A stretch of DNA of 64,000 nucleotides from a virus (Duplodnaviria; Caudoviricetes). Below the pieces are notes generated by a model. That model was not told the origin of the DNA, did no database searches, and saw nothing but the letters and a program-made list of their open reading frames with translations. Made by a program: the position numbers and the translations under genes. The DNA lies in IMG/VR virus record IMGVR_UViG_3300021400_000062, positions 32,136 through 96,135 of that record; one strand, given 5' to 3'. Shown piece by piece: positions 1 through 64,000 of the stretch (positions are counted from its first letter, which is position 1; each line of letters opens with the position of its first letter).

Positions 1-2607
1 CCATTTAATATTTGATAAACTATTTCCATATAGTTCATTTACGGTGAGTTCTCTATAAAGCTCTCCAATAAAAAGATATGAAGTAGTATTTTGATTTCTT
101 AATCTATCTGTTTGTCTATTACCTCCTTGGTCTGCCACATATATAGAATCATCTGTTATAACATTTGATACATATGAACTTTCTATATATCTCGTACCAT
201 TTGGGTCGTACCAATCATATACATAAGTGTTTGGTACCAACGAGTTGTATATAGAATTCAATCTCCACCTTTTCTCTAAGTCTAAGAACTGTGAATTCTT
301 ATCATCAAGTGGCGTATACCAATATATGCTATTTGATGGTATTGATGGTAATACCATTTTATTTGTATCTATTATGGCGTGTTTTCCAGTATTGTATTTT
401 ATTCTTATAGGATTATATGTAAAACCTCGTAAATTTTTCCGAAGAGATGAATGGTCATAATAATTAACACTATTTTTTGTTTCATATGCAACAACGGTAT
501 CATATTTACCATAATAAGACTTACCGTTATTTAATTTTACCAACTCATTATCATTAAATATAGAATACTGTATATTGTTTGTATATTCAAAATAACTTGT
601 ATTCTTGAAGTAATAGTTTTTGTCAGATGATATATAGTTTGAAAATACCTTCCTGCTTAATATATACTTATTTTCAAGTGTTGAGTCAGAATTATTTACA
701 TAAATCAAACTACCAGACCTTTGCCAAGGATATATTTGTAGTGAATATATGGTATTGTCAAAATCAATATTATATAAATAATCGCTTATTAGTTGGATTG
801 TATTATTGTTATCAATTATTTTCTCATTAATAGAATATTTGTTTGCTTCAACATTATTTACATCTATTCTATAATCAGAGCGAAACCTATCTATATTTAT
901 TATACCAACTATTCTAAATTTAAGATTTGAGCTATTGTTTATATAGTCATTATATGTTATTTCCGGTGAGTTAAAATTAAGTATTGATTCATCTATATAA
1001 AAATAGTTTTTCTTCTCATTAACATCTTGCAATATTAACGATTCGTTGCTTGAAATTGGTGCTCTAATACCATCATCCTCACCAATAGCACCAGAGTCTT
1101 TTAGTGAGAACTGTATTTCAGCCCTGCCGTCTGCATATTTTTTATATGTATCTGTTGATGTATAACAAGTATCAACATTAACACTCTCCATATGCCTATT
1201 AAAAGCTCTCCCGCCTCTCGGTCTTGACACCCAAGAAGCTATAGAAAAAGGGCTATTATTATACCTGTCGTAAATATTAAATACTGTGGGATTTATTACA
1301 CCTTGAGCTATAACATTTCTTGTTGATTCAGATGTTTCAGCAATAAGTAATCTATAGTTTACTATATTGTTGTTATCAAATACTTCATTAAGCTCACTAA
1401 TAGAAGATGGCTCAGTATTTATATATATCGTTGAAACAAATGTTCTCTGAGAGTCATTTATTGGCGGCATGTCTTCAACCAATAAATTTTTCACAAATAT
1501 TGGTTCGGACCATTCACCTGTATTATACTGCAACTGAACAGCAATCTTATACCACTCATTGTTCTTATATGTTCTATCAACAGATTCTATTGGAACATAT
1601 TTAATATCTACTATTTGTTGGAAGTAGTGAGCTACAGTATCTTCAAAGTCTTTTTTACTACCGTTTGTCTGTATGTTACCAAGAAACAGCACACCATCCT
1701 TATCTTCAATAGTTGATGCTATAAATGTATCACCACCTATATAATAAAGTAACGATGAATCTATCGAAGCTTGAGCTATATTGTTATCTATCACTCTAAC
1801 ACTTGTGCCATCAATCTTGTAATCACCAACTATCTGAGCATCGATTGGACCATCAATAGAACTTCTCTTTGCAGAATACACTCTTACATAATCAAAGCTT
1901 GTATCAAGATTGGAAAGCTCAAGAATAAATGACAGGTTGACTATTTCATCAGCCTTTCCACCCCTATCTTTAAATGATATATACTGAAGGTCCGTTGCAG
2001 CAACAATCTTTGTTTCTTGACCGAGCTTGTTGTAATATGATACAAAATACTGTATTACACCAGCTGGAAATTTGCCATTTCCACCATATTGTTTTGTTAC
2101 GCTTATAGATGGAAAATCATTAACGGTTGGTAAGAAATCAAAACTATCTGGCTGTGTTTCAGCCATAATATTGATTACCCTATTAGGATTTACACCATCA
2201 ACCCAGTATACTTTTATGATATCATCACGCTCATAAGAGCCTACGGTTTCTACTGGTTTTGAGAAATTGAAATAACCATTAGCAATCTCATTTATTACAA
2301 GTTTATTGCCTTCTATATAGCACCTGTAAATCCTATCGTTACCGTCTTGCTTTGTAAATAAGATAAGATATTTATCTATAATACACTTCCCTATATATGC
2401 ACCAAGTATTTCAGATTGGCTATTATTCTCATCTACTATTTCTATCTTACTTACACCCTTTTCATTAGTAACAGAAAACAGCGTGTTGTCATTAACCGCT
2501 GTAATTCTTACATTAATATTCTTGAATGCAAACTCATCCGAGGCCTTGCTAATTGATTCATCTTGCCTCATTCCTCTGTTTCTGAACTGAACAATCTTCT
2601 GTTCCAT
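1..2607 (-). CDS. Tail muzzle / stabilization protein (P22 gp10-like), C-terminus beyond the window edge
   Basis: Not in the ORF track, consistent with no stop inside the window. ATG at 2607 reads MEQKIVQFRNRGMRQDESISKASDEFAFKNINVRITAVNDNTLFSVTNEKG, the typical crAss muzzle N-terminus, directly after ring protein 1. Confidence 0.85.
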   Translation of the reverse strand, partial: MEQKIVQFRNRGMRQDESISKASDEFAFKNINVRITAVNDNTLFSVTNEKGVSKIEIVDENNSQSEILGAYIGKCIIDKYLILFTKQDGNDRIYRCYIEGNKLVINEIANGYFNFSKPVETVGSYERDDIIKVYWVDGVNPNRVINIMAETQPDSFDFLPTVNDFPSISVTKQYGGNGKFPAGVIQYFVSYYNKLGQETKIVAATDLQYISFKDRGGKADEIVNLSFILELSNLDTSFDYVRVYSAKRSSIDGPIDAQIVGDYKIDGTSVRVIDNNIAQASIDSSLLYYIGGDTFIASTIEDKDGVLFLGNIQTNGSKKDFEDTVAHYFQQIVDIKYVPIESVDRTYKNNEWYKIAVQLQYNTGEWSEPIFVKNLLVEDMPPINDSQRTFVSTIYINTEPSSISELNEVFDNNNIVNYRLLIAETSESTRNVIAQGVINPTVFNIYDRYNNSPFSIASWVSRPRGGRAFNRHMESVNVDTCYTSTDTYKKYADGRAEIQFSLKDSGAIGEDDGIRAPISSNESLILQDVNEKKNYFYIDESILNFNSPEITYNDYINNSSNLKFRIVGIINIDRFRSDYRIDVNNVEANKYSINEKIIDNNNTIQLISDYLYNIDFDNTIYSLQIYPWQRSGSLIYVNNSDSTLENKYILSRKVFSNYISSDKNYYFKNTSYFEYTNNIQYSIFNDNELVKLNNGKSYYGKYDTVVAYETKNSVNYYDHSSLRKNLRGFTYNPIRIKYNTGKHAIIDTNKMVLPSIPSNSIYWYTPLDDKNSQFLDLEKRWRLNSIYNSLVPNTYVYDWYDPNGTRYIESSYVSNVITDDSIYVADQGGNRQTDRLRNQNTTSYLFIGELYRELTVNELYGNSLSNIKW

Positions 2608-2617
2608 ATCTTAAATA

Positions 2618-3316
2618 TTAATGTTTGTTATAGAATTCCTTACTGCCAGAATCTGCATATCCCCTATAATGTGAGAACTTTCTTGGAAGAAGAGAGTTCA
2701 TTATATTACCGATGCTTTCCATCTCATCAAGTGAAGGCATCTTGAATTCATTACTGCATTGTGCAACATTAAAGCAATAATCCCTTTCAGCCCTATCAAG
2801 AACATGTTCGTTTATTTCTCCAACATCAAACAAGTCTGTATATCTCTTCCACTTAATATATGATTCAAGAGCTCTCTTATATTTCTCATTATCAGGTATA
2901 AGTGGCATTCCGCAATCATCAAGCTCTATTGCTTTGTAAGCTACCTCTATTGTACCTTGTCTCATTGGAGAAAGATAGATAACCTTCCCTCTTATAGTAT
3001 ATGTATATGGTACAGCATTAGTTTTATTTTCACTCTTATAGAACTTGTCTGTCGTGCTTCTAAAATATATAGGAGCTTGTTGATTGTTCGAGAATGTTCT
3101 AACCTGAATTATATCATAGTAATCTTCCGGAAGAACAGCCCGGTATTCCTTAACCTCAAGAGTTACAAGCTTATCTTCAAATGTTTCTGCTATACCAAGA
3201 ACTCCTTGAAACTCAACTGTCCAATCAACTATTGTTTCATCTGTAAGAGAAGCAAGAAGTTTATGATTCTTGATTCTCCCTATCATTTCATTTAAGCTTA
3301 TTGTATTTGGTTTCAT
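2618..3316 (-). CDS. Tail ring protein 1 / tail tubular protein
   Basis: 232 aa; IELDDCGMPLIPDNE..RALESYIK motif; position between IHF-like and muzzle genes. Confidence 0.75.
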   Translation of the reverse strand: MKPNTISLNEMIGRIKNHKLLASLTDETIVDWTVEFQGVLGIAETFEDKLVTLEVKEYRAVLPEDYYDIIQVRTFSNNQQAPIYFRSTTDKFYKSENKTNAVPYTYTIRGKVIYLSPMRQGTIEVAYKAIELDDCGMPLIPDNEKYKRALESYIKWKRYTDLFDVGEINEHVLDRAERDYCFNVAQCSNEFKMPSLDEMESIGNIMNSLLPRKFSHYRGYADSGSKEFYNKH

Positions 3317-3318
3317 AT

Positions 3319-3837
3319 CTAATGTATTTTTATTATTGGTATAGCATCCATCTCTCCAGCCATCTGATATTGTCTTGTTTTTAGCTTAAGACTTCTTACC
3401 GGTTTGAAATCATATATTGACTTATACTTGAACTTTGCATCACTCTTATACCAATATACATAGTAATCATATTCTGTTGGCAGCTTTACAAGTATTTTAT
3501 CTTTATATGCTTGTTCATCTTCTCTCCAAAGTTTTTTGGTTCTGCCCCAATCAACTGAATATGTATTTGTTATCTTTCCGTTCTCAAATTCAAGCTTCTT
3601 TTTTATTTTTCTTGCACCAAGCGAACCAAATCTACATGGCAATATAACCATTTTTCCTCTTGCGAGTTGCTCTGCAATAAATTCATTAAGCTCTCTTACT
3701 ACAGCCCTGTAGTCATGCTTGTTTAACTTGCCACCATCCTTCCTATATGCATTATATGTATCAATGGTTTTGAATGCAGTATTATGTAAATGCTTTGTAC
3801 CTTTCTTCTTTATACCTATACTACTCTGCTGTTCCAT
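3319..3837 (-). CDS. IHF/HU-like DNA-binding protein
   Basis: Basic 172 aa; LARGKMVILPCRFGSLGARK HU/IHF-type signature, VDWGRTKKLW; conserved crAss position. Confidence 0.75.
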   Translation of the reverse strand: MEQQSSIGIKKKGTKHLHNTAFKTIDTYNAYRKDGGKLNKHDYRAVVRELNEFIAEQLARGKMVILPCRFGSLGARKIKKKLEFENGKITNTYSVDWGRTKKLWREDEQAYKDKILVKLPTEYDYYVYWYKSDAKFKYKSIYDFKPVRSLKLKTRQYQMAGEMDAIPIIKIH

Positions 3838-4939
3838 TGCTTGGATTTTGTTGATTTACATATTGTTGCTTCATATTTCTTCTTACATAAGCAACTATAT
3901 CACTCAGGTCGTCGGTACTATTGTTGACCGAATCTTTTGGTCTGTAGGCAGCGCCGAGAATATCTCTCAATACAAGATTAACAAGCTGACTTTGAAGTGC
4001 TTCCTCAATAGGAAATTCTCTATCCCAAGGGTCGCATATACCATCACCTTCTGGACAAGTTTTTATCTTAGTTTGACCATCTTTTGTATACTTATAAGTA
4101 CAACCGGATTGCTCATAAGCTTTATCTGGATTTTCAAATATGGAAGTAATAAAAGCTGTTGTGTAGCTTGTTATATCACTGTTTGATTTTAGGTATAACT
4201 TGTTGTCTATACCAATTGTACCAAATACTTGATTCCTTGAATACTTGCTTAATCCAGCATATGGAAACCTCTCTTTGCCGACCATTTGAACATTTCCAAA
4301 AGTTCTCATTGTTGCATCATACATGTCTGGATTGCATTCAGATGTTTCTTGTGATGCAATTTGATATATAGACAAATCAAAATACTTTGGAAGCTTCGAA
4401 TATATCATACTGATTATATCCTGAACATCCTCTTTGCATTTTGTTGAATAGATATCTTCTATTGTTTTTGGCAATGTATCTATATCAGATATTTGTAATG
4501 CAGTATCACCGACAAGTTTATTCAGATACTCACAGAATTCATTATCTTGTTCTTCTGTTTGTCCAATACTATTATATGCATCAACAGATATTGTGAACTC
4601 GCCAGCACATCTAACAAGAGTTGCTTTTGTATCACTGAATGTAAGAACTTCAGATAGTTTATTTGATGACTTGAGCATATAAGAACTATCTGGATTACAT
4701 TTACTATTGCAGCAAGGATTTCCAGCAGAACCACTATTTGTTGGCTCAACCTTTGCACATATTGTTTGATAGTTACTTGATGGTATCTCCTGTGCTTTAT
4801 TTAGATACTTCTGCTTAAGAAGGTATGCCCTATATATATTAAGAAGGAATGCTATGTGTCTGTAAGTTAAGGTATCATCATCACTGACCTGTTTCGCAAG
4901 GTCTGCAACCATAACTATAAGCTCTCTATATGTGCTCAT
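3821..4939 (-). CDS. Tail ring protein 2-like
   Basis: MSTYRELI..YRAYLLKQKY N-terminus, IFENP and EFPIEEAL..PKDSVNN C-terminus. Confidence 0.7.
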   Translation of the reverse strand: MSTYRELIVMVADLAKQVSDDDTLTYRHIAFLLNIYRAYLLKQKYLNKAQEIPSSNYQTICAKVEPTNSGSAGNPCCNSKCNPDSSYMLKSSNKLSEVLTFSDTKATLVRCAGEFTISVDAYNSIGQTEEQDNEFCEYLNKLVGDTALQISDIDTLPKTIEDIYSTKCKEDVQDIISMIYSKLPKYFDLSIYQIASQETSECNPDMYDATMRTFGNVQMVGKERFPYAGLSKYSRNQVFGTIGIDNKLYLKSNSDITSYTTAFITSIFENPDKAYEQSGCTYKYTKDGQTKIKTCPEGDGICDPWDREFPIEEALQSQLVNLVLRDILGAAYRPKDSVNNSTDDLSDIVAYVRRNMKQQYVNQQNPSNGTAE

Positions 4940-4970
4940 AAGATAAAAATATACTTAAAGTCCTTGATAG

Positions 4971-5002
4971 CAAAGATATAGAATTTATCTTTAGCCACCA
5001 AG
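4971..5002 (-). promoter_or_regulatory. Bacteroidota sigma-A type promoter inside an inverted repeat
   Basis: TATCTTTG (4971-4978), 20-nt spacer, CTTG -33 box; flanked by 13-bp IR 4954-4966/4999-5011. Confidence 0.65.
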
Positions 5003-5029
5003 GACTTTAAGAAATTATTAAGATGCTAA

Positions 5030-5947
5030 TTAAGCAATCTTTGGAAGAGCATTAACAGCAGTTGCAATGGTTGTGAGTGTAGCCTTGCTTGCTTCTGGAG
5101 TTACAAAGATAGCATCACGCTCACTCTTCTGAACTTCATCATTGCCACCAACAAATGCATAATGAACAGCAAGAACAGCATATCCAGTAGCATCGCTTGC
5201 ATTTACATAGAGGTCTGGCTTGATGTTGTCTGGCCAACCAGCAAGAGCATTGGAGTTTCCTCTTTCACCCTTTGCAAAGAGCTCAAGGTCTGCAATCTTG
5301 TGGGTGTTAGGAATCGTTGTGTTGCCCTCTGCAAACTGCTTTGTTACAAGCCAATCATTATCCTCTGCGCCAGAAACGATTATTGGTGTTGTACCAACCT
5401 CAATTGTTGCAGTTGTTTCGGGGAAAGAACCAAGCTCCCAAGTAGGAGTAGCCTCAACAAGCTTGAAGCCAGCAGAGAAATCGGTGGATGCATCCTCAAG
5501 TGTAGCCTTGCTTGTTACCTTGCTGCCATCAACATAGATATCAAACAGTGGCTCTACCTCAACACCTCTCTGGAGCCAAGCATTGATAGCAAGGGCCCTA
5601 TAAAGGTCTGTATCGGTTGTACTCTTTGCTTTTGCAGCAATAATCTTTGTGGTAACATCCTCTTGACCAAAGCCACGGAATGTGAGACCAATAATATACT
5701 CCTGACCAGCAATCACCTTTCCATTTTTAACCGTGATTGTAAGCTCCTTGAGCTTCTTTGTGTCATCACCAGCAGCAACAACTGCCGCAGTACCAATTAC
5801 ATTCTTGATAACATCGGTGGTTTCAATCTTACCATCAGCATGAGTGATAGCATACTGAACGGCACCAGAAGGAGCAATGTTACTACCAAGAGTAGCACCT
5901 GTCTCAAGAACGTAGAGCTGAATTACTTGATTTGTAGAAAAGTTCAT
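5030..5947 (-). CDS. Auxiliary capsid (decoration) protein
   Basis: MNFSTNQVIQLYV N-terminus, IADLELFAKGERG motif; synteny downstream of MCP. Confidence 0.7.
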   Translation of the reverse strand: MNFSTNQVIQLYVLETGATLGSNIAPSGAVQYAITHADGKIETTDVIKNVIGTAAVVAAGDDTKKLKELTITVKNGKVIAGQEYIIGLTFRGFGQEDVTTKIIAAKAKSTTDTDLYRALAINAWLQRGVEVEPLFDIYVDGSKVTSKATLEDASTDFSAGFKLVEATPTWELGSFPETTATIEVGTTPIIVSGAEDNDWLVTKQFAEGNTTIPNTHKIADLELFAKGERGNSNALAGWPDNIKPDLYVNASDATGYAVLAVHYAFVGGNDEVQKSERDAIFVTPEASKATLTTIATAVNALPKIA

Positions 5948-5982
5948 AATACTTAAGTATTTTTATTTGTTATAACTTTGTT

Positions 5983-6672
5983 TTATGCCCAAGCAGCTTT
6001 TGCAAGCTGTACGGCTTTGATTAAAATAGTTCTATGTAAAGATTCTGGCAGGTCTGGACAAACATTGGTTTTATACTCACTCCAAGTAATAGAATTTGGA
6101 AGAACCCACTTATCTGGTACACTACTCTGCGTGAAGTTGTCAAGATAAATCTTTGATGGTTGTGCAAGATACCTTACAGAATAACCTTGAAGTGCTGTTT
6201 TATCATCACAATACAATTGGATTGTATCTCCAATCAATACCCTAAGAACAGTTCTTCTGTCTGGCTTCCTGAAAGGATTATCCATAGCTTTTGCAAACTC
6301 ATTATGGGTGATTGCTGTTACTGGAACATAATATGATTTATTACAATCATCTCTTTTAAGCTTTGCTTGCTCATAGACTATAAACCAGCACTTTGGTTCC
6401 ATGTCAGACATATCGAAGTTATACTGTTGACCACCTGTTTCAGATGAGTCTATGGTATAGTTTGTTTGATATGTAAGCTTTTGAAGATATTGCATAACCT
6501 CTTCATTAGCTTCATATGGCCCAGAACTACCAGAGTATAAATCTTTTATTACCAGCTCTTTAGCTTGAGTTAACAATATACTCTTCTCCAAGGAGTTAAG
6601 TCCCGGAGCTTGATTTGATTGTATATTGTTATAGAGTATATCGAACTCTACGCTAAATTCATCGGCTGACAT
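5983..6672 (-). CDS. Tail ring protein 3/4-like
   Basis: EFDILYNNIQSNQAPGL..EKS, NPFRKP, LPESLHRTILIKAVQLA motifs. Confidence 0.7.
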   Translation of the reverse strand: MSADEFSVEFDILYNNIQSNQAPGLNSLEKSILLTQAKELVIKDLYSGSSGPYEANEEVMQYLQKLTYQTNYTIDSSETGGQQYNFDMSDMEPKCWFIVYEQAKLKRDDCNKSYYVPVTAITHNEFAKAMDNPFRKPDRRTVLRVLIGDTIQLYCDDKTALQGYSVRYLAQPSKIYLDNFTQSSVPDKWVLPNSITWSEYKTNVCPDLPESLHRTILIKAVQLAKAAWA

Positions 6673-6678
6673 ATAAAA

Positions 6679-7659
6679 CTACTTTAATCTACCTTGAATA
6701 GAAAACAGGATTTCCTGATTCTTTGGATTTGAAACATATCTTGCTGCTACTGTAATGGTAGGATTTTCATCCTTTCCACACATGGGAGTATTGTTGTAAT
6801 AGTAGTAATCACCACGAAGTTCAACAACATTTGACTCAACAGCTTCCTTGAGCAAGGCTTTATACTGAAGAAGAGGGTCTGTTACTACACTCAAGAATTC
6901 TCTTGCATTTGATTCAATCAAATCAGATACTCTATTCTGCAAATACTCAAGTTGTATATCACCACCAACTCTTTCTCCGGTCATAGATTCAAGTATAGAT
7001 TTCAGAACATTGGGTTTGCTTTCAATCTTGAGATATTCCTTCCAGCATTTTGACCTTGTTGTAGCCTTCTCTGCATTTGCTGTATATTGCTCCTTATCAG
7101 ATACAAGCACATACTTATAGGTTGCTTTTGGCATCAACTTAAGCTCTTCAAGTGACGGGCAGATAGTATCTGTATTCATAAGAAGAATCTTATAATTGAT
7201 ATATCCCATTGGTGTTGAAAGGTCAAGCACCGTTCCCTTCTTTTGTACTATAACCTGTCTGTTTGTCCAGAAATTTTCTTGTGGTCTCTTGTGAATACTC
7301 AAAGCATTTGGCTCAAGCCCCATATAATCTTCAAGAAAATCTTTCTCAAGTTTTGTAAGAGGATTCTTGAGTTCTCCATTCCTGAGCTTTGGTACAACAA
7401 ATGTGGCTGTAGTCCCATCTGCCATGCCATCAGAAAGAGGGTGATTGCTATCTGTAATCCACTCAATTTTCTTCTTTACAAGCACCACATTTACAAGTTC
7501 TTTTCTCAGACAATTTACAAGCTCTTCATCATTAACTGTTTCGGTCTTTTTTCTCCTACCAGCTTTCTGTTTTGTCTCTTCCTTTTCAGTTGTTTGAACC
7601 GGCTCGAACTGCATTTCGAGGTCTTCTGGTTCCATAATCAAATTAACTTCTTCTCCCAT
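6679..7659 (-). CDS. Conserved crAss protein following MCP (gp75-like), function unknown
   Basis: 326 aa; NFW..LDLSTPMGYINYKILL motif; synteny. Confidence 0.65.
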   Translation of the reverse strand: MGEEVNLIMEPEDLEMQFEPVQTTEKEETKQKAGRRKKTETVNDEELVNCLRKELVNVVLVKKKIEWITDSNHPLSDGMADGTTATFVVPKLRNGELKNPLTKLEKDFLEDYMGLEPNALSIHKRPQENFWTNRQVIVQKKGTVLDLSTPMGYINYKILLMNTDTICPSLEELKLMPKATYKYVLVSDKEQYTANAEKATTRSKCWKEYLKIESKPNVLKSILESMTGERVGGDIQLEYLQNRVSDLIESNAREFLSVVTDPLLQYKALLKEAVESNVVELRGDYYYYNNTPMCGKDENPTITVAARYVSNPKNQEILFSIQGRLK

Positions 7660-7677
7660 TTTCTATTCATTTATTGT

Positions 7678-7709
7678 TAAATAAAAGGGGTGAGGGTTAC
7701 TCACCCCTA
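7678..7709 (-). terminator. Intrinsic terminator after MCP
   Basis: AGGGGTGAG/CTCACCCCT 9-bp stem followed by U-rich tract on minus strand. Confidence 0.75.
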
Positions 7710-7716
7710 TATAATA

Positions 7717-9255
7717 TTAGGCTGCAAGAACGGCAGGAATCATAGAGAATACTTTGGTTACATCACGAACCACAGCACCAAATGTTCCAAGCACATGCAC
7801 AGAAGCCTTATCATCAGTGTAGCTCATGTTAGGATTGCCCCACTGACCGGTGAATGGATTGCGAGGACCCCACATGTAAGAACGAGCATCAACAGGCTGA
7901 CCTTCAATACCACAACGGTAAACATTAGGCTCATTGTTGTTACCCATATCATACACATCGAAGCGAGCAGCACTTGCAAGTGTGCCATCTTCCATCAGCA
8001 TCTTGTTGTTAACAGGGTCATCCTTCTGGGTATCAAGAACAACATCAAGAACAATGCCCATAGGCCCAGAGTAACGAGTGAACTGATAACCAGCAGAAAG
8101 TGCTGTCTCGTGCATAGGAGAAGATGTCTTCTTAACCACGCCAAGACCATCACCATTGAACTGGAACTCGGTCCAACCACTCATAGCATTGCGAACAGCA
8201 TTGCTGAACAGTCTTGCACCAGCCTCACCTGTATGGAGAGCAAAGTGTCTTCCCTGACCAAGCTCAATCTTTGCAGAGCTGATACGGAGAAGTGCATCCT
8301 CAAGAACCTTCAGGGAGAAGTCATTGTAGTAAACAACATTACCTCTCTCAAGCTGTGCAAGAATACCATCACCCTGCTTGATAACTTCACCGGAAACACC
8401 AAAGTTCATGTACTCACCATTGGACTTGCGGTTGGCAACAGAATAATAGTAAACATTATTCTTATACTCGCTCCAAGTCTGTGAAAATACATAATCCCAG
8501 TAGTGCATCCATACGAAGCCACCATTTTCTGGTGTAACCTTTACCTGCTTACCAGAGGCATCCATCCTTGCAATGGTAGCACCAATGGCAACCTTCTTGT
8601 TATAAACATCACCAGAAGCCTCATCGTGCAAACGAATCATAGTAAACTCGTTGCGAGCCTTCATAGGTGCAGAGTGTCTTACACCACCAACCTCCTTGGA
8701 GAGCCCCCTCTCAACTGGTGCATAAGCATAGCTGAATCTCTCACCGGGCTGGAGCCTATCCCAAGGCAGACCATCGTTGGAACCGTTAATACTCTCACAT
8801 TCATAGAGATATTTGGAACCATAAGCCTTTGGGTCATCCTTAATTCTTAATGGATAAATCTGATTGAGATTACCCATAATAACCTCGCCCTTGAAGAAGT
8901 AGGCCTCATCAAACAGAAGGAAGAGCACCTTTCCATTGGCACCAGCATTGCCTCCGTTGCTGGAAACTGCTGTTGTGCCATCCTCATAGAAAGCCTTTAC
9001 AAGAGGAATGTTCCTACGAGCAGAACCATAAACATCCCAAGTAATCTCGCTATCATCAGCAAACATCTTGGTAGGGAACTTGGAAAGCTCGGAATCAATG
9101 GACTGACCAAAATTCCTTGCCATTACCTGAGTGAAGAACTCAGAAACTACATTTTGGTTCTGGCCACCAAGCATACTGATGTGGTTTGCTTTGGTGATAA
9201 TAGAACTCCAACCTGTAAAGCCTCTGGTCTGAAATTTTGAAAATCTAACTGCCAT
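7717..9255 (-). CDS. Major capsid protein
   Basis: 512 aa; KFQ..FTGW..TK.NH start, GLPWDRLQPGERFS, IKQGDGI..Q, HTGEAG, GPRNPFTG motifs of crAss MCPs. Confidence 0.9.
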   Translation of the reverse strand: MAVRFSKFQTRGFTGWSSIITKANHISMLGGQNQNVVSEFFTQVMARNFGQSIDSELSKFPTKMFADDSEITWDVYGSARRNIPLVKAFYEDGTTAVSSNGGNAGANGKVLFLLFDEAYFFKGEVIMGNLNQIYPLRIKDDPKAYGSKYLYECESINGSNDGLPWDRLQPGERFSYAYAPVERGLSKEVGGVRHSAPMKARNEFTMIRLHDEASGDVYNKKVAIGATIARMDASGKQVKVTPENGGFVWMHYWDYVFSQTWSEYKNNVYYYSVANRKSNGEYMNFGVSGEVIKQGDGILAQLERGNVVYYNDFSLKVLEDALLRISSAKIELGQGRHFALHTGEAGARLFSNAVRNAMSGWTEFQFNGDGLGVVKKTSSPMHETALSAGYQFTRYSGPMGIVLDVVLDTQKDDPVNNKMLMEDGTLASAARFDVYDMGNNNEPNVYRCGIEGQPVDARSYMWGPRNPFTGQWGNPNMSYTDDKASVHVLGTFGAVVRDVTKVFSMIPAVLAA

Positions 9256-9285
9256 AACGACTTGATTAATTATTAATTATTTTAG

Positions 9286-10464
9286 TTAAAGTATTATCTG
9301 CCAAGTCTGTTCTCCTGAACCATAATTACCACCTTTCCCACCAACAAGATTAAGTGTTCCATCAGTGTTCCTTGCAGTACTGTTCAAGGTTCTCTCAAGA
9401 GCAGATATCTCCTTTTTTCTAACCTCTTTACTAACAGATTCCTTTACTTTGTCAAGCGATTTGAATCCATCAGTAATAACATAGAAGTATGCCAAATACT
9501 TTCTGAAATCTGCCGGATTTTCATCAGCATATTTTTGCAGAGCACTTATTGGTCTGCCTTGCTTATCCTTCCCGACAGGTCTGTTGATAGCATCAAAAAT
9601 CTTTTGTCTGGTTGCCTTGTCAACCTTAATCTCTCCAAATGATTTCTCATCTTCAAGAATAGATTTCTTCAGCTTTTCAGCATCCTTCTTTCTGTCCTCA
9701 ACAGCTTTCTCATACTCAGCTTTTCTCGCATTGAACTCTTCGTCATACTTGGCTTTATAAAACTTTTTGTTTGACTCAAGAGCATCTTTTGCTTCTTCAA
9801 TATCAGTGCTGTTTTCAAAGATTTTTTGAACCTTTTCCTTTGCTCTGTCTTCCGAGAAACCCCTATTAATCAAGTCTGTATAAATCAGATTCTTTCTAAG
9901 GTTTTCCCCTTCTTCAGTTTCAGCATTAATATCTTCTTCCTTAATACTGTCGAGATTTTTTAGACTGTTTTCAAAGACCTGAATATCCGATGGTTCCATA
10001 CCATAAGTAAGAGCATCGTTTATTCTCTTTTCTGTTTCTCCCAATCTGTTTGTTACAGTCTCTTCCAACTTTTCCTTGATGAAATCCTCAAAGTCGTTAG
10101 CATTGTCAATCTTTGAAAGTCTTTCATCATCTGCATCTGAAAAAAGGGGAACACCATCTACCTTAAATGCCGAGGCAATGGAAGAGTAGGTATTGGGAGA
10201 AGTACCTTCAGCTTGGCTTCCGGTGCTCCCTGTTTCTTTTTCAGACTTATCGCCACCTACGCTCTCCAGTTCAAGATTTGCAGCATCAAGAACTTCAGTA
10301 GCCTCGTTTTCAATGAACTCTTGTTTTTCTTCTTTCTTTTCTTCCTCTTTGTGCTCCGGCTCCTTGACTTCTTCTTTTGTTTTTTCTGGCTCTACAACCT
10401 TGTTGTCAAGCTCCAAATCGCTGGCATCGAGGACATTTTCCATTGATAAATTAAATTCTTCCAT
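9286..10464 (-). CDS. Putative capsid scaffolding protein (gp77-like)
   Basis: Acidic helical 392 aa directly upstream of MCP; YVITDGFK motif. Confidence 0.7.
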   Translation of the reverse strand: MEEFNLSMENVLDASDLELDNKVVEPEKTKEEVKEPEHKEEEKKEEKQEFIENEATEVLDAANLELESVGGDKSEKETGSTGSQAEGTSPNTYSSIASAFKVDGVPLFSDADDERLSKIDNANDFEDFIKEKLEETVTNRLGETEKRINDALTYGMEPSDIQVFENSLKNLDSIKEEDINAETEEGENLRKNLIYTDLINRGFSEDRAKEKVQKIFENSTDIEEAKDALESNKKFYKAKYDEEFNARKAEYEKAVEDRKKDAEKLKKSILEDEKSFGEIKVDKATRQKIFDAINRPVGKDKQGRPISALQKYADENPADFRKYLAYFYVITDGFKSLDKVKESVSKEVRKKEISALERTLNSTARNTDGTLNLVGGKGGNYGSGEQTWQIIL

Positions 10465-10489
10465 ATTGTTTCTCCATTTAATTTTGTAA

Positions 10490-10521
10490 CAAAAGTATCT
10501 AAAATAGCAAGAAAGGTCAAC
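10490..10521 (-). promoter_or_regulatory. Promoter for scaffold-MCP operon
   Basis: TACTTTTG (10490-10497) with GTTG 20 nt upstream. Confidence 0.6.
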
Positions 10522-10577
10522 AAGATTAAAATAATGTTAATCTTTGTTTAACACAATCTTAATCTTGAAGACCAAAA

Positions 10578-11018
10578 CTACTCGTTTTCAACAAGCTTGC
10601 CTCTCAATCTTAAAGCATCTCTATAACAGTGGTCACATAAGAAATACTTTGCTACTGGATATGTTTGTTTACCTATTTCACCTGCCAAGTATTGATATTC
10701 TTCTCCAATGAAATCAATATCATTAAACAGTGCTATATGTATTGCAAGGTGCCCCTTTTCATGGTCTATTGTTGATTGGAATTCTTGCGGAGAATCTGTC
10801 TTACCTATGACAAGTACAGATGTTCTGTCTTTTGGAGATGAGAATGTAAGACCCGAGTTAATTCCAGCATCATACAATCTATCTACAGTTTCTTCAGGAT
10901 TTGTACAACCTATTGCTTCAAGGTCTTGCACTATCATATCATAGTATATGTCATCCACAAAATAATATACCCTCACATACCAATTCCAATTCTTAAGCTT
11001 AAAATCCTGTATTATCAT
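10578..11018 (-). CDS. HExxH zincin-like protein (cassette gene 6)
   Basis: TIDHEKGH with downstream EEYQYL; likely start 11018 overlapping the previous stop (ATGA). Confidence 0.65.
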   Translation of the reverse strand: MIIQDFKLKNWNWYVRVYYFVDDIYYDMIVQDLEAIGCTNPEETVDRLYDAGINSGLTFSSPKDRTSVLVIGKTDSPQEFQSTIDHEKGHLAIHIALFNDIDFIGEEYQYLAGEIGKQTYPVAKYFLCDHCYRDALRLRGKLVENE

Positions 11019-11419
11019 ACCATATCCTCCCAATCAATAGGAGTGCCGCTACCTATACAGTCTGCATAGAATCTTGTAAATACCATACCATCATAAGCAT
11101 CCGGGTCTTTTATTACATCTTTAACATACATTACAAGATGTTGTTCATCCATTATAGATGAGCCAAGAAAATCAGCTGAACACATATTGGCAACATATAG
11201 AGCATCATAGGAGAATGGTATGTTCACACCAAATCTCTGCATAATACTTTCAAGTTGCTCCTTTGTATATTTCCTTGGTTCAATCTCTCTGCCATTGGCA
11301 TCTTTCTTGAACATCTTACTTACAGCCCATTCACACATTTTCTTGGAGAAGTGCCACCCATAATAACCTATGTATTCTTCCATTCCGGAAGGAAATTTTT
11401 CTTTATAATCAAGTCTCAT
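11015..11419 (-). CDS. Conserved helical protein, GWHFSKKMCEWAVSKM family (cassette gene 5)
   Basis: 134 aa; YVANM..AD and DPDAYDG..FTRFYAD motifs. Confidence 0.7.
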   Translation of the reverse strand: MRLDYKEKFPSGMEEYIGYYGWHFSKKMCEWAVSKMFKKDANGREIEPRKYTKEQLESIMQRFGVNIPFSYDALYVANMCSADFLGSSIMDEQHLVMYVKDVIKDPDAYDGMVFTRFYADCIGSGTPIDWEDMV

Positions 11420-11430
11420 ACCTATATATA

Positions 11431-11457
11431 AATAAAGGGGAGTGTTACCTCCCCTTG
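11431..11457 (-). terminator. Hairpin/terminator inside cassette
   Basis: AAGGGGAG/CTCCCCTT stem plus U-rich tract. Confidence 0.6.
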
Positions 11458-11465
11458 GTTAAACA

Positions 11466-11675
11466 TTACTCCTCACGGTAACTTCCACCCATGCGGGAGC
11501 TTCTTTCACCATAATAGCTTTTAGCTTCTTTCATTGCATCCCTGTAGCCATCTTCATAACCACATTCATAAGCTTCATCTATATGGTCTTCTTTATATCC
11601 TCTCATGCCAGACTTATATCCACGCCTGCCAAATCTTGAGGTTTCGTCTTGTTCTCTTATTTCCCAAAGTCTCAT
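11466..11675 (-). CDS. Small R/G/Y/E-rich protein (cassette gene 4)
   Basis: Likely start MRLWEIRE; EAYECGYEDGYRDAM motif. Confidence 0.7.
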   Translation of the reverse strand: MRLWEIREQDETSRFGRRGYKSGMRGYKEDHIDEAYECGYEDGYRDAMKEAKSYYGERSSRMGGSYREE

Positions 11676-11676
11676 A

Positions 11677-12201
11677 TTACATTCCTGTTTTTGATAATCT
11701 TTCAAGCAGTAAGGCATTGGTCTTCATTAGTTCAGAAACATTCTTTGACATCTCGTCCATCTTTCCCTTTAGAGTATTTATTTCCTCTTTTTGGGTTTGC
11801 TTTTCAGCATATTCTGGATTAAGCTCAACCAATATCTTATCATATTGTTCAACCAAACCTTCGTGATATTCTCTGCTATTGATGATGTCTATACTCTTTT
11901 GTTTTGAACTTAGTACCTCAGAATTCATGGCTTCTCTACTATCAGCAACCACTATACTCTCTCCATTACTGAATGTATCAGCAATGTCTTGCTGTGAAGG
12001 AAGCCCGTTATAATTAGCTGTTATATCACCAATCTTAACAGATATATCTGTAACTAACTCTTGTGGTTGACCAAAAGTTGTCGGTATAGTGTATTTCGGT
12101 TTGGTTATAGGCTGAGAAATAACTTGCCCAATCTCCAAATATGGTTTGTTTGTTTTGTGCAGAACATATATTTGACCATTCTGCCTTACTGATTGAAACA
12201 T
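11677..12201 (-). CDS. Beta-rich N-domain plus C-terminal coiled coil (cassette gene 3)
   Basis: MFQSVRQNGQIYVLHK.., LNPEYAEKQ.. coiled-coil tail. Confidence 0.7.
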   Translation of the reverse strand: MFQSVRQNGQIYVLHKTNKPYLEIGQVISQPITKPKYTIPTTFGQPQELVTDISVKIGDITANYNGLPSQQDIADTFSNGESIVVADSREAMNSEVLSSKQKSIDIINSREYHEGLVEQYDKILVELNPEYAEKQTQKEEINTLKGKMDEMSKNVSELMKTNALLLERLSKTGM

Positions 12202-12220
12202 ATTATCTTGTGTTTATAAT

Positions 12221-12550
12221 TTAACCTATAAGCTTTAAGATGTTCAAAGCTCTATCGTAATATACAAGGTATACATCTGGTCCATCAAAGTCTGCAACAG
12301 TCAGGTTTGCACCACCGGATACTGTTACATTCTGTGTATTTCCAGCCATTGAGAATCTTATTGGAAGGGTTGTTGTTGTACCTTCAGGAATAGCTTCTGA
12401 AAGATAGACAAGCAACAAACCGCTAAAAGGGTTTCTATCCCAATCTGGATTGAACTGGAAGTCTACAGCAGTATCACTTACTGTTACTCTTGTGGACTTT
12501 ATTCTTGGAATACCGTTGATATTGGCATATTGATAAGGGAATCTTGCCAT
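12221..12550 (-). CDS. Small beta-sandwich-like protein (cassette gene 2)
   Basis: 109 aa; AIPEGTTTTLPIRF, VYLVYYDR motifs. Confidence 0.7.
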   Translation of the reverse strand: MARFPYQYANINGIPRIKSTRVTVSDTAVDFQFNPDWDRNPFSGLLLVYLSEAIPEGTTTTLPIRFSMAGNTQNVTVSGGANLTVADFDGPDVYLVYYDRALNILKLIG

Positions 12551-12569
12551 AGCATAATCCTCCTATCAA

Positions 12570-13457
12570 TTATCCCCAATAGCTCTGACCATTCCAGCCA
12601 TACCCATAGCCATTAAATCCACCGTAGAATGGTGTGTTATTTACAGCTGTAAGGTTTGGCCAAACTACAGGAACAGTATTAGGTTGTCTGTTTTCAATCT
12701 CATTAACCTTTGCTTGAATAGGTGCAAGAATGGCTGCAATCTGAGCTGTCTGGTTTGCATTGTCTATCTGACCACGGAGAGTTGAGATAACCTCATTCTT
12801 GGTGTTGATTTCATTCTGCATATCACGCTCTTTAGCATCACAGAACTCCTTAACCATAGTAGTCTTAAGGTCTGCAATAGCATCAACAGTACGCTGGCCA
12901 CTCCCACTGATTGCAGTACCAAGAGTGTTGGTCTGATTGAGTGTAGCAATCTGGTTTTCATAACCTTGAGATGTAACAAGAAGTTTATTCTCGCAGCAGC
13001 ACTGACACAGCTGGGAAGCAAGACTTGCGTTACCACTCTGGATAGCATTAACAACCTGAAGTGAAGACATTCCAAGCTGACCGCCAAGAGTAGCAATGCT
13101 TGTACTTACAGTACTAAGTGCAGACTTGATAGCATCAAGACTGTAACCAGACATTGTAGAAAGCTGCCTTACATCAGCATCTGTACCATCAATTGCACGC
13201 AGTACAGTTTCTGCATTATTGTTGGCTGTAGCCTGTGCACCAAGAGCTGCTGCTGCACCAGAATTACCACCACCAAAATTACTAAAACCTCCCCAACCAT
13301 TACCAAAGAGGAGACCAAGGATAAAACCAATAGCACCACCAGCAAGACCATTTCCACCAAAGAATCCATTGTTGCCATTGTTCATAGCAAGCCAAGCTGG
13401 AACAGAACCATAGCCATCACCATTGCCAAATACATAAGTTTTTGTATCTTCTGCCAT
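12570..13457 (-). CDS. Gly-rich membrane / coiled-coil protein with CQCCC motif (cassette gene 1)
   Basis: Hydrophobic GAIGFILGLLFG segment in Gly/Asn-rich N-terminus, heptad region, LASQLCQCCCEN, aromatic/Gly tail. Confidence 0.75.
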   Translation of the reverse strand: MAEDTKTYVFGNGDGYGSVPAWLAMNNGNNGFFGGNGLAGGAIGFILGLLFGNGWGGFSNFGGGNSGAAAALGAQATANNNAETVLRAIDGTDADVRQLSTMSGYSLDAIKSALSTVSTSIATLGGQLGMSSLQVVNAIQSGNASLASQLCQCCCENKLLVTSQGYENQIATLNQTNTLGTAISGSGQRTVDAIADLKTTMVKEFCDAKERDMQNEINTKNEVISTLRGQIDNANQTAQIAAILAPIQAKVNEIENRQPNTVPVVWPNLTAVNNTPFYGGFNGYGYGWNGQSYWG

Positions 13458-13511
13458 AATAAATTTAACTTTAAATTGTTTGTTTAATTTGTTTTTGTAA
13501 GCTTACGGCAG

Positions 13512-13544
13512 CAAATATAATGTGTGTTTTTCCGGAAAGACAAC
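13512..13544 (-). promoter_or_regulatory. Promoter for the six-gene cassette
   Basis: TATATTTG (13512-13519), 21-nt spacer, GTTG. Confidence 0.65.
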
Positions 13545-13550
13545 AATACT

Positions 13551-13584
13551 AAAACCCCTCACAGATTACTCTGCAAGGGGTTTT
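13551..13584. terminator. Possibly bidirectional terminator upstream of the cassette
   Basis: AAAACCCCT..CAGA-TTAC-TCTG..AGGGGTTTT; GTAA loop on minus strand. Confidence 0.7.
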
Positions 13585-13609
13585 TATTTAGTAATGTATT
13601 TAGGTTTTA

Positions 13610-13768
13610 TTAGAATGTATCAGCAGCTTTGTTTGCTATATAATTTATCATAAAATCTTTTATTGGAGAACCGTTTTCTTTCTGTTGTATATACGACACA
13701 ATCTGCTTTAAGAGAACATTGTTTTCTCTTAAAAGTAACAACATTTCTCTTTCTTCAGCATTTGTCAT
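13610..13768 (-). CDS. Small hypothetical protein (52 aa, below ORF-track cutoff)
   Basis: MTNAEEREMLLLLRENNVLLKQIVSYIQQKENGSPIKDFMINYIANKAADTF; begins 3 nt after the upstream gene's stop. Confidence 0.7.
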   Translation of the reverse strand: MTNAEEREMLLLLRENNVLLKQIVSYIQQKENGSPIKDFMINYIANKAADTF

Positions 13769-13771
13769 ATA

Positions 13772-13960
13772 TTATGATTCACCATCATCAGAATTGCTTG
13801 GTTCTTGATTGTCTTGAGTATTTTCTGGCTCTTCCTTTTTATTTGTTGATACCCACGCACCATTTAATGGAAACAACAGCTCTCCAGTAGATGGTTTCAG
13901 CCAGCCAACATTCATTACGGTTGGCTCATATTCCTGAATTAAAATAGAATTAATTTTCAT
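13772..13960 (-). CDS. Small protein, possibly head-fibre-like
   Basis: 62 aa; EPT..NVGWLKP motif and acidic tail; function call is weak. Confidence 0.45.
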   Translation of the reverse strand: MKINSILIQEYEPTVMNVGWLKPSTGELLFPLNGAWVSTNKKEEPENTQDNQEPSNSDDGES

Positions 13961-14249
13961 TTTTATTTAGTTTTATATATTTATCCAAATCCTGTTTATA
14001 CCACCTCAACTCTTTAAATCCAGCAACCTTCTTACCTTTTGGCAGTTTACCTTCAGCTACAAGATTATCAAACGTTGCTCTACTTATATTAAGGTATGTA
14101 TATGCTTGATATTTGCTTATACCATTTTCTCTTGCAAACTCATTCAATGCTCTTGCAACACTTATTGCATCATCCTCTGATATATTTGTATTACCAGCAT
14201 CTATATCATCTACAATTCTAATGAGCTGTTGTTTTATCAGGCCTATCAT
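13950..14249 (-). CDS. AlpA/excisionase-like HTH DNA-binding protein
   Basis: SKYQAYTYLNISRATFDNLVAEGKLPKG..LRWYKQDL. Confidence 0.75.
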   Translation of the reverse strand: MIGLIKQQLIRIVDDIDAGNTNISEDDAISVARALNEFARENGISKYQAYTYLNISRATFDNLVAEGKLPKGKKVAGFKELRWYKQDLDKYIKLNKNEN

Positions 14250-14628
14250 TTTTTGTCTCCTTTTGATGCAAATATAGTATTAAAAACAAGAATATAGCAA
14301 TCACTATACTATTTATTATTGCAAACATTACATCGCTTATTGGTAAATTAAAGTGAAAATCTATAGCACTTATTATATTTACAACAAGAATATAGTGTAA
14401 GAACATTCTATGATATTCACAAAACCTAAAAGCATATGAACATAAATACATAAAAGCCAAAGGCAATAATGATACTCCACCGATATATGATAGTGCTGAT
14501 ATATCAATACCAATCAGACATAACACTGTATTTATTGTATATACCAACGCTATTAGCATTGGTATAATTTTAAGCGAGATTATTGTTAATTTATATAATC
14601 TCTTATTTATGTCTGATTTTTCCGCCAC
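14218..14628 (-). CDS. Multi-pass membrane protein
   Basis: About 4 hydrophobic segments; FRFCEYHRMFLHY motif; GTG start. Confidence 0.65.
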   Translation of the reverse strand: MAEKSDINKRLYKLTIISLKIIPMLIALVYTINTVLCLIGIDISALSYIGGVSLLPLAFMYLCSYAFRFCEYHRMFLHYILVVNIISAIDFHFNLPISDVMFAIINSIVIAIFLFLILYLHQKETKNDRPDKTTAH

Positions 14629-14725
14629 AAGCTTTTAGGTTGCCACCATTACCAAGTCTTCTTTTTCCTGTTTTAAGACCAGCCCTTGGTGTTCTTGGGT
14701 CTGATTTCCTTCTTTTTGTAGCCAT
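14603..14725 (-). CDS. Small very basic protein (40 aa) with xxGG motifs
   Basis: MATKRRKSDPRTPRAGLKTGKRRLGNGGNLKACGGKIRHK; fills the gap between neighbours. Confidence 0.6.
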   Translation of the reverse strand: MATKRRKSDPRTPRAGLKTGKRRLGNGGNLKACGGKIRHK

Positions 14726-14730
14726 TTCCA

Positions 14731-15180
14731 TTATTTCTTATTTTGTTTATCAACCATCATAATCTTCTTTAATGATTCAAGACTTTCCGGTGTGAGTATA
14801 TTTTCTTCACCACCATCAGCTCGCTTGATAGCAGAAGCAAGCACAAAGTTTGTGAGGGTCATTATCTGTTTTCTACTTTCAGCAACCTCATTCTTCAACT
14901 CAACAATCTCTTTCTTAAGCTCTTTCTTTTCCTCTATAAGCTGAAGTTTCTCATCAGATAGATTTCTGTTTTGAGCGATTACCAAATCATTCTGTTCTTT
15001 CATGTTGGCAATCATATCTTCGTACATCTTTTTATAGCTGTCCAAAGACTTGTCAAAGTTATCTATCTTTGCACCCTGTACTTCTGTCTTATATTTGTTT
15101 CTTGCAAAGATATAAGATGCAAAGCTACCGGCTGTTGCAGAAGCAAAATAGCCTATAATATTCCAAAGTTCCGCGCTCAT
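14731..15180 (-). CDS. Holin-like single-TM coiled-coil protein
   Basis: N-terminal TM then long heptad repeat; next to the spanin-like gene. Confidence 0.55.
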   Translation of the reverse strand: MSAELWNIIGYFASATAGSFASYIFARNKYKTEVQGAKIDNFDKSLDSYKKMYEDMIANMKEQNDLVIAQNRNLSDEKLQLIEEKKELKKEIVELKNEVAESRKQIMTLTNFVLASAIKRADGGEENILTPESLESLKKIMMVDKQNKK

Positions 15181-15785
15181 TTTATTACTTCAATAAATTT
15201 TTGTTTTTCATTAATTATAAATGGATTCTTCTCTACAACTTCAACTTCCACTATTTTACTCTTCTTCTTAAACCAGTCTCTAACTTTACAGTCAGATGGG
15301 TTAAGCAATACCTTTTTGTATGAAGCAACTATATATTTTTCACTTGGAACTTTGATATTAAGACCTACCATTTGTGGATATTCAAGATGTAAACCAATTG
15401 TATACCACTTATTATTTACCGTTGTATCAACCTTTGTATTTTTAACAAAGATTGTATCTGTAAGTCTTATTGTATCTTTTATGTTTGCTATTGATTGAAG
15501 ATAAGCCAAAGAAGCGAGCTGCTTATCTTTAACTTTTAAATCTCTCTTGAGCGAAACCATCTCTTTAACAAGAGAATCGTTGCTATGGTTAAGCTCTGCT
15601 ATTGTATATTTGAACTGTATGGAATTACTCTTTAGTGAATCATTCTCTGCTATATAGGCAAGCTCGTTTTTCTTTGAAATCTCAAGGGATTTTCTCAATG
15701 ATTTATTAATAGACATGAAGCAATATACCACTGAAAACAATACAGCGATTGCAACAAGTCCTATAATATAATCCCTTAATTTCAT
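15177..15785 (-). CDS. Rz-like spanin candidate
   Basis: N-terminal TM anchor, coiled coil, DTI..DTI repeats, WFKKK and NPFI C-terminus. Confidence 0.6.
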   Translation of the reverse strand: MKLRDYIIGLVAIAVLFSVVYCFMSINKSLRKSLEISKKNELAYIAENDSLKSNSIQFKYTIAELNHSNDSLVKEMVSLKRDLKVKDKQLASLAYLQSIANIKDTIRLTDTIFVKNTKVDTTVNNKWYTIGLHLEYPQMVGLNIKVPSEKYIVASYKKVLLNPSDCKVRDWFKKKSKIVEVEVVEKNPFIINEKQKFIEVIK

Positions 15786-15789
15786 GTTG

Positions 15790-15821
15790 CAATTATAGAT
15801 AAACTTTAAATAATCTACAAG
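15790..15821 (-). promoter_or_regulatory. Promoter abutting the spanin-like start codon
   Basis: TATAATTG variant -7 box 4 nt before ATG, 20-nt spacer, CTTG. Confidence 0.5.
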
Positions 15822-15882
15822 CGTTTTAATAAATAATTTAGCAGTACGTTTGTGCTGCTAAATAAATTTGTTTATCAAATGT

Positions 15883-18342
15883 TTATTGTGCTTTACTTTT
15901 ATTGCTTATCTGTTTTCTTTTCAACTCTGCATCTGTTTTTGCTTTATCTTTATCAAAGTTTAACCTATCTCTATTAAGTTGGTTGGTAGCATCAAATTGC
16001 TTTCTCTTTTCATCAAGATTAGCTCTTTCTCCTTCAGTCATTTGACCATTATTGTTAGCATCATCTTGAATCCTTGCCTGTGCTTGAATCTCTGCAACAA
16101 GTATCTTTGTTTCATTGTTTTCAGTATTCATAGCAGCTTCATGCTCCATTTGCTGTTGCTTTGTCTGCTGTTCCATTTGAGCTATTTGTTGCTGGCTCTG
16201 GAGTTGCTGTTGCTGTGCTTCAGCTTGTCTTTGATATGTTGCCTGCTCATCCTCCTCAATAACCCTCTGCTTTTCTGCTCTTGATGTAGAATTATACAGT
16301 CTAATCAGACCACTCATTGTGAGCTTATCATTCTGTAAGCAAGCTTGGATTATTGTAGGAAGATTCTTTGTAAACTCTTGTGTATCATAAGAGTTGTCCA
16401 CAACAAGCCCATAAGAATTCATTGAGAATGTATCTCCATCCACAGTAACAATCTGCTTTGCAAGGTCTGAAGAAATAACATATTGGAATTTCTTTACAGT
16501 ACCCTTGAGAGCAGCTCTACACATGTCAATAAATGCCTCAATAAATCTCTTCTTGAGATTATCGTGAATCATAAATATCCACTCAGTAATATGGCTTGAT
16601 TGAAGCACGCTTCTTTCAACACCACCAACAGTTTCCCTGTTTTGAATCTGTCCCTCTCTTTGGTCTGTAATACCAGCGGCCTTGCCCATTATCTGCTCTA
16701 TCATCACAAGGATATTGATAAGTGCAGAAATGGATTGACTCATATCAAGGTCTATTGTTCTTGATGAAGCGTTGTTCATAAGACCAGCAAGCTTTCCTTT
16801 TGCAGCACCAGCATTACCCTCTCTAAAACTATCTCTTACAGAAATACCGTGAGCGGTAAGAATCTTCACATAGTCTGTAATATCCCATTTCTCTGGAACA
16901 AGAGAAAGGTCAAGGTCTATAACCTTTCCCCTATTCCTTGAAAGAAGGTCTGTGAGTCTGTGCATTGTAGCATCGTAAAGATAGCTGTATGGTTTCATCA
17001 AATCAACCATAGACACGGGCTCATCTCCACCTATATTATATATGGAACCTATTATACCAAAGTGACACTTTGATGGATGGTCAAGGTCGTTGAATTGTAT
17101 AGGGCATGGTTTTATATCTACAAATAACTTCTCCCCAATCTTAACTCCCTGCCAAGCCTGATTAATCCAATATGGTTGCTCTTCCTCACCCATTTCCTTG
17201 TTTGCCTTATAATCTTCTGTGTGAAGACTATACTCAACTTCTCCTGTAATGGGATTGTAAGACTTAATTCTTTTAATCTTCCTTAAAGACTTCCAGTATA
17301 CCTGACTAACCTTTATGTTGCCATATACATCATAGGGTAGATACTCCCCAATAGTGTCTGTTGGAATATACAAATCATCGGCGGTGAGGTCTTGGTGATT
17401 ATCCTCCCAAAGACTTATACCATCAGAATATTTTGAACCATCTGGTCTCTCACCAACCCTATATCCAACAATTGCTTCCGGTGAGCCAAGACCATCACTT
17501 CTCATGAATGAATCATAATCAGAACCAGACTTATAGTTTTCTATGTACTCAACCTCCTTGTCTGTAAGTATATCTCCATAGGTTTCTATAATCTTTCCTT
17601 TACTCCAGTAATTGTTGATAACTATCATATCAGCATCTTCTATCTTCGATGAATTGCTGTTGCGATAAATATCAACAAGCTGTGGGTCAAGCTTCCTTGC
17701 TGCTGGTTCACCATTCTGAAGATAAACCTGATATATTTCTTCACCACATGTTTCAGCATCAATCAGACCACTGTTAAACATGAACTTAAAATCATATTCT
17801 CTCCAGTAATGATTAGACAACTGGTTGGCCACAAGTTCATTGCTATCCTGCCAAGTTGTCGTCATATATTTAAGCTCGGATTGAACCTTTGATTCAAACT
17901 CTTCCTGACTTTGTGAGCTTTCAGCAATAGATTGTTCAATCCTGCTGACCATTTCAGCCTGCTTTGCTTTTTCTATTTCAGATACAGCATTTGGATTGGT
18001 TACTATGACACTATAATCAAATGTTCTTCCAGCTTCTTCACCACGAAGAACATTAAGTTTGCTATTTATTATAGGGTAATGCTGAATCTTGTCTGGTACA
18101 ATATCATCACCAAGATTTGAAGCATTAAGCACAATAGCAAGGTCTGACATATGAATCTTGTTGTTCACAAGGTCATAGTTTATCTTCTTGTGAAGCATAG
18201 AATTCCTTACCTTTGTATCAGTGAAGTAGTTCTTGCTTGCACCCCACTCTACGCATTGTGCTCCCCACATCTTGGTTTTCTTTCTCCATCCAACCTTTTG
18301 GCTCGGAAAACCGCCCTGTATATTGACACTATCAAGTAGCAT
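15883..18342 (-). CDS. Portal protein
   Basis: 819 aa; IQHYPIINSKLNVLRGEE, GITDQREGQIQNRETVGGVERS motifs; Q-rich barrel. Confidence 0.9.
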   Translation of the reverse strand: MLLDSVNIQGGFPSQKVGWRKKTKMWGAQCVEWGASKNYFTDTKVRNSMLHKKINYDLVNNKIHMSDLAIVLNASNLGDDIVPDKIQHYPIINSKLNVLRGEEAGRTFDYSVIVTNPNAVSEIEKAKQAEMVSRIEQSIAESSQSQEEFESKVQSELKYMTTTWQDSNELVANQLSNHYWREYDFKFMFNSGLIDAETCGEEIYQVYLQNGEPAARKLDPQLVDIYRNSNSSKIEDADMIVINNYWSKGKIIETYGDILTDKEVEYIENYKSGSDYDSFMRSDGLGSPEAIVGYRVGERPDGSKYSDGISLWEDNHQDLTADDLYIPTDTIGEYLPYDVYGNIKVSQVYWKSLRKIKRIKSYNPITGEVEYSLHTEDYKANKEMGEEEQPYWINQAWQGVKIGEKLFVDIKPCPIQFNDLDHPSKCHFGIIGSIYNIGGDEPVSMVDLMKPYSYLYDATMHRLTDLLSRNRGKVIDLDLSLVPEKWDITDYVKILTAHGISVRDSFREGNAGAAKGKLAGLMNNASSRTIDLDMSQSISALINILVMIEQIMGKAAGITDQREGQIQNRETVGGVERSVLQSSHITEWIFMIHDNLKKRFIEAFIDMCRAALKGTVKKFQYVISSDLAKQIVTVDGDTFSMNSYGLVVDNSYDTQEFTKNLPTIIQACLQNDKLTMSGLIRLYNSTSRAEKQRVIEEDEQATYQRQAEAQQQQLQSQQQIAQMEQQTKQQQMEHEAAMNTENNETKILVAEIQAQARIQDDANNNGQMTEGERANLDEKRKQFDATNQLNRDRLNFDKDKAKTDAELKRKQISNKSKAQ

Positions 18343-18370
18343 AAATAATTATTTATGATAATATTACCAG

Positions 18371-18402
18371 CAAATCTAAACAAAATAAGTTATAAACTCA
18401 AA
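18371..18402 (-). promoter_or_regulatory. Portal promoter
   Basis: TAGATTTG, 20-nt spacer, TTTG: full consensus. Confidence 0.7.
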
Positions 18403-18453
18403 TGCATAAACAAATTATTAAGTGTTGATTTGTTGTAAATTAAATTGTAACTA

Positions 18454-20703
18454 CTACTCTTTTCCCCTATTAAGAATCCTTGTAAAGAATGGGTCAAAAG
18501 CAAGCTGGCTTGATGATGTTTCCTGACTATCTGTAACATCACCACCAGCAGCTATTCTAAATTGTTCTCTATATAGCATTAAAAGCCCAAAACTTCTCAC
18601 GCGGTCAAAATTCTCATAATTATTATACCTTATAAGCTCCATTATTAGCGCCCTGTTCCTTAATGAAAACAGTTTTTTTCTTGTTGTCTCAACTTCTTCA
18701 CCATTTTCATTTTTCTTTATAATAGTTTCTGGCTGTATGAGCCACTCTCTTGTAAGGTCATCAGCATAGTTGTTTACAGCTTTTGTTGCCCTAACACCCT
18801 TCATTGTATTACCAATTGTTCCAAGCTTAAGCAACTCTTTATCCTGAAGATATTCTGGTGTATCAGCAAGAAGATGTAAACAACCCAACTTGCTGAAGTA
18901 TGAGAATGTTCCTTTCAAGTTGTTCTCATATAAAAGTTTGCAGTTATAGAATATACATAACAGTCTTGATACTTCATAGTTTTGTTCTGCATATTCTTTT
19001 CTGCCAGTATATTCAGCAACAACATTATCAGTAAACAAATCCATTACAAATGTTGAATATAGTGATGTTGAATCTGTTGTTGCGTCTTGGTCGATTGGGT
19101 CCGAAGAACAAATATATCTACCAGCCGGCACTCTGCCATTACTATCTTTCTGTGGCATACAGAATATCTCAAGAGCACCTTTTGTCATATTGTTTTCTAT
19201 TGGGTATATCCTTATTGGCTGGTCTGCTGTTGCCCTAAACACAACCTCGCCATCACCGTTTTCTACAAGCTCTCCAACATAAACATCATCATACTCACTA
19301 CTGTTTACATCAAGCTCATTAAGTCTTTGATTGAGCTCATTTACAGGGAACTTGTTACCTTTTGATTTAAGCAGAGCTTCCTGTGGTGTAATTGGTCTTT
19401 CTGCTATACTTCTTGTAATTGTATTTAGGTCTGTTGTGTTATACTTTATCCTATATCTATCAAGAAGTATTTCAATAAGAGCCTTAGCCACATTAGAATT
19501 ACCATTTTCATCATAACAGCCCTTTCTATTTATGTATTCAGGAAAGAAGAATGTTATTTGTTTTCTACCCTCTCCGGGTTTGTCATATACATTTGGGAGC
19601 GCGTACATATAATAACCCTTTGGGTTGTATATTATCTCTGTTGCCTGATTAAAGTCTGACTGTTTCTCACCAGATGTACCTATCAGATATACTGTTCCGA
19701 AAGCATATTTACCCTCCCTTACAGATGGTAGCAATATATTATATATTTCCCTTATGTTACTAAAGCTTCCAAACTCCTCTCCTATAACAAAGTTTAGTCG
19801 CTTACCTCTTATCTTTCCAACATCATCCTTTACTGCAACACCGCTTGCTTCATTAAGGGTTCCCTCCCTTGCTCCTGTATCAAGATTTTTCCAGCCCATT
19901 ATCCAATTCATATCCTGAAGACTGTTTTTTAGTAATAGGTGTGGAAATTGTGTATGTGTTGCTATAAAGTCAAGCGATGCTTGAAACTTATTGAGTATGC
20001 CATCATTTGTAAGGTATTCTTTGCTATAAGCCATAGCCATAACCTTTACTGCCCTGTTGATTTCATCACTTTCACCAAGCGTGAAATATTTGGACATTAT
20101 AGCTGCCATACTCAGTGATTTGGTCTTGCCTCTGGCAGATATTTCAGCACCATTGAGACCACCCTCCCAGTTGAATAATCCACCATGTTGAGCCTGCTCT
20201 ATATAGTGATATCTCAGATAATTACCATCCCAAACCTCCGGGAAGTCAATCACCCTTTTTCCTTTATTGCTACCAACAACTGTCTTTGTTTGTGCTATTG
20301 GGAAGTAGTTGAGAAAATAATACATATTACCAGTCACCCACTCACCATCAGTTTCTCTTACATAACCTTCTCTACATCTTCTAACCTCTTCTATAATCCA
20401 TTTACCATATGCACTATTTGGATTGCCATTTGGTTTAAGGTCTGTAAGCCTACCTGTTTTCTGAAAGTGTATTGCAACTGGCCTAAAGTAATCCATATCC
20501 TCAAGTATATGAGGTTTAGTTACATCAACTATAATCCTGCCCTTGTCATCTCTCTGCAAATCACAAGCTCTTGGCCTGTCTGGTGATACCAACCACTTAA
20601 TAAAAGGAATAGAGAGGCACTCATAGAATTCCTCTCTAACCTCATCTGGTAAACTATCTAAATGTAATGCTTCTTCTGATGTCTGATATTTATTAAACTG
20701 CAT
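18454..20703 (-). CDS. terL: Terminase large subunit
   Basis: ARGKTKS Walker A, VIGEEFG Walker B, SSDPIDQD and NFDRV nuclease motifs; likely start 20703 (MQFNKYQT). Confidence 0.9.
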   Translation of the reverse strand: MQFNKYQTSEEALHLDSLPDEVREEFYECLSIPFIKWLVSPDRPRACDLQRDDKGRIIVDVTKPHILEDMDYFRPVAIHFQKTGRLTDLKPNGNPNSAYGKWIIEEVRRCREGYVRETDGEWVTGNMYYFLNYFPIAQTKTVVGSNKGKRVIDFPEVWDGNYLRYHYIEQAQHGGLFNWEGGLNGAEISARGKTKSLSMAAIMSKYFTLGESDEINRAVKVMAMAYSKEYLTNDGILNKFQASLDFIATHTQFPHLLLKNSLQDMNWIMGWKNLDTGAREGTLNEASGVAVKDDVGKIRGKRLNFVIGEEFGSFSNIREIYNILLPSVREGKYAFGTVYLIGTSGEKQSDFNQATEIIYNPKGYYMYALPNVYDKPGEGRKQITFFFPEYINRKGCYDENGNSNVAKALIEILLDRYRIKYNTTDLNTITRSIAERPITPQEALLKSKGNKFPVNELNQRLNELDVNSSEYDDVYVGELVENGDGEVVFRATADQPIRIYPIENNMTKGALEIFCMPQKDSNGRVPAGRYICSSDPIDQDATTDSTSLYSTFVMDLFTDNVVAEYTGRKEYAEQNYEVSRLLCIFYNCKLLYENNLKGTFSYFSKLGCLHLLADTPEYLQDKELLKLGTIGNTMKGVRATKAVNNYADDLTREWLIQPETIIKKNENGEEVETTRKKLFSLRNRALIMELIRYNNYENFDRVRSFGLLMLYREQFRIAAGGDVTDSQETSSSQLAFDPFFTRILNRGKE

Positions 20704-20956
20704 TTTTACCAACCTCCATAAAGTATGCAAACATACTATCAAATACCTTATCCCACATATTTTCAATATTCTTTCCCGTAACAGATATTGTATTGATTAG
20801 TTCTTTATTGTTGTTTGCATCTTTTCTATATATTTCAACTTCTATCTTATGATTACCAGCATATGTTTTGTACCTTGGTATTACCTCGCAAGTATATTCA
20901 GACCTTGCTTTGAGCCAATTGCTGAACAGCCTTTCAAGTTCAAATAAATCAAGCAT
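20693..20956 (-). CDS. Hypothetical protein
   Basis: 87 aa, tightly packed in operon. Confidence 0.6.
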   Translation of the reverse strand: MLDLFELERLFSNWLKARSEYTCEVIPRYKTYAGNHKIEVEIYRKDANNNKELINTISVTGKNIENMWDKVFDSMFAYFMEVGKNAV

Positions 20957-20958
20957 AA

Positions 20959-21510
20959 CTAAAATCCAGCCTCATAAGCATGAGCTTGCTCTTCACCACC
21001 CCTAATTCTACCTTGTTCTGTAATTTCCGCGTTGACAATCTTCTCTGTTTCTATAAGCTTCTTTGCAAGTTGTGGTATCTTATCAGTTGCTTGAACTATC
21101 TGTGAAACATTGTATACTTGCCTACCCTTATCATCAACTTCATACAGATTTACATTTTCAAGAAATTCACCAATCTTTGCAATAGACTTCCTCATACTAT
21201 CGAGAAGTTTCTGTGATGTAGTTGTTGTTACTCTTACATATGTATCTATTGCTTTTCGTATCTCTGGAGTTATTTTAAAGCTATAATCAAGTCCCTCTTG
21301 TTTTATAACCTCACTAAGCCTTTCATCCTCATCAAATATATCAGCATATGTACTTCTTGGGTCATAACAGAAGTATATTACAGACAAAATCTCCATAAAT
21401 TTTTCTTTATTTTTTGATTTGTCTGCATTAAACAGCTTTCTGAAATCTTTTAGCAAGAATATTTCATCAGCTGGCTGAACTTGATAATTTTCGTACTTTA
21501 TTAACTTCAT
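20959..21510 (-). CDS. Conserved crAss protein upstream of terL (possible small terminase)
   Basis: DKSKNKE..IYF..DPRS motif; position; function is inference. Confidence 0.5.
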   Translation of the reverse strand: MKLIKYENYQVQPADEIFLLKDFRKLFNADKSKNKEKFMEILSVIYFCYDPRSTYADIFDEDERLSEVIKQEGLDYSFKITPEIRKAIDTYVRVTTTTSQKLLDSMRKSIAKIGEFLENVNLYEVDDKGRQVYNVSQIVQATDKIPQLAKKLIETEKIVNAEITEQGRIRGGEEQAHAYEAGF

Positions 21511-21523
21511 AATAAGAGTATTA

Positions 21524-21543
21524 AGCCCACATTTCTGTGGGCT
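21524..21543 (-). terminator. GAAA-loop hairpin
   Basis: AGCCCACA-GAAA-TGTGGGCT; weak U tract. Confidence 0.45.
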
Positions 21544-21548
21544 ATTTA

Positions 21549-21929
21549 CTATTTTTCATCATCATATGAAACCTTATCAATAATAAGGTCTATATCTCTA
21601 TCATAAAGGAATAGGCATTGCTTACCATTAATCTCAATCTTTGGCCAAGAAACAACCATATTAACCTCATCCTTGCTTTTCTCAAGAACGGAACCTTCCC
21701 TTAAAGAATGTTCAGGCCTTGAATAGTTCATTGGGTTAATGAGTACCATATCACCAACATTCAGACCATCGAAACAGTTTGGCCCAACTGCAACTATTCT
21801 CTGAATATCTTTTATTATGCCCTCTTCTTTTGATGTATCTATAATACCATCCTTAATAACATCAGACTCATACTCATCTGCTGTTGTCAATATGTGATTT
21901 AGCATTGGTCTTGCTTCTACTATTCGCAT
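21549..21929 (-). CDS. GroES-like co-chaperonin
   Basis: RPMLNHIL, DGII, RIVAVGP, LNVGDMVL, LFLYDRDID match the Cpn10 pattern. Confidence 0.7.
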   Translation of the reverse strand: MRIVEARPMLNHILTTADEYESDVIKDGIIDTSKEEGIIKDIQRIVAVGPNCFDGLNVGDMVLINPMNYSRPEHSLREGSVLEKSKDEVNMVVSWPKIEINGKQCLFLYDRDIDLIIDKVSYDDEK

Positions 21930-22176
21930 ATTCTTTTAAATTTTTCTTGTTATATAATATAGCCCTATTTACATTTCTTATGTAGAATTTTCCTATTCTT
22001 GATATATGTACATCAGGCTTTAATTCTTTTATTTGTTCCTCGCTTAAACCTTGGTCAAACGGAAGTGATTCTATATATTTTCTGCAATAATTCCAATAAT
22101 GTTCATATGCAAATCTTACATCACTTTCTGTTAAACCAAGCTTTTCTGCAATCATATTATATGTTCTTTTGTTCAT
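21874..22176 (-). CDS. Second HU/IHF-like protein
   Basis: IAEKLGLTESDV helix motif; VHISRIGKFY beta arm. Confidence 0.65.
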   Translation of the reverse strand: MNKRTYNMIAEKLGLTESDVRFAYEHYWNYCRKYIESLPFDQGLSEEQIKELKPDVHISRIGKFYIRNVNRAILYNKKNLKEYANSRSKTNAKSHIDNSR

Positions 22177-22561
22177 CTTTTATCTTGAACATCAATAACA
22201 TATTAAACGATTCCGGATTATCAATATGTGGTATAAATCTTGGATTAATCATACCATCTTTGAAGAATCCACCTTTCTTAAGCTTGTTTATAGTAACCCT
22301 GTAGGTAGATAATGTAACATCACAATCTTTCATAATCTGCTCCCTTACATCTTTGCCCATGAGTTCCTTTGTGAGAAATATTTCATCAAGGATTTTTGCA
22401 CTCAATTCCTGTCTATGTCTAAGGAGCTCTGAAGCAATAAGTATAACCTGCGGAGTAAATCTATGAACCGGTATAAGAAAGGATAGCCATAACCTGTAAA
22501 ATGTTTTATTTGTACAGGGTACCTCAAGCCTTTTGTTTACCTCATAATTATTTACTTGCAT
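22157..22561 (-). CDS. Winged-helix DNA-binding protein (RepL-like)
   Basis: REQIMKDCDVTLSTYRVTINKLKKGGFF..INPRFIP. Confidence 0.55.
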   Translation of the reverse strand: MQVNNYEVNKRLEVPCTNKTFYRLWLSFLIPVHRFTPQVILIASELLRHRQELSAKILDEIFLTKELMGKDVREQIMKDCDVTLSTYRVTINKLKKGGFFKDGMINPRFIPHIDNPESFNMLLMFKIKDEQKNI

Positions 22562-22823
22562 TTTCTTCACTTATTGTAAGTGCTTCTTCAATTTCCTTTG
22601 CACATCTCTCAACAAACTCATCACTGAACTGAACACTATTCTCTACAACCCTGAACAACATAGCCATTCTCTTTTCAGAGAGAGCTTCATTCATCTGTCT
22701 TGCCTGCTGGAGAAGATTGTTATATGCTATCTCCCTGCTCTTGTTTTCGGTAACAAGCTTTTCATATTCAGCAAATGAGATAGTAATTGTTTTTTCTTCC
22801 TGCTTTGTTTTATTCTCTTCCAT
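22548..22823 (-). CDS. Coiled-coil hypothetical protein
   Basis: 91 aa; FSDEFVERCAKEIEEAL. Confidence 0.6.
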   Translation of the reverse strand: MEENKTKQEEKTITISFAEYEKLVTENKSREIAYNNLLQQARQMNEALSEKRMAMLFRVVENSVQFSDEFVERCAKEIEEALTISEENASK

Positions 22824-22844
22824 ATTTAAACTGTTTTATATTAA

Positions 22845-23057
22845 TTATTTATAGAATTTCTTCTTACCATATTTTGCTTGGTGCAGTTCATCATATTTCT
22901 CTATACTTGCATGTGCTATTGATGTTGAACCACAATCAAGACAACAATATCCTATGCCAACATCTTTGATTGCAAGAGACAAACAGTGTGCACAGAAGTA
23001 CACCGGTTCCTCATTATATTCCTCACTACCAATTGGTATGCTTTTATCAATATCCAT
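22845..23057 (-). CDS. Zinc-ribbon protein
   Basis: YNEEPVYFCAHCLSL..CLDCGST; likely start MDIDKS. Confidence 0.7.
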   Translation of the reverse strand: MDIDKSIPIGSEEYNEEPVYFCAHCLSLAIKDVGIGYCCLDCGSTSIAHASIEKYDELHQAKYGKKKFYK

Positions 23058-23058
23058 A

Positions 23059-23205
23059 TTATTCTGTATACACAAGAATATATTGCTCGTTATACAATAA
23101 AGAAACTATATTGCTTTTCTTTATACCATATTCATTCATAAGGTTTACAAGCTCTCTTACATTGCTTGCAACCATCCATTTATACCTACTTTTATTCTCT
23201 TCCAT
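23059..23205 (-). CDS. Small hypothetical protein (48 aa)
   Basis: MEENKSRYKWMVASNVRELVNLMNEYGIKKSNIVSLLYNEQYILVYTE; stop 1 nt before next ATG. Confidence 0.65.
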   Translation of the reverse strand: MEENKSRYKWMVASNVRELVNLMNEYGIKKSNIVSLLYNEQYILVYTE

Positions 23206-23221
23206 ATTATTAAAATATTTG

Positions 23222-23294
23222 AGCCACCAATCTGAATCGAACAGACAACCTTTGGGTTACAAAACCAACGCTCTACCTATTGAGCTATAGTGGC
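23222..23294 (-). tRNA. tRNA-Thr(TGT)
   Basis: Cloverleaf GCCACTA..TGGTGGC, anticodon loop TT-TGT-AA, TTCGATT T-loop. Confidence 0.9.
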
Positions 23295-23300
23295 TTATTG

Positions 23301-23374
23301 TCGGGATACTCTGACTCGAACAGAGGACCACTGCATCCCAAATGCAGCATTCTAACCAACTGAACTACATCCCG
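23301..23374 (-). tRNA. tRNA-Pro(TGG)
   Basis: CGGGATG..TATCCCG-A; CTGCA-TTTGGGA-TGCAG. Confidence 0.92.
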
Positions 23375-23382
23375 AACTAATA

Positions 23383-23562
23383 CTATTTTTCTTTAAAGTT
23401 AAGTTTATCCCAAGACTTTTTAAACGTAGGGAATGCCATAATTGCAAGAGCTATTGTACTAATCGCAAATAGTGGCTGATGAAAATAGAATAGATATGCA
23501 GTACTGCCTATGCTACACAGAACATATAGACATACAATAATAAAACTTAATAATTCTTTCAT
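23383..23562 (-). CDS. Small two-TM membrane protein (59 aa)
   Basis: MKELLSFIIVCLYVLCSIGSTAYLFYFHQPLFAISTIALAIMAFPTFKKSWDKLNFKEK. Confidence 0.6.
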   Translation of the reverse strand: MKELLSFIIVCLYVLCSIGSTAYLFYFHQPLFAISTIALAIMAFPTFKKSWDKLNFKEK

Positions 23563-23563
23563 A

Positions 23564-23746
23564 TTATTTTCTTTTTCTGGTTACGGCCTTCATGTTCCTA
23601 AGACTTTTTTCAAGGTCTTTTTCTTTCTTTGCAGCAGCCTTCATAGCTCTATTTCTTCTCTGGGCATCATTCATAATTTCTTGATACCGGGCCATTGTGT
23701 CAGCATCATAGTCTGCTTGCCACGGGTCTATTTTTACTTTTGGCAT
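23564..23746 (-). CDS. Small basic helical protein
   Basis: Likely start MPKVKIDPWQADYDADTMARYQEI. Confidence 0.6.
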   Translation of the reverse strand: MPKVKIDPWQADYDADTMARYQEIMNDAQRRNRAMKAAAKKEKDLEKSLRNMKAVTRKRK

Positions 23747-24006
23747 AATATAAGATAAATTATTAAAATTTGTAATGCTTGTCCAACTAATCCACCAAGA
23801 AAAGTACATAACCAATCAAGCCAATCCCAATTTTTGAAACTCCATTTATATATTGGCTTATTAGCATTATCTTGGTCATAATGACAATCCTTTACTTCCA
23901 TACCAGTACCACAACCGGCTGCAAAGAATATGGTTAATAGCAATCCCTCTGGAATTGCAAGCACAAAGTGTTTCCACCTATTAGATTCTATAAACCATTT
24001 ACACAT
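23734..24006 (-). CDS. Membrane protein (SNRWKH..WDWLDW family)
   Basis: Hydrophobic segments; GMEVKD and DWLDW..T..GG motifs. Confidence 0.6.
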   Translation of the reverse strand: MCKWFIESNRWKHFVLAIPEGLLLTIFFAAGCGTGMEVKDCHYDQDNANKPIYKWSFKNWDWLDWLCTFLGGLVGQALQILIIYLILCQK

Positions 24007-24302
24007 TATGCAATTGTCCAGCTTTCGTCAAAAATATCTTCCCAAGTTGGTATATAGCTAGTTGCTTTATATCTTTCAAGCTCACTATCCCAAGTGCAGA
24101 TTAAAACTTGGTCGTGATATGATATACCACCATATTTACACACATCTTTTGCAGATTCTGGCAAACTTGTCATCTTTGGTATTATTTCGCAAGATATTGT
24201 TTGTGGTATTTGTTTAACAATAAATTGCCTATTAGTAGACATCCTTGAATTTACCAGTCTTTCGCCAGACCTTAGCGCTTCTAAAACTTGTTCAAATTTC
24301 AT
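24006..24302 (-). CDS. DUF2829 / Tad2-like anti-defence sponge
   Basis: MKFEQVLEALRSG, FIVKQIP, IIPKMTSLPESAKD, SYIPTWEDIFDESW; the track start 24350 lies inside tRNA-Asn. Confidence 0.7.
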   Translation of the reverse strand: MKFEQVLEALRSGERLVNSRMSTNRQFIVKQIPQTISCEIIPKMTSLPESAKDVCKYGGISYHDQVLICTWDSELERYKATSYIPTWEDIFDESWTIA

Positions 24303-24326
24303 ATGTAAACATTTTAGTTTTTTTTG

Positions 24327-24399
24327 CTCCTCATCTTGGGCTCGAACCAAGGACTTTCTGGTTAACAGCCAGACGCTCTACCTACTGAGCTAATGAGAA
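24327..24399 (-). tRNA. tRNA-Asn(GTT)
   Basis: TTCTCAT..ATGAGGA-G; TCTGG-CTGTTAA-CCAGA. Confidence 0.92.
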
Positions 24400-24401
24400 G
24401 T

Positions 24402-24483
24402 TTTCAGCATTTCTGCTTACACAGCACTAACTAAACAACCAAAACTTAAACCCAACTGAAGCAACGCATCACTGCGGTACTTC
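24402..24483 (-). ncRNA. Candidate sRNA in tRNA-Asn leader
   Basis: Promoter TACATTTG 24486-24493 with TTTG 19 nt upstream; GTGA-tetraloop hairpin 24458-24483; GU-rich tract. Confidence 0.5.
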
Positions 24484-24524
24484 TGCAAATGTATACAAAA
24501 AGTTTAACAACACAAAACTTTTTA

Positions 24525-24872
24525 TTAATTTTCTTTATTATTTCTCTTTATTCTCCACATAGCATATTGTTTCCTATACTCAAGATACCTGTTTCTCCAT
24601 TGGTTGTTGTAAGCCTCAACCTCAAAAGATATGCCCATGTAAGCTGTTTTTGTGTGGAATATTAACCTGTAAACCCACTCAAAAAAGTAAATAATATAGA
24701 ATACAATATATCCAAGTTCTTTCATCTGAGCGGTATGGATTTCTTCGTGCTGGATGGTAGAACTTCTTAATGGCTCGTACTCTTTTCTTGCAAATACAAC
24801 CCCAAATAGATTGATTGCACAAAACCCTTTAAATGGTAGAATGTTGTTGTAGATTACTTTCATTGTTCCCAA
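24525..24872 (-). CDS. HExxH metallopeptidase-like protein
   Basis: IQHEEIHTAQ..ISFEVEAY. Confidence 0.65.
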   Translation of the reverse strand: MGTMKVIYNNILPFKGFCAINLFGVVFARKEYEPLRSSTIQHEEIHTAQMKELGYIVFYIIYFFEWVYRLIFHTKTAYMGISFEVEAYNNQWRNRYLEYRKQYAMWRIKRNNKEN

Positions 24873-25819
24873 GATTTTAATATATTACTCCAAGATTCAA
24901 TTTGATATGGTATTCTTTCTTTTTGAGTATTATAGTAGTAATCAGACATTACTCTCCTTCTATTAAGATTTGGTTTTCCCGGTCTTAAGAAGTTGTTTGT
25001 AATAATATCTGATGCCATTCTTGTTGTTTTTGCATTTAGAAAAGCATTTCTTGCATGCCTTGCTCCATTAAAACCAGACTCTCCCCACTCTCCGGGAGTG
25101 TAGTTTTGTATACCTTTATTTATAATATAATCCAGTTGCTGTTGTTCTTCTGGAGATAAACCAGAGCCAAAAGAATATGGAGTTCTATTATATGCAAGCA
25201 TGGCTTTCTTTCTTGCTCCTTCTGCTTGCATAAGTCCATAAGCTGGTCCATTTACTTGTTTCATATCAGCGTTAAGGTAACTCTCTACTGCAAGATTGCC
25301 AAGTAATCCAGAAGCCTGTTCATTGGTTAATCCACTCTCTCTCAAGTAATCATACATTGGATTAACTTGTTCTGCATTGTATTTTTGGTGATTTATAGTG
25401 TTTTTATCTCCACCTTCATCAAACCTATTAAAGAATTCTGGATAATCTTTCTTGTAATTCTCTGTATAATATTTAGCAAATGGAATAGATGTTCTAACAG
25501 TATCACCCCTCTCTATTGCACTATCTATTGTACCATATTCAAGATTTCCGTTATTATCTTGAATTTCTGGATATATTACAGCACTATTTCCTTCTGTAAA
25601 ATATCCTAATCTATGTGTAGATTTTGAGCCATCCTCATTCTGTATATATCTTGTATCATTGCTCCTTAACCTCTCAACAAAGTTTGCATCGTTGTCTCTG
25701 AAGTTTTCAAGGTCTTTATCAAACCGATTTTTTATTTCTCCAAGATTATATATACCATTAGAGACAGACTGCCTTATTATAGCAGCCTTATCTCTAATGG
25801 ATAAGTCTTTCCAGCCCAT
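24860..25819 (-). CDS. Virion-associated lysozyme (phage tail lysozyme-like C-domain)
   Basis: ASGLLGNLAVES, AYGLMQ, QQLDYI, FLRPG; FDEGG linker. Confidence 0.75.
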   Translation of the reverse strand: MGWKDLSIRDKAAIIRQSVSNGIYNLGEIKNRFDKDLENFRDNDANFVERLRSNDTRYIQNEDGSKSTHRLGYFTEGNSAVIYPEIQDNNGNLEYGTIDSAIERGDTVRTSIPFAKYYTENYKKDYPEFFNRFDEGGDKNTINHQKYNAEQVNPMYDYLRESGLTNEQASGLLGNLAVESYLNADMKQVNGPAYGLMQAEGARKKAMLAYNRTPYSFGSGLSPEEQQQLDYIINKGIQNYTPGEWGESGFNGARHARNAFLNAKTTRMASDIITNNFLRPGKPNLNRRRVMSDYYYNTQKERIPYQIESWSNILKSWEQ

Positions 25820-25820
25820 A

Positions 25821-25988
25821 TTAATTACTCAAATCATTAAGTATAACCTGCTTTATTGCGCTTATTGTTTCCAAATCTATATTATCATCACATCCAAGCT
25901 TGCCAATAGTTTGAATTACATAGTCTTCATAACTACTGTGCATACCCATATCTTTCAATATCTTCTGTATAGCTTTCTGTTTTGTCAT
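25821..25988 (-). CDS. Small hypothetical protein (55 aa)
   Basis: MTKQKAIQKILKDMGMHSSYEDY.. fills the gap between neighbours. Confidence 0.6.
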   Translation of the reverse strand: MTKQKAIQKILKDMGMHSSYEDYVIQTIGKLGCDDNIDLETISAIKQVILNDLSN

Positions 25989-25990
25989 GG

Positions 25991-26458
25991 CTACTTTATT
26001 TCTATTGTTATCTTTTCACCTCTCTTGTGTGCATCGTAAAGCTTTTTATAAAGCTGCTTGAATACTTCTTTTGATTGTAAAAGCTTACCTTTTTGTAGGT
26101 TTCTACCCACAAGTACACACCCATATGAATCGAGTGCCGTGTTTCCGGGGTGTATAAGTATGCCATCAAACCCCGGAACAAACTTAAGCCTTGGCATTCT
26201 TCCACCATTACAGTTTTGCTTATACCAAGATATTGATGCATACTTTGGTGATACTGTCTCCATATCTATCTCATATACACCAGATGGTATTGCTGTTTCT
26301 CCAGTAACTTTTATTGTAGCTATTCTTGCAAGACTATCAGTTTGTTTCAAACCTCTATCTTTATCTTCAAGAGATTCATAGAATCTAACACCATTTACAA
26401 ACAATCTTGATATGGTATATGTTTGCTTTTTCCAAGCTCTATCTATCAGTAGTTTCAT
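25991..26458 (-). CDS. DUF5675 protein (putative peptidoglycan peptidase / endolysin)
   Basis: TAIPSGVY, VPGFDGILIHPGNT..DSYGCVLVG His/Cys motif. Confidence 0.8.
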   Translation of the reverse strand: MKLLIDRAWKKQTYTISRLFVNGVRFYESLEDKDRGLKQTDSLARIATIKVTGETAIPSGVYEIDMETVSPKYASISWYKQNCNGGRMPRLKFVPGFDGILIHPGNTALDSYGCVLVGRNLQKGKLLQSKEVFKQLYKKLYDAHKRGEKITIEIK

Positions 26459-26466
26459 ATTAATTC

Positions 26467-26925
26467 TTATTCTTCTGGTTCATCCCAAAGAACGCCTTCA
26501 AGCAACTCCTCTATATAGGCATTGATTCTCGAAGCTTTGTTCTCTGTAATTAATGTATGCCAAGCATCAAAGGAAATAGGCTTGATGGTAGGTAATGTTA
26601 CCTCATCATCGTAGAGGGCCTTTACAAGCTCCGTAAACTTGTTGAACTTGTTGTTAAGTTCTGCGAGTTCTGATTTCTGTTCCTCGGTGGGTTCTGTGAT
26701 ATCAGATAATTCTTTCCTGCGCTTTTCAAAGGCTGGACCATCTTCTATTCCTGCTTCCACAAGTGCTTCCCTACGGCTATCTTCCAGAGCAATCATAGCA
26801 GCCCTTACAGCCTTACGAAACTTGAATACCACATAAGCATCAGCAGAGCTGAGCGTGTTGGTTGTGAGTGCAAGCACTCCTGCGTTTACGAGGTTTTCAA
26901 TTTCAAAATTCTTAAGATTCTTCAT
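26467..26925 (-). CDS. Putative tail-fibre chaperone
   Basis: Acidic helical 152 aa at the end of the fibre cluster. Confidence 0.45.
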   Translation of the reverse strand: MKNLKNFEIENLVNAGVLALTTNTLSSADAYVVFKFRKAVRAAMIALEDSRREALVEAGIEDGPAFEKRRKELSDITEPTEEQKSELAELNNKFNKFTELVKALYDDEVTLPTIKPISFDAWHTLITENKASRINAYIEELLEGVLWDEPEE

Positions 26926-26939
26926 TATGATTTTTTATT

Positions 26940-28454
26940 TTATGATTGATTACTAACAGGATGACACAGCAATGTATAAACGAGACCCTTGCTTGAATCT
27001 ACTGATTCAAAGTGTATGCGATACTCTCTATCAAGAGGTACGGTTGGGTAGCGCATTGATGTTATATATCCGATTATTGTATTGTCTGCGTTAACATTAT
27101 TGAGTGTTGGATACCAGTGAATGTCTGGTGTTACTGCTTGTCCATCTTCATCCACCCAGCCGTTATCTGCCGCATTTCTATACCAAGCACCATCCCCACT
27201 ATCATCTCTCCAAGCTATTTGTGTAACCTTCCAAGGTAGATTAGACTTGATTCTTACAGCTGTTTCGTTCTCCAATGCAGCATTGAATTCTACACTGCTA
27301 ATCTGGTCGCCAGAACTATCAACCGCATAGATATAATATCCAGCCGAAGGGTTGTATTTACAAGTTTGTTTTATTCTAAATTCCTTTGTGAAGTCAGCCG
27401 GAAGTGATGCATCACCACCAGCAACTATTCTAACCGTGTTGAGATAATATCCATCAGCATTCCCCGTGTCTGATGCTGGTATTGCAGAAACATTTAATTC
27501 AACCTCCTGCCAGCTACTACTCATACTTCCTTGGCTCGGTGTCATAGTGGCGTGCGGATAATCTACCCTACCAAGACCGTCTGCTCGCCAATTAAATCCA
27601 GAAATAATCATTGAGGAGGAGCCGCCAGTTATTGGGAATTCCAATGTTTGTTCATCAATGCTTAAATAGAATAACGCCACCCTTACTTGGAAGTAAGTAC
27701 CCGGAATAGGACAACCCCAGATTGGGTTGTTTCCGGTTTGTGCATAAGCAATGAATGTGCAATCATATGTTATAGTTTCCGCATATGTGCTTGGTGCATT
27801 AAAGTACATCTGCGGAATACTTATAATCGGGTTGTTCTCAATAGTCTGTCCTTCAGTGAACTCCATATCTACTTTTGTAACAGCAGCAGATGTATTTGTT
27901 GCGTCCCTATAAATAAGCGCAAACTTAAAGTCTGATATATTATATCCAGTACTCGTGAGTGCCCCTTTAAGGTCGGCGACTTTCATGTTTACCTGCTTGT
28001 TGTTGAATGTGTCAATGTTTGGAGAAACCGATATAAGAATATACGGTCTGTCACCAGAAGAACCTTGTGTGCTAGTATTTACAACCTTGTCTGGCATTTG
28101 TGGATAAGGTGCTCTTGCCAAATTATAATAACCGTCAAAATCAAGCACGCGGCTCCTAGTTGGCGTTACTTTATTCCAGTCCACGCCAGTTTTTGCAGCG
28201 GTAAGCATTGTTGCATAATTACTTGAAAATAGCCCAGATGTATCTATTCCGCAGTTAAGCATCTTGCGCTCTTCCTCCGTCAGTTCTCCGACTTTTGTTC
28301 CTCCACAAGGTTTGTATTTTGCGTACTTATTAACCTTCTGTGACTTTGCCATGTCGGAATTATCACCCAAAACATAGGCAATATCTGCGAGGGATATACC
28401 TATGTTCGGAGTGACTGTCCTGTCCACAAAAATATGTGTAGTATCGTGTGCCAT
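26940..28454 (-). CDS. Tail fibre / receptor-binding protein with BACON-like Ig repeats
   Basis: VNKYAKYKP N-domain; LEFPITGGS..NW and VEFNAA..IKSNLPWKV patterns. Confidence 0.6.
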   Translation of the reverse strand: MAHDTTHIFVDRTVTPNIGISLADIAYVLGDNSDMAKSQKVNKYAKYKPCGGTKVGELTEEERKMLNCGIDTSGLFSSNYATMLTAAKTGVDWNKVTPTRSRVLDFDGYYNLARAPYPQMPDKVVNTSTQGSSGDRPYILISVSPNIDTFNNKQVNMKVADLKGALTSTGYNISDFKFALIYRDATNTSAAVTKVDMEFTEGQTIENNPIISIPQMYFNAPSTYAETITYDCTFIAYAQTGNNPIWGCPIPGTYFQVRVALFYLSIDEQTLEFPITGGSSSMIISGFNWRADGLGRVDYPHATMTPSQGSMSSSWQEVELNVSAIPASDTGNADGYYLNTVRIVAGGDASLPADFTKEFRIKQTCKYNPSAGYYIYAVDSSGDQISSVEFNAALENETAVRIKSNLPWKVTQIAWRDDSGDGAWYRNAADNGWVDEDGQAVTPDIHWYPTLNNVNADNTIIGYITSMRYPTVPLDREYRIHFESVDSSKGLVYTLLCHPVSNQS

Positions 28455-28457
28455 AAC

Positions 28458-29354
28458 TTAAACTATTTCCTGGCATTCATACTCAAGACCACCACGTGCA
28501 TTTGCTGGATAGAATCTGTATTTGGTGCCGCCCAGTTCCCAGTAAGCAAAGCTCTGCACAAGCGGATTCCCCGGTGTCCAACCAAAGATATTATCAGCAT
28601 CGCCAAGGAAATTTTCTTTAAGGAGAAGGACATTGGCAAACCGTGTCTTTGTACCATCAAGAGGAGTTATTTCTGCTGGATAAACATCAATATTATTCAT
28701 AATAAAAGGACTTATAAACAAGTCTTTTGAATCCTGTGCTATTATTTCGCCTTGGGTTGAATACTCAAAAGGAAAGTAGAATGATATTGCAGGTTCTGCC
28801 ATGTTATCATACTTCGCAAGATATTGCTCCCTATGTGATTGGCTGGGCCAAGTTGCATTTGTAAAACAAGCGTAGAGCTTTATATTGTTTCCAGTGGTCC
28901 ATTGATAGATGTTATCAGCAGAGGCGATAAGCTGGAATGTAAATGTGGTTCCAACAAATGCAGGGTCTGTTATGGTATAGGTAACAGTATCAGAGCGTCT
29001 TGCTGCTCTTGGCTCTCCCGAATGTCCTTCGCCAGAAAACGAATAAGCGATAATATATACATCATGAGTAGAGCCGTATGCATACTCTCCACCTTCCCAA
29101 TATCCATGCTCTCCTTGGTCCCAAGATTCCGTGACCTCTGCGACCTTACTTCCATCAACAAATACCCAGCACTCCGTTGCACCAGCTGGCCAATTCCACG
29201 ATACACCAAGCATATAGTTTGGTACAACAGATTGTAGATGCTCAACAGACACAACCGGCTTGTCCAACACTGGCCAGACTGGTGTAGCTCCAAGGGCTAT
29301 CGACCATACCTCTTTATCGCCTATGTATATCTTTTTTATGTCTGATAAATCCAT
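28458..29354 (-). CDS. Tail fibre accessory protein
   Basis: IKKIYIGDKEV..GATPVWP N-terminal motif; FN3-like segment. Confidence 0.55.
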   Translation of the reverse strand: MDLSDIKKIYIGDKEVWSIALGATPVWPVLDKPVVSVEHLQSVVPNYMLGVSWNWPAGATECWVFVDGSKVAEVTESWDQGEHGYWEGGEYAYGSTHDVYIIAYSFSGEGHSGEPRAARRSDTVTYTITDPAFVGTTFTFQLIASADNIYQWTTGNNIKLYACFTNATWPSQSHREQYLAKYDNMAEPAISFYFPFEYSTQGEIIAQDSKDLFISPFIMNNIDVYPAEITPLDGTKTRFANVLLLKENFLGDADNIFGWTPGNPLVQSFAYWELGGTKYRFYPANARGGLEYECQEIV

Positions 29355-29355
29355 A

Positions 29356-31677
29356 TTAGTCTTGATAAATAATGTAAATGGTATTCAGGTCTGGAGATGC
29401 CGGATATTCCTCTAATGTCACAACGGAGATATGCTTTATTCTATCTCCATCAATGAAATCAAGAGTGCCATGTTTTGCATCAGCTGTGGCTGGAACAGAG
29501 ATACCACCACGAAGAGTTGCAAGGCCAGATGCATCCAGAGTAGTCACCCCGGTAAGAGCACCACTTATATCCTCGCTGCCATTGAAGTCCTGCCCCCAAA
29601 TCTTGTGCGTGTTGAGAAGCCTTCCCGCCGTAGCAGCATACTGGGCATTGCCAGCATCATTGTTCTCGTTGGCAGAATAGGTCATATCGCAGCAGAAAGG
29701 TGCTGAAAGGCCATCAGAGTTGGGAGAGATTCGTGCTTCCGTAGTGCCTGCCTTTATCGTGTAGATAAGTGGCTCTACCAGCTCATACTCTTCTGGGGTG
29801 GCGAGTTCGTAGTAGAGCATTACACCACTCATTGCGGATTTGAAAGCGGCGTTATCGAAATAAGACTCATCCCTTATAGCAATTTTATTCTCGGATTCGT
29901 CACTTGCTATTGTTTTGTCAATGCTATTCACTTGTATAGGAGTGTCAGCTTGATATGGCGGAGTGATAATGTTTGCTATGGCGTAAGCGCTGGCAGACTT
30001 CTTAATGTCGCTAATAGGAGAACGGAACACGTGGCTTGAACCACCCGTATAGGTCAAACTCCCCAAGTCCACACTTCCCACTCTCTTGATATACTTATTC
30101 CCCACAATCTCGTCATAGACACTTCCAGCACCTTTCACTCCTCCTTCTAAAGTCAGTGTCCCAGAAGGGAAGTAACGGCCATTGAAGGCGGGGTCACTTA
30201 CATTTATGCAACCAGTGGCCTTATGTGCAAGAAGTCCTGTTGCTCTTATGTAAGCCGCACCAGTCGGAGGAGTGAGGGTAAACCCTGCGTTATATTCACC
30301 AACCAGTCTGCCAGAAAGGAAATTTTTGTTAGCATCATAATAGCAGATACCTTCCATTCCAGAGCCAACTCCAAAAGTCAAATTGACATAATATTCTGTA
30401 TTGGCATTGACGGGTATATACGAGGTCACAAAACATGAACTATCATCCGTGAAAGCGCCAGAAGAAGCAACAAGACCTTTCCCCTCGGCACTTACTTGCT
30501 CATCCCACACATTCGGACTAACTACCTTTATGTTCTTGAGACCAAGGTTGATTCTGGACTTCTTGTAGGGGAAATACTGGCCGTTTATCGCGGGGTTGGA
30601 TAAGTTGATGCAGATGTTATTCTGGTAGGTGGCGCCATATGCACTGCTCATACAGAAGCGGATATAAAAAGTTCCGGTTGGAATAATGAAGGTAGTATTC
30701 GATATATCCATACCCCTTCTCCACGCGGGAGAGCCCGTTTGCCCAGTATAAGGAATGAACGTCTTGTTAGCATCATAACAATAGATAACGGCGTTCCCGC
30801 CTGTAAATCGGTAGGTTTCCCCGCCTTGAACCGGATAATAATTCTTCGCACGAATGGAAGTATTGTCTGCGACAAAAGCACCATTATTATCTATACTTCC
30901 CACTTCCCACTCCTCATTCCACTGGTTTACCCCCGTGGTTTCCACCGCTTCAGCATCGTTGGAGATGAGAGTGCCGGGGTTGTATGGGTGGTAGTCCGGA
31001 TAGAGGGTTTCAAATTCTGCCACCGAGGTCGGCTCGTTGCCAGCACCGAACATCAAGGTAAGGTCAATAACCTCTATATCCCAGAAGGTGGCCGGAACGC
31101 CTTGTGTGCCCCAAAGGGATAAAGCCTGAGCACTTGTTGCTTCAAATACTGCGTTCACATATGTTTTTGTAGGGTGTGTGGAATCGCCCGTAATGTAGGT
31201 TCCCCCCATAAAAATACGCATAATACCCGTGCATTGTATGCCAGAACGGACATAATATTTATGCCCCACGATTGGCACATAAGCATCATATTCCCCGCCG
31301 CCCCAATCATCAGCCGGGGTTATGGTGAAAGAGCCGTCGGCGTTATAGGCTGGATTTTGGAGAAGTGTCCACCCGTGCGCATCTCCCTGCTCTGGCATTT
31401 GTACTTGCTGATTCCACGCGAGTGTCTTGCCTTTTATCCTATCCAAAGTCAGGCTCTTTGCCTTAATTGTATTGGGGCTCTTGCGATATACAAACTCCTG
31501 CCCGGTAAAGGCTTCACTTATGCCTTCTATTGGCATATAGATATCCGCAAGAGCACTAAACTGATTCTGAAGGTATGAATTCAATCCCAAGACCGCTTCC
31601 ATGACCGTGCGAGGGAATCTGTTTTCAGTCCCAGCAGCATTTTGCATCTGATAAATCTTTCCTGTTATATTTGTCAT
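29356..31677 (-). CDS. Tail fibre/spike with duplicated carbohydrate-binding-like modules
   Basis: Two N.W.E..INxSxPAxNGxYFP units; C-terminal PDLNTIYII; visibly GC-richer. Confidence 0.6.
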   Translation of the reverse strand: MTNITGKIYQMQNAAGTENRFPRTVMEAVLGLNSYLQNQFSALADIYMPIEGISEAFTGQEFVYRKSPNTIKAKSLTLDRIKGKTLAWNQQVQMPEQGDAHGWTLLQNPAYNADGSFTITPADDWGGGEYDAYVPIVGHKYYVRSGIQCTGIMRIFMGGTYITGDSTHPTKTYVNAVFEATSAQALSLWGTQGVPATFWDIEVIDLTLMFGAGNEPTSVAEFETLYPDYHPYNPGTLISNDAEAVETTGVNQWNEEWEVGSIDNNGAFVADNTSIRAKNYYPVQGGETYRFTGGNAVIYCYDANKTFIPYTGQTGSPAWRRGMDISNTTFIIPTGTFYIRFCMSSAYGATYQNNICINLSNPAINGQYFPYKKSRINLGLKNIKVVSPNVWDEQVSAEGKGLVASSGAFTDDSSCFVTSYIPVNANTEYYVNLTFGVGSGMEGICYYDANKNFLSGRLVGEYNAGFTLTPPTGAAYIRATGLLAHKATGCINVSDPAFNGRYFPSGTLTLEGGVKGAGSVYDEIVGNKYIKRVGSVDLGSLTYTGGSSHVFRSPISDIKKSASAYAIANIITPPYQADTPIQVNSIDKTIASDESENKIAIRDESYFDNAAFKSAMSGVMLYYELATPEEYELVEPLIYTIKAGTTEARISPNSDGLSAPFCCDMTYSANENNDAGNAQYAATAGRLLNTHKIWGQDFNGSEDISGALTGVTTLDASGLATLRGGISVPATADAKHGTLDFIDGDRIKHISVVTLEEYPASPDLNTIYIIYQD

Positions 31678-31684
31678 AACTTAC

Positions 31685-34645
31685 TTAATTAGCGTGTATA
31701 TAATCTTCTGTATCGTATGTTGCTGATGCTCTAATCAAAGACCAACTCATATCAAGTGCAAGATAATCATTGGCTATTTGTGAGCCATTCCACGCCCCTG
31801 TAGTAATCGTACCCAGAGTATTAATGTTCTGTGAGCCACCCCAAGTAGAAAGCGCGATGTTCTCAACATCCCCAAGACCTACCATAGTCTTTGTAAGAGA
31901 CAGTTCCCCAGCAGCATTCTTTGGGTTGTAGTTCAGTACACTTATGCCGTCAGAGTTCTTTATTGTAAGAGCATAGATAGTATAGTCTGTAAGGTATGCG
32001 CTTGTATCAAGCTCCCAAGTGTTGTTTGCATTCCTCCTTAACAAACCATTCCCAGTAAGTGCTTCAATAAGCCTCAAGTCATCCGTCCCACTTATCTCAC
32101 TCAATGAGTATCCCGGCTTACTTCCAGCCAACGCCCAGTCACTTATACCAAGAGTGCTCTTAATGTTATTTTTCGTAAAGTCTTGCTCATCAAAAGCGAT
32201 ATACCCGAGAGCATTTTCTATCATCTCCGAATCAATCGCCTTCAAGTATCCCTCTGATGCATGGTTTCCCCATCCATAAGCAGTATGCCCTTCACCTATA
32301 TATGTCTTGTATGTAGAACCTATATCTATTGTTCTGTTTGCTTCAAGTGTTCCACCACCAGTAAGATAGCCGGTACCAGTAATAGATATTGCCTTTAACG
32401 CATTAACGGTAGCATCTACTTCACTCTTTGTGTATGCACTCTGTTTATCCATAGGGATATAACCAAGTGCGGTCTCTATCATCTCGGAGTCAATGCTAGT
32501 AAGGTATTCACTTGTATCCAAAGCCCAGGTATTCTCTGCGGTCTTTTTCAATAGCCCCTTTGTTCCCGCAAGAGCCTCTATTGCTTTGAGGTCATCTGCA
32601 CCTGTAACATTAGATAGTGCTATAGTCGTAGGAAGTGTACCATAACTCACAGTAAGCGTACTGCCATTCTTGCTGATGGCACTTACATAATTGCCTATAC
32701 CACTTGCGCTGATGGCATTAACATACCCACTCAGGTCTATGCTTGTGTCACCAATCTTTACCCAAGTAGTAGTGTAGACATATTCCTCGTACCTGTCGGA
32801 GCCACTACCAGTAGGACCGATAAGATAAAGCACATTGCTCTGCGGGTCAGAGACATCGCTTGTGCTCGCAGCAATCTCATAGTGGAACTGATTGATTGCA
32901 GCTATAAGGGCATTGACCTCAGCCTTTCTATAGGTATCACTTTTGAGGTAGTAGTTCGTGAGGTCATTTACCGCCTTTGTAATGAATCCCTGCTGACCCA
33001 CCCAGCTCTCGGTTGCATAGCCAGATAGGCTCTGGTGGGCTGTAAGCACATCGTGATAGTTACTGCCAAGAGTAATCCTTATCTTGTCTGATACACCGGC
33101 AGAACTAAACTTTGCATCAGTTATTCCATAGCCATCAAGTGTGTCTGGATGCGATGTCAAGTCACTAAAAGCAACAGATGTAAGGTAACTGCTCAGGTCG
33201 ATATTCACATCCTTGCTGCTTACTGGCAGAGCCGAGCCATTGACCTTCACAGACTCTATAACATTAATCTGTGCGCCAGATGCTATACCTTCAAGTTTTG
33301 ACTTCAGGGCACTCGTAAAGTTGTTATCAGTATGGACATAACTTGCATCAACAGCAAAGTTACTATCGTTGGTAAGGTCTGATGTCTTTGAAGGATAGGC
33401 AGGCAGAGATACAACACCATTGGTGTTTGGATTATAAGGAGTGCCGCCAACATCTACACGGGTTACAGTACCTTGAGTCTGCCCAGTAACACTGACTACT
33501 CCATCATCTATCGTAAGCCCTGCACCTATCTTTATCAGTCCGAGAGTAGATGCTGTTGCAGGCTGATTTGCAAGAGCATTGAGTGCACTTGCGGTAGCAA
33601 AGTAAGAATTCGAGTGACCACCAAGTTGTGCCGCGTTCCTCGCAACTCCATTAGAAAAGTATCCCTCAAGAAGTCCAAGCCTTGAAGTGATACCATCAAT
33701 AGCAGCGGATTTCATCAACAACTTGCTGACACCATTAACAGAAAGTGATACCTGATTCTCTGATTCAGCACCCCACAGTACAGTACCTGTTGTACCGGGG
33801 TCATCAATAGTTATCTCTTCTCCTTCTTCTGGGTCTACATAGCAGAGGTCGTCCCCATCAAGAAGGTTCCTTGCCCTATCTATAATAGTAGGAGTATTGC
33901 TGATGTTAGAGTATGGAATGGTAGGTATATGTGCCAAGTTAATCTTAACATCAGGCTTATCAGTATTATTGATGAGTGATTCCCATACCCTATCAAGGTC
34001 TACTCCACCACCACTTCCTGAATATGAGTTTATGCCCCCAAAAGAACCAAAAGAATTACCATAGAATCCATAATTATTTTTTACATGGATTGCATATTCC
34101 GGACTTGCTTCAGTACCAACATTTACCTTCTCGAACCATTCGTCAAGATTTGCAAGAGATTGAGAATTCCTTGCAACTGTAAATTCAAGGCTTACTACAT
34201 CATCAATGACTACTTCATCATTATCATCTACAACAATAACTTGTGCACGAAACCACCCCTTCTCTATTGTATCATCATCAAATTTTGTAAACTTGATTTG
34301 AATATATGGGTCAAGTCTTGTTGTTGCAGATTGGCCCCTGCCACTTGGTTTTCTACCAGAGATGAATGTTGTAGATAATGTGATATCATCTGCTGATGTT
34401 ATTGCAGTATTATCACTCTTGAACAGTTTTACAGTTGTGTGTGATGAGCTTGTTATATTCTCACCGCCCTTATATACTCTTAATATCCAATAATACTGTT
34501 GCCACCAATGTGTTATTGTCCCACTACGGTTTTCCGAGAGGATAATATCCTGCATATCAAGCACAGAAGGAGAAAGCTGCAATGAAAATGCATCGTCTCC
34601 TTTCTGTGCTACATTAAATGTTATCTGGCCTCTCGATTGTGTCAT
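31685..34645 (-). CDS. Long tail fibre shaft protein
   Basis: 986 aa; repeats DDLxxIEAL..W.LDTS.YLT and IDSEMIExALGYI; TLDGYGITDA. Confidence 0.7.
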   Translation of the reverse strand: MTQSRGQITFNVAQKGDDAFSLQLSPSVLDMQDIILSENRSGTITHWWQQYYWILRVYKGGENITSSSHTTVKLFKSDNTAITSADDITLSTTFISGRKPSGRGQSATTRLDPYIQIKFTKFDDDTIEKGWFRAQVIVVDDNDEVVIDDVVSLEFTVARNSQSLANLDEWFEKVNVGTEASPEYAIHVKNNYGFYGNSFGSFGGINSYSGSGGGVDLDRVWESLINNTDKPDVKINLAHIPTIPYSNISNTPTIIDRARNLLDGDDLCYVDPEEGEEITIDDPGTTGTVLWGAESENQVSLSVNGVSKLLMKSAAIDGITSRLGLLEGYFSNGVARNAAQLGGHSNSYFATASALNALANQPATASTLGLIKIGAGLTIDDGVVSVTGQTQGTVTRVDVGGTPYNPNTNGVVSLPAYPSKTSDLTNDSNFAVDASYVHTDNNFTSALKSKLEGIASGAQINVIESVKVNGSALPVSSKDVNIDLSSYLTSVAFSDLTSHPDTLDGYGITDAKFSSAGVSDKIRITLGSNYHDVLTAHQSLSGYATESWVGQQGFITKAVNDLTNYYLKSDTYRKAEVNALIAAINQFHYEIAASTSDVSDPQSNVLYLIGPTGSGSDRYEEYVYTTTWVKIGDTSIDLSGYVNAISASGIGNYVSAISKNGSTLTVSYGTLPTTIALSNVTGADDLKAIEALAGTKGLLKKTAENTWALDTSEYLTSIDSEMIETALGYIPMDKQSAYTKSEVDATVNALKAISITGTGYLTGGGTLEANRTIDIGSTYKTYIGEGHTAYGWGNHASEGYLKAIDSEMIENALGYIAFDEQDFTKNNIKSTLGISDWALAGSKPGYSLSEISGTDDLRLIEALTGNGLLRRNANNTWELDTSAYLTDYTIYALTIKNSDGISVLNYNPKNAAGELSLTKTMVGLGDVENIALSTWGGSQNINTLGTITTGAWNGSQIANDYLALDMSWSLIRASATYDTEDYIHAN

Positions 34646-34646
34646 A

Positions 34647-35774
34647 TTAGTTTATCGTTATCTCAAGAGCAAATGTTGATGCAACGCTAACCATACTCCT
34701 TGTAACATCTATATACTGATAGCTTGTTCCGACCCCCTGATATACACCATCAACAGCACCGGTTTGTGTCCAACCAGTATCAACCGTGCCTGTTTTTGTA
34801 TATTTTGTCCACTTGAAAGTACAGTTGCTGTAGAATGTGGAGCTTTCAATCTTCTCTCCATTTTGCCACAGATATGCAGTAACCCTTGAAGAGTTCAACC
34901 CATCAGTAAATGTTGTGCCAGACGGTGCTTCAAACACTATTTGATATGGGTCTGTCATATCATTTATGTTTGCAGTATCAAACACCTCTACATTATATGT
35001 TGAGCTATCGCTATCTACATCCTTGCAAACACATTTGAATACATCATAGTTATCAATAGCTGCTGCATATACTCTTATACAATTCTCTGTGTGTGCAGCT
35101 ATTGACTTGCCTGTAGTACAACCTTCAATCTGACCGGATATATCCTGAGTTATTTCAACCCAATCCATATCTGTTCCAGTACCAGACTGATTATCTCTTC
35201 TATACCAACGGTATTCAACATCTGTCGGGTCTGCATCCGAACCCCTCCACATATTACATTCCAATCTAACAGAATGAATATCTTGATTTATACTTCTTCC
35301 ATCTGGGGTGTTCATAATGGCAACAACTTGCTGCCCCGCATTTGTTACCTTATTAAATGCTATTATAGCTTTAACCGTAGTTGATACTCCTGTATTTGAA
35401 TCAATATATGCTGTAGATGCTTCCACACGAAGAGCCCCCTGCACCATATTCTCCTTTATCACAAGTTGAGGGAATCCTGTAGTAGCATCTGTTGTTGTAT
35501 AAATTGTAGAGCTCTCTGGAACTGGAGCGAAAGCATTTGCACCAAATGCATATCTCCACGTTATTGCACTACAGCTAAGTATCTGATTCCCAGTAAGACC
35601 AGATACATATACTTCTGGAGTAATAACAAGGAATGGAGATGCTGCATAGTTCGGGGTATACGAAGCATCGTCTGGATTATAGATTTGTGTTAATGCTTGA
35701 TTTGCAGCCAAATACATTGTTATGGCTAATCCGTCATGCAAATCAACAAATGAAATTTGACCTCTTGCATTCAT
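34647..35774 (-). CDS. Tail structural protein with Ig-like domains
   Basis: ARGQISFVDLHDG start; YRWY and FKWTKY motifs. Confidence 0.6.
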   Translation of the reverse strand: MNARGQISFVDLHDGLAITMYLAANQALTQIYNPDDASYTPNYAASPFLVITPEVYVSGLTGNQILSCSAITWRYAFGANAFAPVPESSTIYTTTDATTGFPQLVIKENMVQGALRVEASTAYIDSNTGVSTTVKAIIAFNKVTNAGQQVVAIMNTPDGRSINQDIHSVRLECNMWRGSDADPTDVEYRWYRRDNQSGTGTDMDWVEITQDISGQIEGCTTGKSIAAHTENCIRVYAAAIDNYDVFKCVCKDVDSDSSTYNVEVFDTANINDMTDPYQIVFEAPSGTTFTDGLNSSRVTAYLWQNGEKIESSTFYSNCTFKWTKYTKTGTVDTGWTQTGAVDGVYQGVGTSYQYIDVTRSMVSVASTFALEITIN

Positions 35775-35780
35775 ATTTTA

Positions 35781-36635
35781 TTAATTTATATTATTCAAAA
35801 CTTCTACTGGTATCAGGCAGTAAAATGTACATGCTTTATTTATATCTGAGTTTTGTATTCTTATTGTTTTCCCTACACCTTGATGTGTAATGTTCCATAT
35901 ATTATCTAATATCTGATTTCCAGAAGAACGCTGCCAAGTAAAATGCTCCGGTGCAACATTATCTGTAATATTTCTATCCATATTCCAGACCTCTGCAATA
36001 ATGTCTGTCTGCTGACCAGCCCTCATAAATTGGCTTCCATTTGCACTGAATAATCTTATATCATAAAGATTTCCAACAACTTGAATTCCAGTAGAAATAT
36101 AAGAACCGCTTTCTTCATCCCACACCCAAAATGTACCATCGCTTCCAACCCTATAGAATCCTGTAGCTGTATTATTGTGTGTTCTTGTATAACTCCCGTT
36201 TTTATGTAATACTACCTTATATATTTCATAGTCACCAGATATGTCCTTATGCTCTACATAATATAGCATAACATCTTCTCCACTAACATACCCATTTACA
36301 ACAATCATTCTTGAGTCAGACTCAACATTCTTATCTGTTACACTTATGTGGGATAGAATATCTTTGCTATCAAGATTTATTATTGTATTGTATATACTGT
36401 CATTATATGTTTGGTCTGTTTCGAGTATAAGACTTATTACTGCACCATTTATTGTAAACAGCTCAAGAATATCACCATCATATACCTTTGGTCTTAAAGC
36501 ATCTTCACCAGAACCATCTTCCCTTCTACCTGATTTATCCTTGTTCTCATCGACCAAGTTATTATTGTTGTTTGGAGTGCTTGTTATATTATTTGCACCC
36601 CTTAAACTCATTGTATTATCAACAACAATATTCAT
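35781..36635 (-). CDS. Tail fibre base / hub-like protein
   Basis: FTWQRSSG..DNIWN..H Ig-like C-domain; first gene of the fibre operon. Confidence 0.5.
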   Translation of the reverse strand: MNIVVDNTMSLRGANNITSTPNNNNNLVDENKDKSGRREDGSGEDALRPKVYDGDILELFTINGAVISLILETDQTYNDSIYNTIINLDSKDILSHISVTDKNVESDSRMIVVNGYVSGEDVMLYYVEHKDISGDYEIYKVVLHKNGSYTRTHNNTATGFYRVGSDGTFWVWDEESGSYISTGIQVVGNLYDIRLFSANGSQFMRAGQQTDIIAEVWNMDRNITDNVAPEHFTWQRSSGNQILDNIWNITHQGVGKTIRIQNSDINKACTFYCLIPVEVLNNIN

Positions 36636-36657
36636 TATATGATATTATCTTATGTCG

Positions 36658-36689
36658 CAAATATATATACAAAAATCAGCAACAACAAC
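36658..36689 (-). promoter_or_regulatory. Tail-fibre operon promoter
   Basis: TATATTTG, 20-nt spacer, GTTG. Confidence 0.65.
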
Positions 36690-36711
36690 AGATTTAAAAT
36701 AAATTTAAACT

Positions 36712-36775
36712 AAAAAAAAGAATGCCATGCACTTCACAGCGAATGGCAAACTTACTAACAAAAAGATTCTTACTC
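36712..36775 (-). ncRNA. Candidate sRNA A
   Basis: Promoter TATATTTG 36780-36787 with CTTG; hairpin TGCCAT..GCT-GTGA-AGT..ATGGCA then T8; no ORF. Confidence 0.6.
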
Positions 36776-36832
36776 ACAACAAATATACAAATAAAATTTA
36801 TAACCAGCAAGACCACTCATTAAAAAGCAAAG

Positions 36833-36913
36833 AAAAAAAATACCGGTGAATCTCACGACCAACCGGTATCATCACAATTAAACCTAACTATAGAAAAACC
36901 GCCACGGATTGTT
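36833..36913 (-). ncRNA. Candidate sRNA B
   Basis: Promoter TATATTTG 36918-36925 with TTTG; hairpin ATACCGGT..GTC-GTGA-GAT..ACCGGTAT then T-run; no ORF. Confidence 0.6.
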
Positions 36914-36935
36914 ACCGCAAATATACTAAAAATAT

Positions 36936-37376
36936 TTATTTCTCAAAAGAAAGTTCTATTCCATTCATTCGTTCTGGATAGCCCTTAAGAGTGCACCAAA
37001 TACAGTTTGTTGCCCATTGCTCAATGTATGCAAGTGGTTCGCTTTTGTCAAAGCCACCAAGTGGAATATCAAATTGTTCGCTCAAATAGGCTATGTAGTG
37101 CAGAGCCTCATGGGCGCATATACCGGCACTGCATTCTCCAGGCAAGAAGATTGATACAAGACATCCTCTCATCAAACTCTTTTTATTCCCGACAATCATA
37201 GTATTAGCATATTTGCCTGAAACATACTCAAATGTGCCGCCAAAACTATCCACCATTTCACCATCATTGTCAAATGGGTAGAATAGTTCTGCCACATCTA
37301 CCGTTTCAGGCTTTTTGCAAACCCATAATCTTGTTGGATAGATTACTGGGTTAAATTCATAGATTTTACTTTTCAT
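36936..37376 (-). CDS. HExxH zincin-like protein
   Basis: ICAHEALH..SEPLAYI. Confidence 0.65.
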   Translation of the reverse strand: MKSKIYEFNPVIYPTRLWVCKKPETVDVAELFYPFDNDGEMVDSFGGTFEYVSGKYANTMIVGNKKSLMRGCLVSIFLPGECSAGICAHEALHYIAYLSEQFDIPLGGFDKSEPLAYIEQWATNCIWCTLKGYPERMNGIELSFEK

Positions 37377-37953
37377 AATTTAATATCTTGTTGATTATAT
37401 TCTTACAATTTACATCATCAAATACCTGTTGATTTGTAAACCTTATTATATTATACCCGGCATCTTTTAAATGAAGTTCTCTTAATGTATCATCAATATT
37501 AACAAACTTATCATTGTGATACTTACCATCTATTTCAACCACAAGCTTCTTATCTGGAAACAAGAAATCAACTATATAAAAACTTTTTGAGCATACCTGT
37601 TTATCCATAAATATGGGTTTCTGGAACTCAAAGATATCACCAAGGTCAGCATCAACCAAAGAATTGTATAGTTTTCTTTCTGCTTTTGTAGCCTTTTCTA
37701 TAAGAGATTGCCTAAACTCTTCAGCTTTTTTCTTTATCCAATCTTTATCGTAAGTACCAGATATTCCATAATTATCTCCATCTATATACACTTCTTTCAA
37801 TCGCCTTGTGGTCTTGTTTCCAAAACCATCATCTTCCTCTATTATCTTATATGTGACATACTTGTAATCATTAATCTTTTCTTTCTTATAACCAACAATC
37901 TTTGATGTTGGAAGACCATAAGTTAAAGTGCTTTTCTTTGATTTTCTTCCCAT
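37366..37953 (-). CDS. DUF559 / Vsr-like endonuclease
   Basis: TKAERKL, FYIVDF, VVEIDGKYH, D..R..L..GYNIIRFTN; likely start MGRKSKK. Confidence 0.85.
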   Translation of the reverse strand: MGRKSKKSTLTYGLPTSKIVGYKKEKINDYKYVTYKIIEEDDGFGNKTTRRLKEVYIDGDNYGISGTYDKDWIKKKAEEFRQSLIEKATKAERKLYNSLVDADLGDIFEFQKPIFMDKQVCSKSFYIVDFLFPDKKLVVEIDGKYHNDKFVNIDDTLRELHLKDAGYNIIRFTNQQVFDDVNCKNIINKILNYEK

Positions 37954-37960
37954 AATATAT

Positions 37961-38347
37961 AAAAAATAATATGGTTGGAAGAGAGAAGATTCCAACCATA
38001 TTGTTTGCGTGCTTTGGATGCACTATTGTTTTTGCGGATTGTATCCCTATTAAATTATCACCGTTGCATTGCCTCCGGCGGTTTTGTTTTGCTTGCAAAA
38101 CCTTTAAGCTTTTCTAGGAGAGACCCGGGAGCTCTTTACATCCCAGTCTACTTTGGAGGAGAAGCTTACCTTCCAAAGTTCACAATCTAGCCGGCGCCCC
38201 GTTTATATATTATTAGTTCTTCTCTCAGTTATCTCAAGGGTAGATTGCCTGTGCCCTACTAATGGTATCCGCTACTTTCCCATGCTGGCTCTACCAAACG
38301 ACAACTAAATTGTGAGTACCTATGTATCTCAATCTCCACAATCTTTA
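37961..38347 (-). ncRNA. Candidate large structured ncRNA or leader (~390 nt)
   Basis: Promoter 38353-38384; several stems; 13-bp terminator 37968-38002 plus T6; no credible ORF. Confidence 0.55.
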
Positions 38348-38617
38348 CAATGCAAATATATACATAATATAAATAATATGCAAGCGTCCTTGCTCCAGAC
38401 CCAAAGAAAAACCAGTCCAAAGCAGGCTATTATTAACTCTTGAATAGAGCCAGAGTAGGACTATGGTAAAAATATTTTTTTTCTAAAAATTTTTAAAACA
38501 TATTTATATGTGGGAGAGGAGTGGATAATCCCCTAACACCTCCCCTCCTATACTTTGGATTGGGGATGTACCCCCGGTCAAACAGTGGATTAAACAATTT
38601 CATAGCATCAGATTCTT

Positions 38618-38848
38618 ATGGAACAGCAAATCAAACCTACCACAGAGGTTGATATAGATGACCTTTGGGAAAGGCATCTTGAAAGAGCAGCAAATCATTT
38701 CCTCTCTGATGAGGATATTGAGGAAATGCACCGCCAATGGGAGCAAGAGGAACTTGCAATGAGGGATTATTGGGAAAGGCGTGTCAAGGAAGAGGTTGAG
38801 CTTGCAATAGACCACGGGTGGGAACCTACTGGTATGCCAGAATGGTAA
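38618..38848 (+). CDS. Small acidic first early protein
   Basis: 76 aa, about 23 D/E and 5 W; followed by a 13-bp hairpin 38846-38876. Confidence 0.7.
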   Translation: MEQQIKPTTEVDIDDLWERHLERAANHFLSDEDIEEMHRQWEQEELAMRDYWERRVKEEVELAIDHGWEPTGMPEW

Positions 38849-38924
38849 TAGGTGTGGTGTGTGACCACACCTATTATATAATGGGATAAATCCCAACAAC
38901 CCACTTCCTATACTTTGGTTGGGC

Positions 38925-39090
38925 TACTACCATAAAGTAGCATTGTTTAATCCATTAATCCAATCAGGGTGGTACCACATATGGTTTGGTGGTCTGCATT
39001 GGAGGAAATCGTGAAACCCACCAATTGATTTCAGGGTGGTTCCAACAGGGTAGTATTGAACCCTGTTGGGGCTACCCGAATCAATAGAAT
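38925..39090 (+). ncRNA. Candidate early structured RNA
   Basis: Follows motif copy 2; hairpin 39034-39051/39060-39077 with 3 G:U pairs, extended by 39024-39030/39079-39085. Confidence 0.5.
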
Positions 39091-39180
39091 CATAAAATCC
39101 AGACAACTCACCTCCTATAATTTGGACCGAAGAAAGGTTCAACTGTATTCTATTATTAACAACTAAACACCAGTACTATT

Positions 39181-39567
39181 ATGGCAACTGTAACTTTTGG
39201 GACTAAGATGTCCGTCAGGGATTTCCTTGCATCCAAGAACATCAGCAAGGGCAACAAGGTTTTCTTCAACTACATGAAGAAGAAGGGAACTTCGGAAGAT
39301 GCGTTCTACAATGATGAGAGTGGCAAGGAAACCACCATCAAGAGAATGGCAGTACAGGATGAGGTTGGCAATACTATTGCCTATGTAGCATCCAAAGTGG
39401 CGGCTGAACTTCAGGAAGGAAAGAAGCCTGAAAACCTTCAGTTCGTAGAGACTACAATTGAGTCTGTAAACCCGGAAACCGCTGAGTTACAGCAGGTTAC
39501 GAGTTGGACACTCTGCCACACCAACCTCAACAATGTCATTGATGCAACAGACATTTTGGGCCTGTAA
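39181..39567 (+). CDS. Early hypothetical protein
   Basis: 128 aa, AC-rich leader, strong terminator downstream. Confidence 0.75.
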   Translation: MATVTFGTKMSVRDFLASKNISKGNKVFFNYMKKKGTSEDAFYNDESGKETTIKRMAVQDEVGNTIAYVASKVAAELQEGKKPENLQFVETTIESVNPETAELQQVTSWTLCHTNLNNVIDATDILGL

Positions 39568-39585
39568 GCAAAAAGACTACACATT

Positions 39586-39627
39586 TCAAGGTAGAGCCGA
39601 GAGGTTCTACCTTGATTTGTTTTTTTT
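39586..39627 (+). terminator. Intrinsic terminator
   Basis: TCAAGGTAGAGCC-GAGA-GGTTCTACCTTGA plus T-tract. Confidence 0.85.
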
Positions 39628-39653
39628 CAAAGCAACAACAATAATACATTATT

Positions 39654-39977
39654 ATGAAACATATTATCATCCTTCTAACCATTCTTCTATCATTTATTTC
39701 ACTGCCAAACTATGCACAGTCATATAAAATTGAAGGCAAGGAAATAGTCCAGCAGAAGTCTGTCAAGTCTTCAAATGACACAAAAACAGACTATATATAC
39801 AAGGATAGCAAAGGCAACACCTACCCAATCTATCTTCACAAATATACAAAGGGAGATAATATTGGTAAATATACTTGCTATGTGATAAAGACATCACAGA
39901 AGACGGGTAAGACCTATAAATACTATCTTCCTGATGGTATAGCAATGGCAGAAGAAATACTAAAAGCAAACAAATAG
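39654..39977 (+). CDS. Exported protein with signal peptide
   Basis: MKHIIILLTILLSFISLPNYAQ; basic mature part, KTGKTYKYYL. Confidence 0.7.
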   Translation: MKHIIILLTILLSFISLPNYAQSYKIEGKEIVQQKSVKSSNDTKTDYIYKDSKGNTYPIYLHKYTKGDNIGKYTCYVIKTSQKTGKTYKYYLPDGIAMAEEILKANK

Positions 39978-39983
39978 ACCTAT

Positions 39984-40434
39984 AAACTTCTCTACTCTTG
40001 ACATAAGCAAAGGCCACGCGAAAGTCTAAGTTTAGAGCTACTGGAAAATACAATCCACTAAAATCTCCGGTGTATTCTATCCTACTGCAATATATAAAGA
40101 GTATTATAAAGGTCTTGGATACAAAGAATTGTAGTATGGGGATAAGGCAATGGCTTGCAAGTATAGAAAACCGTAAATAAGCCAGAGTGAAGAACGAGCA
40201 ATTAGATTTAAGAGATTTTTGTATAGCGTAAGTATTTGAGTGGGGCGGAACGAGCCCACCGGTAGAGAAGTTTTATTATTGCCATAACAGGCCACTGTGC
40301 AAGAAGCTGGGAGCAAGGCTTGCAAGTGTAATACACTCCACAAAGGGATGTCTGAAGACCTATAGTACCGTGATTGACTATTCGGTACATTTCATATATC
40401 ATAATATCTACCTCATCGTGGTTTATATGTCAAG
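39984..40434 (+). ncRNA. Candidate large structured ncRNA (290-450 nt)
   Basis: 12-bp closing helix 39984-39995/40262-40273 plus several internal stems; no credible ORF. Confidence 0.55.
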
Positions 40435-40519
40435 TAATCACATATTGCATCAGAAGCATTTGTAGTGATGAAACTAAAGGATATTAAAAATAGAAACAAC
40501 AACAATAAAACAAATAGAT

Positions 40520-40726
40520 ATGGAAAAATCTATAACAATAAAAGATGAGATATCAATGTGTGATGGTTATTTGCACAGTATTTCTCAAGGAGATTTTGCA
40601 TTCTTTGTTGAACTGATACTCGAAAATAGCAAAAACAAAGAAAAGATAGAAAATATGATTGAAACTTTTGATGCTCCAGAGGCTGAAATAGAAATAAATA
40701 TAACCTTGAAAACAAAACAATACTAA
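40520..40726 (+). CDS. Hypothetical protein
   Basis: 68 aa with AC-rich leader. Confidence 0.6.
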   Translation: MEKSITIKDEISMCDGYLHSISQGDFAFFVELILENSKNKEKIENMIETFDAPEAEIEINITLKTKQY

Positions 40727-40751
40727 ATACTAACATTAAACAACAACAGCC

Positions 40752-41024
40752 ATGACAAAGGAACAACTTCTATCTAAAGCAAACGAAGAGATGGATAAGG
40801 CCAACTCCTTAAGAATCAAAGTCTTTAAATTCGACAAAGGAGAAATCCATCCAACAATAGCAGTGCAATATGACAGAGAGCGCAGAGCACTGTTATACAA
40901 ACTGAATGAATATGAAAAGTGCGCAAAAGCACAATTCAATTTCAGGATTCCGGGGCTGCATCTTACAAAGAACTTTCTTTGGAGACTACTGTGTTCAATC
41001 AAGTATAGGATGAGTTCACTTTGA
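40752..41024 (+). CDS. Hypothetical protein
   Basis: 90 aa; 18-bp hairpin 41001-41039 overlaps the stop. Confidence 0.6.
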   Translation: MTKEQLLSKANEEMDKANSLRIKVFKFDKGEIHPTIAVQYDRERRALLYKLNEYEKCAKAQFNFRIPGLHLTKNFLWRLLCSIKYRMSSL

Positions 41025-41075
41025 GCTCATTCTATACTTTAGCACAAAAAGTATAAACAATTAAAATAAAATAAT

Positions 41076-41375
41076 ATGGCAGAAATAATAGTAGCAATAA
41101 TTGCGATAGTTTTAGCGGCATTGCTAATAGTATGTGCAATAAAAGAAGACGCGATAGATTTAGTTCCGTCAATAATACTTCTTATATTCATATCGGTAAT
41201 AATATTTGTTGACGGATTAAATAACTTTAGAGATAAAGGAATAGAGAAATACCAAAAAGGTGAAATTGTGATAAAACAACCGGTATATATCTATACAGAT
41301 ATAAATGGAGATACATTAAAAGTAAAGGAAGGTACAAAAGTATTAATATCAAAAAAGAAAGCAAATATTCAGTAA
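41076..41375 (+). CDS. Two-TM membrane protein
   Basis: Two hydrophobic segments. Confidence 0.6.
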   Translation: MAEIIVAIIAIVLAALLIVCAIKEDAIDLVPSIILLIFISVIIFVDGLNNFRDKGIEKYQKGEIVIKQPVYIYTDINGDTLKVKEGTKVLISKKKANIQ

Positions 41376-41376
41376 T

Positions 41377-42330
41377 ATGAAAAAGATAAATGAAATATTC
41401 TTTGCTAAAGAAGGAGAAAAAGGTATAACTTCATCATCAGCAAACTATCTTGCAAACATAGCAACAGAGTTGCTTGAATCATTTAACAATAATATAAGAA
41501 ACATTTCATTCATTGATAAGAATGTATCTATTGTTGGTAGTGATTCAAAATTGCTTGCATCAAAAGGCATGACACTGGATAAGTTTGAAAATATTCCAAT
41601 AGCAATAGATGAGGCTGCAAAACTTTATGCATTTGTTGCATATATCAGGGAAGCAATCAAAGCCAAGGAAGATGAGATTTCTACAGCAAAGAAATATTCT
41701 TTCAACGACTGGCTTATTGACAATGATATTACTCTTGAAGAATATCCAGAACAGCCAGCAATGCCACTTGTACCAGAACCTGTAACGCAAAATGATGTTC
41801 TTGAAAGCTGGAGCATTGCTGAAAGAAATCTCTACTGGCAATATGAAGCAGTAGCATCAACTTATGGTAAACTAATCCATAAAGATGGTGCTATAAATAT
41901 TGCAAGGGATAGTATGAAGCAGATGCTTGCAAATCCTGTAACAACACTTGGTTCTGGAAGAGATACTACTGTATATTATTACAGTGAAAGTGTTCCTGAA
42001 GAAAATGTTGAAAAAACATTTCTTGAACTGCAAAACACATACAGGATTGCAGAAAAGAGCCTTAACAGTCTTAAGTACAGAATCAAGGAAGAAATGAATG
42101 CTCTTGTCCTTGAGAGAGAAGTAGAGTATAAAGCCTCACTTGATGAGTACAAGAAAAATCTCTTTGAATTCAACAAGGAAGTAGAAGAGATAGATAATAA
42201 CAAGGCTGAGCTTCAGGGTAAATACAGGGAATATCTTACAGAGCTTGTAAACAAAACAAGCAAACTGAAGATTGTTATCCCTAACGCACTGACAGGAATC
42301 TTTTATAAGCTTGATAGCGTTGGAAAGTAA
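41377..42330 (+). CDS. Long helical/coiled-coil protein of unknown function
   Basis: 317 aa; GITSSSANYLAN, IREAIKAK, GKLIHKDG, LKIVIP motifs; followed by 380 nt structured non-coding DNA. Confidence 0.75.
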   Translation: MKKINEIFFAKEGEKGITSSSANYLANIATELLESFNNNIRNISFIDKNVSIVGSDSKLLASKGMTLDKFENIPIAIDEAAKLYAFVAYIREAIKAKEDEISTAKKYSFNDWLIDNDITLEEYPEQPAMPLVPEPVTQNDVLESWSIAERNLYWQYEAVASTYGKLIHKDGAINIARDSMKQMLANPVTTLGSGRDTTVYYYSESVPEENVEKTFLELQNTYRIAEKSLNSLKYRIKEEMNALVLEREVEYKASLDEYKKNLFEFNKEVEEIDNNKAELQGKYREYLTELVNKTSKLKIVIPNALTGIFYKLDSVGK

Positions 42331-42334
42331 CACT

Positions 42335-42686
42335 AAAGGAATAGTATCGCATAACCTAAAATTTAACTAAGTTAAATCCGAATCACAGTATGCGCAAATA
42401 TGATGCGATACTATTCCTTTTTCTTATATATTGGGTAATTAAGGACAGAGCCGAATAGTGTAAAACCTTAATGTATTATATTATATATTCTGAATTAGAA
42501 TAAATAAATTAATTACAAATGTTAATCTATTTTACTCGCCGTCAATAACCCATACAATAATCATTTTGAGCCTTTGACTTCAAGTGGTTATTGGCGGGTC
42601 TTTGGCTTTAACATTGTCTTTGACTTTGTGCAGAATAATAATATAAGCTCAATTGCTTATGGGAGAGTGAAATCTCCCATAAGTCC
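42335..42686 (+). ncRNA. Candidate structured RNA downstream of the coiled-coil gene
   Basis: Stems 42335-42352/42403-42420, 42539-42550/42586-42597 and 42656-42683; NCTTTG hexamer run. Confidence 0.55.
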
Positions 42687-42710
42687 TAATAACAATAAAA
42701 TAACAGTAAT

Positions 42711-42911
42711 ATGAAAAGTAAAATCAAAGATTTGATAATATGGATATATATAATAGTATCCATATTATTCTGGATAGTATTCATAGCAGGCATAGAATCT
42801 ATAGTTGAATCAAATCTGTTTATATGGTTTGCAATAATAGCAGCTGTTGATATAGGGCTTGCAAAAGCCCTTAATATCATATCATTCTATGAAAAGAATG
42901 ACTATCTTTGA
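42711..42911 (+). CDS. Small two-TM membrane protein
   Basis: 66 aa, hydrophobic. Confidence 0.6.
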   Translation: MKSKIKDLIIWIYIIVSILFWIVFIAGIESIVESNLFIWFAIIAAVDIGLAKALNIISFYEKNDYL

Positions 42912-43078
42912 ATGGTTAGTGTTGTTGTTTAATTTTCAAGGGGGTTCTTTCCATCACAGTGTTAAGCTGCTGGTTTTCTTCCCATAATAGGTGCCTCTTT
43001 GCATAACTCATGATTGTAAAACAAAAAAAAGAACCAAGGTACCTTGTTTTTAATCACAAAATCAAATTAACAAACACA

Positions 43079-43315
43079 ATGAAACTGTTTTCAGAACTAA
43101 ACAAAGGAGATAAGATATATATCTACAATAAATCTACAAAAGATACACATCTTGCAACAGTAGAAAATGTAGTAAAACCACCGAAACAAAAAGGACAAAT
43201 AACTATAATGTTTGATGTTGACGGTGATGTTGGAGTGTTGGAAATGGTAGATAATATAGACAGAACATCTGTAACCGTACAGAATATAATATTCTCAACA
43301 ATACCAATACAATAG
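43079..43315 (+). CDS. Small SH3/KOW-like beta protein
   Basis: Likely start MKLFSELNKGDKIYIY. Confidence 0.6.
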   Translation: MKLFSELNKGDKIYIYNKSTKDTHLATVENVVKPPKQKGQITIMFDVDGDVGVLEMVDNIDRTSVTVQNIIFSTIPIQ

Positions 43316-43580
43316 TTGTAGAAATAGGGTGTGTGGAGAAGTAAGCAAAACAGATTAATCCATAGTAAGAATATAATAATACATGTTTTTTTTCTTTTTG
43401 GGGTATGCTCTATATTTTGTTTGTTCTTACTATGGATTAAATTTGTTTTATCAATTGGTATAACTATTGTTTTATTATGTTTAACCTTTAATTTTAAGTC
43501 TGACAATAAAAGTTATCACAAAAAATCTACAATAGTTATACAAGGTGTTCAAAAATATTTATATCTTTGAGCACCAAAAC

Positions 43581-43655
43581 GGTCCCTTAACTCAGTTGGT
43601 TCAGAGTACCTGACTCATAATCAGATAGTCGTAGGTTCAAGTCCTACAGGGACCA
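43581..43655 (+). tRNA. tRNA with CAT anticodon, probably Ile2 rather than Met
   Basis: GGTCCCT..AGGGACC-A, loop CT-CAT-AA; C4-G69/C5-G68 TilS-type pairs; TATCTTTG box at 43562. Confidence 0.85.
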
Positions 43656-43745
43656 CAAAGTAGATGTAATTGCTCTGTACTTATTATTAATTTAAATTAT
43701 TAAAAGATTGAGTGACACTTATTGGAGTTTACATCTACTTTATTT

Positions 43746-43818
43746 TGAAGTGTAGCGCAATTGGTAGAGCAACAGATTTTGGTTCTGTAGGTTGAGTGTT
43801 CGAGCCACTCCACTTCAA
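43746..43818 (+). tRNA. tRNA-Gln(TTG)
   Basis: TGAAGTG..CACTTCA; ACAGA-TTTTGGT-TCTGT. Confidence 0.9.
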
Positions 43819-43824
43819 CAAAAT

Positions 43825-43898
43825 GCCCGGTTAGCTCAGCTGAATAGAGCAGCAGATTTCTAATCTGCGGGTCAAAGGTTTGAATCCTTTACCGGGTA
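43825..43898 (+). tRNA. tRNA-Arg(TCT)
   Basis: GCCCGGT..ACCGGGT-A; GCAGA-TTTCTAA-TCTGC; atypical TTTGAAT T-loop. Confidence 0.88.
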
Positions 43899-43928
43899 CA
43901 ATTTATTAATAATTAAACAACAAAACTT

Positions 43929-44462
43929 ATGGACAAAACAAAAGAAAAATTGAATAGAATCAAGGAAAAAGTTGATTTTATTTACAGTATTACAAATGGT
44001 GTTGAGTATAAAGATGGATTCAAGGTACTTAACGACAGATTTCTTGAAGAATGTGTAACAGCACTTGTAAAAAGATGTATCTTGCAGAAGACAAGATATT
44101 ATATGAAGGGTGAATCTGGTGTACATTATATCTTTACATGGATTGCAAGTATGGCGCCAACTGAAACTCTTTATATAAATATATATAAGGATGTACAAAA
44201 AGTGCATAAAGCAAAACAAGAAAGGTGGAAGATTGCAAAAAGAGCTCAAAGACAGAGAGAAAAAGAAGCAAGTGAAGATGTAGAAATAAAACAACCAGAC
44301 AATTCTTTTACTATTCCACATATTGGCCCAGTTGAGCAAGAGCTTAAGTGCAAAAAGCTTTCAGATTATACACCACAAGAGCTCTGGAATGAGCTTCGAG
44401 CAAGAGGATACAAGATTGAAGAAAACAGGATTGTGTTTATACAAAAAACATATCTTGACTAA
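43929..44462 (+). CDS. Hypothetical, possibly DNA-binding protein
   Basis: 177 aa; C-terminal LSDYTPQELWNELRARGY motif. Confidence 0.7.
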   Translation: MDKTKEKLNRIKEKVDFIYSITNGVEYKDGFKVLNDRFLEECVTALVKRCILQKTRYYMKGESGVHYIFTWIASMAPTETLYINIYKDVQKVHKAKQERWKIAKRAQRQREKEASEDVEIKQPDNSFTIPHIGPVEQELKCKKLSDYTPQELWNELRARGYKIEENRIVFIQKTYLD

Positions 44463-44485
44463 ACTTTCAGTGTTATTGTTGTTGC

Positions 44486-44527
44486 GTGGCGGGGATTGAT
44501 AATAATTTAATCCTCGCCACATTTTTT
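44486..44527 (+). terminator. Intrinsic terminator preceded by a GU-rich antisense seed
   Basis: GTGGCGGGGATT/AATCCTCGCCAC plus T6. Confidence 0.8.
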
Positions 44528-44580
44528 AGCAAATTAAGGGTATATGGGAAGAGCCGAGAATTATGTTAAAATAAAGTAAT

Positions 44581-44733
44581 ATGAAAGAGCCTATAAAAAA
44601 GCAACCGAGTTGGTGCAACTATCCAGGGGCTGAAACTCCTTTTTGGGGATGCTGGTCTTTACTTTACGGCTATGTAAAAGATGAGAATTACTGTAAAACC
44701 TGTGATTGTTATAAAGGACAAAATAAAAAGTGA
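44581..44733 (+). CDS. Small Cys-rich protein (50 aa)
   Basis: MKEPIKKQPSWCNYPGAETPFWGCWSLLYGYVKDENYCKTCDCYKGQNKK; stop 1 nt before next ATG. Confidence 0.6.
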   Translation: MKEPIKKQPSWCNYPGAETPFWGCWSLLYGYVKDENYCKTCDCYKGQNKK

Positions 44734-44734
44734 T

Positions 44735-45794
44735 ATGGGAATTAGACTTGGAAACTTGACCTTCCGTGAACTTGCAGAAATGCATCAGTTTACACTTACG
44801 GAAGAAGAACTCGCAACATTGGAGGCTTTACGACAAGATGATGCAAGTGTTGAAAAAGGCACGGATAAGTGTCACATTTTTGATATACCGAGAATTATAG
44901 TTTGCGGAAACAAGGACGCGCGGCATAAGGTGGTTGATGTCCTGATGAAACATTCGGGCGAGATTAAGGGCGAGATTCAAATAGGAACACTATAAACATA
45001 AAGTGATATGGAAATAATTATAGCAGTTTTATTGGTTGCCAACTTATGTATTGGAATATACTGGGCTCGTGAATTACACAATGCTAATAAGAATATCAGT
45101 AATCATTATATTCTTTACTGTAAAGCCAGAATCATAAAAGAAAATTATGGTCATGGCGATTATTTTAATTGGATGAAATTTGAGAGAGATGATGTTGATG
45201 ATAATTCGCATTTTTTAGAACAATTTAATGCAAACGAGGAAGTAGAAATATACATTAGAAGAAAATAGTATGAACTACGATAAAGGAGAGCAATTAACTG
45301 TCGGCAGACTGAAAGAATATCTTAATTGTATCCCAAACGATGTTAAGGTTTTTATAGGGATTGGAAGTGAAAGAGAACAGGCCCACTATCTACTAAATGA
45401 AAAAGGCTCATTAGTTCTTCATTCCGATTGCTATATGCAAAACGCAGAAGAAACGAACATAAGAACTGTTATTAGTTTTCAAAAAAAAATAAATTATGAT
45501 AACACGTGAAGAACTCCGGGCAGATATAGATGCTATAATTGGTAATGCTTTGGCTAATATGGTTCCTATGGATATTCTTCTTTCCGAGTTACGCTGGGCG
45601 GAAAATAAAGTTATAGATTTTAATCAATAGTTAATATGGATTCTGATAAAATAAAAGAGTTAGAGGAACTCGCAAAACCCCTTAATGAATGGTTACAAAA
45701 GAATTTTAGTCCTCATTGTCGCATTATAATAGAATATGACGGAGCAGTAGTAACACAGGATGAAATTGGTGTGCCCTTTGAGGTGTTTGATTAG
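44735..45794 (+). CDS. Run of five small hypothetical genes (44735-44995, 45008-45268, 45270-45509, 45496-45630, 45636-45794)
   Basis: Tightly packed ATG-initiated ORFs; the last two are below the track cutoff. Confidence 0.55.
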
Positions 45795-45816
45795 AATATA
45801 GTAATTAAATAGAGAT

Positions 45817-46830
45817 ATGGAAAAGACAATAGAAATTCCATTCGGAGCAAAGGACTCTGAATTAAATGGCTGGGAATATACTATTCCAGAAAATATGGAA
45901 GCAGAAATTAAGGATGGGAAGATTATAGTGCGAGAGAAGGAGAATGAAGATGAGAAGATAAGGAAACAAATTATCGGTTTCTTTTCTGGTCGTTATGCTC
46001 TTTGTAATATAAACACTAAAGATGCGATTGCCTACCTCGAAAGGCAGAAGTATAAAGAAAATTATGACCGTATGGCCCCGATATATGAGGAAAAAGAATC
46101 TTTTGAATCAGCGCTTGGCAAGGCTTGGAAATTCTACAATGAAAGCGCATCTGCTACAGTAGATGGCTTGGAGGATAACTCAAGAGAACTTACATTTGCT
46201 AAAGGGTTTCGTGAAGGCTTTATATATAAAGAACGGCAGAAAGAACAGATGTCTCACCTTGAATTAAAAGCGGGTAAATGGTATATCTGCCATCGTGCAT
46301 TTTGTGCCCGTGCTGACCACTTGACAGTCAAGGAAGGTGAAAGATTCCAGTGCGAAAAGGATGGAATTGTAAAGGGCTTTGTGATAAAAGAACCCGAAAG
46401 ATATTTTAAGGAGTGTAGTGCTCCTGAACCTATGGAAAAAGAGCAGAAGCCCGCAGAGCGAAGTGAGAAAGAAGAACGCTTAATGAAAGCATTGCAAACA
46501 TCAAACGCTCGCATAGCAGAATTAGTAGAAGAAAACTATAATCTGAAAGAAACAAAGCAAGAGTGGAGCGAGGAAGATAAGGAAATGCTTCGTATCATCT
46601 CAAATAGGCTAGAGAAGTTTAACGAGTGGGCCACGGAACAAGGTTATCCTATTGATGACCCAACAATGAAACAGAGTCCTATTGATTGGCTCAAATCCCT
46701 CCGTACGCATCCTCACTGGAAGCCCAGCGAGGAACAAATGGAAGCTTTAAGTGATGCTTATGTTGAAGCAAGAACTTTTAAGATGGCAGATATTCTTGAA
46801 TCACTTCATCAAGACCTTGAAAAGTTATAG
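45817..46830 (+). CDS. Modular hypothetical protein with EWSEED / WKPSEEQ motifs
   Basis: EDEKIRK, AIAYLERQK, QKPAE, EWSEEDKEML, WKPSEEQMEAL. Confidence 0.7.
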   Translation: MEKTIEIPFGAKDSELNGWEYTIPENMEAEIKDGKIIVREKENEDEKIRKQIIGFFSGRYALCNINTKDAIAYLERQKYKENYDRMAPIYEEKESFESALGKAWKFYNESASATVDGLEDNSRELTFAKGFREGFIYKERQKEQMSHLELKAGKWYICHRAFCARADHLTVKEGERFQCEKDGIVKGFVIKEPERYFKECSAPEPMEKEQKPAERSEKEERLMKALQTSNARIAELVEENYNLKETKQEWSEEDKEMLRIISNRLEKFNEWATEQGYPIDDPTMKQSPIDWLKSLRTHPHWKPSEEQMEALSDAYVEARTFKMADILESLHQDLEKL

Positions 46831-46833
46831 CTT

Positions 46834-47040
46834 ATGAGACAGACATTTTATGCAGTACATGATTATGGGATAATTCCCTGCCATCTAATTGCAAAAAAGG
46901 ATAGATATGATGGAAGAAAGTATGCCGCAAACTCCAAGAGAGATAAGAGAAGATTTCAAAATGCTTATTCCAATAGAGAGGATGCCGAAAATGCTGTTGC
47001 TCAATATGAAATTTATATGAATCAACCAGATACATTTTAG
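46834..47040 (+). CDS. Hypothetical protein
   Basis: 68 aa in operon. Confidence 0.55.
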   Translation: MRQTFYAVHDYGIIPCHLIAKKDRYDGRKYAANSKRDKRRFQNAYSNREDAENAVAQYEIYMNQPDTF

Positions 47041-47042
47041 CC

Positions 47043-47534
47043 ATGAAATACATTCCCGCAGACAAACTAATTGCCGAGATTGAAAGGCGAATAGATTTAA
47101 TATGCACAACCGAAGGCGTTGTTCAACGAGATAAATTACAAGAGTATGAAGCATTGAGAGATATTGGTGATTTTATTATATCTCTCCAGCAGGAGCAGCC
47201 GGAGGTTCAAAACGGGAAATTTGTCTTTCCGAAATACCTATATGCGAGAACAAAAGACAACAAGACCATTGATATGTCTTATGCTCCGCAAGATATGAAT
47301 GCAATAGAATACATTCGTAATGACTTTATTCAGAAGGAGCAGCCGGAGGTGGATTTGGAGAAAAAAATGAAAGAATCCGAACAAAGTTGGTACAATAAGG
47401 CAGCAGAGTTTTGGTATAAGCATTGTGAATTAAATAAAACCAAAGACCAAAGGATTTTGATACTTTATGCACCTACATTTACAGAATTTGTGCATGACAT
47501 CTACGAATTTGGCCTTAACGCAAGAAAGCCATGA
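47043..47534 (+). CDS. Modular hypothetical protein (QQEQPEV..LNARK family)
   Basis: Duplicated EQPEV, also at DNA level (GGAGCAGCCGGAGGT twice). Confidence 0.65.
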   Translation: MKYIPADKLIAEIERRIDLICTTEGVVQRDKLQEYEALRDIGDFIISLQQEQPEVQNGKFVFPKYLYARTKDNKTIDMSYAPQDMNAIEYIRNDFIQKEQPEVDLEKKMKESEQSWYNKAAEFWYKHCELNKTKDQRILILYAPTFTEFVHDIYEFGLNARKP

Positions 47535-47797
47535 TAGTATTATACATCATAATATCATTAACCAATGTATTTCTGCATATCGTTAGGAGCATCTTGGTTA
47601 TTAAGGCAAGCAAGGTAATAGCCTCTCTTGCTAATTGCATATGTTATACTTTTTCAGCTATTGTAATCAAATTTATAGCCGAGACTGATTTGTGGATTGC
47701 AATAACAGTTCAGGCATCAACCAATTTTATCGGCTGCTATCTGGCAATGTGGTTTTGCGAGTGGTGGCTTAATGCAAGAAAGGAGGAAAGAATATGA
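47531..47797 (+). CDS. Three-TM membrane protein
   Basis: Hydrophobic; ends LNARKEE. Confidence 0.6.
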   Translation: MIVLYIIISLTNVFLHIVRSILVIKASKVIASLANCICYTFSAIVIKFIAETDLWIAITVQASTNFIGCYLAMWFCEWWLNARKEERI

Positions 47798-48177
47798 AAA
47801 ATCTATATTTAAATAATTTGGCTAAAGACATTCACACAGATAATGTTTTGAAAGGATTTTATGATAAGCCAAGAGAGATTGGTACAACATTAATGCTTGT
47901 TGTTTCCGAGTTGTCAGAGGCATTAGAGGCTGACAGGAAACGTCTATATAACAATAGTGGCACACTCCTGCCTGATAGAATTCCAAGTGTTAAAAGCGAA
48001 AAGTTCAAAGATTGGTTTGAAAAAAACATAAAAGATACCGTCAATGACGAAATCGCAGATGCTATTATTCGCCTTCTTGATTTTTGTGCATGGCAAGGTA
48101 TAGATATAGACAGACATATTAAACTAAAATTGGCTTATAATAAAATGCGTCCACATCGTCATGGGAAAAATTATTGA
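47794..48177 (+). CDS. MazG-like NTP pyrophosphohydrolase
   Basis: LVVSELSEALEADRK, DEIADAIIRLLD, KLAYNKMRPHRHGK. Confidence 0.85.
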   Translation: MKNLYLNNLAKDIHTDNVLKGFYDKPREIGTTLMLVVSELSEALEADRKRLYNNSGTLLPDRIPSVKSEKFKDWFEKNIKDTVNDEIADAIIRLLDFCAWQGIDIDRHIKLKLAYNKMRPHRHGKNY

Positions 48178-48231
48178 AATTACTCACCACCTCTGGAACA
48201 AAGGGTATAACGCAAGAAAGGAGGAAAGCAA

Positions 48232-50808
48232 ATGAAAGAAAAATACGAATTGATTGGTAGTGGTGATTCCGTTCATCTTATCAGAAAATATAAGAAGCAT
48301 TGGTGGAGCAGGTGGCAGATTGAAATGGATGGCGCCACACCAAAAATATACCTTGTAGACCAAGAGAAATGTATTCACGACTATAAGTTCATTGAAATTG
48401 TGTATACTGTATCTTTTCCTGCTGGAGTTCCAATGCGTCTCTTAAGATGTGCAAAATGTGGGCACGAAAGAGTTTCCCGTCTTTAACAAAAAAGGGGAGG
48501 AACATCAATGAAAGCACCAGATAAGATTTATGTTCATGTAAGAACAGAGCCAAGACCAAGTATCACTTTTAGTGAAGCTCAGGAGGAAAATTCCTCAAAT
48601 GTAGAATACATCAGCAAGGACGCACTGCTGGGGTGGGCAAAAACAAAACTATCCCACCTTCAAGAAGATTTTGATGTATATACAGGGCAGCGGCTAATCC
48701 TTCGAGAGTTAATTGAAAAAATCAATGCGATATGACAAGAGATAAAGCAATTTTAGTATTAAATAGTCTATTAACTTGGCTTGGTTACGAAAGACCTATT
48801 ACAGAAGAAATTGTAGAAGCAATTAAAACCATTTCCAAACCTTATCTTCCCTCCAACATTGACGATGCGGCAGAAGAATATGCCTATAATAATTGGGAGG
48901 ACAATGACTATCACACGGGCGCAAGCGAAGGCTTACCATTTGATGCAATCGGACATACTGAAAAGTGTTTCAAGGCCGGTGCCGAGTGGCAACGGGAACA
49001 GGATAGCGAAACAATTGAGCTTGCTGAAGACCACGCAATATTGGCCGGGATGATGAAGGAACGGAAACAGATGCTGAAAGATGCGGTAGATGGAGAAGTG
49101 GTTTCCGACTTAAAAGGTGTGAACTATGTTCGTTCAATGAGTAAGATATCAGATGATTTGCGTTTTGGTAAAAAGGTTAAACTAATAATCATAAAGAAAG
49201 AAGAACAATGAGTGATTATATTTTAAGACTTGATGAGATAGACAAGTGGTTATTTGATTCATTTGGTATCCTTTCTGGGTGTTGTAGTTCACAAGAAAAC
49301 CTACGATACACAACAGCAAAAATGGTTGCTGAAGCATTGTGGCCAAAGAAAGACCTTGGTTGGCATTCAGTAAAAGAATCATTACCTCCAATAGACGAAG
49401 AAGTGATTGTGCTTACCGATGAAATCAATGGAAAGATTGTTCCAAATGCACATAAAATATGCTATGGACACAGACCTAATCTTGATGGGTGGAATGGGAA
49501 AAATATTGATACCGGCGAGATAAAACATTATGATGTTGTAACATATGATGGATGGAATATTCCCGGAGTAACACATTGGATGTATTTACCAAAACTAACA
49601 GATGAAGAATAATGACGCTATTAGATTTATATAAAAAAGTAAAACGCATCGGCGAGTATTTTAACTCTGCTGATATTCCACTTAAATACAACGGCAATGA
49701 CTTTAACATTGATTTTGAATTTGAGTCTAAAGATGCTATTGTTGACCATATAGAAGTAAAGCTAGACGTTGCGTTATCATGGGAGGATGTTAAAACCATA
49801 TTTAAGATAGCCGACAATTATGAAAGCGAACCAAATAGACCAAAATATCTTACACAAGTCTATTGTCAAGAGATTTTAAACAGATTTAATGAACAGAGAC
49901 AGAAATAAAAGCTGGAGAGACATATATAACTATGAGTGGAGATAAAGTATGGGTGTTTCTGCCCGAAACACAGAGGATAGCAAGGGCAACAATAATTGTG
50001 GAAAATCGGAGCTTACAATCAGTGATAGTCCGCCTTGATTATAACGGAGATGAAAGAGTTTTCTACAAGAATTGGTCTTGTTTCAAGACAAGGAAGGCTT
50101 TATGTGAGCATTACAGGAAAATATTTGAATAAAAAGTTTATGACACGCAAAGAAATTCTACAATTCGGCAAAGAAATAGCCGACAAGTTCTTCCATAAGA
50201 AACATCAGAAAGAAGTAACAGTAAAAGGCTTTGTCGCAAGAGACAAAGATGGTAGATTATTTCTATATAATGAAAAGCCTATCAAATATAATAGTATATG
50301 GATAGGCGATGGGTTCTCGCTACAAATTGATTTATTGCCCCAAATTAAGTGGGAGGATAAAAAGCCAATACCAGTAGAGATTACTATTAAATTAAAATAA
50401 TATGAATCCTGTAAAAATCAGACATATAAAATGGTTGATTGGAAAAGATGATTATTATAGAAACAGGGCAATTCAAATGGGCGAGCTCATGGGAACTTGG
50501 ATTGCTGAACTATCTCTTTCCAAAATGCAGAGCAAGGAATACTATAGTGCGTTGAAGAAAAGAAATATGTACTCACAAAGACTGTTGTGGTATATAAAGA
50601 AATACCGTAGCAACAACTATGATGAAATAAAAGATTTTAATACGTAGGATATGATACTGAATATATTACTAAAAATAATAATAGCAACTGTGTGTTTAGC
50701 AGCAATTCTTGCGCTGATACTTATAATATGGGCCGGCTTTTATGTACATAATGGTGGTGAAATAAACATATCTTATGACAGAGAAGATAAAAAACCAAAA
50801 GAGGAATG
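48232..50808 (+). CDS. Run of small hypothetical genes (48232, 48508, 48732, 49208 DUF551-like, 49612, 49932, 50140, 50402, 50651)
   Basis: Abutting ORFs; 49208 has WHSVKESLP..VTHWMYLPKL; 48732 has FKAGAEWQ. Confidence 0.6.
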
Positions 50809-50886
50809 ATACAATGCTATTAAAGTTTTCAATAGCAAACCAATTCCTATATAAATTAAGACAGGAAATATTAAACTACCAAAAAG

Positions 50887-51270
50887 ATGTCAAGCAGAAG
50901 TATTAGATTATCAGAGAAACATGGAGTAAACACGAGTATATTACATTGTCCTATATGTGGAAAGGAAACTGGTATTGGTTTGTTGGGAAAACTTAAAGGA
51001 GATGCTGAAGCACCAAGAGATATGGTTGATAACAATCCTTGCGAAAATTGCCAGAAAGTTATTGATGATGGTGGTCATTTTATTATAGAGGTAAAAGATG
51101 GTGAATCTGGTAATAATCCTTATAGAACAGGAAGATTGGTTGCAATAACAACAGAAGCTTGTGAAAGATTGTTTACATTAAGGCCAGCTCCGCAAGTAGC
51201 ATATATGGAACAATCTAATTTTGGACCAATGTTTGGTGAATTTATAAAAGAAAACAATAAAGAAGAATAA
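50887..51270 (+). CDS. Zinc-binding hypothetical protein
   Basis: CPICG..PCENC; LSEKHGVN. Confidence 0.7.
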   Translation: MSSRSIRLSEKHGVNTSILHCPICGKETGIGLLGKLKGDAEAPRDMVDNNPCENCQKVIDDGGHFIIEVKDGESGNNPYRTGRLVAITTEACERLFTLRPAPQVAYMEQSNFGPMFGEFIKENNKEE

Positions 51271-52478
51271 TGACAAAAGATGAATTACAAGCAAATGCTG
51301 TAGATATGCTTATTAAAAATAAAAGGATGATAGTAAGCTATTCTACTGGTGTCGGCAAGAGTAAAGTTGCTATTGAATTCATTAAGAAAATGAAGCCAAA
51401 AAGAGTTTTGCTTGTAGTTGCTGAAACATTACACAAGAAAAACTGGCAAGATGAATTCAAGAAGTGGAAAGCATTAAAGTTATTTAAAGATATAACTGTA
51501 GAATGCTATGCATCACTACATAAATATAAGGACACAGAGTGGGATTTTATATGTTTTGATGAAGCGCATCATTTAAGACCGCAGTTAAAACAAGATATAA
51601 TAGCCACGATGAAATCTGAATATATCCTATGTCTTAGTGCTACTTTTCCAAAAAGAAAACTTTTACCAATACTAAATAGTTGTTTTGGTGCTTTTGTTAC
51701 AGATGATGTAACAATTCAGGATTCAATAGCAAATGGATGGTTGCCAGAACCAACATATTATACCATACCACTATATCTGTCAAGCAATGTTGCATCTGAA
51801 ACATTTATAGAAGAATGGGGTCAAAAGGAGTTGAGAATAGATGTTACTGCAAACTATCAAACAAGATGGGTATACAAGAAAGATAAAAGAACCTTCCCAA
51901 ACATAAGGATGACAGTGCAATGTACTCCATACCAAAAGTATCTGTATCTTTGTGAACAATATAACTACTGGAAGAAACAATCCAAGATAGGAAAGAATAA
52001 AGAATATGCAAAGAACAAACAGATGCAATATGGTAGCCAGAGAAAAGATTTCTTGGGCTCGCTAAAAACACCACTTGTGCCAAAACTTATCGAGAAGATA
52101 AAAAACAAAAGGTATATTTGTTTTTGTACAAACATTCAGCAATGTGATGCTCTTGGTGGTGACTATGCGGTACATTCTAAAAAACCTGATAGCGATTCTC
52201 TTGTAGATGCATTCAATGTAGAGTTTATAAACAAACTTTTCTTTGTGTTCAAGGGTATGGAGGGAATGAACCTTACAAACATAGAAGCTGGTATAATAGT
52301 TCAGCTTGATGGCTCTCCGATAAGAGTTACCCAAAAGACTGGTAGAATGTACAGGTCTGAACATCCAGAGATATACATCTTCTACTATAAGAATACAAGA
52401 GATGAAGAATTCCTAAAAATGGCACTTGAGGGTATAGATGAAAAGTATATAAAAGAACTCAACTATAAAGATATATAG
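51270..52478 (+). CDS. Superfamily 2 helicase
   Basis: TGVGKS, FDEAHH, LSAT, EGMNL, QKTGRMYR. Confidence 0.9.
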   Translation: MTKDELQANAVDMLIKNKRMIVSYSTGVGKSKVAIEFIKKMKPKRVLLVVAETLHKKNWQDEFKKWKALKLFKDITVECYASLHKYKDTEWDFICFDEAHHLRPQLKQDIIATMKSEYILCLSATFPKRKLLPILNSCFGAFVTDDVTIQDSIANGWLPEPTYYTIPLYLSSNVASETFIEEWGQKELRIDVTANYQTRWVYKKDKRTFPNIRMTVQCTPYQKYLYLCEQYNYWKKQSKIGKNKEYAKNKQMQYGSQRKDFLGSLKTPLVPKLIEKIKNKRYICFCTNIQQCDALGGDYAVHSKKPDSDSLVDAFNVEFINKLFFVFKGMEGMNLTNIEAGIIVQLDGSPIRVTQKTGRMYRSEHPEIYIFYYKNTRDEEFLKMALEGIDEKYIKELNYKDI

Positions 52479-52479
52479 T

Positions 52480-53061
52480 ATGAACTTATTATTACAAACA
52501 GAAACATTTCTAAAGAACAACCTTACTGATGAAGAGGTATTATATATGCTGATTCTATCAAGAGGTTGTTCAATAGAAAGGGCTCAACAATCCCTTGTAA
52601 GTAAGGGTTATATAACACAAGATGGAAATATCTTTGCTGATTATAGAATTACCAAAGCTGGTGTTGATGCAGTAAATGCAGTTGTTCTTGATTCTGACAA
52701 GAGAATTCCAACAAAAACAGATAAAGAGCTTAAAGAGCTGGCAAGCGACCTGATTGCTTTATTTCCAAAAGGATACCAACAAGGTAACAGATATCCTTGG
52801 AGAATGTCACCATCAGCTGCTGTTGAAAGGTTGAGAAGCTTCTTTCTTAAATTCAACAATGATTACACATTTGATGAAATAAGGGAAGCAACAAAGAAAT
52901 ATGTGGAGCACTATAAAGACAGTGGTCAGATGAGAACTATGGTTTACTTTATTTGGAATACAAAGAATGGTAGTTATGATTCTCCACTCGCAAATGAAAT
53001 AGAATTATTGCGTTCTGGTGTTGAAGAAACAACAGAAGGATGGCAAAACACTATGGTTTAA
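52480..53061 (+). CDS. Putative replication initiator / helicase loader
   Basis: wHTH-like N-part; EIREATKKYV..YFIW; upstream of the DnaB-like gene. Confidence 0.5.
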   Translation: MNLLLQTETFLKNNLTDEEVLYMLILSRGCSIERAQQSLVSKGYITQDGNIFADYRITKAGVDAVNAVVLDSDKRIPTKTDKELKELASDLIALFPKGYQQGNRYPWRMSPSAAVERLRSFFLKFNNDYTFDEIREATKKYVEHYKDSGQMRTMVYFIWNTKNGSYDSPLANEIELLRSGVEETTEGWQNTMV

Positions 53062-53080
53062 CAACTAAAAATAAACAACA

Positions 53081-53521
53081 ATGAAAAAAATTAAGATTGA
53101 AGAAACAATCTGCAAGTACAAGTATGAAGCTTGTGATGGTACACAATTCGATGATGAAGAAGAGTGCCTTAAGTATGACAAGACAATGATTGGTATCATA
53201 AGGGGAAGGCTTAAAGAAATGTGTGTTAGCGAAGGCTCTGAAGAAGACTTCCTTTTCTGCGGAAGCTGTGATAACGACGCTTGGATTTGCATACCAAAGA
53301 CAGAGAAAGATATTGATACGCTGAAACAAGCAATACTTGCTTATGGTGGAAACCAGCAACAAATAGATGCTATGGTAAAAGATGATTACATCAACACGCC
53401 TGTTGTTGTAATCATAGGATATGATGGATGTGGGTGCTGGATAACAAGTTATAAGAAACTTGTAGAATTTGCTACTAAAGGTAAGTTTACAGTTGCAGAG
53501 CTTCCAGAACAAGATAAGTAA
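53081..53521 (+). CDS. Hypothetical protein
   Basis: YEACDGTQFDDEEECLKYD motif. Confidence 0.65.
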   Translation: MKKIKIEETICKYKYEACDGTQFDDEEECLKYDKTMIGIIRGRLKEMCVSEGSEEDFLFCGSCDNDAWICIPKTEKDIDTLKQAILAYGGNQQQIDAMVKDDYINTPVVVIIGYDGCGCWITSYKKLVEFATKGKFTVAELPEQDK

Positions 53522-53523
53522 TC

Positions 53524-54699
53524 ATGGGATTCAGTAAGGTATTCAAAGACCTTGTAGAGAGAAAAGAAAGAGCAGAAAGTGGTAAGTATAATTGTATACC
53601 ATTTCCATTTCCAAGGTTTAGAAGCCTTGTACCGGGTATAGAAAGAGGTCGGTATGTTTGCATCACAGCGTCCGCCAAGATTGGAAAGTCGAAATTCTGT
53701 GACTTTATGTTTGTGTATGAACCATTATTCTTTGCAATAGATAATCCACAATTCAGATTTAAGGTTATATACTTTACTCTTGAGGTTAATGCCGAAACAA
53801 AATATCTTGAGTTTTTGAGTCATCTTCTTTATAGGCTTGATAACATTGTTGTTTCTCCAGTTGATTTAAGAAGTGTTAACAACGAAAAACCAATCAGTCA
53901 GAATATATTGGATTTACTTAACACTGAAAGATACCAGAAATACATCAAATTTTATGAGGAACATATTGAATATATAGACACCATAGCCAATCCCACAGGC
54001 ATAAATAAATACTGTAGAGATTATGCAGAAAAGAATGGAAAATTCAACCATATTCCTTATAAAACAACAAATGAAGTAACCGGTGAAGAAGAGACAAGAA
54101 TGAAGCTTGACCCAGATAATCCATACACACCAAATGATGAAGAAGAATATAGGATAGTAATAATTGACAACGCTGCAAACCTGACAACAGAGAAAGGTCT
54201 TACAATGAGAGAAACCATTGATAAGATGTCAAAATACTGTATAACATTAAGAAATCAACTTAATTATATAATGGTATTGGTTCAACATCAGAGTCTTGCA
54301 GCAGAATCACTTGATGCAATGAAGATGGATGCAATGAAGCCAAGTGCAGCAAATCTTGGTGATGCAAAGACCGTGGTCAGAGATATCAATATGCTGATTG
54401 GTCTATATTCTCCATTCAAGCACAACAAGAAAGAGTTCAGTGGGTATGACATAACAAAGCTTAAAAACTATTCGAGATTCATGGAGATAATTGATGATAG
54501 GGATTATGGTGCAAACAACAATATCTGTCCATTATTCTTCAATGGTGCGTCTTCTTTCTGGGCAGAACTTCCAAGACCCGAAGATACACAGGCTCTAAAT
54601 GCAGTATATTCTTACATAGATTCTCTCGAACAAAAAAGAAGAGAAAAGACATTTTTCTTGAAAATATTTAGTAAATTTAGGTTTAAAAGAAACAAATAA
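53524..54699 (+). CDS. DnaB-like replicative helicase
   Basis: ASAKIGKS Walker A, YFTLE, VIIDN, LVQHQ, DRDYG. Confidence 0.85.
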   Translation: MGFSKVFKDLVERKERAESGKYNCIPFPFPRFRSLVPGIERGRYVCITASAKIGKSKFCDFMFVYEPLFFAIDNPQFRFKVIYFTLEVNAETKYLEFLSHLLYRLDNIVVSPVDLRSVNNEKPISQNILDLLNTERYQKYIKFYEEHIEYIDTIANPTGINKYCRDYAEKNGKFNHIPYKTTNEVTGEEETRMKLDPDNPYTPNDEEEYRIVIIDNAANLTTEKGLTMRETIDKMSKYCITLRNQLNYIMVLVQHQSLAAESLDAMKMDAMKPSAANLGDAKTVVRDINMLIGLYSPFKHNKKEFSGYDITKLKNYSRFMEIIDDRDYGANNNICPLFFNGASSFWAELPRPEDTQALNAVYSYIDSLEQKRREKTFFLKIFSKFRFKRNK

Positions 54700-54702
54700 T
54701 TT

Positions 54703-55383
54703 ATGGGTAATATTAGTATTATTCTTGGTAAGAGTGGTTCTGGAAAATCCACTTCAATAAAGACACTAAATCCAGATGAAAGTGTTGTTGTTAACGTATT
54801 GAAAAAGAGATTGCCATTCAAGGGAAGCTCTTCAATATTTAACGAGGAGAAAGAGAATCTTATAGGTATTGATACATATGACGCTCTTATATCATTTATA
54901 CAACACGTTGATGCAAACATGCCAAACATCAAAACACTTGTTGTTGATGATTCTATTTACGTCATGAGAAAAGAGTTCTTCAAGAGGGCAAAGGAAGTAG
55001 GGTATACAAAGTTTACAGAGCTTGCGCAGCATTTTCAGCAGATAATCCAGACATGTGAAAACGCTAGAGACAATCTTAATGTGTTCTTGATTCTCCATAG
55101 CGAGGATGTTGTTAGCGATAAGACTCTTACTGGATATAAGGTTGCAACCGTTGGAACAATGATAGACAATCAATATAATCCTGTAGAGGTTGTACCAATC
55201 GTGCTCTATGCTGAAATAAGGTATGATAATAATGGCAAACCATCTTATGGATTCTATACACATTCAATAAAGGTTGGCTCTACACAGATTCCGGCGAAAA
55301 CACCAGAGGGAATGTTTAAGGATGATTATATTCCAAATGACCTTGGTGCAGTAGTAAAGGCAATAGATGAATATTATAAGTAG
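54703..55383 (+). CDS. AAA / Sak4-like ATPase
   Basis: GKSGSGKST, LVVDD, AKTPEGMF..IPNDL. Confidence 0.8.
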   Translation: MGNISIILGKSGSGKSTSIKTLNPDESVVVNVLKKRLPFKGSSSIFNEEKENLIGIDTYDALISFIQHVDANMPNIKTLVVDDSIYVMRKEFFKRAKEVGYTKFTELAQHFQQIIQTCENARDNLNVFLILHSEDVVSDKTLTGYKVATVGTMIDNQYNPVEVVPIVLYAEIRYDNNGKPSYGFYTHSIKVGSTQIPAKTPEGMFKDDYIPNDLGAVVKAIDEYYK

Positions 55384-55385
55384 TC

Positions 55386-55550
55386 ATGTCATACTGTCCA
55401 AATTGTAAAACACTTGTAGATACTGATAAGGAATGGGAGAGAATAGATAACGACCATATAAGAATCAAGTATTACTGTGATAGGTGTGGTTGCCATCTTG
55501 AAGGAGAAGATGATATACAGAAAAGTAAAATACAAGACTGGGAAAAATAA
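55386..55550 (+). CDS. Small zinc-ribbon protein (54 aa)
   Basis: MSYCPNCK..YYCDRCG. Confidence 0.65.
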   Translation: MSYCPNCKTLVDTDKEWERIDNDHIRIKYYCDRCGCHLEGEDDIQKSKIQDWEK

Positions 55551-55615
55551 ACAAACAAGAAAAACTTATTACTGGCTTTTAAGCCAAATTACAAACAACT
55601 AAAACATTTAATTAA

Positions 55616-56047
55616 ATGAAGACTTTAAATTCACGTCAGGTTGCAGTGCTCAAGAGAACTGCACAGAACAATTATCCACTCAACCAGAAGCTTGCAAAGA
55701 TTGCAAAGCAAATGCAGGAACTCGAAGATGAGAAGACTGTTATTGAGGCTCAGATTAAGGGTTTTGAAATGGGCGTTATAGCACTTACCGGTGGTTATAC
55801 TTCAAGCGACCTTATTGACAGGGTTGTTCTTCCTGCTGTTAATGAGGACGGCACCCAGAAGGTAGATAAGGATGGTCGTGCACTCACCATTACAAAGTAT
55901 GTCCCCAAGGCTGGCGTTCTTGTTGAGAATGGAGATGGTGGATATACAATTAATATTGCTGAACCGCAAGAACCGGTAGCTGAAGAGCCTGCTGATGGCA
56001 CTCCAGCAAGTGTAGAAGGTGAAACAGTAGAAATTCAGGAGGACTAA
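55616..56047 (+). CDS. Coiled-coil protein with acidic tail
   Basis: 143 aa; DKDGR..TKYVP. Confidence 0.65.
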   Translation: MKTLNSRQVAVLKRTAQNNYPLNQKLAKIAKQMQELEDEKTVIEAQIKGFEMGVIALTGGYTSSDLIDRVVLPAVNEDGTQKVDKDGRALTITKYVPKAGVLVENGDGGYTINIAEPQEPVAEEPADGTPASVEGETVEIQED

Positions 56048-56049
56048 TT

Positions 56050-56967
56050 ATGGCATTCTCAAGAGGACAGGAAAGTGTAGCAAACGGTGGTATTAAGAGA
56101 TATGTTGGTGTTGGTCTTTTCAAGTGCCACGGTGTAAACTTGTCTAATAAGGAACTCAGCGAGCTCTATGGTCATGAAATTGAGAGCGCAGAGAGAAGTT
56201 TTGTTACAGAGGTAGACTTCAATGGTGTAAAGACCAAGAGGGTTTCACTGAACTTCACACTTTCTACCGAAATTGATGGAAAGCGTGAGTTCTTCAATGC
56301 AAGGTACAGCCTACTTGACACAACAAGGGTTGGTTCAAATTTTGGAAAATCCCAGATTATGGACCAGTATGGTAGAACCGCTTGGATTACAGATGCAGAG
56401 TTTGATGCTCGCGCAATCCCTCAGTATACAAATGGTCCAGCCAACATAACCAACAATTATCGCAAGCTTTATACTGGCGAGGAATATCTTACCAGAAACA
56501 ATGGTAAGGAGATTGGTTTCCTTGTAGCACTTCTTAACATTCCCAATGTTACTAAGTTTGTTGATAGAAAACCTGCTGGGCTTGTAGATAATCCAGCAGA
56601 TTCAGAGTGTAGGCTTGAAAATGTAAGCAAGCTCTTTGATGGTGATTTCAGTGAGATTCGTGAGATTCTTTCTTATCAGCCAGAGAATGAGCTTAAGCTT
56701 ATGGTTGGTGTAAGGAAGGATGACCAGAATAGACTGTGGCAGGACTTCTTTATTGAGTTCCCGATGAGAGCATCTACAAGAAACTATAACAATCTTCACG
56801 ATGCAATTGTTGATGCCAAGAATAACGGAAGATATCCAAACACAGACTTTGGCAATCTTGATGCTATCACAGACCTTGCAGAGTATGTAGAGAACCCTAC
56901 AACCATTACACCAACAGCAGGTGGTGCAGCTCCTGCAAATCCTTGGTTTAAGAAACCTCAAGCCTAA
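56050..56967 (+). CDS. Putative single-stranded DNA-binding protein
   Basis: KRYVGVG, QIMDQYGRTAW; flexible tail ending NPWF; between ATPase and primase. Confidence 0.55.
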   Translation: MAFSRGQESVANGGIKRYVGVGLFKCHGVNLSNKELSELYGHEIESAERSFVTEVDFNGVKTKRVSLNFTLSTEIDGKREFFNARYSLLDTTRVGSNFGKSQIMDQYGRTAWITDAEFDARAIPQYTNGPANITNNYRKLYTGEEYLTRNNGKEIGFLVALLNIPNVTKFVDRKPAGLVDNPADSECRLENVSKLFDGDFSEIREILSYQPENELKLMVGVRKDDQNRLWQDFFIEFPMRASTRNYNNLHDAIVDAKNNGRYPNTDFGNLDAITDLAEYVENPTTITPTAGGAAPANPWFKKPQA

Positions 56968-56985
56968 CAAAAACAAATAAAGTTC

Positions 56986-57990
56986 ATGCCTTTTAGTAAG
57001 GGTTTAAGTTCACATATTGATGAACTTTTCAAGAAAATACCACAAGATGTAATATTGCAAAGGTATATTGGCATAGTCAATATACCATGTGTAATAAATG
57101 CACCATATAGAAAAGATGATAATCCATCATTAAGTCTATATATTTCAAAGCTTGGCAATATCAGGTTTAGGGATTTTGCCACGAATGAAACCGGTGGTAT
57201 AATAGACCTGTTAATGAAAATCTGGAATACAGACTTTCAAGAAACAAAAAGAAGGGTTGTTCTTGATAATAGTAAAGTTGATTCAGAACTGCAAATCAAA
57301 ACAAAAAGGCTTACCAAATCCAAGAAAATAGTCTCTTCATATAATATAGAGGTACAAACTCGTGAATGGAGAGACTATGACTTGGAATATTGGGAACTTT
57401 ATGGAATATCTTTACCTTGGTTGAAGTTTGGTGATGTTTATCCTATATCAAGGATATTCTTCATAGATTCTAATGGTGGAAAAAGAGTTTATCCAGCAGA
57501 AAAATATGCGTATTGTTATGTAGAATTTAAGGATGGCAAGAAATCTTTAAAGATTTATCAGCCTTATAGCAAAGTCTGCAAATGGATGAGCAAACACAAT
57601 TCTTCTGTATGGGATTTATGGACCAAACTTCCACCAAGTGGAGATATTTTGATTATAACCTCATCCCGTAAAGATGCATTATGTCTATGGGAAAACACTG
57701 GCATACCTTCAACATCTTTACAGGGTGAGGGTTATATACCAAAAGAGAAAATAGTTAATCAGCTTAAATCAAGATTCACTACAATTTATATACTTTATGA
57801 CAATGATTTCACGGCAGAGGAAAATCATGGTAGGATAGATGGGCAGAAAATGTGTAAGATGTTTAACCTCAAACAAATTGAATTGCCAGAAGAATATAAA
57901 TGTAAAGACCCTTCAGATTTTGTGAAGATGCACGGAAGAAAGGGTTTGTATGATATAATTCAAAAACTTATAAATGAAGATATTAAATAA
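56986..57990 (+). CDS. DNA primase (TOPRIM)
   Basis: PYRKDDNPS, FRDFA, IITSSRKD, LYDND, KDPSD. Confidence 0.85.
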   Translation: MPFSKGLSSHIDELFKKIPQDVILQRYIGIVNIPCVINAPYRKDDNPSLSLYISKLGNIRFRDFATNETGGIIDLLMKIWNTDFQETKRRVVLDNSKVDSELQIKTKRLTKSKKIVSSYNIEVQTREWRDYDLEYWELYGISLPWLKFGDVYPISRIFFIDSNGGKRVYPAEKYAYCYVEFKDGKKSLKIYQPYSKVCKWMSKHNSSVWDLWTKLPPSGDILIITSSRKDALCLWENTGIPSTSLQGEGYIPKEKIVNQLKSRFTTIYILYDNDFTAEENHGRIDGQKMCKMFNLKQIELPEEYKCKDPSDFVKMHGRKGLYDIIQKLINEDIK

Positions 57991-60295
57991 CACAACACAA
58001 GACGTTGAGGTCTATGGAGAACTAAAACAAAACAGAGTATCCATAGATGTAAAGAATATAGACTTTATTACACAAATCCTTTCAACGAACCTGTATTCAA
58101 GACCACTTAATTCTTTCCTGCGAGAAACAATATCAAATGCAATAGATTCACATAAAGAGGCTGGTACAAAAGACCCTATTATTCTTGACTTTGGCAGGAA
58201 TAATGGTAAGTGGTATATAAGGATACAGGATTTTGGTACTGGCATATCTCCGGAAAGATTTAATGCCATATATAGATTCATTGGTTCATCAACAAAAAGA
58301 GATAGTGATGAATATATCGGGGCCTTCGGCATAGGCAGGATGTCAGTGCTTGCTGTATCTGATAGTGCAACAATTACCAATAGATATAATGGTACGGAAT
58401 ACAAGTATTTGTTGTATAAGGATGGTATGGCTGTAAACATAGATGAGGTATCAATATCTGCGACGAAAGAAAGAAATGGTCTTGAAGTTTACTGTCAACC
58501 AACGATAGATTTAAATTACACCACACTAACAGAAGCAGTAAAGGAGTTAGCTTTCTTTGATGGTCTTTATATAAACAACGGTCTTACAGAAAGTGAAACA
58601 TATGGAAAATATGGCTACGGATACAACTACTCATATCAGAAATGTAGAGAATTTGATAAATATGTAAATGAGTTTAACAAAAGAAAGATTATCAACTTCA
58701 AAACATTCTCTTGTGTTACAATAGATTGTGCATCAGAACAATGTGTTCTTCTTGGCAACGTATTGTATAGGGTTGATTATAGTCACAGAGATTCAGATGA
58801 TTACATATATAAAAGCCAAACGCGATACGGAGAATATGTTATATTCCCAAGATTTAATATTGGTGAAATTTCAGTAACTCCAAACAGAGAAGATATTCTG
58901 TATAACAATACATCTGAAACACTTATCAAGAAAAAGTATGATGATGTAAAGAAAGAGCTTGAAGAAATTGCATCACAGAATGTTGCAAAAAATCTCGAAA
59001 CAGATATAATACCACTTATTTGTAACGGTGATATAAGTTTGGTTCTGAATAAAGACTATAATATATATGTAAATATCAAATTTGATATAATATCTAAGAT
59101 TATTGCAGAAAAATCTACTGTTTATGGTAAGAGATTAAACGTTGACCAGATTAAAAATCTTGGAACATGTGTATCAGATATAAATCCATTCTATTCTTCA
59201 CATTATAAAAAGGGTGACCATATCAGCACGAAAGATTTTGGCGTATCGCTCAGTGATATAAACGATAAAAAATTAAGATATGAAGATACGAGTTTCTACA
59301 GATGTGGATTCAAAACATTCAATTACTATCTGAAACAGTATGTATTGGAAAACTATAACAAGTTTACAATATTAAAACAAAAAGATGAGAGGGATGTAAA
59401 GAAAAACATTTTAACGAACTATGCCATAGTTGATTGTGACAGATTAACACTTGCGATATATAAGAAACTATGTATAGATGTGTGGAATAGCCTACCAGAA
59501 ATAAGCGATTCTCTTGTAACAGATGAATTTAAATCACAATATTCAAGAAAAAATACCTATATTACAGAGAATATTAATGTATCCTATTATAATCATGGCA
59601 ATTTTATTTGTCAACAAAAACATAGGGTTGAACAGTTGTTAAATGATGGTGATACATATATCATGTTTACAAAGGCTGAAAATGTGTTGCCCATAGAATT
59701 GAGTAGCATACCAGAGTGGTTGATAAGAAAAGATGAGGATTTTGAGTCTGGTGTAAAATTTATAGAAGTAGGAGAAAAAACAAAGAAAGAACTGTTTGGA
59801 AAAGATGGATTTATTGATTGGAACAAACTCATAGACCCAAAGAGGTATTGGATGAGGTTCATAAAAACATTCGAGATTATAAAGAAAAAAGATTGGTATA
59901 ATCCAGATATGTATTACGACTGTTTGAATGTACTGGAACCAACAAAAGAAATGAAAGCATTTATTGATGCTTTAAGAATGTATTGTAGTACATATATTTC
60001 AGTCGCAAAACTAAAGAAGTATATCACTCCTTTCTGGGATAGCATAGAACCAATAGATGATATTCTTGAAGCAATGAACCCATCGGTAGATATGCTTAAT
60101 TGTATAGAGTTTTACACATCTATGAAAGATAATAACTATTCATATATGCTATCTCTACTATGTGCATCTTTACCAAACATAAACTGTCCAGATATAAGTA
60201 GGGAAGGATATAATAAACTTGTAGAACTATATTCAAACAAAGATGATAAAGAACATAATCAAAACAAACAAGTTTCTGAGTGTAACGCTCAGTGA
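57974..60295 (+). CDS. rIIA: rIIA-like protein (GHKL ATPase N-domain)
   Basis: LRETISNAIDSH, IQDFGTGIS, STKR, IGAFGIG, VTPNREDI. Confidence 0.85.
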   Translation: MKILNNTTQDVEVYGELKQNRVSIDVKNIDFITQILSTNLYSRPLNSFLRETISNAIDSHKEAGTKDPIILDFGRNNGKWYIRIQDFGTGISPERFNAIYRFIGSSTKRDSDEYIGAFGIGRMSVLAVSDSATITNRYNGTEYKYLLYKDGMAVNIDEVSISATKERNGLEVYCQPTIDLNYTTLTEAVKELAFFDGLYINNGLTESETYGKYGYGYNYSYQKCREFDKYVNEFNKRKIINFKTFSCVTIDCASEQCVLLGNVLYRVDYSHRDSDDYIYKSQTRYGEYVIFPRFNIGEISVTPNREDILYNNTSETLIKKKYDDVKKELEEIASQNVAKNLETDIIPLICNGDISLVLNKDYNIYVNIKFDIISKIIAEKSTVYGKRLNVDQIKNLGTCVSDINPFYSSHYKKGDHISTKDFGVSLSDINDKKLRYEDTSFYRCGFKTFNYYLKQYVLENYNKFTILKQKDERDVKKNILTNYAIVDCDRLTLAIYKKLCIDVWNSLPEISDSLVTDEFKSQYSRKNTYITENINVSYYNHGNFICQQKHRVEQLLNDGDTYIMFTKAENVLPIELSSIPEWLIRKDEDFESGVKFIEVGEKTKKELFGKDGFIDWNKLIDPKRYWMRFIKTFEIIKKKDWYNPDMYYDCLNVLEPTKEMKAFIDALRMYCSTYISVAKLKKYITPFWDSIEPIDDILEAMNPSVDMLNCIEFYTSMKDNNYSYMLSLLCASLPNINCPDISREGYNKLVELYSNKDDKEHNQNKQVSECNAQ

Positions 60296-61409
60296 TGGAA
60301 CCGTTATGGTTTCTACTGATACATCAAAAGAGCTTCTTAATGCAATAAAAGAAGCCTCTGATGATGATGAAATTCAAGCACTTATGTGCCCTGAAGAGGA
60401 TGTTGATGATGATAAGAAAGTGGTATCACAAGAGGTTCTTTCTGTATATAATGGTGAAACAGAGTCTAATTATGTAGAGTTTAGGGGTAATAGTGCATAC
60501 ATTCCATCTATTTCAGAGCTTACTGTACCACAGGATTTTGTTGAGGCTATAATCAAAGCAGAGCAAGATTGTGATGAAGTTTTGCTTGAAACATACCTTA
60601 ACTTCTGGACTTTGGTTTCACTTAATCCAGACAGCAGGGTAAGAAACAATATCTTCTGGTTCATTAAGAGATGGAATATCAAGATTACCAAGAATGGTCT
60701 GCTTGTAACCTATAGAAATGCAGACTTTAAACACGAGGGCAAGTATGGTAAGTATGCAACAGAAAGGGTTTCTGGTGACTGGATTAAAATTAAAGGTCAA
60801 AAGAAATCTCCAAAGAGATATACTTATGACTATCTTGATGAATCTGGTATGCCAACAGAAGAATCAAAGCTTGTAAAACAAGATAATGTTCTTGTAACAC
60901 TTGATGACCTGTATAACAAGATTGGTGAAACAACTGTTGACAAAACTACATTCACAGACCACCATAGCCACACCTTTACAATAAAGATTGGCGAGCCTGT
61001 AAGTATGCCAAGAGAGGATACAGACAAATGCCAGGAGAATTCTTGCTCGAGAGGGCTTCACCAAGGTGGACCTGGCTGGTTAAAGCAAGGATATTATGGA
61101 GATACAGGATTGGTATGTTTGGTAAATCCTGCTAATATAGTTGCAGTTCCCCATGAAGATAGTTACGGAAAGCTCAGATGCTGCGAGTATCTTCCTATTG
61201 CTATTGCTCAATATGATGATGAAGGTAATGTAATTGAGGATATTGATGAGGCTGGTCTTGACTTTGCAGAACAATATCTTGTAGATTATTCTGGCAAGGT
61301 AAACAATGAAGACTTTGATAACTATACACTCAACTTTGTAAGGAATGTTGGTATAGATAGGACTGGAATAGCAAGAAGAATATTTGAAATGGCAAAAGCC
61401 AACGAGTAA
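60243..61409 (+). CDS. rIIB: rIIB-like protein
   Basis: LNPD, FTDHHS, VSMPR, CSRGLH, VNPANIVAVP, KLRCCEY. Confidence 0.85.
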   Translation: MIKNIIKTNKFLSVTLSDGTVMVSTDTSKELLNAIKEASDDDEIQALMCPEEDVDDDKKVVSQEVLSVYNGETESNYVEFRGNSAYIPSISELTVPQDFVEAIIKAEQDCDEVLLETYLNFWTLVSLNPDSRVRNNIFWFIKRWNIKITKNGLLVTYRNADFKHEGKYGKYATERVSGDWIKIKGQKKSPKRYTYDYLDESGMPTEESKLVKQDNVLVTLDDLYNKIGETTVDKTTFTDHHSHTFTIKIGEPVSMPREDTDKCQENSCSRGLHQGGPGWLKQGYYGDTGLVCLVNPANIVAVPHEDSYGKLRCCEYLPIAIAQYDDEGNVIEDIDEAGLDFAEQYLVDYSGKVNNEDFDNYTLNFVRNVGIDRTGIARRIFEMAKANE

Positions 61410-62080
61410 TGGATGCAAAAGAATTCTTTGGAGAGTGGTCAGAGGTTATAGACTTCAACATTCTGGATAAGATTCTTAATACTCTTGGGTATATCATCCA
61501 GACAAAAGAGATTTGCCCAGCACCCGAGAACCTGTTTAGGGTTTTCGAGTGCTGCAAACTCTCTGACTTGAAGGTGGTTGCTCTCGCGCTTGACCCATAC
61601 CCAACTTCAGGAACCGCGACAGGTATAGCTTTTGGTAATAAAGAAGGAACTCTACCATCAAACTTCTCGCCATCATTAAAGATTTTATATAATGCAGTAG
61701 ATGAATATTGTAATTTTGACCTACCGTTCTCTACTATAGATAGTGTTTTCCCTACGCTTGAATCTTGGTGTAAACAGGGTGTGTTGCTACTAAATTCTGC
61801 ATTAAGTGTTGAGGTTAATAAAGTTGGAAGCCATTCAAATTTATGGAAACCTTTTACAAAATCATTGCTTGCAAACTTGCAAAAAAGAGATGACAACCTT
61901 ATATTTGTTCTTATGGGAGATGTTGCCCAATCATTTAAGAATGTGCTGAATCAGGATAATGTTATATGTTGTCCACATCCAGCAAGGTGTGCAAGAACGG
62001 GAGAGAAGTTTCCAAATATCTTTGCTGAAATAGACAAAAAGATGCAAGAAAGAAACAGGAAACTAATATATTGGATATAA
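61409..62080 (+). CDS. Uracil-DNA glycosylase, family 1-like
   Basis: LDPYP..ATGIAF, QGVLLLNSAL, GSH..W, HPA. Confidence 0.85.
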   Translation: MDAKEFFGEWSEVIDFNILDKILNTLGYIIQTKEICPAPENLFRVFECCKLSDLKVVALALDPYPTSGTATGIAFGNKEGTLPSNFSPSLKILYNAVDEYCNFDLPFSTIDSVFPTLESWCKQGVLLLNSALSVEVNKVGSHSNLWKPFTKSLLANLQKRDDNLIFVLMGDVAQSFKNVLNQDNVICCPHPARCARTGEKFPNIFAEIDKKMQERNRKLIYWI

Positions 62081-62088
62081 TTTGATAA

Positions 62089-62574
62089 GTGATGGCAGAA
62101 AATAAAAAGATAAAAGGCGCCACAGCTGTAACCTATAAGAATATAAACTTTAGGAGTAAATTTGAAGAAAGAGTTTATAAAAAGCTTATCTCATTAGGTT
62201 ATAATCCAGAATATGAGCTTGAGCATTTTGTGTTGTGGGAAGGTTTCAGACCACAGAAAGAATACTATTATAATGGTATTCCTGAAAACACAAAAAAGAA
62301 AGACCCGGCTACAAGTAAAATGACAGTTCTTACAGATAAGCCAGAAGCACTTCAAAGCTGGAGATATACACCAGATTTTCTGCTCCGAATGAATGGTTTT
62401 GCTTTTTATGTTGAAGCAAAAGGACATCCTAATGATTTGTGGCCATATAAAAAGAAGTTATTCTTGAAGGTGATAGAAAATATTCCAAAGACATATTTCT
62501 TTGAAGTAAGAAGCATAAAAGGCCTTCTCGCAAGTCTTGAAGTAATGAAAAAAATAAGTAATACAAATGAGTAA
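62089..62574 (+). CDS. PD-(D/E)XK endonuclease (T7 endonuclease I-like)
   Basis: FRSKFE, YTPDF, VEAKG. Confidence 0.8.
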   Translation: MMAENKKIKGATAVTYKNINFRSKFEERVYKKLISLGYNPEYELEHFVLWEGFRPQKEYYYNGIPENTKKKDPATSKMTVLTDKPEALQSWRYTPDFLLRMNGFAFYVEAKGHPNDLWPYKKKLFLKVIENIPKTYFFEVRSIKGLLASLEVMKKISNTNE

Positions 62575-63619
62575 GAAATCATTAAAAGATATATCTTGGC
62601 TTGTTGATGAGCCAACATATAGAGCTGATGAAGCATTGAGCTTTTCATCAATAAGCAAATTCTATAGAGAGGGATTCTCAAAGCTTGACCAGCTGTTCGA
62701 TAAAGAAGAATCACAAGCGCTTTCTTTTGGCAGTATGGTTGACTGTCTTATGACAGAAGGAGAGGAAGAGTTCAATAAGAGATATTTTGTATGTACAATA
62801 CCACTTATATCAGATGATTATAAGCTTGTTGTAACAGCAATAAAGGAAGAACTTGGTAATATTCACTCATCTCTATATGATATTCCATCAGCAACAATTG
62901 TATCTTATCTTGACAGGTTTGGTATATATCAGAACAACTGGAAGGCTGATACAAAAGCTGATAAAATCAGAGAGGGCGCAAACACTTATTACCAGATGAT
63001 GATTAAAGCCGGTGATAAGGAGGTTGTTTCAACAGAAATGGCACAAGATGCAAAAGATTGTGCCGAGGCTTTCAAAACAAGCGAAGCAACAGAGTTTTTC
63101 TTTAGGGAAGACAACCCTTTTGATGGTATAGAAAGGCTTCATCAACTAAAGTTCAAGGGTGAATATAATGGTGTGAAGCTTCGCTGCATGATTGATTTAC
63201 TGGTTGTTGACCACAATAAGAAGATTATCTATATCAAGGATGTAAAGACAACTGGTGACCAAGAGTATCAATTTGCCAAATCATTTATGAAATGGCAGTA
63301 TTGGATGCAGGCACAGATATATACCTATATACTTAAGCAGAATCTTGCAAAGGATGATTATTTCAAAGACTTTAAGGTGCTTGATTTTGGTTTCTTGGTA
63401 ATAAACAAAACAAATAAAGTTCCTCTCAACTGGGTATTTAATCAAGCTAATTGTGAGAATGATTTGGTTATTGAAGGCAAGACAAGAAATGTATATCTTC
63501 CAAACTGGAGACAGTATGCAGTAGATTTGGATTGTTATCTAAAGTTGAGACCCAAAACACCAAAGAATATCAGCCCCATAAAGGAGAATAGTATAACAGA
63601 AGCTCTTAAAGAGTGGTAA
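62567..63619 (+). CDS. PD-(D/E)XK exonuclease (RecE-like)
   Basis: LSFSSI, FGSMVD, CMIDLL, DVKTT, YWMQAQIY. Confidence 0.8.
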   Translation: MSKKSLKDISWLVDEPTYRADEALSFSSISKFYREGFSKLDQLFDKEESQALSFGSMVDCLMTEGEEEFNKRYFVCTIPLISDDYKLVVTAIKEELGNIHSSLYDIPSATIVSYLDRFGIYQNNWKADTKADKIREGANTYYQMMIKAGDKEVVSTEMAQDAKDCAEAFKTSEATEFFFREDNPFDGIERLHQLKFKGEYNGVKLRCMIDLLVVDHNKKIIYIKDVKTTGDQEYQFAKSFMKWQYWMQAQIYTYILKQNLAKDDYFKDFKVLDFGFLVINKTNKVPLNWVFNQANCENDLVIEGKTRNVYLPNWRQYAVDLDCYLKLRPKTPKNISPIKENSITEALKEW

Positions 63620-63703
63620 AATAATGGAAGAGTAGGTGGTGGGAGCAAGGGTAACAGACAAATAGTGTCAGATTCCCACCAGCTATTCTTTTTTATTTAT
63701 GTC

Positions 63704-63892
63704 ATGTTTATAAGAATAATTGAATCTGAATATCTTACTGGTGATAAAGAAGTTGAAGAATATGTGGAAATATTTAAAGAAGTGTATCTATTCAACAAGC
63801 TCATATATCAGAAGATAATAAATTCAACAAATATAGAACGAATATCAAAGTTCGAGGTTGGAAGAAAACCAAAGATTGGCTTTGATTTATAA
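63704..63892 (+). CDS. Small protein ending in KPKIGF
   Basis: Likely start MFIRIIE after stem-loop 63627-63691. Confidence 0.55.
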   Translation: MFIRIIESEYLTGDKEVEEYVEIFKEVYLFNKLIYQKIINSTNIERISKFEVGRKPKIGFDL

Positions 63893-63902
63893 CGAAAACA
63901 AT

Positions 63903-64000
63903 ATGAAAGTAAAGATTAAAACATATAAACAAATGCCCGAAATTATCAAAAAGGGTGATTGGATTGACTTGTATACAGAAGAAGATGTAAATATGGCTGG
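63903..64000 (+). CDS. dUTPase (trimeric type), N-terminal fragment
   Basis: MKVKIK..KGDWIDLY; runs off the right edge. Confidence 0.65.
   Translation, partial: MKVKIKTYKQMPEIIKKGDWIDLYTEEDVNMA

Follow-up and report, generated by a model that had tools for sequence, protein, structure and literature searches.

The window, a stretch of 64,000 nucleotides from the 96-kb genome of a crAss-like rumen phage, contains a six-gene operon within the late region of that genome. On sequence comparison, the operon is strongly supported as a portable and autonomous unit that occurs in at least five genomic settings and in several phage lineages. Its gene set, conservation, portability, regulatory signals, and transcription in the rumen are established here, together with two folds and a coupling between the tail of the lead protein and its candidate tip. 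The operon is tentatively interpreted as encoding a late-made accessory fiber whose tip can be exchanged and which comes with helper and protease genes of its own. This fiber may be virion-borne, in the role of the head fibers of crAss001; a membrane-anchored role in the envelope or in lysis is nearly as likely.

crAss-like and other Bacteroidales phages dominate the viromes of gut and rumen, and most of their noncore genes are without a known role. The operon is among the more widespread unknowns of Bacteroidales phages and moves as a unit between phage families.

Architecture of the operon

The operon occupies positions 10578–13584 on the minus strand of the window, as do all features described below. 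A terminator hairpin and a promoter of the Bacteroides type come first; four genes follow, and a second hairpin then separates these from a final pair of genes that overlap. The list of ORFs places all six where the original prediction had them. The lead gene (12570–13457; 295 aa) was characterized by its PHROGs family, an AlphaFold2 model, and alignments. It is followed by the gene of a 109-aa β-type protein (12221–12550; alignment), the gene of a 174-aa protein with an SH3-like and a helical part (11677–12201; AlphaFold2), and that of a small R/G/Y/D-rich peptide. The latter is listed as an 83-aa ORF (11466–11717), the true start of which is most likely Met15 at base 11675, directly past the stop of the 174-aa gene, leaving about 69 aa (11466–11675). 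Beyond the second hairpin lie the genes of a 134-aa helical protein of the DUF7841 family (11015–11419; PF25223) and of a minimal zincin. The zincin ORF encodes 151 aa if read from a TTG (10578–11033). Going by the family alignment, in which this Met is conserved, its true start is most likely the ATG at 11018 (10578–11018; about 146 aa), and the zincin start overlaps the DUF7841 stop in an ATGA, as had been proposed. Profile matches to PHROGs were obtained for the lead protein (phrog_16490, 6e-32), the β-type protein (phrog_31654, 3e-8), the 174-aa protein (phrog_28898, 1e-48), and the DUF7841 protein (phrog_38431, 5e-49); all four families carry the annotation “unknown function.” Two context genes often travel with the operon, namely those of an HTH_17 protein (13950–14249; E = 5e-5) and of a 4-TM protein, likely a holin (14218–14628).

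Promoter, hairpins, and transcription

The predicted upstream terminator and own promoter are both present. A hairpin scan found a terminator-like hairpin of 15 pairs with a T-run (13551–13584) that closes the upstream unit, and a motif scan found a promoter region (13512–13547) consisting of the spacer ATTGTTGTCTTTC (13535–13547) and the box TATATTTG (13512–13519). The latter matches the Bacteroides −7 box TAnnTTTG of σABfr-type promoters. By itself, TATATTTG proves little, as the window is rich in the generic box (101 matches versus 81 expected). Among related loci, TAnnTTTG is found 51 to 77 nt 5′ of the lead-gene ATG in 27 of 50, as opposed to 3.7% of background windows. A GC hairpin and a ATTGTTGTCTTTC-like spacer often lie ahead of this box; the spacer occurs exactly once in the window. 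Many related loci contain a GC hairpin 5′ of the lead gene that is equivalent to 13551–13584.

The hairpin claimed ahead of the last two genes was likewise recovered by the scan, as a GC hairpin of eight pairs with a T-rich tail (11435–11456). A strict GC-rich hairpin lies 5′ of the DUF7841 gene in 34 of 47 loci compared with 35 of 470 random windows (7%), and the internal hairpin is likely a partial terminator or attenuator.

The operon is transcribed in rumen samples: contigs from RNA libraries cover it and end near the predicted transcription start. Their ends at 13476–13497 in three studies are a weak hint of the start only, and so, with respect to the internal hairpin, are the ends of the deeper contigs of two studies at 11449 and 11468. 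Contig depth drops across this hairpin in two studies, which, together with its conservation, agrees with different stoichiometries for structural and catalytic products. The operon has a greater contig depth than the major capsid protein (MCP) gene. A minor virion part would be expected to show less, but contig depth measures expression poorly.

The lead protein

In sequential order, the lead protein comprises a Gly/Asn/Phe-rich N terminus with a short hydrophobic stretch, helices within residues 80 to 128, a single long helix (residues 132–257), and a Gly/Tyr/Trp tail. The long helix is modeled by AlphaFold2 over 125 residues with a pLDDT >90 and is flanked by disordered, sticky ends that are rich in FG, GNG, and GYG; the first 90 residues include 22 Gly and 12 Asn. 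The family is large: clustering at 90% identity gives >4000 clusters, and clustering at 50% gives 500. Its alignments show an invariant CCC (residues 153–155) and the motif PNTVPV..WPNL..TP. Hence, the CQCCC, the Gly/Asn-rich N terminus, and the aromatic/Gly tail of the original prediction are all found. Its heptads are not: the family-averaged hydropathy periodicity is 3.6 to 3.8 instead of 3.5, and the power at 3.5 is at background level for residues 132 to 257. Hendecad-type coils or helical bundles stay compatible with this periodicity. A fold search with the lead protein gave no match, and neither this protein nor the other operon proteins showed sequence or profile similarity to solved fibers.

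The hydrophobic stretch is Gly-rich, spans 10 to 16 residues, and is present in nearly all family members; a few have no hydrophobic stretch at all. On a simple insertion scale, the best 19-residue window of the lead protein has a value of 3.1 kcal/mol (3.6 in the family median), which falls between the −1.9 and −3.8 of true TM segments of neighboring genes and the 9 to 23 of soluble proteins. By this measure, the segment is only marginally membrane-like. Such a stretch is unusual for a soluble fiber. It would also be the fusion-peptide-like N terminus if the lead protein were a new type of portable membrane-fusing or membrane-piercing device of Bacteroidales phages—a non-heptad helical rod, matured by the zincin, whose aromatic/Gly tail grips a second surface and which acts on the virion at entry or, as a spanin-like machine lacking a lipoprotein partner, across the envelope at lysis; this is regarded as improbable.

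The partner proteins

The gene of the 109-aa β-type protein is the most freely exchanged of the operon, and its product is likely the partner of the tail of the lead protein. Lead tails ending in SYWG pair with β-type A and those ending in F with type B, Cys-rich tails pair with Cys-rich second genes, and the β gene is absent where the lead protein has no Gly/Tyr tail. This co-variation could also be plain linkage of adjacent DNA.

The β-plus-helix layout proposed for the 174-aa protein is upheld by AlphaFold2 (pLDDT 86), which models an SH3-like barrel (residues 1–88) followed by three helices, the last of which comprises 44 residues. The model aligns with domain I of EF-P and with eIF5A at a VIA-align Z of ~6, and its relatives in BFVD are uncharacterized phage proteins only.

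The small peptide consists of an acidic helix and an R/G/Y/D-rich part, the composition of which is conserved. In Suoliviridae, a tail of the same type is fused onto the C terminus of DUF7841. This composition and its fusion, together with the FG/GNG/GYG-rich ends of the rod, would also suit a cytoplasmic scaffold or condensate, in which aromatic/Gly “stickers” and the Arg/Tyr-rich peptide form a gel-like or membrane-tethered matrix that organizes late events. None of the partners carries an export signal and RNA contig depth is high relative to MCP (a weak point), both of which agree with such a matrix. The argument is one from composition, however. Both the exchangeable folded tip and the conserved, specific motif PNTVPV..WPNL..TP are more suggestive of defined binding than of diffuse cohesion, and a structural role, or one outside the cytoplasm, is hinted at by the Cys-rich tails. 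A condensate is considered very improbable.

A hydrophobic N-terminal leader was found in none of the five partner proteins (minimum window scores of 9–23). Hence, ordinary export cannot bring them into a periplasmic structure, and assembly must be cytoplasmic, as for virion parts.

DUF7841 and the minimal zincin

The 134-aa protein is a member of DUF7841 (96.2 bits versus a curated cutoff of 25.2, E = 1.9e-27). Its relatives in cr53_1 and cr1_1 score 135 to 145 bits, and the gene is found in 62 of 63 loci.

The predicted HExxH of the last gene product is present. In a family alignment of 38 sequences, H91, E92, H95, E111, Y115, and G118 are invariant, and the protein carries a C-terminal Cys pair. 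By these residues, the protein is a minimal zincin of the HExxH…E kind with putative catalysis. It resembles M78 (ImmA/IrrE), SprT-like, DUF6782, and MPTase-PolyVal proteins in its HExxH, in a downstream Glu that is likely the third ligand, and in its size of ~130 to 150 aa. Against Pfam, the zincin of the window gives only subthreshold matches to M78, SprT-like, and DUF6782 (best M78 with 13.9 bits, cutoff 22). Three to four of the 38 family members show weak matches to M78, SprT-like, or DUF6782, none above the curated cutoff, and none matches the PolyVal models at E up to 1. No solved relative was found by sequence, and no fusions to larger proteins were found. A role of the peptidase as maturase is plausible and fits the conserved internal hairpin, which would lower the expression of the last two genes.

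Alternatively, the operon products may be packaged in the capsid and ejected with the DNA, similar to the metallopeptidase modules of “polyvalent” proteins; herein, the hydrophobic end of the lead protein would aid envelope crossing, and the zincin would act on host or phage proteins after entry. In phage C3_41T2LP, the homolog of the last gene carries the annotation of a protein of the PolyVal metallopeptidase superfamily. In many loci, the operon adjoins scaffold, MCP, and portal genes, and the small R/Y-rich peptide could bind nucleic acid. Packaging of cargo proteins, one of them with a predicted transmembrane helix, is known from crAss001 (PMC10172136) and adds to this view. Considering the failure of every zincin member to reach a Pfam peptidase threshold or to match PolyVal, the lack of fusions, and an exchangeable tip with tail co-variation that is typical of exposed rather than internal parts, packaging appears quite improbable.

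Distribution and genomic settings

Gene order is collinear in 63 of 63 related loci with enough sequence, down to 25 to 35% identity. The settings include several crAss families, a cultured non-crAss Bacteroides phage, phages of 150 to 178 kb, and contigs of Bacteroidales MAGs. In the cultured phage, C3_41T2LP of Bacteroides uniformis, the operon lies among recombination genes. Similar gene sets in other gut phages, mentioned in the original prediction, were located by the neighborhood survey in many gut and rumen phages. Of the “portable membrane-acting machine” proposed there, portability holds (collinear set, conserved promoter and hairpins, at least five settings), whereas membrane action stays conjectural, given the marginal segment and the leaderless partners.

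The 4-TM and HTH_17 genes lie directly 5′ of the lead gene in ~20 of the 63 loci. In 21 loci, the operon has head genes beside it, either scaffold and MCP or TerL and portal. Lysis-type genes (4-TM protein, endolysin homolog, gp27/gp28-like genes) lie within a few kb in 25 and are thus neighbors about as often. Relatives are labeled “outer capsid protein/viral fiber” or “spike protein/glycoprotein” by record annotators. In the TAG-recoded cr53_1 and cr7_1, the cassette genes contain in-frame TAG codons like the neighboring virion and lysis genes, and recoded stops mark late genes (preprint 10.1101/2021.08.26.457843; PMC9523058). This disfavors the suggested superinfection exclusion by a moron-like unit.

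With regard to lysis, the operon lies between a “pholin” and the endolysin in cr1_1, inside the holin-to-endolysin stretch in both cr116_1 and cr1_1, next to the endolysin in cr272_1, and 3′ of the holin and a LysB-like gene in cr53_1 and cr4_1; in three loci (L064, L072, and L077), the 4-TM gene adjoins the endolysin. Such placements would suit a module acting on the envelope of the infected cell. The lead protein would be anchored by its hydrophobic stretch in the inner membrane and would work at a late stage of infection, together with the lysis proteins or alongside them. It might serve as a spanin-like or fusogen-like breach of the outer layers, as a lysis-timing factor, or as a superinfection block. 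Its Gly-rich segment equals that of the neighboring gp28-like “holin” in hydrophobicity, the long helical region with invariant Cys recalls i-spanins, and late TAG recoding suits lysis genes as well as virion genes, although it argues against an early or carrier-state exclusion function. An envelope module is rated rather unlikely, yet nearly as likely as the accessory fiber. Several points count against it. The insertion score is marginal and a few members have no segment. At their N termini, the five other products are devoid of hydrophobic segments, so an outer-membrane lipoprotein or signal-peptide partner, and thereby a two-component spanin, is absent, and a separate LysB/gp27-like candidate i-spanin already exists (w202). 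Five cytoplasmic partners would be left unexplained, and crAss001 lyses its host without the operon. Its proven head fiber gp29 also sits between holin and endolysin, so the neighborhood does not discriminate.

Proposed assembly

In the accessory fiber interpretation, the late-expressed and self-promoted operon would build an elongated protein assembly. The lead protein would form a helical rod of ~19 nm with low-complexity Gly/Asn/aromatic sequence at both ends, the short hydrophobic N-terminal stretch being the attachment end and the C-terminal Gly/Tyr tail holding the small β protein as exchangeable tip. Further stoichiometric parts would be supplied by the small R/Y-rich peptide and the SH3-like/helical protein. 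Behind the attenuating hairpin, DUF7841 and the minimal zincin would be made at lower levels, as helper and processing enzyme. The assembly would most likely go to the virion surface, as accessory fiber or adhesin. A single complex, its location on the virion, and processing by the zincin are steps that we infer.

This interpretation is put forward because the operon is collinear in 63 loci across changing neighborhoods, because a long-helix rod has sticky ends and a tail whose type co-varies with that of the next gene, and because the operon lies in the late block, beside head genes in one-third of the loci (21/63), with TAG codons in recoded relatives matching those of neighboring virion and lysis genes. 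The conserved internal hairpin and the annotator label “outer capsid protein/viral fiber” point in the same direction. The operon is also found in phages with other virion types, which is hard to square with a capsid-specific pocket.

A fiber with an exchangeable tip would bear on the binding of phages to cells, capsules, or mucus. It may also explain the replacement of crAss001 head fibers in the many crassviruses without them, a question that the crAss001 structure paper left open (PMC10172136). If the operon acts on the envelope instead, it would supply a component of lysis or entry in Bacteroidales that has been missing so far. The cultured carrier C3-41T2LP on Bacteroides uniformis makes the question directly testable.

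Comparison with known systems

Morons are similar to the operon in having a terminator before the unit and a promoter at its start, and in being present or absent between close relatives (cr116_1 versus crAss001). However, the operon consists of six co-evolving genes as opposed to one, shows late-type TAG recoding in relatives, and lies inside late operons.

With two-component spanins (lambda Rz/Rz1, P2 LysB/LysC), it shares a hydrophobic segment close to the N terminus, subsequent long helices that contain conserved cysteines, and frequent proximity to holin and endolysin genes. It differs by the lack of a lipoprotein partner, by five leaderless partner genes, by the separate LysB/gp27-like gene, and by a Gly-rich extension of 30 to 55 residues ahead of a hydrophobic stretch with marginal insertion score.

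The head fibers of crAss001 are a gp21 trimer and a gp29 dimer (Bayfield et al. 2023, PMC10172136). Like the operon, they are encoded by noncore late genes, located in the variable interval that separates scaffold/MCP from the portal or lysis genes, they follow the logic of a small anchor with a distal domain, and the holin–endolysin position of gp29 is that of the operon in cr1_1 and cr116_1. In crAss001, the only crassvirus with a solved virion, the operon is absent. Full-length gp29 was found in 34 records and the lead gene in 28, with no record in common, which may simply reflect shared ancestry and few independent events; cr116_1 retains only a 65-aa gp29-like anchor. BLASTP gave no match to gp29, and hhalign of the 109-aa family with a five-member gp29 alignment gave a probability of 0.6%. 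In contrast to these head fibers, the operon comprises six genes instead of one, with its own promoter, helper, and peptidase, contains a long helical rod with a hydrophobic low-complexity N terminus, and is also found outside Crassvirales.

Coiled-coil virus fibers of the reovirus σ1 type and T4 fibritin resemble the proposed assembly in their elongated helical shaft with an end for attachment and in a distal module that is separate. Reovirus σ1 has a hydrophobic virion anchor at its N terminus. The operon differs from these fibers by the lack of detectable homology, by a rod periodicity of 3.6 to 3.8 in place of heptads, and by a tip that is a separate gene product.

Genomic setting and lysis genes

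The source record of the window is complete (96,135 bp, with terminal repeats), and its phage is crass-like. A 512-aa protein at 7717-9255 matches gp32, the major capsid protein of the crass-like phage crAss001 (E=3e-138, 44% identity); the protein in the scaffold position (9286-10464) matches gp31, and the portal lies at 15883-18342. The two genes after the portal, at 15177-15785 and 14731-15180 on the minus strand, encode homologues of gp27 and gp28, which are annotated in crAss001 as lysis regulatory protein and holin, respectively. The gp27 type is annotated as LysB-like in cr53_1, one of the phage genomes carrying relatives of the operon. A protein with four transmembrane segments (14218-14628, minus strand) is a candidate holin and adjoins the endolysin in several relatives. 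The likely endolysin, a homologue of the L,D-carboxypeptidase gp30, was identified via the phage cr116_1 at 25991-26458 on the minus strand, about 12 kb from the other lysis-type genes of this genome. The four-transmembrane gene and the gp27, gp28, and gp30 homologues look like the lysis genes of the phage. A classical spanin pair is excluded for the operon, because it contains no lipoprotein partner and the LysB-like gene is separate.

Operon layout and regulatory signals

The operon region (10578-13584, minus strand) comprises six genes, which encode, in order, the lead protein (295 aa), a beta protein (109 aa), an SH3-like/helical protein (174 aa), a small R/G/Y-rich peptide, a DUF7841 protein (134 aa), and a zincin-type peptidase. 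The six ORFs, the two hairpins, the TATATTTG box, the motifs CQCCC and HExxH, and the ATGA overlap all lie where the original prediction had placed them. The small peptide most likely starts at Met15 (base 11675), directly after the stop of the 174-aa gene, and the peptidase most likely at the ATG at 11018, the Met of which is conserved across its family.

The regulatory signals are supported because their position is conserved in relatives, not because they are merely present: the generic −7 box is frequent within the window. A generic scan for sigma-70-type promoters stays at chance level (26 found versus 25 expected). In 27 of 50 related loci, the −7 box is located 51-77 nt before the lead ATG, compared with 3.7% of background windows, and it is often preceded by a GC hairpin and a ATTGTTGTCTTTC-like spacer. 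For the DUF7841 gene, 34 of 47 loci have a strict GC hairpin upstream, compared with 7% of random windows. The spacer ATTGTTGTCTTTC itself (13535-13547, minus strand) is situated between the terminator and the −7 box and occurs exactly once in the window. A nearly unchanged copy also precedes the lead gene in loci with just 35-60% protein identity, most of which carry an upstream HTH_17 gene as well. ATTGTTGTCTTTC may be more than a −33 element and serve as an operator for the HTH_17 protein.

Conservation and portability

The lead protein is a member of phrog_16490, a family with no assigned function. Its relatives number more than 4000 when counted as 90% clusters and 500 when counted as clusters at 50% identity. 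Related loci were obtained from IMG/VR (59) and from GTDB genomes (16); counts rest on the 63 in which the sequence extends 3.2 kb or more beyond the lead gene. Gene order is collinear in all 63, with DUF7841 found after the lead gene in 62, the zincin in 56, the SH3-like/helical protein in 53, and the beta protein in 52. For the small low-complexity peptide, BLAST counts run too low, but the peptide is visible by inspection. A permuted layout is found in Suoliviridae, where DUF7841 is the first gene and bears the R/Y-rich tail as a C-terminal fusion, which ties DUF7841 and the R/Y-rich peptide together. The operon also tolerates an insert between the small peptide and DUF7841, as one lineage carries a gene for 356 aa at this place (L054:2280-3350) that has no Pfam match. 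A WYLPS..EL-like motif had suggested DUF1566 for this insert, and the assignment was dropped when Pfam found nothing.

The setting of the operon varies. In the window, it precedes the scaffold and major capsid protein genes, and in some other loci the TerL block. In cr272_1, it follows large tail genes and leads directly to the endolysin; in cr4_1 and cr53_1, it stands after a holin and a LysB-like gene, and in cr1_1 between "pholin" and endolysin. In C3_41T2LP, a non-crAss phage cultured on Bacteroides uniformis MB20-41 (PMC9727126), it is found among RecT and resolvase genes. Further carriers are phages of 150-178 kb and Bacteroidales MAG contigs of up to 539 kb. Within the subfamily Asinivirinae, the operon is present in cr116_1 and absent in crAss001. 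From these varying settings and this presence and absence, it follows that the operon is accessory and mobile, which bears out the portable unit originally proposed.

On Bacteroidales MAG contigs of 129-539 kb (L069, L072, L074, L076, L077, and L079), among them one of 143 kb from Phocaeicola dorei, the operon is surrounded by tail and lysis genes of crass-like type. Such contigs may represent crass-like prophages in an integrated state, or else chimeric assemblies. Matches on short contigs in Treponema, Kiritimatiellia, Synergistales, and Bacilli bins are probably binning artefacts. In the TAG-recoded Suoliviridae cr53_1 (L083) and cr7_1 (L085), genes for a reverse transcriptase of the DGR type and for an Mtd-like tail protein directly precede the lysis genes and the cassette; in cr7_1, one small gene only separates the reverse transcriptase from the lead gene.

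Megablast of the operon region against the phage collection gave no match. A literature search returned the crAss001 structure paper, reviews, and isolation reports, and no paper describing the operon, the families of which are carried as unknown in PHROGs and Pfam. The operon is widely distributed and would belong with the accessory fibre or envelope modules of phages.

Architecture of the operon proteins

The lead protein was modeled with AlphaFold2 from a 92-sequence alignment. Residues 1-78 are disordered apart from one short helix that spans the hydrophobic stretch. They lead into helices at 80-128, a single 125-residue helix (132-257, pLDDT >90), and a disordered tail. Across the family, G142 and C155 are invariant, and C153, C154, N137, and three prolines of the PNTVPV..WPNL..TP motif are nearly so. 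The family-averaged hydropathy periodicity peaks at 3.6-3.8, not 3.5; thus, the helices are not the canonical heptads that had been read from the lead protein. The hydrophobic stretch of 10-16 residues occurs in nearly all members and is flanked by FG/GNG repeats; its simple insertion score of ∼3 kcal/mol is marginal. Foldseek, the comparison suggested with the original prediction, returned nothing below E=1 for the lead model against the PDB.

The 174-aa model is confident (pLDDT 86) and shows an SH3-like barrel and three helices. Against the PDB, the barrel has only a generic SH3-like likeness to EF-P domain I (Z∼6), which is uninformative about function, and BFVD contains only uncharacterised phage relatives. 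The lead, 109-aa, and 174-aa sequences and their family profiles gave chance-level matches to PDB sequences only (a designed repeat; FimA, E∼0.07; paramyxovirus F with a GCN4 tag, 0.017). The zincin family, predicted to consist of HExxH peptidases, has an invariant H, E, H, and downstream E but reaches no curated Pfam threshold. PADLOC and NCBIfam searches found nothing meaningful, defence libraries gave no match to the operon proteins, and the ESM Atlas contained unnamed viral clusters only, with no models. Matches to a flagellin (0.008) and a sulfur-globule protein (0.003) are compositional. A search for extended, fused versions of the lead protein and of DUF7841 yielded none; the single 310-aa match had a junk-like C terminus.

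The type of the lead tail changes along with that of the following gene. Tails ending in SYWG pair with one type of beta protein and tails ending in F with another, Cys-rich tails pair with Cys-rich second genes, and lead proteins with a non-Gly/Tyr tail are found without any beta gene. This is suggestive of one assembly but not conclusive, because adjacent DNA is inherited together. Linkage alone accounts less easily for the absence of the beta gene.

Timing and expression

The TAG-recoded genomes cr53_1 and cr7_1 have in-frame TAG codons in their cassette genes, as well as in the neighbouring lysis and virion genes. TAG recoding is associated with late genes (10.1101/2021.08.26.457843; PMC9523058), and this late-type recoding disfavours an early exclusion moron; superinfection exclusion had been an alternative in the original prediction.

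Contigs from four rumen RNA libraries of three studies span the major capsid protein gene through the operon. They end at 13476-13497, ∼15-40 nt beyond the −7 box (one with an adapter at 13476), and in two studies those of greater depth stop at the internal hairpin. These ends are weak hints at a start site, an attenuator, and active transcription, since they derive from contigs, not reads; in the same four runs, no contig reaches into 13694-15900, and this gap does not count as evidence. The virus-like particle–enriched metaproteomes of two TAG-recoded crass-like phages (Peters et al., PMC9523058) contain no peptides with lead-family motifs, a neutral result because those phages may or may not carry the operon.

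Comparison with the head fibres of crAss001

The head fibres of crAss001 are formed by gp21 (trimer) and gp29 (dimer). Two genes upstream of the operon, a 62-aa ORF (13772-13960, minus strand) has an N terminus that by eye resembles the capsid-binding anchor of gp21 (NVGWL..G.L.F..NG.W; E=0.14 only by BLASTP), followed by an acidic tail only. A 97%-identical relative encodes, right after the portal, a 461-aa protein in which an anchor of this kind is fused to a GDSL/SGNH esterase domain (L005:3547-4932; Pfam E=1e-20); this gene is absent from the window. In cr1_1, the gene that directly follows the cassette trio and precedes the endolysin encodes a 169-aa protein (L084, 6260-6769). By eye, this protein begins with a gp21-like anchor motif (KYFNGKDWVYV) and continues with a predicted coiled coil; its gene would be a probable head-fibre gene adjoining the operon. 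In cr116_1, a second small HExxH protein (VOG3488; L064, 5234-5581) is encoded directly upstream of the lead gene.

The operon is tentatively read as encoding a putative fibre that would assemble in the cytoplasm, carry an exchangeable tip, and probably be virion-borne. The partner proteins are without export signals, the tip covaries with the lead tail, and the operon is late and close to head genes. However, the lead N terminus is hydrophobic, the operon is found in unrelated virion types, its proteins have no homology to gp29, and lysis genes neighbour it about as often as head genes. Because of these points, a role in the envelope, either in the membrane or in lysis, stays close behind, and each of these two readings is by itself less likely than not. 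Packaged proteins and a cytoplasmic matrix are each given a smaller share. A fibre is further favoured by the comparison with gp29, the proven head fibre, which in crAss001 lies in the holin-to-endolysin stretch, as the operon does in some relatives. No record contains both full-length gp29 and the lead gene, and cr116_1 retains between holin and endolysin just an anchor-sized gp29 remnant, a 65-aa ORF (L064, 3856-4053) that matches the N-terminal anchor part alone (44% over 34 aa, E=0.007). The crAss001 structure paper (PMC10172136) likewise allows that uncharacterised proteins may stand in for head fibres in other groups.

Follow-up and report, generated by a model that had tools for sequence, protein, structure and literature searches.

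What is contained in the 380 nt that follow the stop codon of a 317-aa gene (F0) in a phage genome, and do the gene and this stretch work together? The question is raised by a 64,000-nt stretch of DNA (the window), taken from a complete IMG/VR virus record (bases 32136-96135 of 96,135 bp) that has direct terminal repeats. The portal, large terminase, and major capsid proteins of the source phage match crAss-type PHROGs, and the capsid protein is approximately 45% identical to capsids of the Steigviridae, such as those of IAS virus and cr112_1. Because of these matches, the source phage is placed as a divergent member of the Crassvirales. Phages of this order rank with the most abundant viruses in the guts of humans and animals, and almost all genes in their early regions have no assigned function. 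The locus is found about 4 kb into a plus-strand block, which is presumably early, and three clustered tRNA genes follow about 0.9 kb downstream.

The gap that follows F0 (42331-42710) contains no ORF of at least 40 aa except for a 46-aa TTG frame, and recoding of TAG to Gln or of TGA to Trp reveals no hidden ORF in it. The minimum free energy of the plus strand has a z score of -8.0 relative to 100 shuffled sequences, none of which folds as well, and the z score of the minus strand is -5.25. The coordinates given in the original prediction for the stems, the hexamer run, and the ORF-free 380 nt were all reproduced. The 18-bp stem (42335-42352/42403-42420) is 100% complementary over its 18 nt with the arms 50 nt apart, the 12-bp stem includes one G:U pair among its 12 nt, and the 11-bp hairpin (42656-42666/42673-42683) is perfect over 11 nt with a loop of 6 nt and no U-tract. 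The run TCTTTG GCTTTA ACATTG TCTTTG ACTTTG at 42599-42628 is the best period-6 match in the 96-kb genome when both strands are considered, with a score of 23 versus no more than 21 elsewhere. No match was obtained when the region was compared with GenBank phages using blastn.

Homologous loci were used to determine which of these features are conserved. Loci were fetched from IMG/VR (80), from GTDB genome assemblies (80), and from two GenBank phage records, and about 150 homologous loci with protein identities of 26-48% were compared. Most of the GTDB loci are on contigs of phage size that were binned with Bacteroidales MAGs, and three isolate assemblies are also included. A long ORF-free stretch is found 3' of the F0 homologue in every IMG/VR locus. 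The structured RNA of about 350 nt that had been proposed was retained in part: the 12-bp stem (P2) and the hexamer run are conserved, whereas the 18-bp and 11-bp hairpins are lineage-specific. Two conserved features had been missed, namely a closing helix (P1) and a second hexamer array within the loop of P2. The conserved element has a length of approximately 170 nt in the window (42476-42646) and of 170-290 nt in the relatives. The positions of its parts are presented in Table 1.

Table 1. Positions in the window of F0, of the parts of the conserved element, and of the neighboring hairpins
Feature	Position	Strand	Remarks
F0	41377-42330	+	317-aa ORF; conserved partner gene of the element
Hairpin P0	42335-42427	+	Perfect 18-bp stem, 50-nt loop, then TTTTTCT; terminator-like, lineage-specific
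P1, 5' arm	42476-42492	+	Long-range closing helix; here A/U-only, with a 1-nt bulge
P1, 3' arm	42631-42646	+	Pairs with 42476-42492
P1, helices of the MFE fold	42476-42484/42638-42646 and 42486-42492/42631-42637	+	MFE fold
P2, 5' arm	42539-42550	+	Inverted repeat; covariation
P2, 3' arm	42586-42597	+	One U:G pair on the plus strand
Inner hexamer array	42569-42581	+	GCCTTTG ACTTCA; 3' part of the P2 loop
Outer hexamer array	42598-42628	+	Five G-N-Y-N-U-N units
Match of covariance model R1	42534-42627	+	P2 and both arrays; 68.7 bits, E 1.8e-13
Flanking hairpin	42655-42684	+	11-12 bp, GTGAAA loop, no U-tract; lineage-specific

A common plan was derived by reading the gaps, after which the stems were located with a script. 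From 5' to 3', the plan consists of a short hairpin after the stop codon, the 5' arm of P1, an A/U-rich part in which a small hairpin is often present, P2, the hexamers, and the 3' arm of P1. The P1 helix is 13-23 bp long in the 45 relatives in which it was found. The P2 helix has a length of 9-13 bp in the relatives, and its loop contains an inner hairpin followed by two or three hexamers located just 5' of the 3' arm. The 3' arm of P2 is followed by a nearly invariant GG and then by four or five hexamers. The inner and outer arrays are separated by 19-28 nt and are out of register with one another.

The lineage-specific hairpins of the window are located on either side of this plan. The sequence TTTTTCTT, a feature absent from the original prediction, is found directly 3' of the 18-bp hairpin (P0), and this hairpin resembles a terminator because of it. 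When compared with an intrinsic terminator, P0 has the expected stem and tail, but the loop is 50 nt long and the consensus scan made no call. The size of P0 and the T-run are kept only in a 93%-identical relative (L003), with one C:A mismatch, and in distant relatives a different short hairpin is found at this position after the stop codon. In L003, the sequence of the flanking stem at 42655-42684 is nearly all replaced, while the pairing and a GTGA(A/T)A loop are kept. A scan of the genome gave no support for this hairpin as a member of a genome-wide family with GTGA loops. An 8-nt match between the outer array and the A-rich 5' part was seen by eye, in the window only.

The sequences of the helices are entirely different between lineages. 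Each helix was compared with dinucleotide shuffles, and at least 198 of 200 shuffles are beaten in most of the 18 lineages tested. For P2 of the window, one of 200 shuffles does as well. The P1 helix of the window is not significant by itself (41 of 200 shuffles). Of the 16 other lineages tested, 15 have a P1 that beats at least 198 of 200 shuffles. Of 42 new GTDB loci, 16 have a P1 that reaches significance by itself and about a dozen others have a marginal one; in about half of the GC-richer lineages, an ungapped P1 alone does not reach significance.

The P1 and P2 helices and both arrays are present in all 45 of the non-identical IMG/VR relatives. A covariance model, R1, was made from nine sequences and from P2 only. 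It returned exactly one plus-strand match per locus in all lineages, including those outside the model, and a single credible match in the 96-kb genome. A second model, R2, was applied to the 80 GTDB loci, none of which had contributed to it. Exactly one match at E <=1 was obtained in 70 of these loci, always on the plus strand and 100-240 nt 3' of the F0 stop codon, and no R2 match was found elsewhere on either strand in the 426 kb of GTDB loci. Of the ten loci missed by R2, seven carry a divergent copy that can be recognized by eye, one locus is truncated, and the remaining two are ambiguous. The element is always located 100-250 nt 3' of the F0 stop codon.

In the R1 alignment, 97.3% of the P2 positions are paired and all ten pairs change on both sides, and the observed values are not reached by any of 500 shuffles. 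The same analysis of 45 independent GTDB loci provided 96.9% pairing, ten of ten pairs changing on both sides, and again none of 500 shuffles. Slid controls are 26-55% paired over both alignments and 30-51% paired in the R1 alignment. The original prediction depended on a downstream structure and hexamers being shared by homologues of F0, and this is the case: nearly every locus has P2 and the arrays in the same place and on the same strand, with strong covariation.

The element was also compared with the RNA families of Rfam 15. When 42250-42800 of the window was searched in E-value mode, the best hit was a plant microRNA model with 23.6 bits versus a gathering threshold of 60. At the gathering threshold, the whole window and 12 relatives provided tRNA, tmRNA, and one group I intron, none of which lies on the element. 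No description of the element or of F0 was found in full-text literature searches. At least one GenBank record lists the element as a protein-coding gene.

The repeat unit of the arrays is best written as G-N-Y-N-U-N, as judged from the position frequencies after P2. These were obtained with 36 + 45 sequences, and the counts given here are from the 45 independent ones. In the outer array, G is found at positions 1, 7, 13, 19, and 25 in 40-45 of the 45 sequences, and T at positions 5, 11, 17, and 23 in 41-45 of the 45. Positions 3, 9, 15, and 21 are occupied by a pyrimidine, with one purine in 180 cells, and the positions between the fixed ones vary freely. A single-stranded motif of fixed spacing is therefore present, with G, Y, and U recurring every 6 nt over four or five units in 81 sequences and with the arrays outside P1 and P2.

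When the hexamers are read as codons, GNY TTN, a V-F-D-F-like peptide is obtained in every lineage. A small ORF or leader peptide over the hexamers was rejected: in seven lineages (L005, L012, L021, L032, L036, L048, and L062) an in-frame stop codon is found 0-9 nt upstream and no start codon precedes the run. A coding reading was also rejected with TAG as Gln or TGA as Trp, since neither provides an ORF. The constraint on the hexamers is assigned to the nucleotide level because purines are nearly absent at "third positions" that would be four-fold degenerate.

Three further identities were considered for the hexamers and set aside. The consensus of boxA is GCUCUUUAACAA-like. A boxA/nut-type antitermination site does not account for the arrays; the window has GGCTTTAACATTG, and relatives carry other hexamers at this place, for example GACTACGGCTTC and GTTATTGATATT. 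The -7 promoter motif of Bacteroides is TAnnTTTG, and a period of 6 nt yields TGnnTTTG or TA plus three bases rather than this motif. Mimicry of an anticodon loop was rejected because the base after G is not restricted to purines.

The association of the element with F0 was examined by an all-against-all BLASTP comparison of the plus-strand ORFs of the loci, with 2.5-3 kb per side. F0 is the sole family common to 14 representative lineages, and the flanking gene families are common to close groups only. The element occurs once per genome. In crAss001, crAss002, and phi14:2, F0 and the element are both absent, and in Bajarodcaudo virus 1 (PQ006092) and MT836666 both are present. Homologous loci also occur in assemblies of the cultured strains Bacteroides cellulolyticus Sanger_22, Phocaeicola sp. 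HCN-6420, and Muribaculaceae Isolate-036, and phages binned with Muribaculaceae, Prevotellaceae, Porphyromonadaceae, and Bacteroides MAGs all share one invariant repeat grammar. The unit of gene plus RNA that had been predicted is upheld by the fact that F0 and the element stay together while all flanking genes change. Because the structure is conserved and covaries, and because the pairing of gene and element is constant amid changing flanks, the two appear to form a two-part module in an otherwise fluid region, and this conclusion is well supported by the comparison of sequences.

The F0 family is large. A word-indexed search provided 91 homologues, an exhaustive profile search provided at least 1214 clusters at 50% identity, and nearly all of the homologues are 280-320 aa in length. 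None of the homologues found carries an informative name, and F0 has no match in sequence searches of Pfam, PHROG, NCBIfam, and the PDB. No homology was found to g002 or g004 of phi14:2. The AlphaFold2 model of F0 (mean pLDDT 84.4, pTM 0.56) contains two units, each predicted as helix, β-hairpin, and long helix, including a helix of 58 residues. The earlier description of F0 as a helical protein is thus correct for the helices and incomplete as to the two small β-hairpins that the model adds. A Foldseek search of the model against the PDB returned nothing below E 0.03, and against BFVD it returned one uncharacterized phage protein, A0A6J5N6M1. A wide VIA-align search gave coiled-coil segments with Z <=6.5, and comparison with PDB sequence profiles and the ESM Atlas added nothing further. 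The function searches otherwise provided coiled-coil noise, including the weak OmpH-like matches that account for the database name "outer membrane protein."

No recognizable nucleic-acid-binding or RNA-binding domain, family, or fold was found in F0 by the sequence and fold searches, and the family is acidic throughout (pI 5.0-6.8). There are approximately 30 conserved columns, about eight of which are Arg or Lys. The invariant basic residues are R91, K95, R223, and K298. The residues K97, R150, R177, and K233 are nearly invariant, together with H168 and Y153.

The mismatches within the helices were used to determine which strand and which nucleic acid is folded. A strand-neutral definition was applied, in which an isolated non-Watson-Crick position is flanked by two Watson-Crick pairs on each side. 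The isolated mismatches of the helices comprise 31 G:T and 2 A:C. For P1 in the new set, the isolated mismatches are 20 G:T and 1 A:C, and for P2 the ratios of G:T to A:C in two sets are 25:1 and 23:6. The plus strand is rich in T and G, which could explain a bias of about 2:1 but not one of 15:1. In addition, P1 cannot form as a cruciform in duplex DNA because it encloses 170-290 nt, and the element has the orientation of the surrounding genes in all copies. Because of the excess of G:T over A:C, the long span of P1, and the constant orientation, the pairing of the helices is taken to be selected in a plus-strand single strand. The simple reading is that this single strand is RNA, displaced plus-strand DNA being the less probable form.

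The spacing of the neighboring genes bears on how such an RNA would be made. A tRNA or tRNA-like gene starts 8-14 nt after the 3' arm of P1 in L048, L054, L058, and L067. The start of P1 is found 12-50 nt after the F0 stop codon in most loci, with a median of 46 nt in the new GTDB loci. On the other side of F0, 18 nt separate the start codon from the end of a tRNA in L067, and 26 nt separate it from the end of a tmRNA in L048. Since there is little room for promoters between F0, the element, and the tRNAs, these are most likely parts of one precursor transcript.

The comparative data thus establish a new and widespread structured element that is tied to F0 and acts as a single plus strand; it is almost certainly a structured RNA, not described before, that functions together with F0. 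It is tentatively proposed, with a confidence that falls a little short of even, that the element is a plus-strand RNA platform for multivalent protein binding that forms one module with F0, and that F0 is the leading candidate for the ligand. The element would be transcribed on the plus strand as a 3' extension of the F0 message. P1 would close the RNA domain, and P2 would present the two single-stranded hexamer arrays, with two or three units in its loop and four or five units after its 3' arm. The arrays would most likely serve as a multivalent landing site for an oligomeric or polymerizing protein, with one unit per hexamer. F0, made from the same transcript, would be the candidate protein on the arrays, and its binding may form a protein-RNA particle or feed back on how stable the F0 message is or how strongly it is expressed. 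That the element is transcribed, that a protein binds it, which protein this is, and what follows from the binding are all inferred.

F0, an oligomer of which was the ligand of the hexamers in the original prediction, is favored because it is the only constant neighbor of the element and would come from the same transcript. Two points against its binding to the arrays are that F0 is acidic and that it matches no nucleic-acid-binding domain or fold. In the lineage of the window, the terminator-like hairpin between F0 and the element and the weak P1 also count against this explanation. The linkage of F0 and the element could equally be due to a purely cis-acting 3' UTR or to a shared host target. 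A more specific version of the proposal, which is possible but doubtful, is that F0 and the RNA constitute a new phage ribonucleoprotein with one F0 protomer per hexamer on a two-helix scaffold (a "rule of six"). Such a particle would be at work early in infection, one possible target being a host defense directed at RNA or tRNA, and would be found in a very large fraction of the Crassvirales-like phages of the gut.

An unlikely alternative to binding by F0 is that the RNA is a decoy or sponge, which would titrate a conserved host RNA-binding factor early in infection while F0 acts on the same pathway without touching the RNA. The factor could be ribosomal protein S1, an RRM-type Rbp protein, or a Bacteroidales ribonuclease. 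A conserved host ligand would fit a repeat grammar that is invariant across phages of several Bacteroidales families, and such a role is consistent with the early, tRNA-rich region in which the element is found and with the acidic F0. Abundant early non-coding RNAs are also made by phi14:2 (10.1101/2020.03.07.982082). However, a sponge leaves unexplained why the element is always placed right after the F0 stop codon while the surroundings change, and no host homologue of the element is known. The published test motif of RbpB, GUAGGAUA (10.1101/2021.04.27.441718), bears no resemblance to the hexamer.

It is rather unlikely that the element is a purely cis-acting 3' UTR domain whose repeats are not read by a dedicated protein. 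P1 and P2 would then block 3' exonucleases or provide a processing site, in the manner of lambda sib, and the F0 message would either persist or be degraded after excision of the neighboring tRNAs. Such a role is suggested by the conserved position directly after the stop codon, by the length of P1 (13-23 bp), and by the location of F0 within tRNA/tmRNA arrays, where processing would leave F0 and the element as one fragment. A helix alone is sufficient for stabilization, however, and neither the arrays, with alternate bases that are nearly invariant (40-45 of 45), nor the conserved two-helix layout is accounted for.

A role at the DNA level is improbable. The element would be a replication origin or a single-strand initiation site, with the hexamers resembling iterons, F0 as the initiator, the AT-rich stretch as the unwinding region, and the helices formed in displaced plus-strand DNA. 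Classical replicons likewise have a gene beside direct repeats, inverted repeats, and an AT-rich segment, the element is single-copy, and the tolerance of G:T applies to plus-strand single-stranded DNA as well. Against this, the 6-nt period is unlike the helical repeat of DNA, the helices enclose 35-290 nt and cannot extrude from duplex DNA, and the element is oriented with transcription in every locus. Strand-symmetric duplex repeats beside an initiator, as in an iteron-containing origin, were not found: conservation is strongly strand-asymmetric (G:T 31 versus A:C 2 and 20 versus 1), and F0 is acidic and matches no initiator, helicase, or HUH protein. Finally, it is scarcely credible that the gap is an ordinary intergenic region in which F0 has its terminator, the next genes have their promoter, and the hairpins arose by chance. 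The first hairpin of the window, with its T-run, does look like a terminator, and consensus scans show no excess of promoter-like or terminator-like sites here. This reading is already contradicted by an architecture that is conserved and covarying in about 150 lineages, by several lineages with no room for a promoter before the next tRNA, and by hexamers that do not fit the Bacteroides motif.

The module remains intact while its surroundings turn over, and it is absent from Rfam and Pfam. Should F0 bind the repeats, the module would be a phage protein-RNA particle of a new kind; should the ligand be a host factor, the repeats would point to a host target in the Bacteroidales that has yet to be recognized. 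The analysis has provided a covariance model that is ready for use, a structural hypothesis, and candidate tractable systems in cultured strains.

Among known systems, two abundant early non-coding RNAs have been described at the g004-g005 and g005-g006 junctions of phi14:2 (Drobysheva et al., 10.1101/2020.03.07.982082). The element resembles these RNAs in being a long ORF-free stretch in the early rightward region of a Crassvirales phage, with high transcription shown for phi14:2 only. F0 and the element are absent from phi14:2, where the only match of the model (25 bits) lies inside the terminase gene. As judged from these sequences, the RNAs of phi14:2 are the closest precedent and are not homologous to the element.

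Lambda sib is a single RNase III hairpin without repeat arrays. The element resembles lambda int-sib as a structured RNA just after the stop codon of a phage gene, which could control that gene from the 3' side, and differs from it by its arrays. With iteron origins located beside a rep gene, the element shares direct repeats, an AT-rich stretch, inverted repeats, and a single occurrence per genome. It differs from them in its 6-nt period, its strand-asymmetric conservation, its helices that extend over up to 290 nt, and the lack of initiator likeness in F0. In type III toxin-antitoxin systems such as ToxIN, the gene for an endoribonuclease toxin is preceded by tandem RNA repeats of about 36 nt each. 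A ToxIN-like RNA was rejected because the units of the element are 6 nt long and are located downstream of the gene; F0 has no toxin-like match, which alone does not exclude a toxin.

The TRAP protein binds as an 11-mer to the trp leader, in which (G/U)AG recurs every 5-6 nt, HutP recognizes UAG repeats, and the CsrB/RsmZ sponges carry GGA repeats. To our knowledge, Hfq, ProQ, and CsrA are absent from the Bacteroidales. Unlike the trp leader, the HutP site, and the CsrB/RsmZ sponges, the element has a G-N-Y-N-U-N repeat that matches none of their motifs, and its arrays flank the 3' arm of P2 out of register. It is also found 3' of a gene rather than in a 5' leader as in trp, and no gene near it encodes a TRAP-, HutP-, or CsrA-type ring protein. 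The element is like the TRAP, HutP, and CsrB/RsmZ RNAs in presenting short single-stranded motifs at a fixed spacing beside helices. By analogy with them, the layout of the repeats suggests that one protein subunit may bind per repeat, in competition with the neighboring stem or scaffolded by it.

Genes for other RNAs lie beside the F0 module, that is, the gene for the 317-aa protein F0 and the structured RNA candidate (the element) 3′ of its stop. Phage-encoded tmRNA genes adjoin the module in several relatives, in one of which (L070) a group I intron match at 4974–5197 abuts or interrupts the tmRNA match. In L048, L056 and L060 there is a tRNA-like gene to which ARAGORN assigns an "anticodon" of two bases, so that its anticodon loop lacks one base. 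The homologue of these genes at L058 is called as tRNA-Pro with an insert.

Three long stems surround the tRNA cluster of the window. Two of the three are perfect (17 and 13 bp), the loops are A/U-rich and 52–59 nt long, and the spacer between tRNA-Met and tRNA-Gln is filled exactly by one of the stems. They resemble the 42335–42420 hairpin, which follows the F0 stop, in design but not in sequence. These stems could be processing stems.

In one large group of relatives, an ORF-free segment of ~170 nt is conserved 3′ of the element; it is absent from the window, and no family was found for it in a search of Rfam. The segment may be a separate small RNA, since a clear intrinsic terminator (GAGTGG...CCACTC, then T8) closes it. 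In the relative L021 (4150–4430), an insertion of ~260 nt relative to sister lineages replaces the small hairpin 3′ of the element.

The hairpin flanking the element in the window (42655–42684) was compared with its counterpart in L003 (~775–805). The two phages are ~93% identical, and the sequences on either side of the hairpin hardly differ, yet almost all bases of both arms are changed; the arms still pair, and the loop is GTGA(A/T)A in both. Arm divergence with conserved pairing and loop suggests cassette-like replacement of the stem or strong diversifying pressure on it.

Within the element, the 3′ arm of stem P2 can also pair with a loop-internal near-duplicate of the 5′ arm, CAATAATCATTT, to give an alternative helix at 42555–42566/42582–42593. 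This helix is favored in the MFE fold of the window, and it may represent a lineage-specific switch or chance. Among the runner-up period-6 hexamer matches in the genome is 49694–49723 (score 20), inside the ORF at 49612–49908. The 10-mer CTTTAACATT, which it has in common with the element, is probably due to chance.

Features around the element and occurrences of the F0 module
Feature	Location	Remark
Long stem near tRNA cluster	window 43355–43371/43424–43440	inverted repeat
Long stem near tRNA cluster	window 43438–43470/43529–43561	inverted repeat
Long stem near tRNA cluster	window 43657–43669/43729–43741	inverted repeat
tmRNA beside module	L048:2578–2960	
tmRNA beside module	L074:4618–4998	
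tmRNA + group I intron match beside module	L070:4627–5197	
tRNA-like gene, 9 nt 3′ of element	L048:4138–4207	ARAGORN
tRNA-like gene, 9 nt 3′ of element	L056:4144–4212	ARAGORN
tRNA-like gene, 9 nt 3′ of element	L060:2292–2361	ARAGORN
Extra conserved ORF-free segment, ~170 nt, 3′ of element	L012:4180–4352	also L004–L039, L036, L096, L100, L102
Hypothetical protein XHH63432.1 (58 aa), GenBank annotation across element	L084:3918–4094	PQ006092.1, bajarodcaudo virus 1
F0 module	L165	OZ007033.1, 3.3-Mb chromosome
F0 module	L160	Phocaeicola sp. HCN-6420, 387-kb contig
F0 module	L104	Bacteroides cellulolyticus Sanger_22
F0 module	L145	Muribaculaceae Isolate-036

The coding sequence annotated over the element of bajarodcaudo virus 1 is probably spurious, since a covarying RNA structure is found there (covariance-model match of 51 bits).

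One closed MAG chromosome also carries the F0 module, as do assemblies from isolates in culture. The crAss-like phages at these four loci may be integrated or stably carried, in which case they would supply experimental systems.
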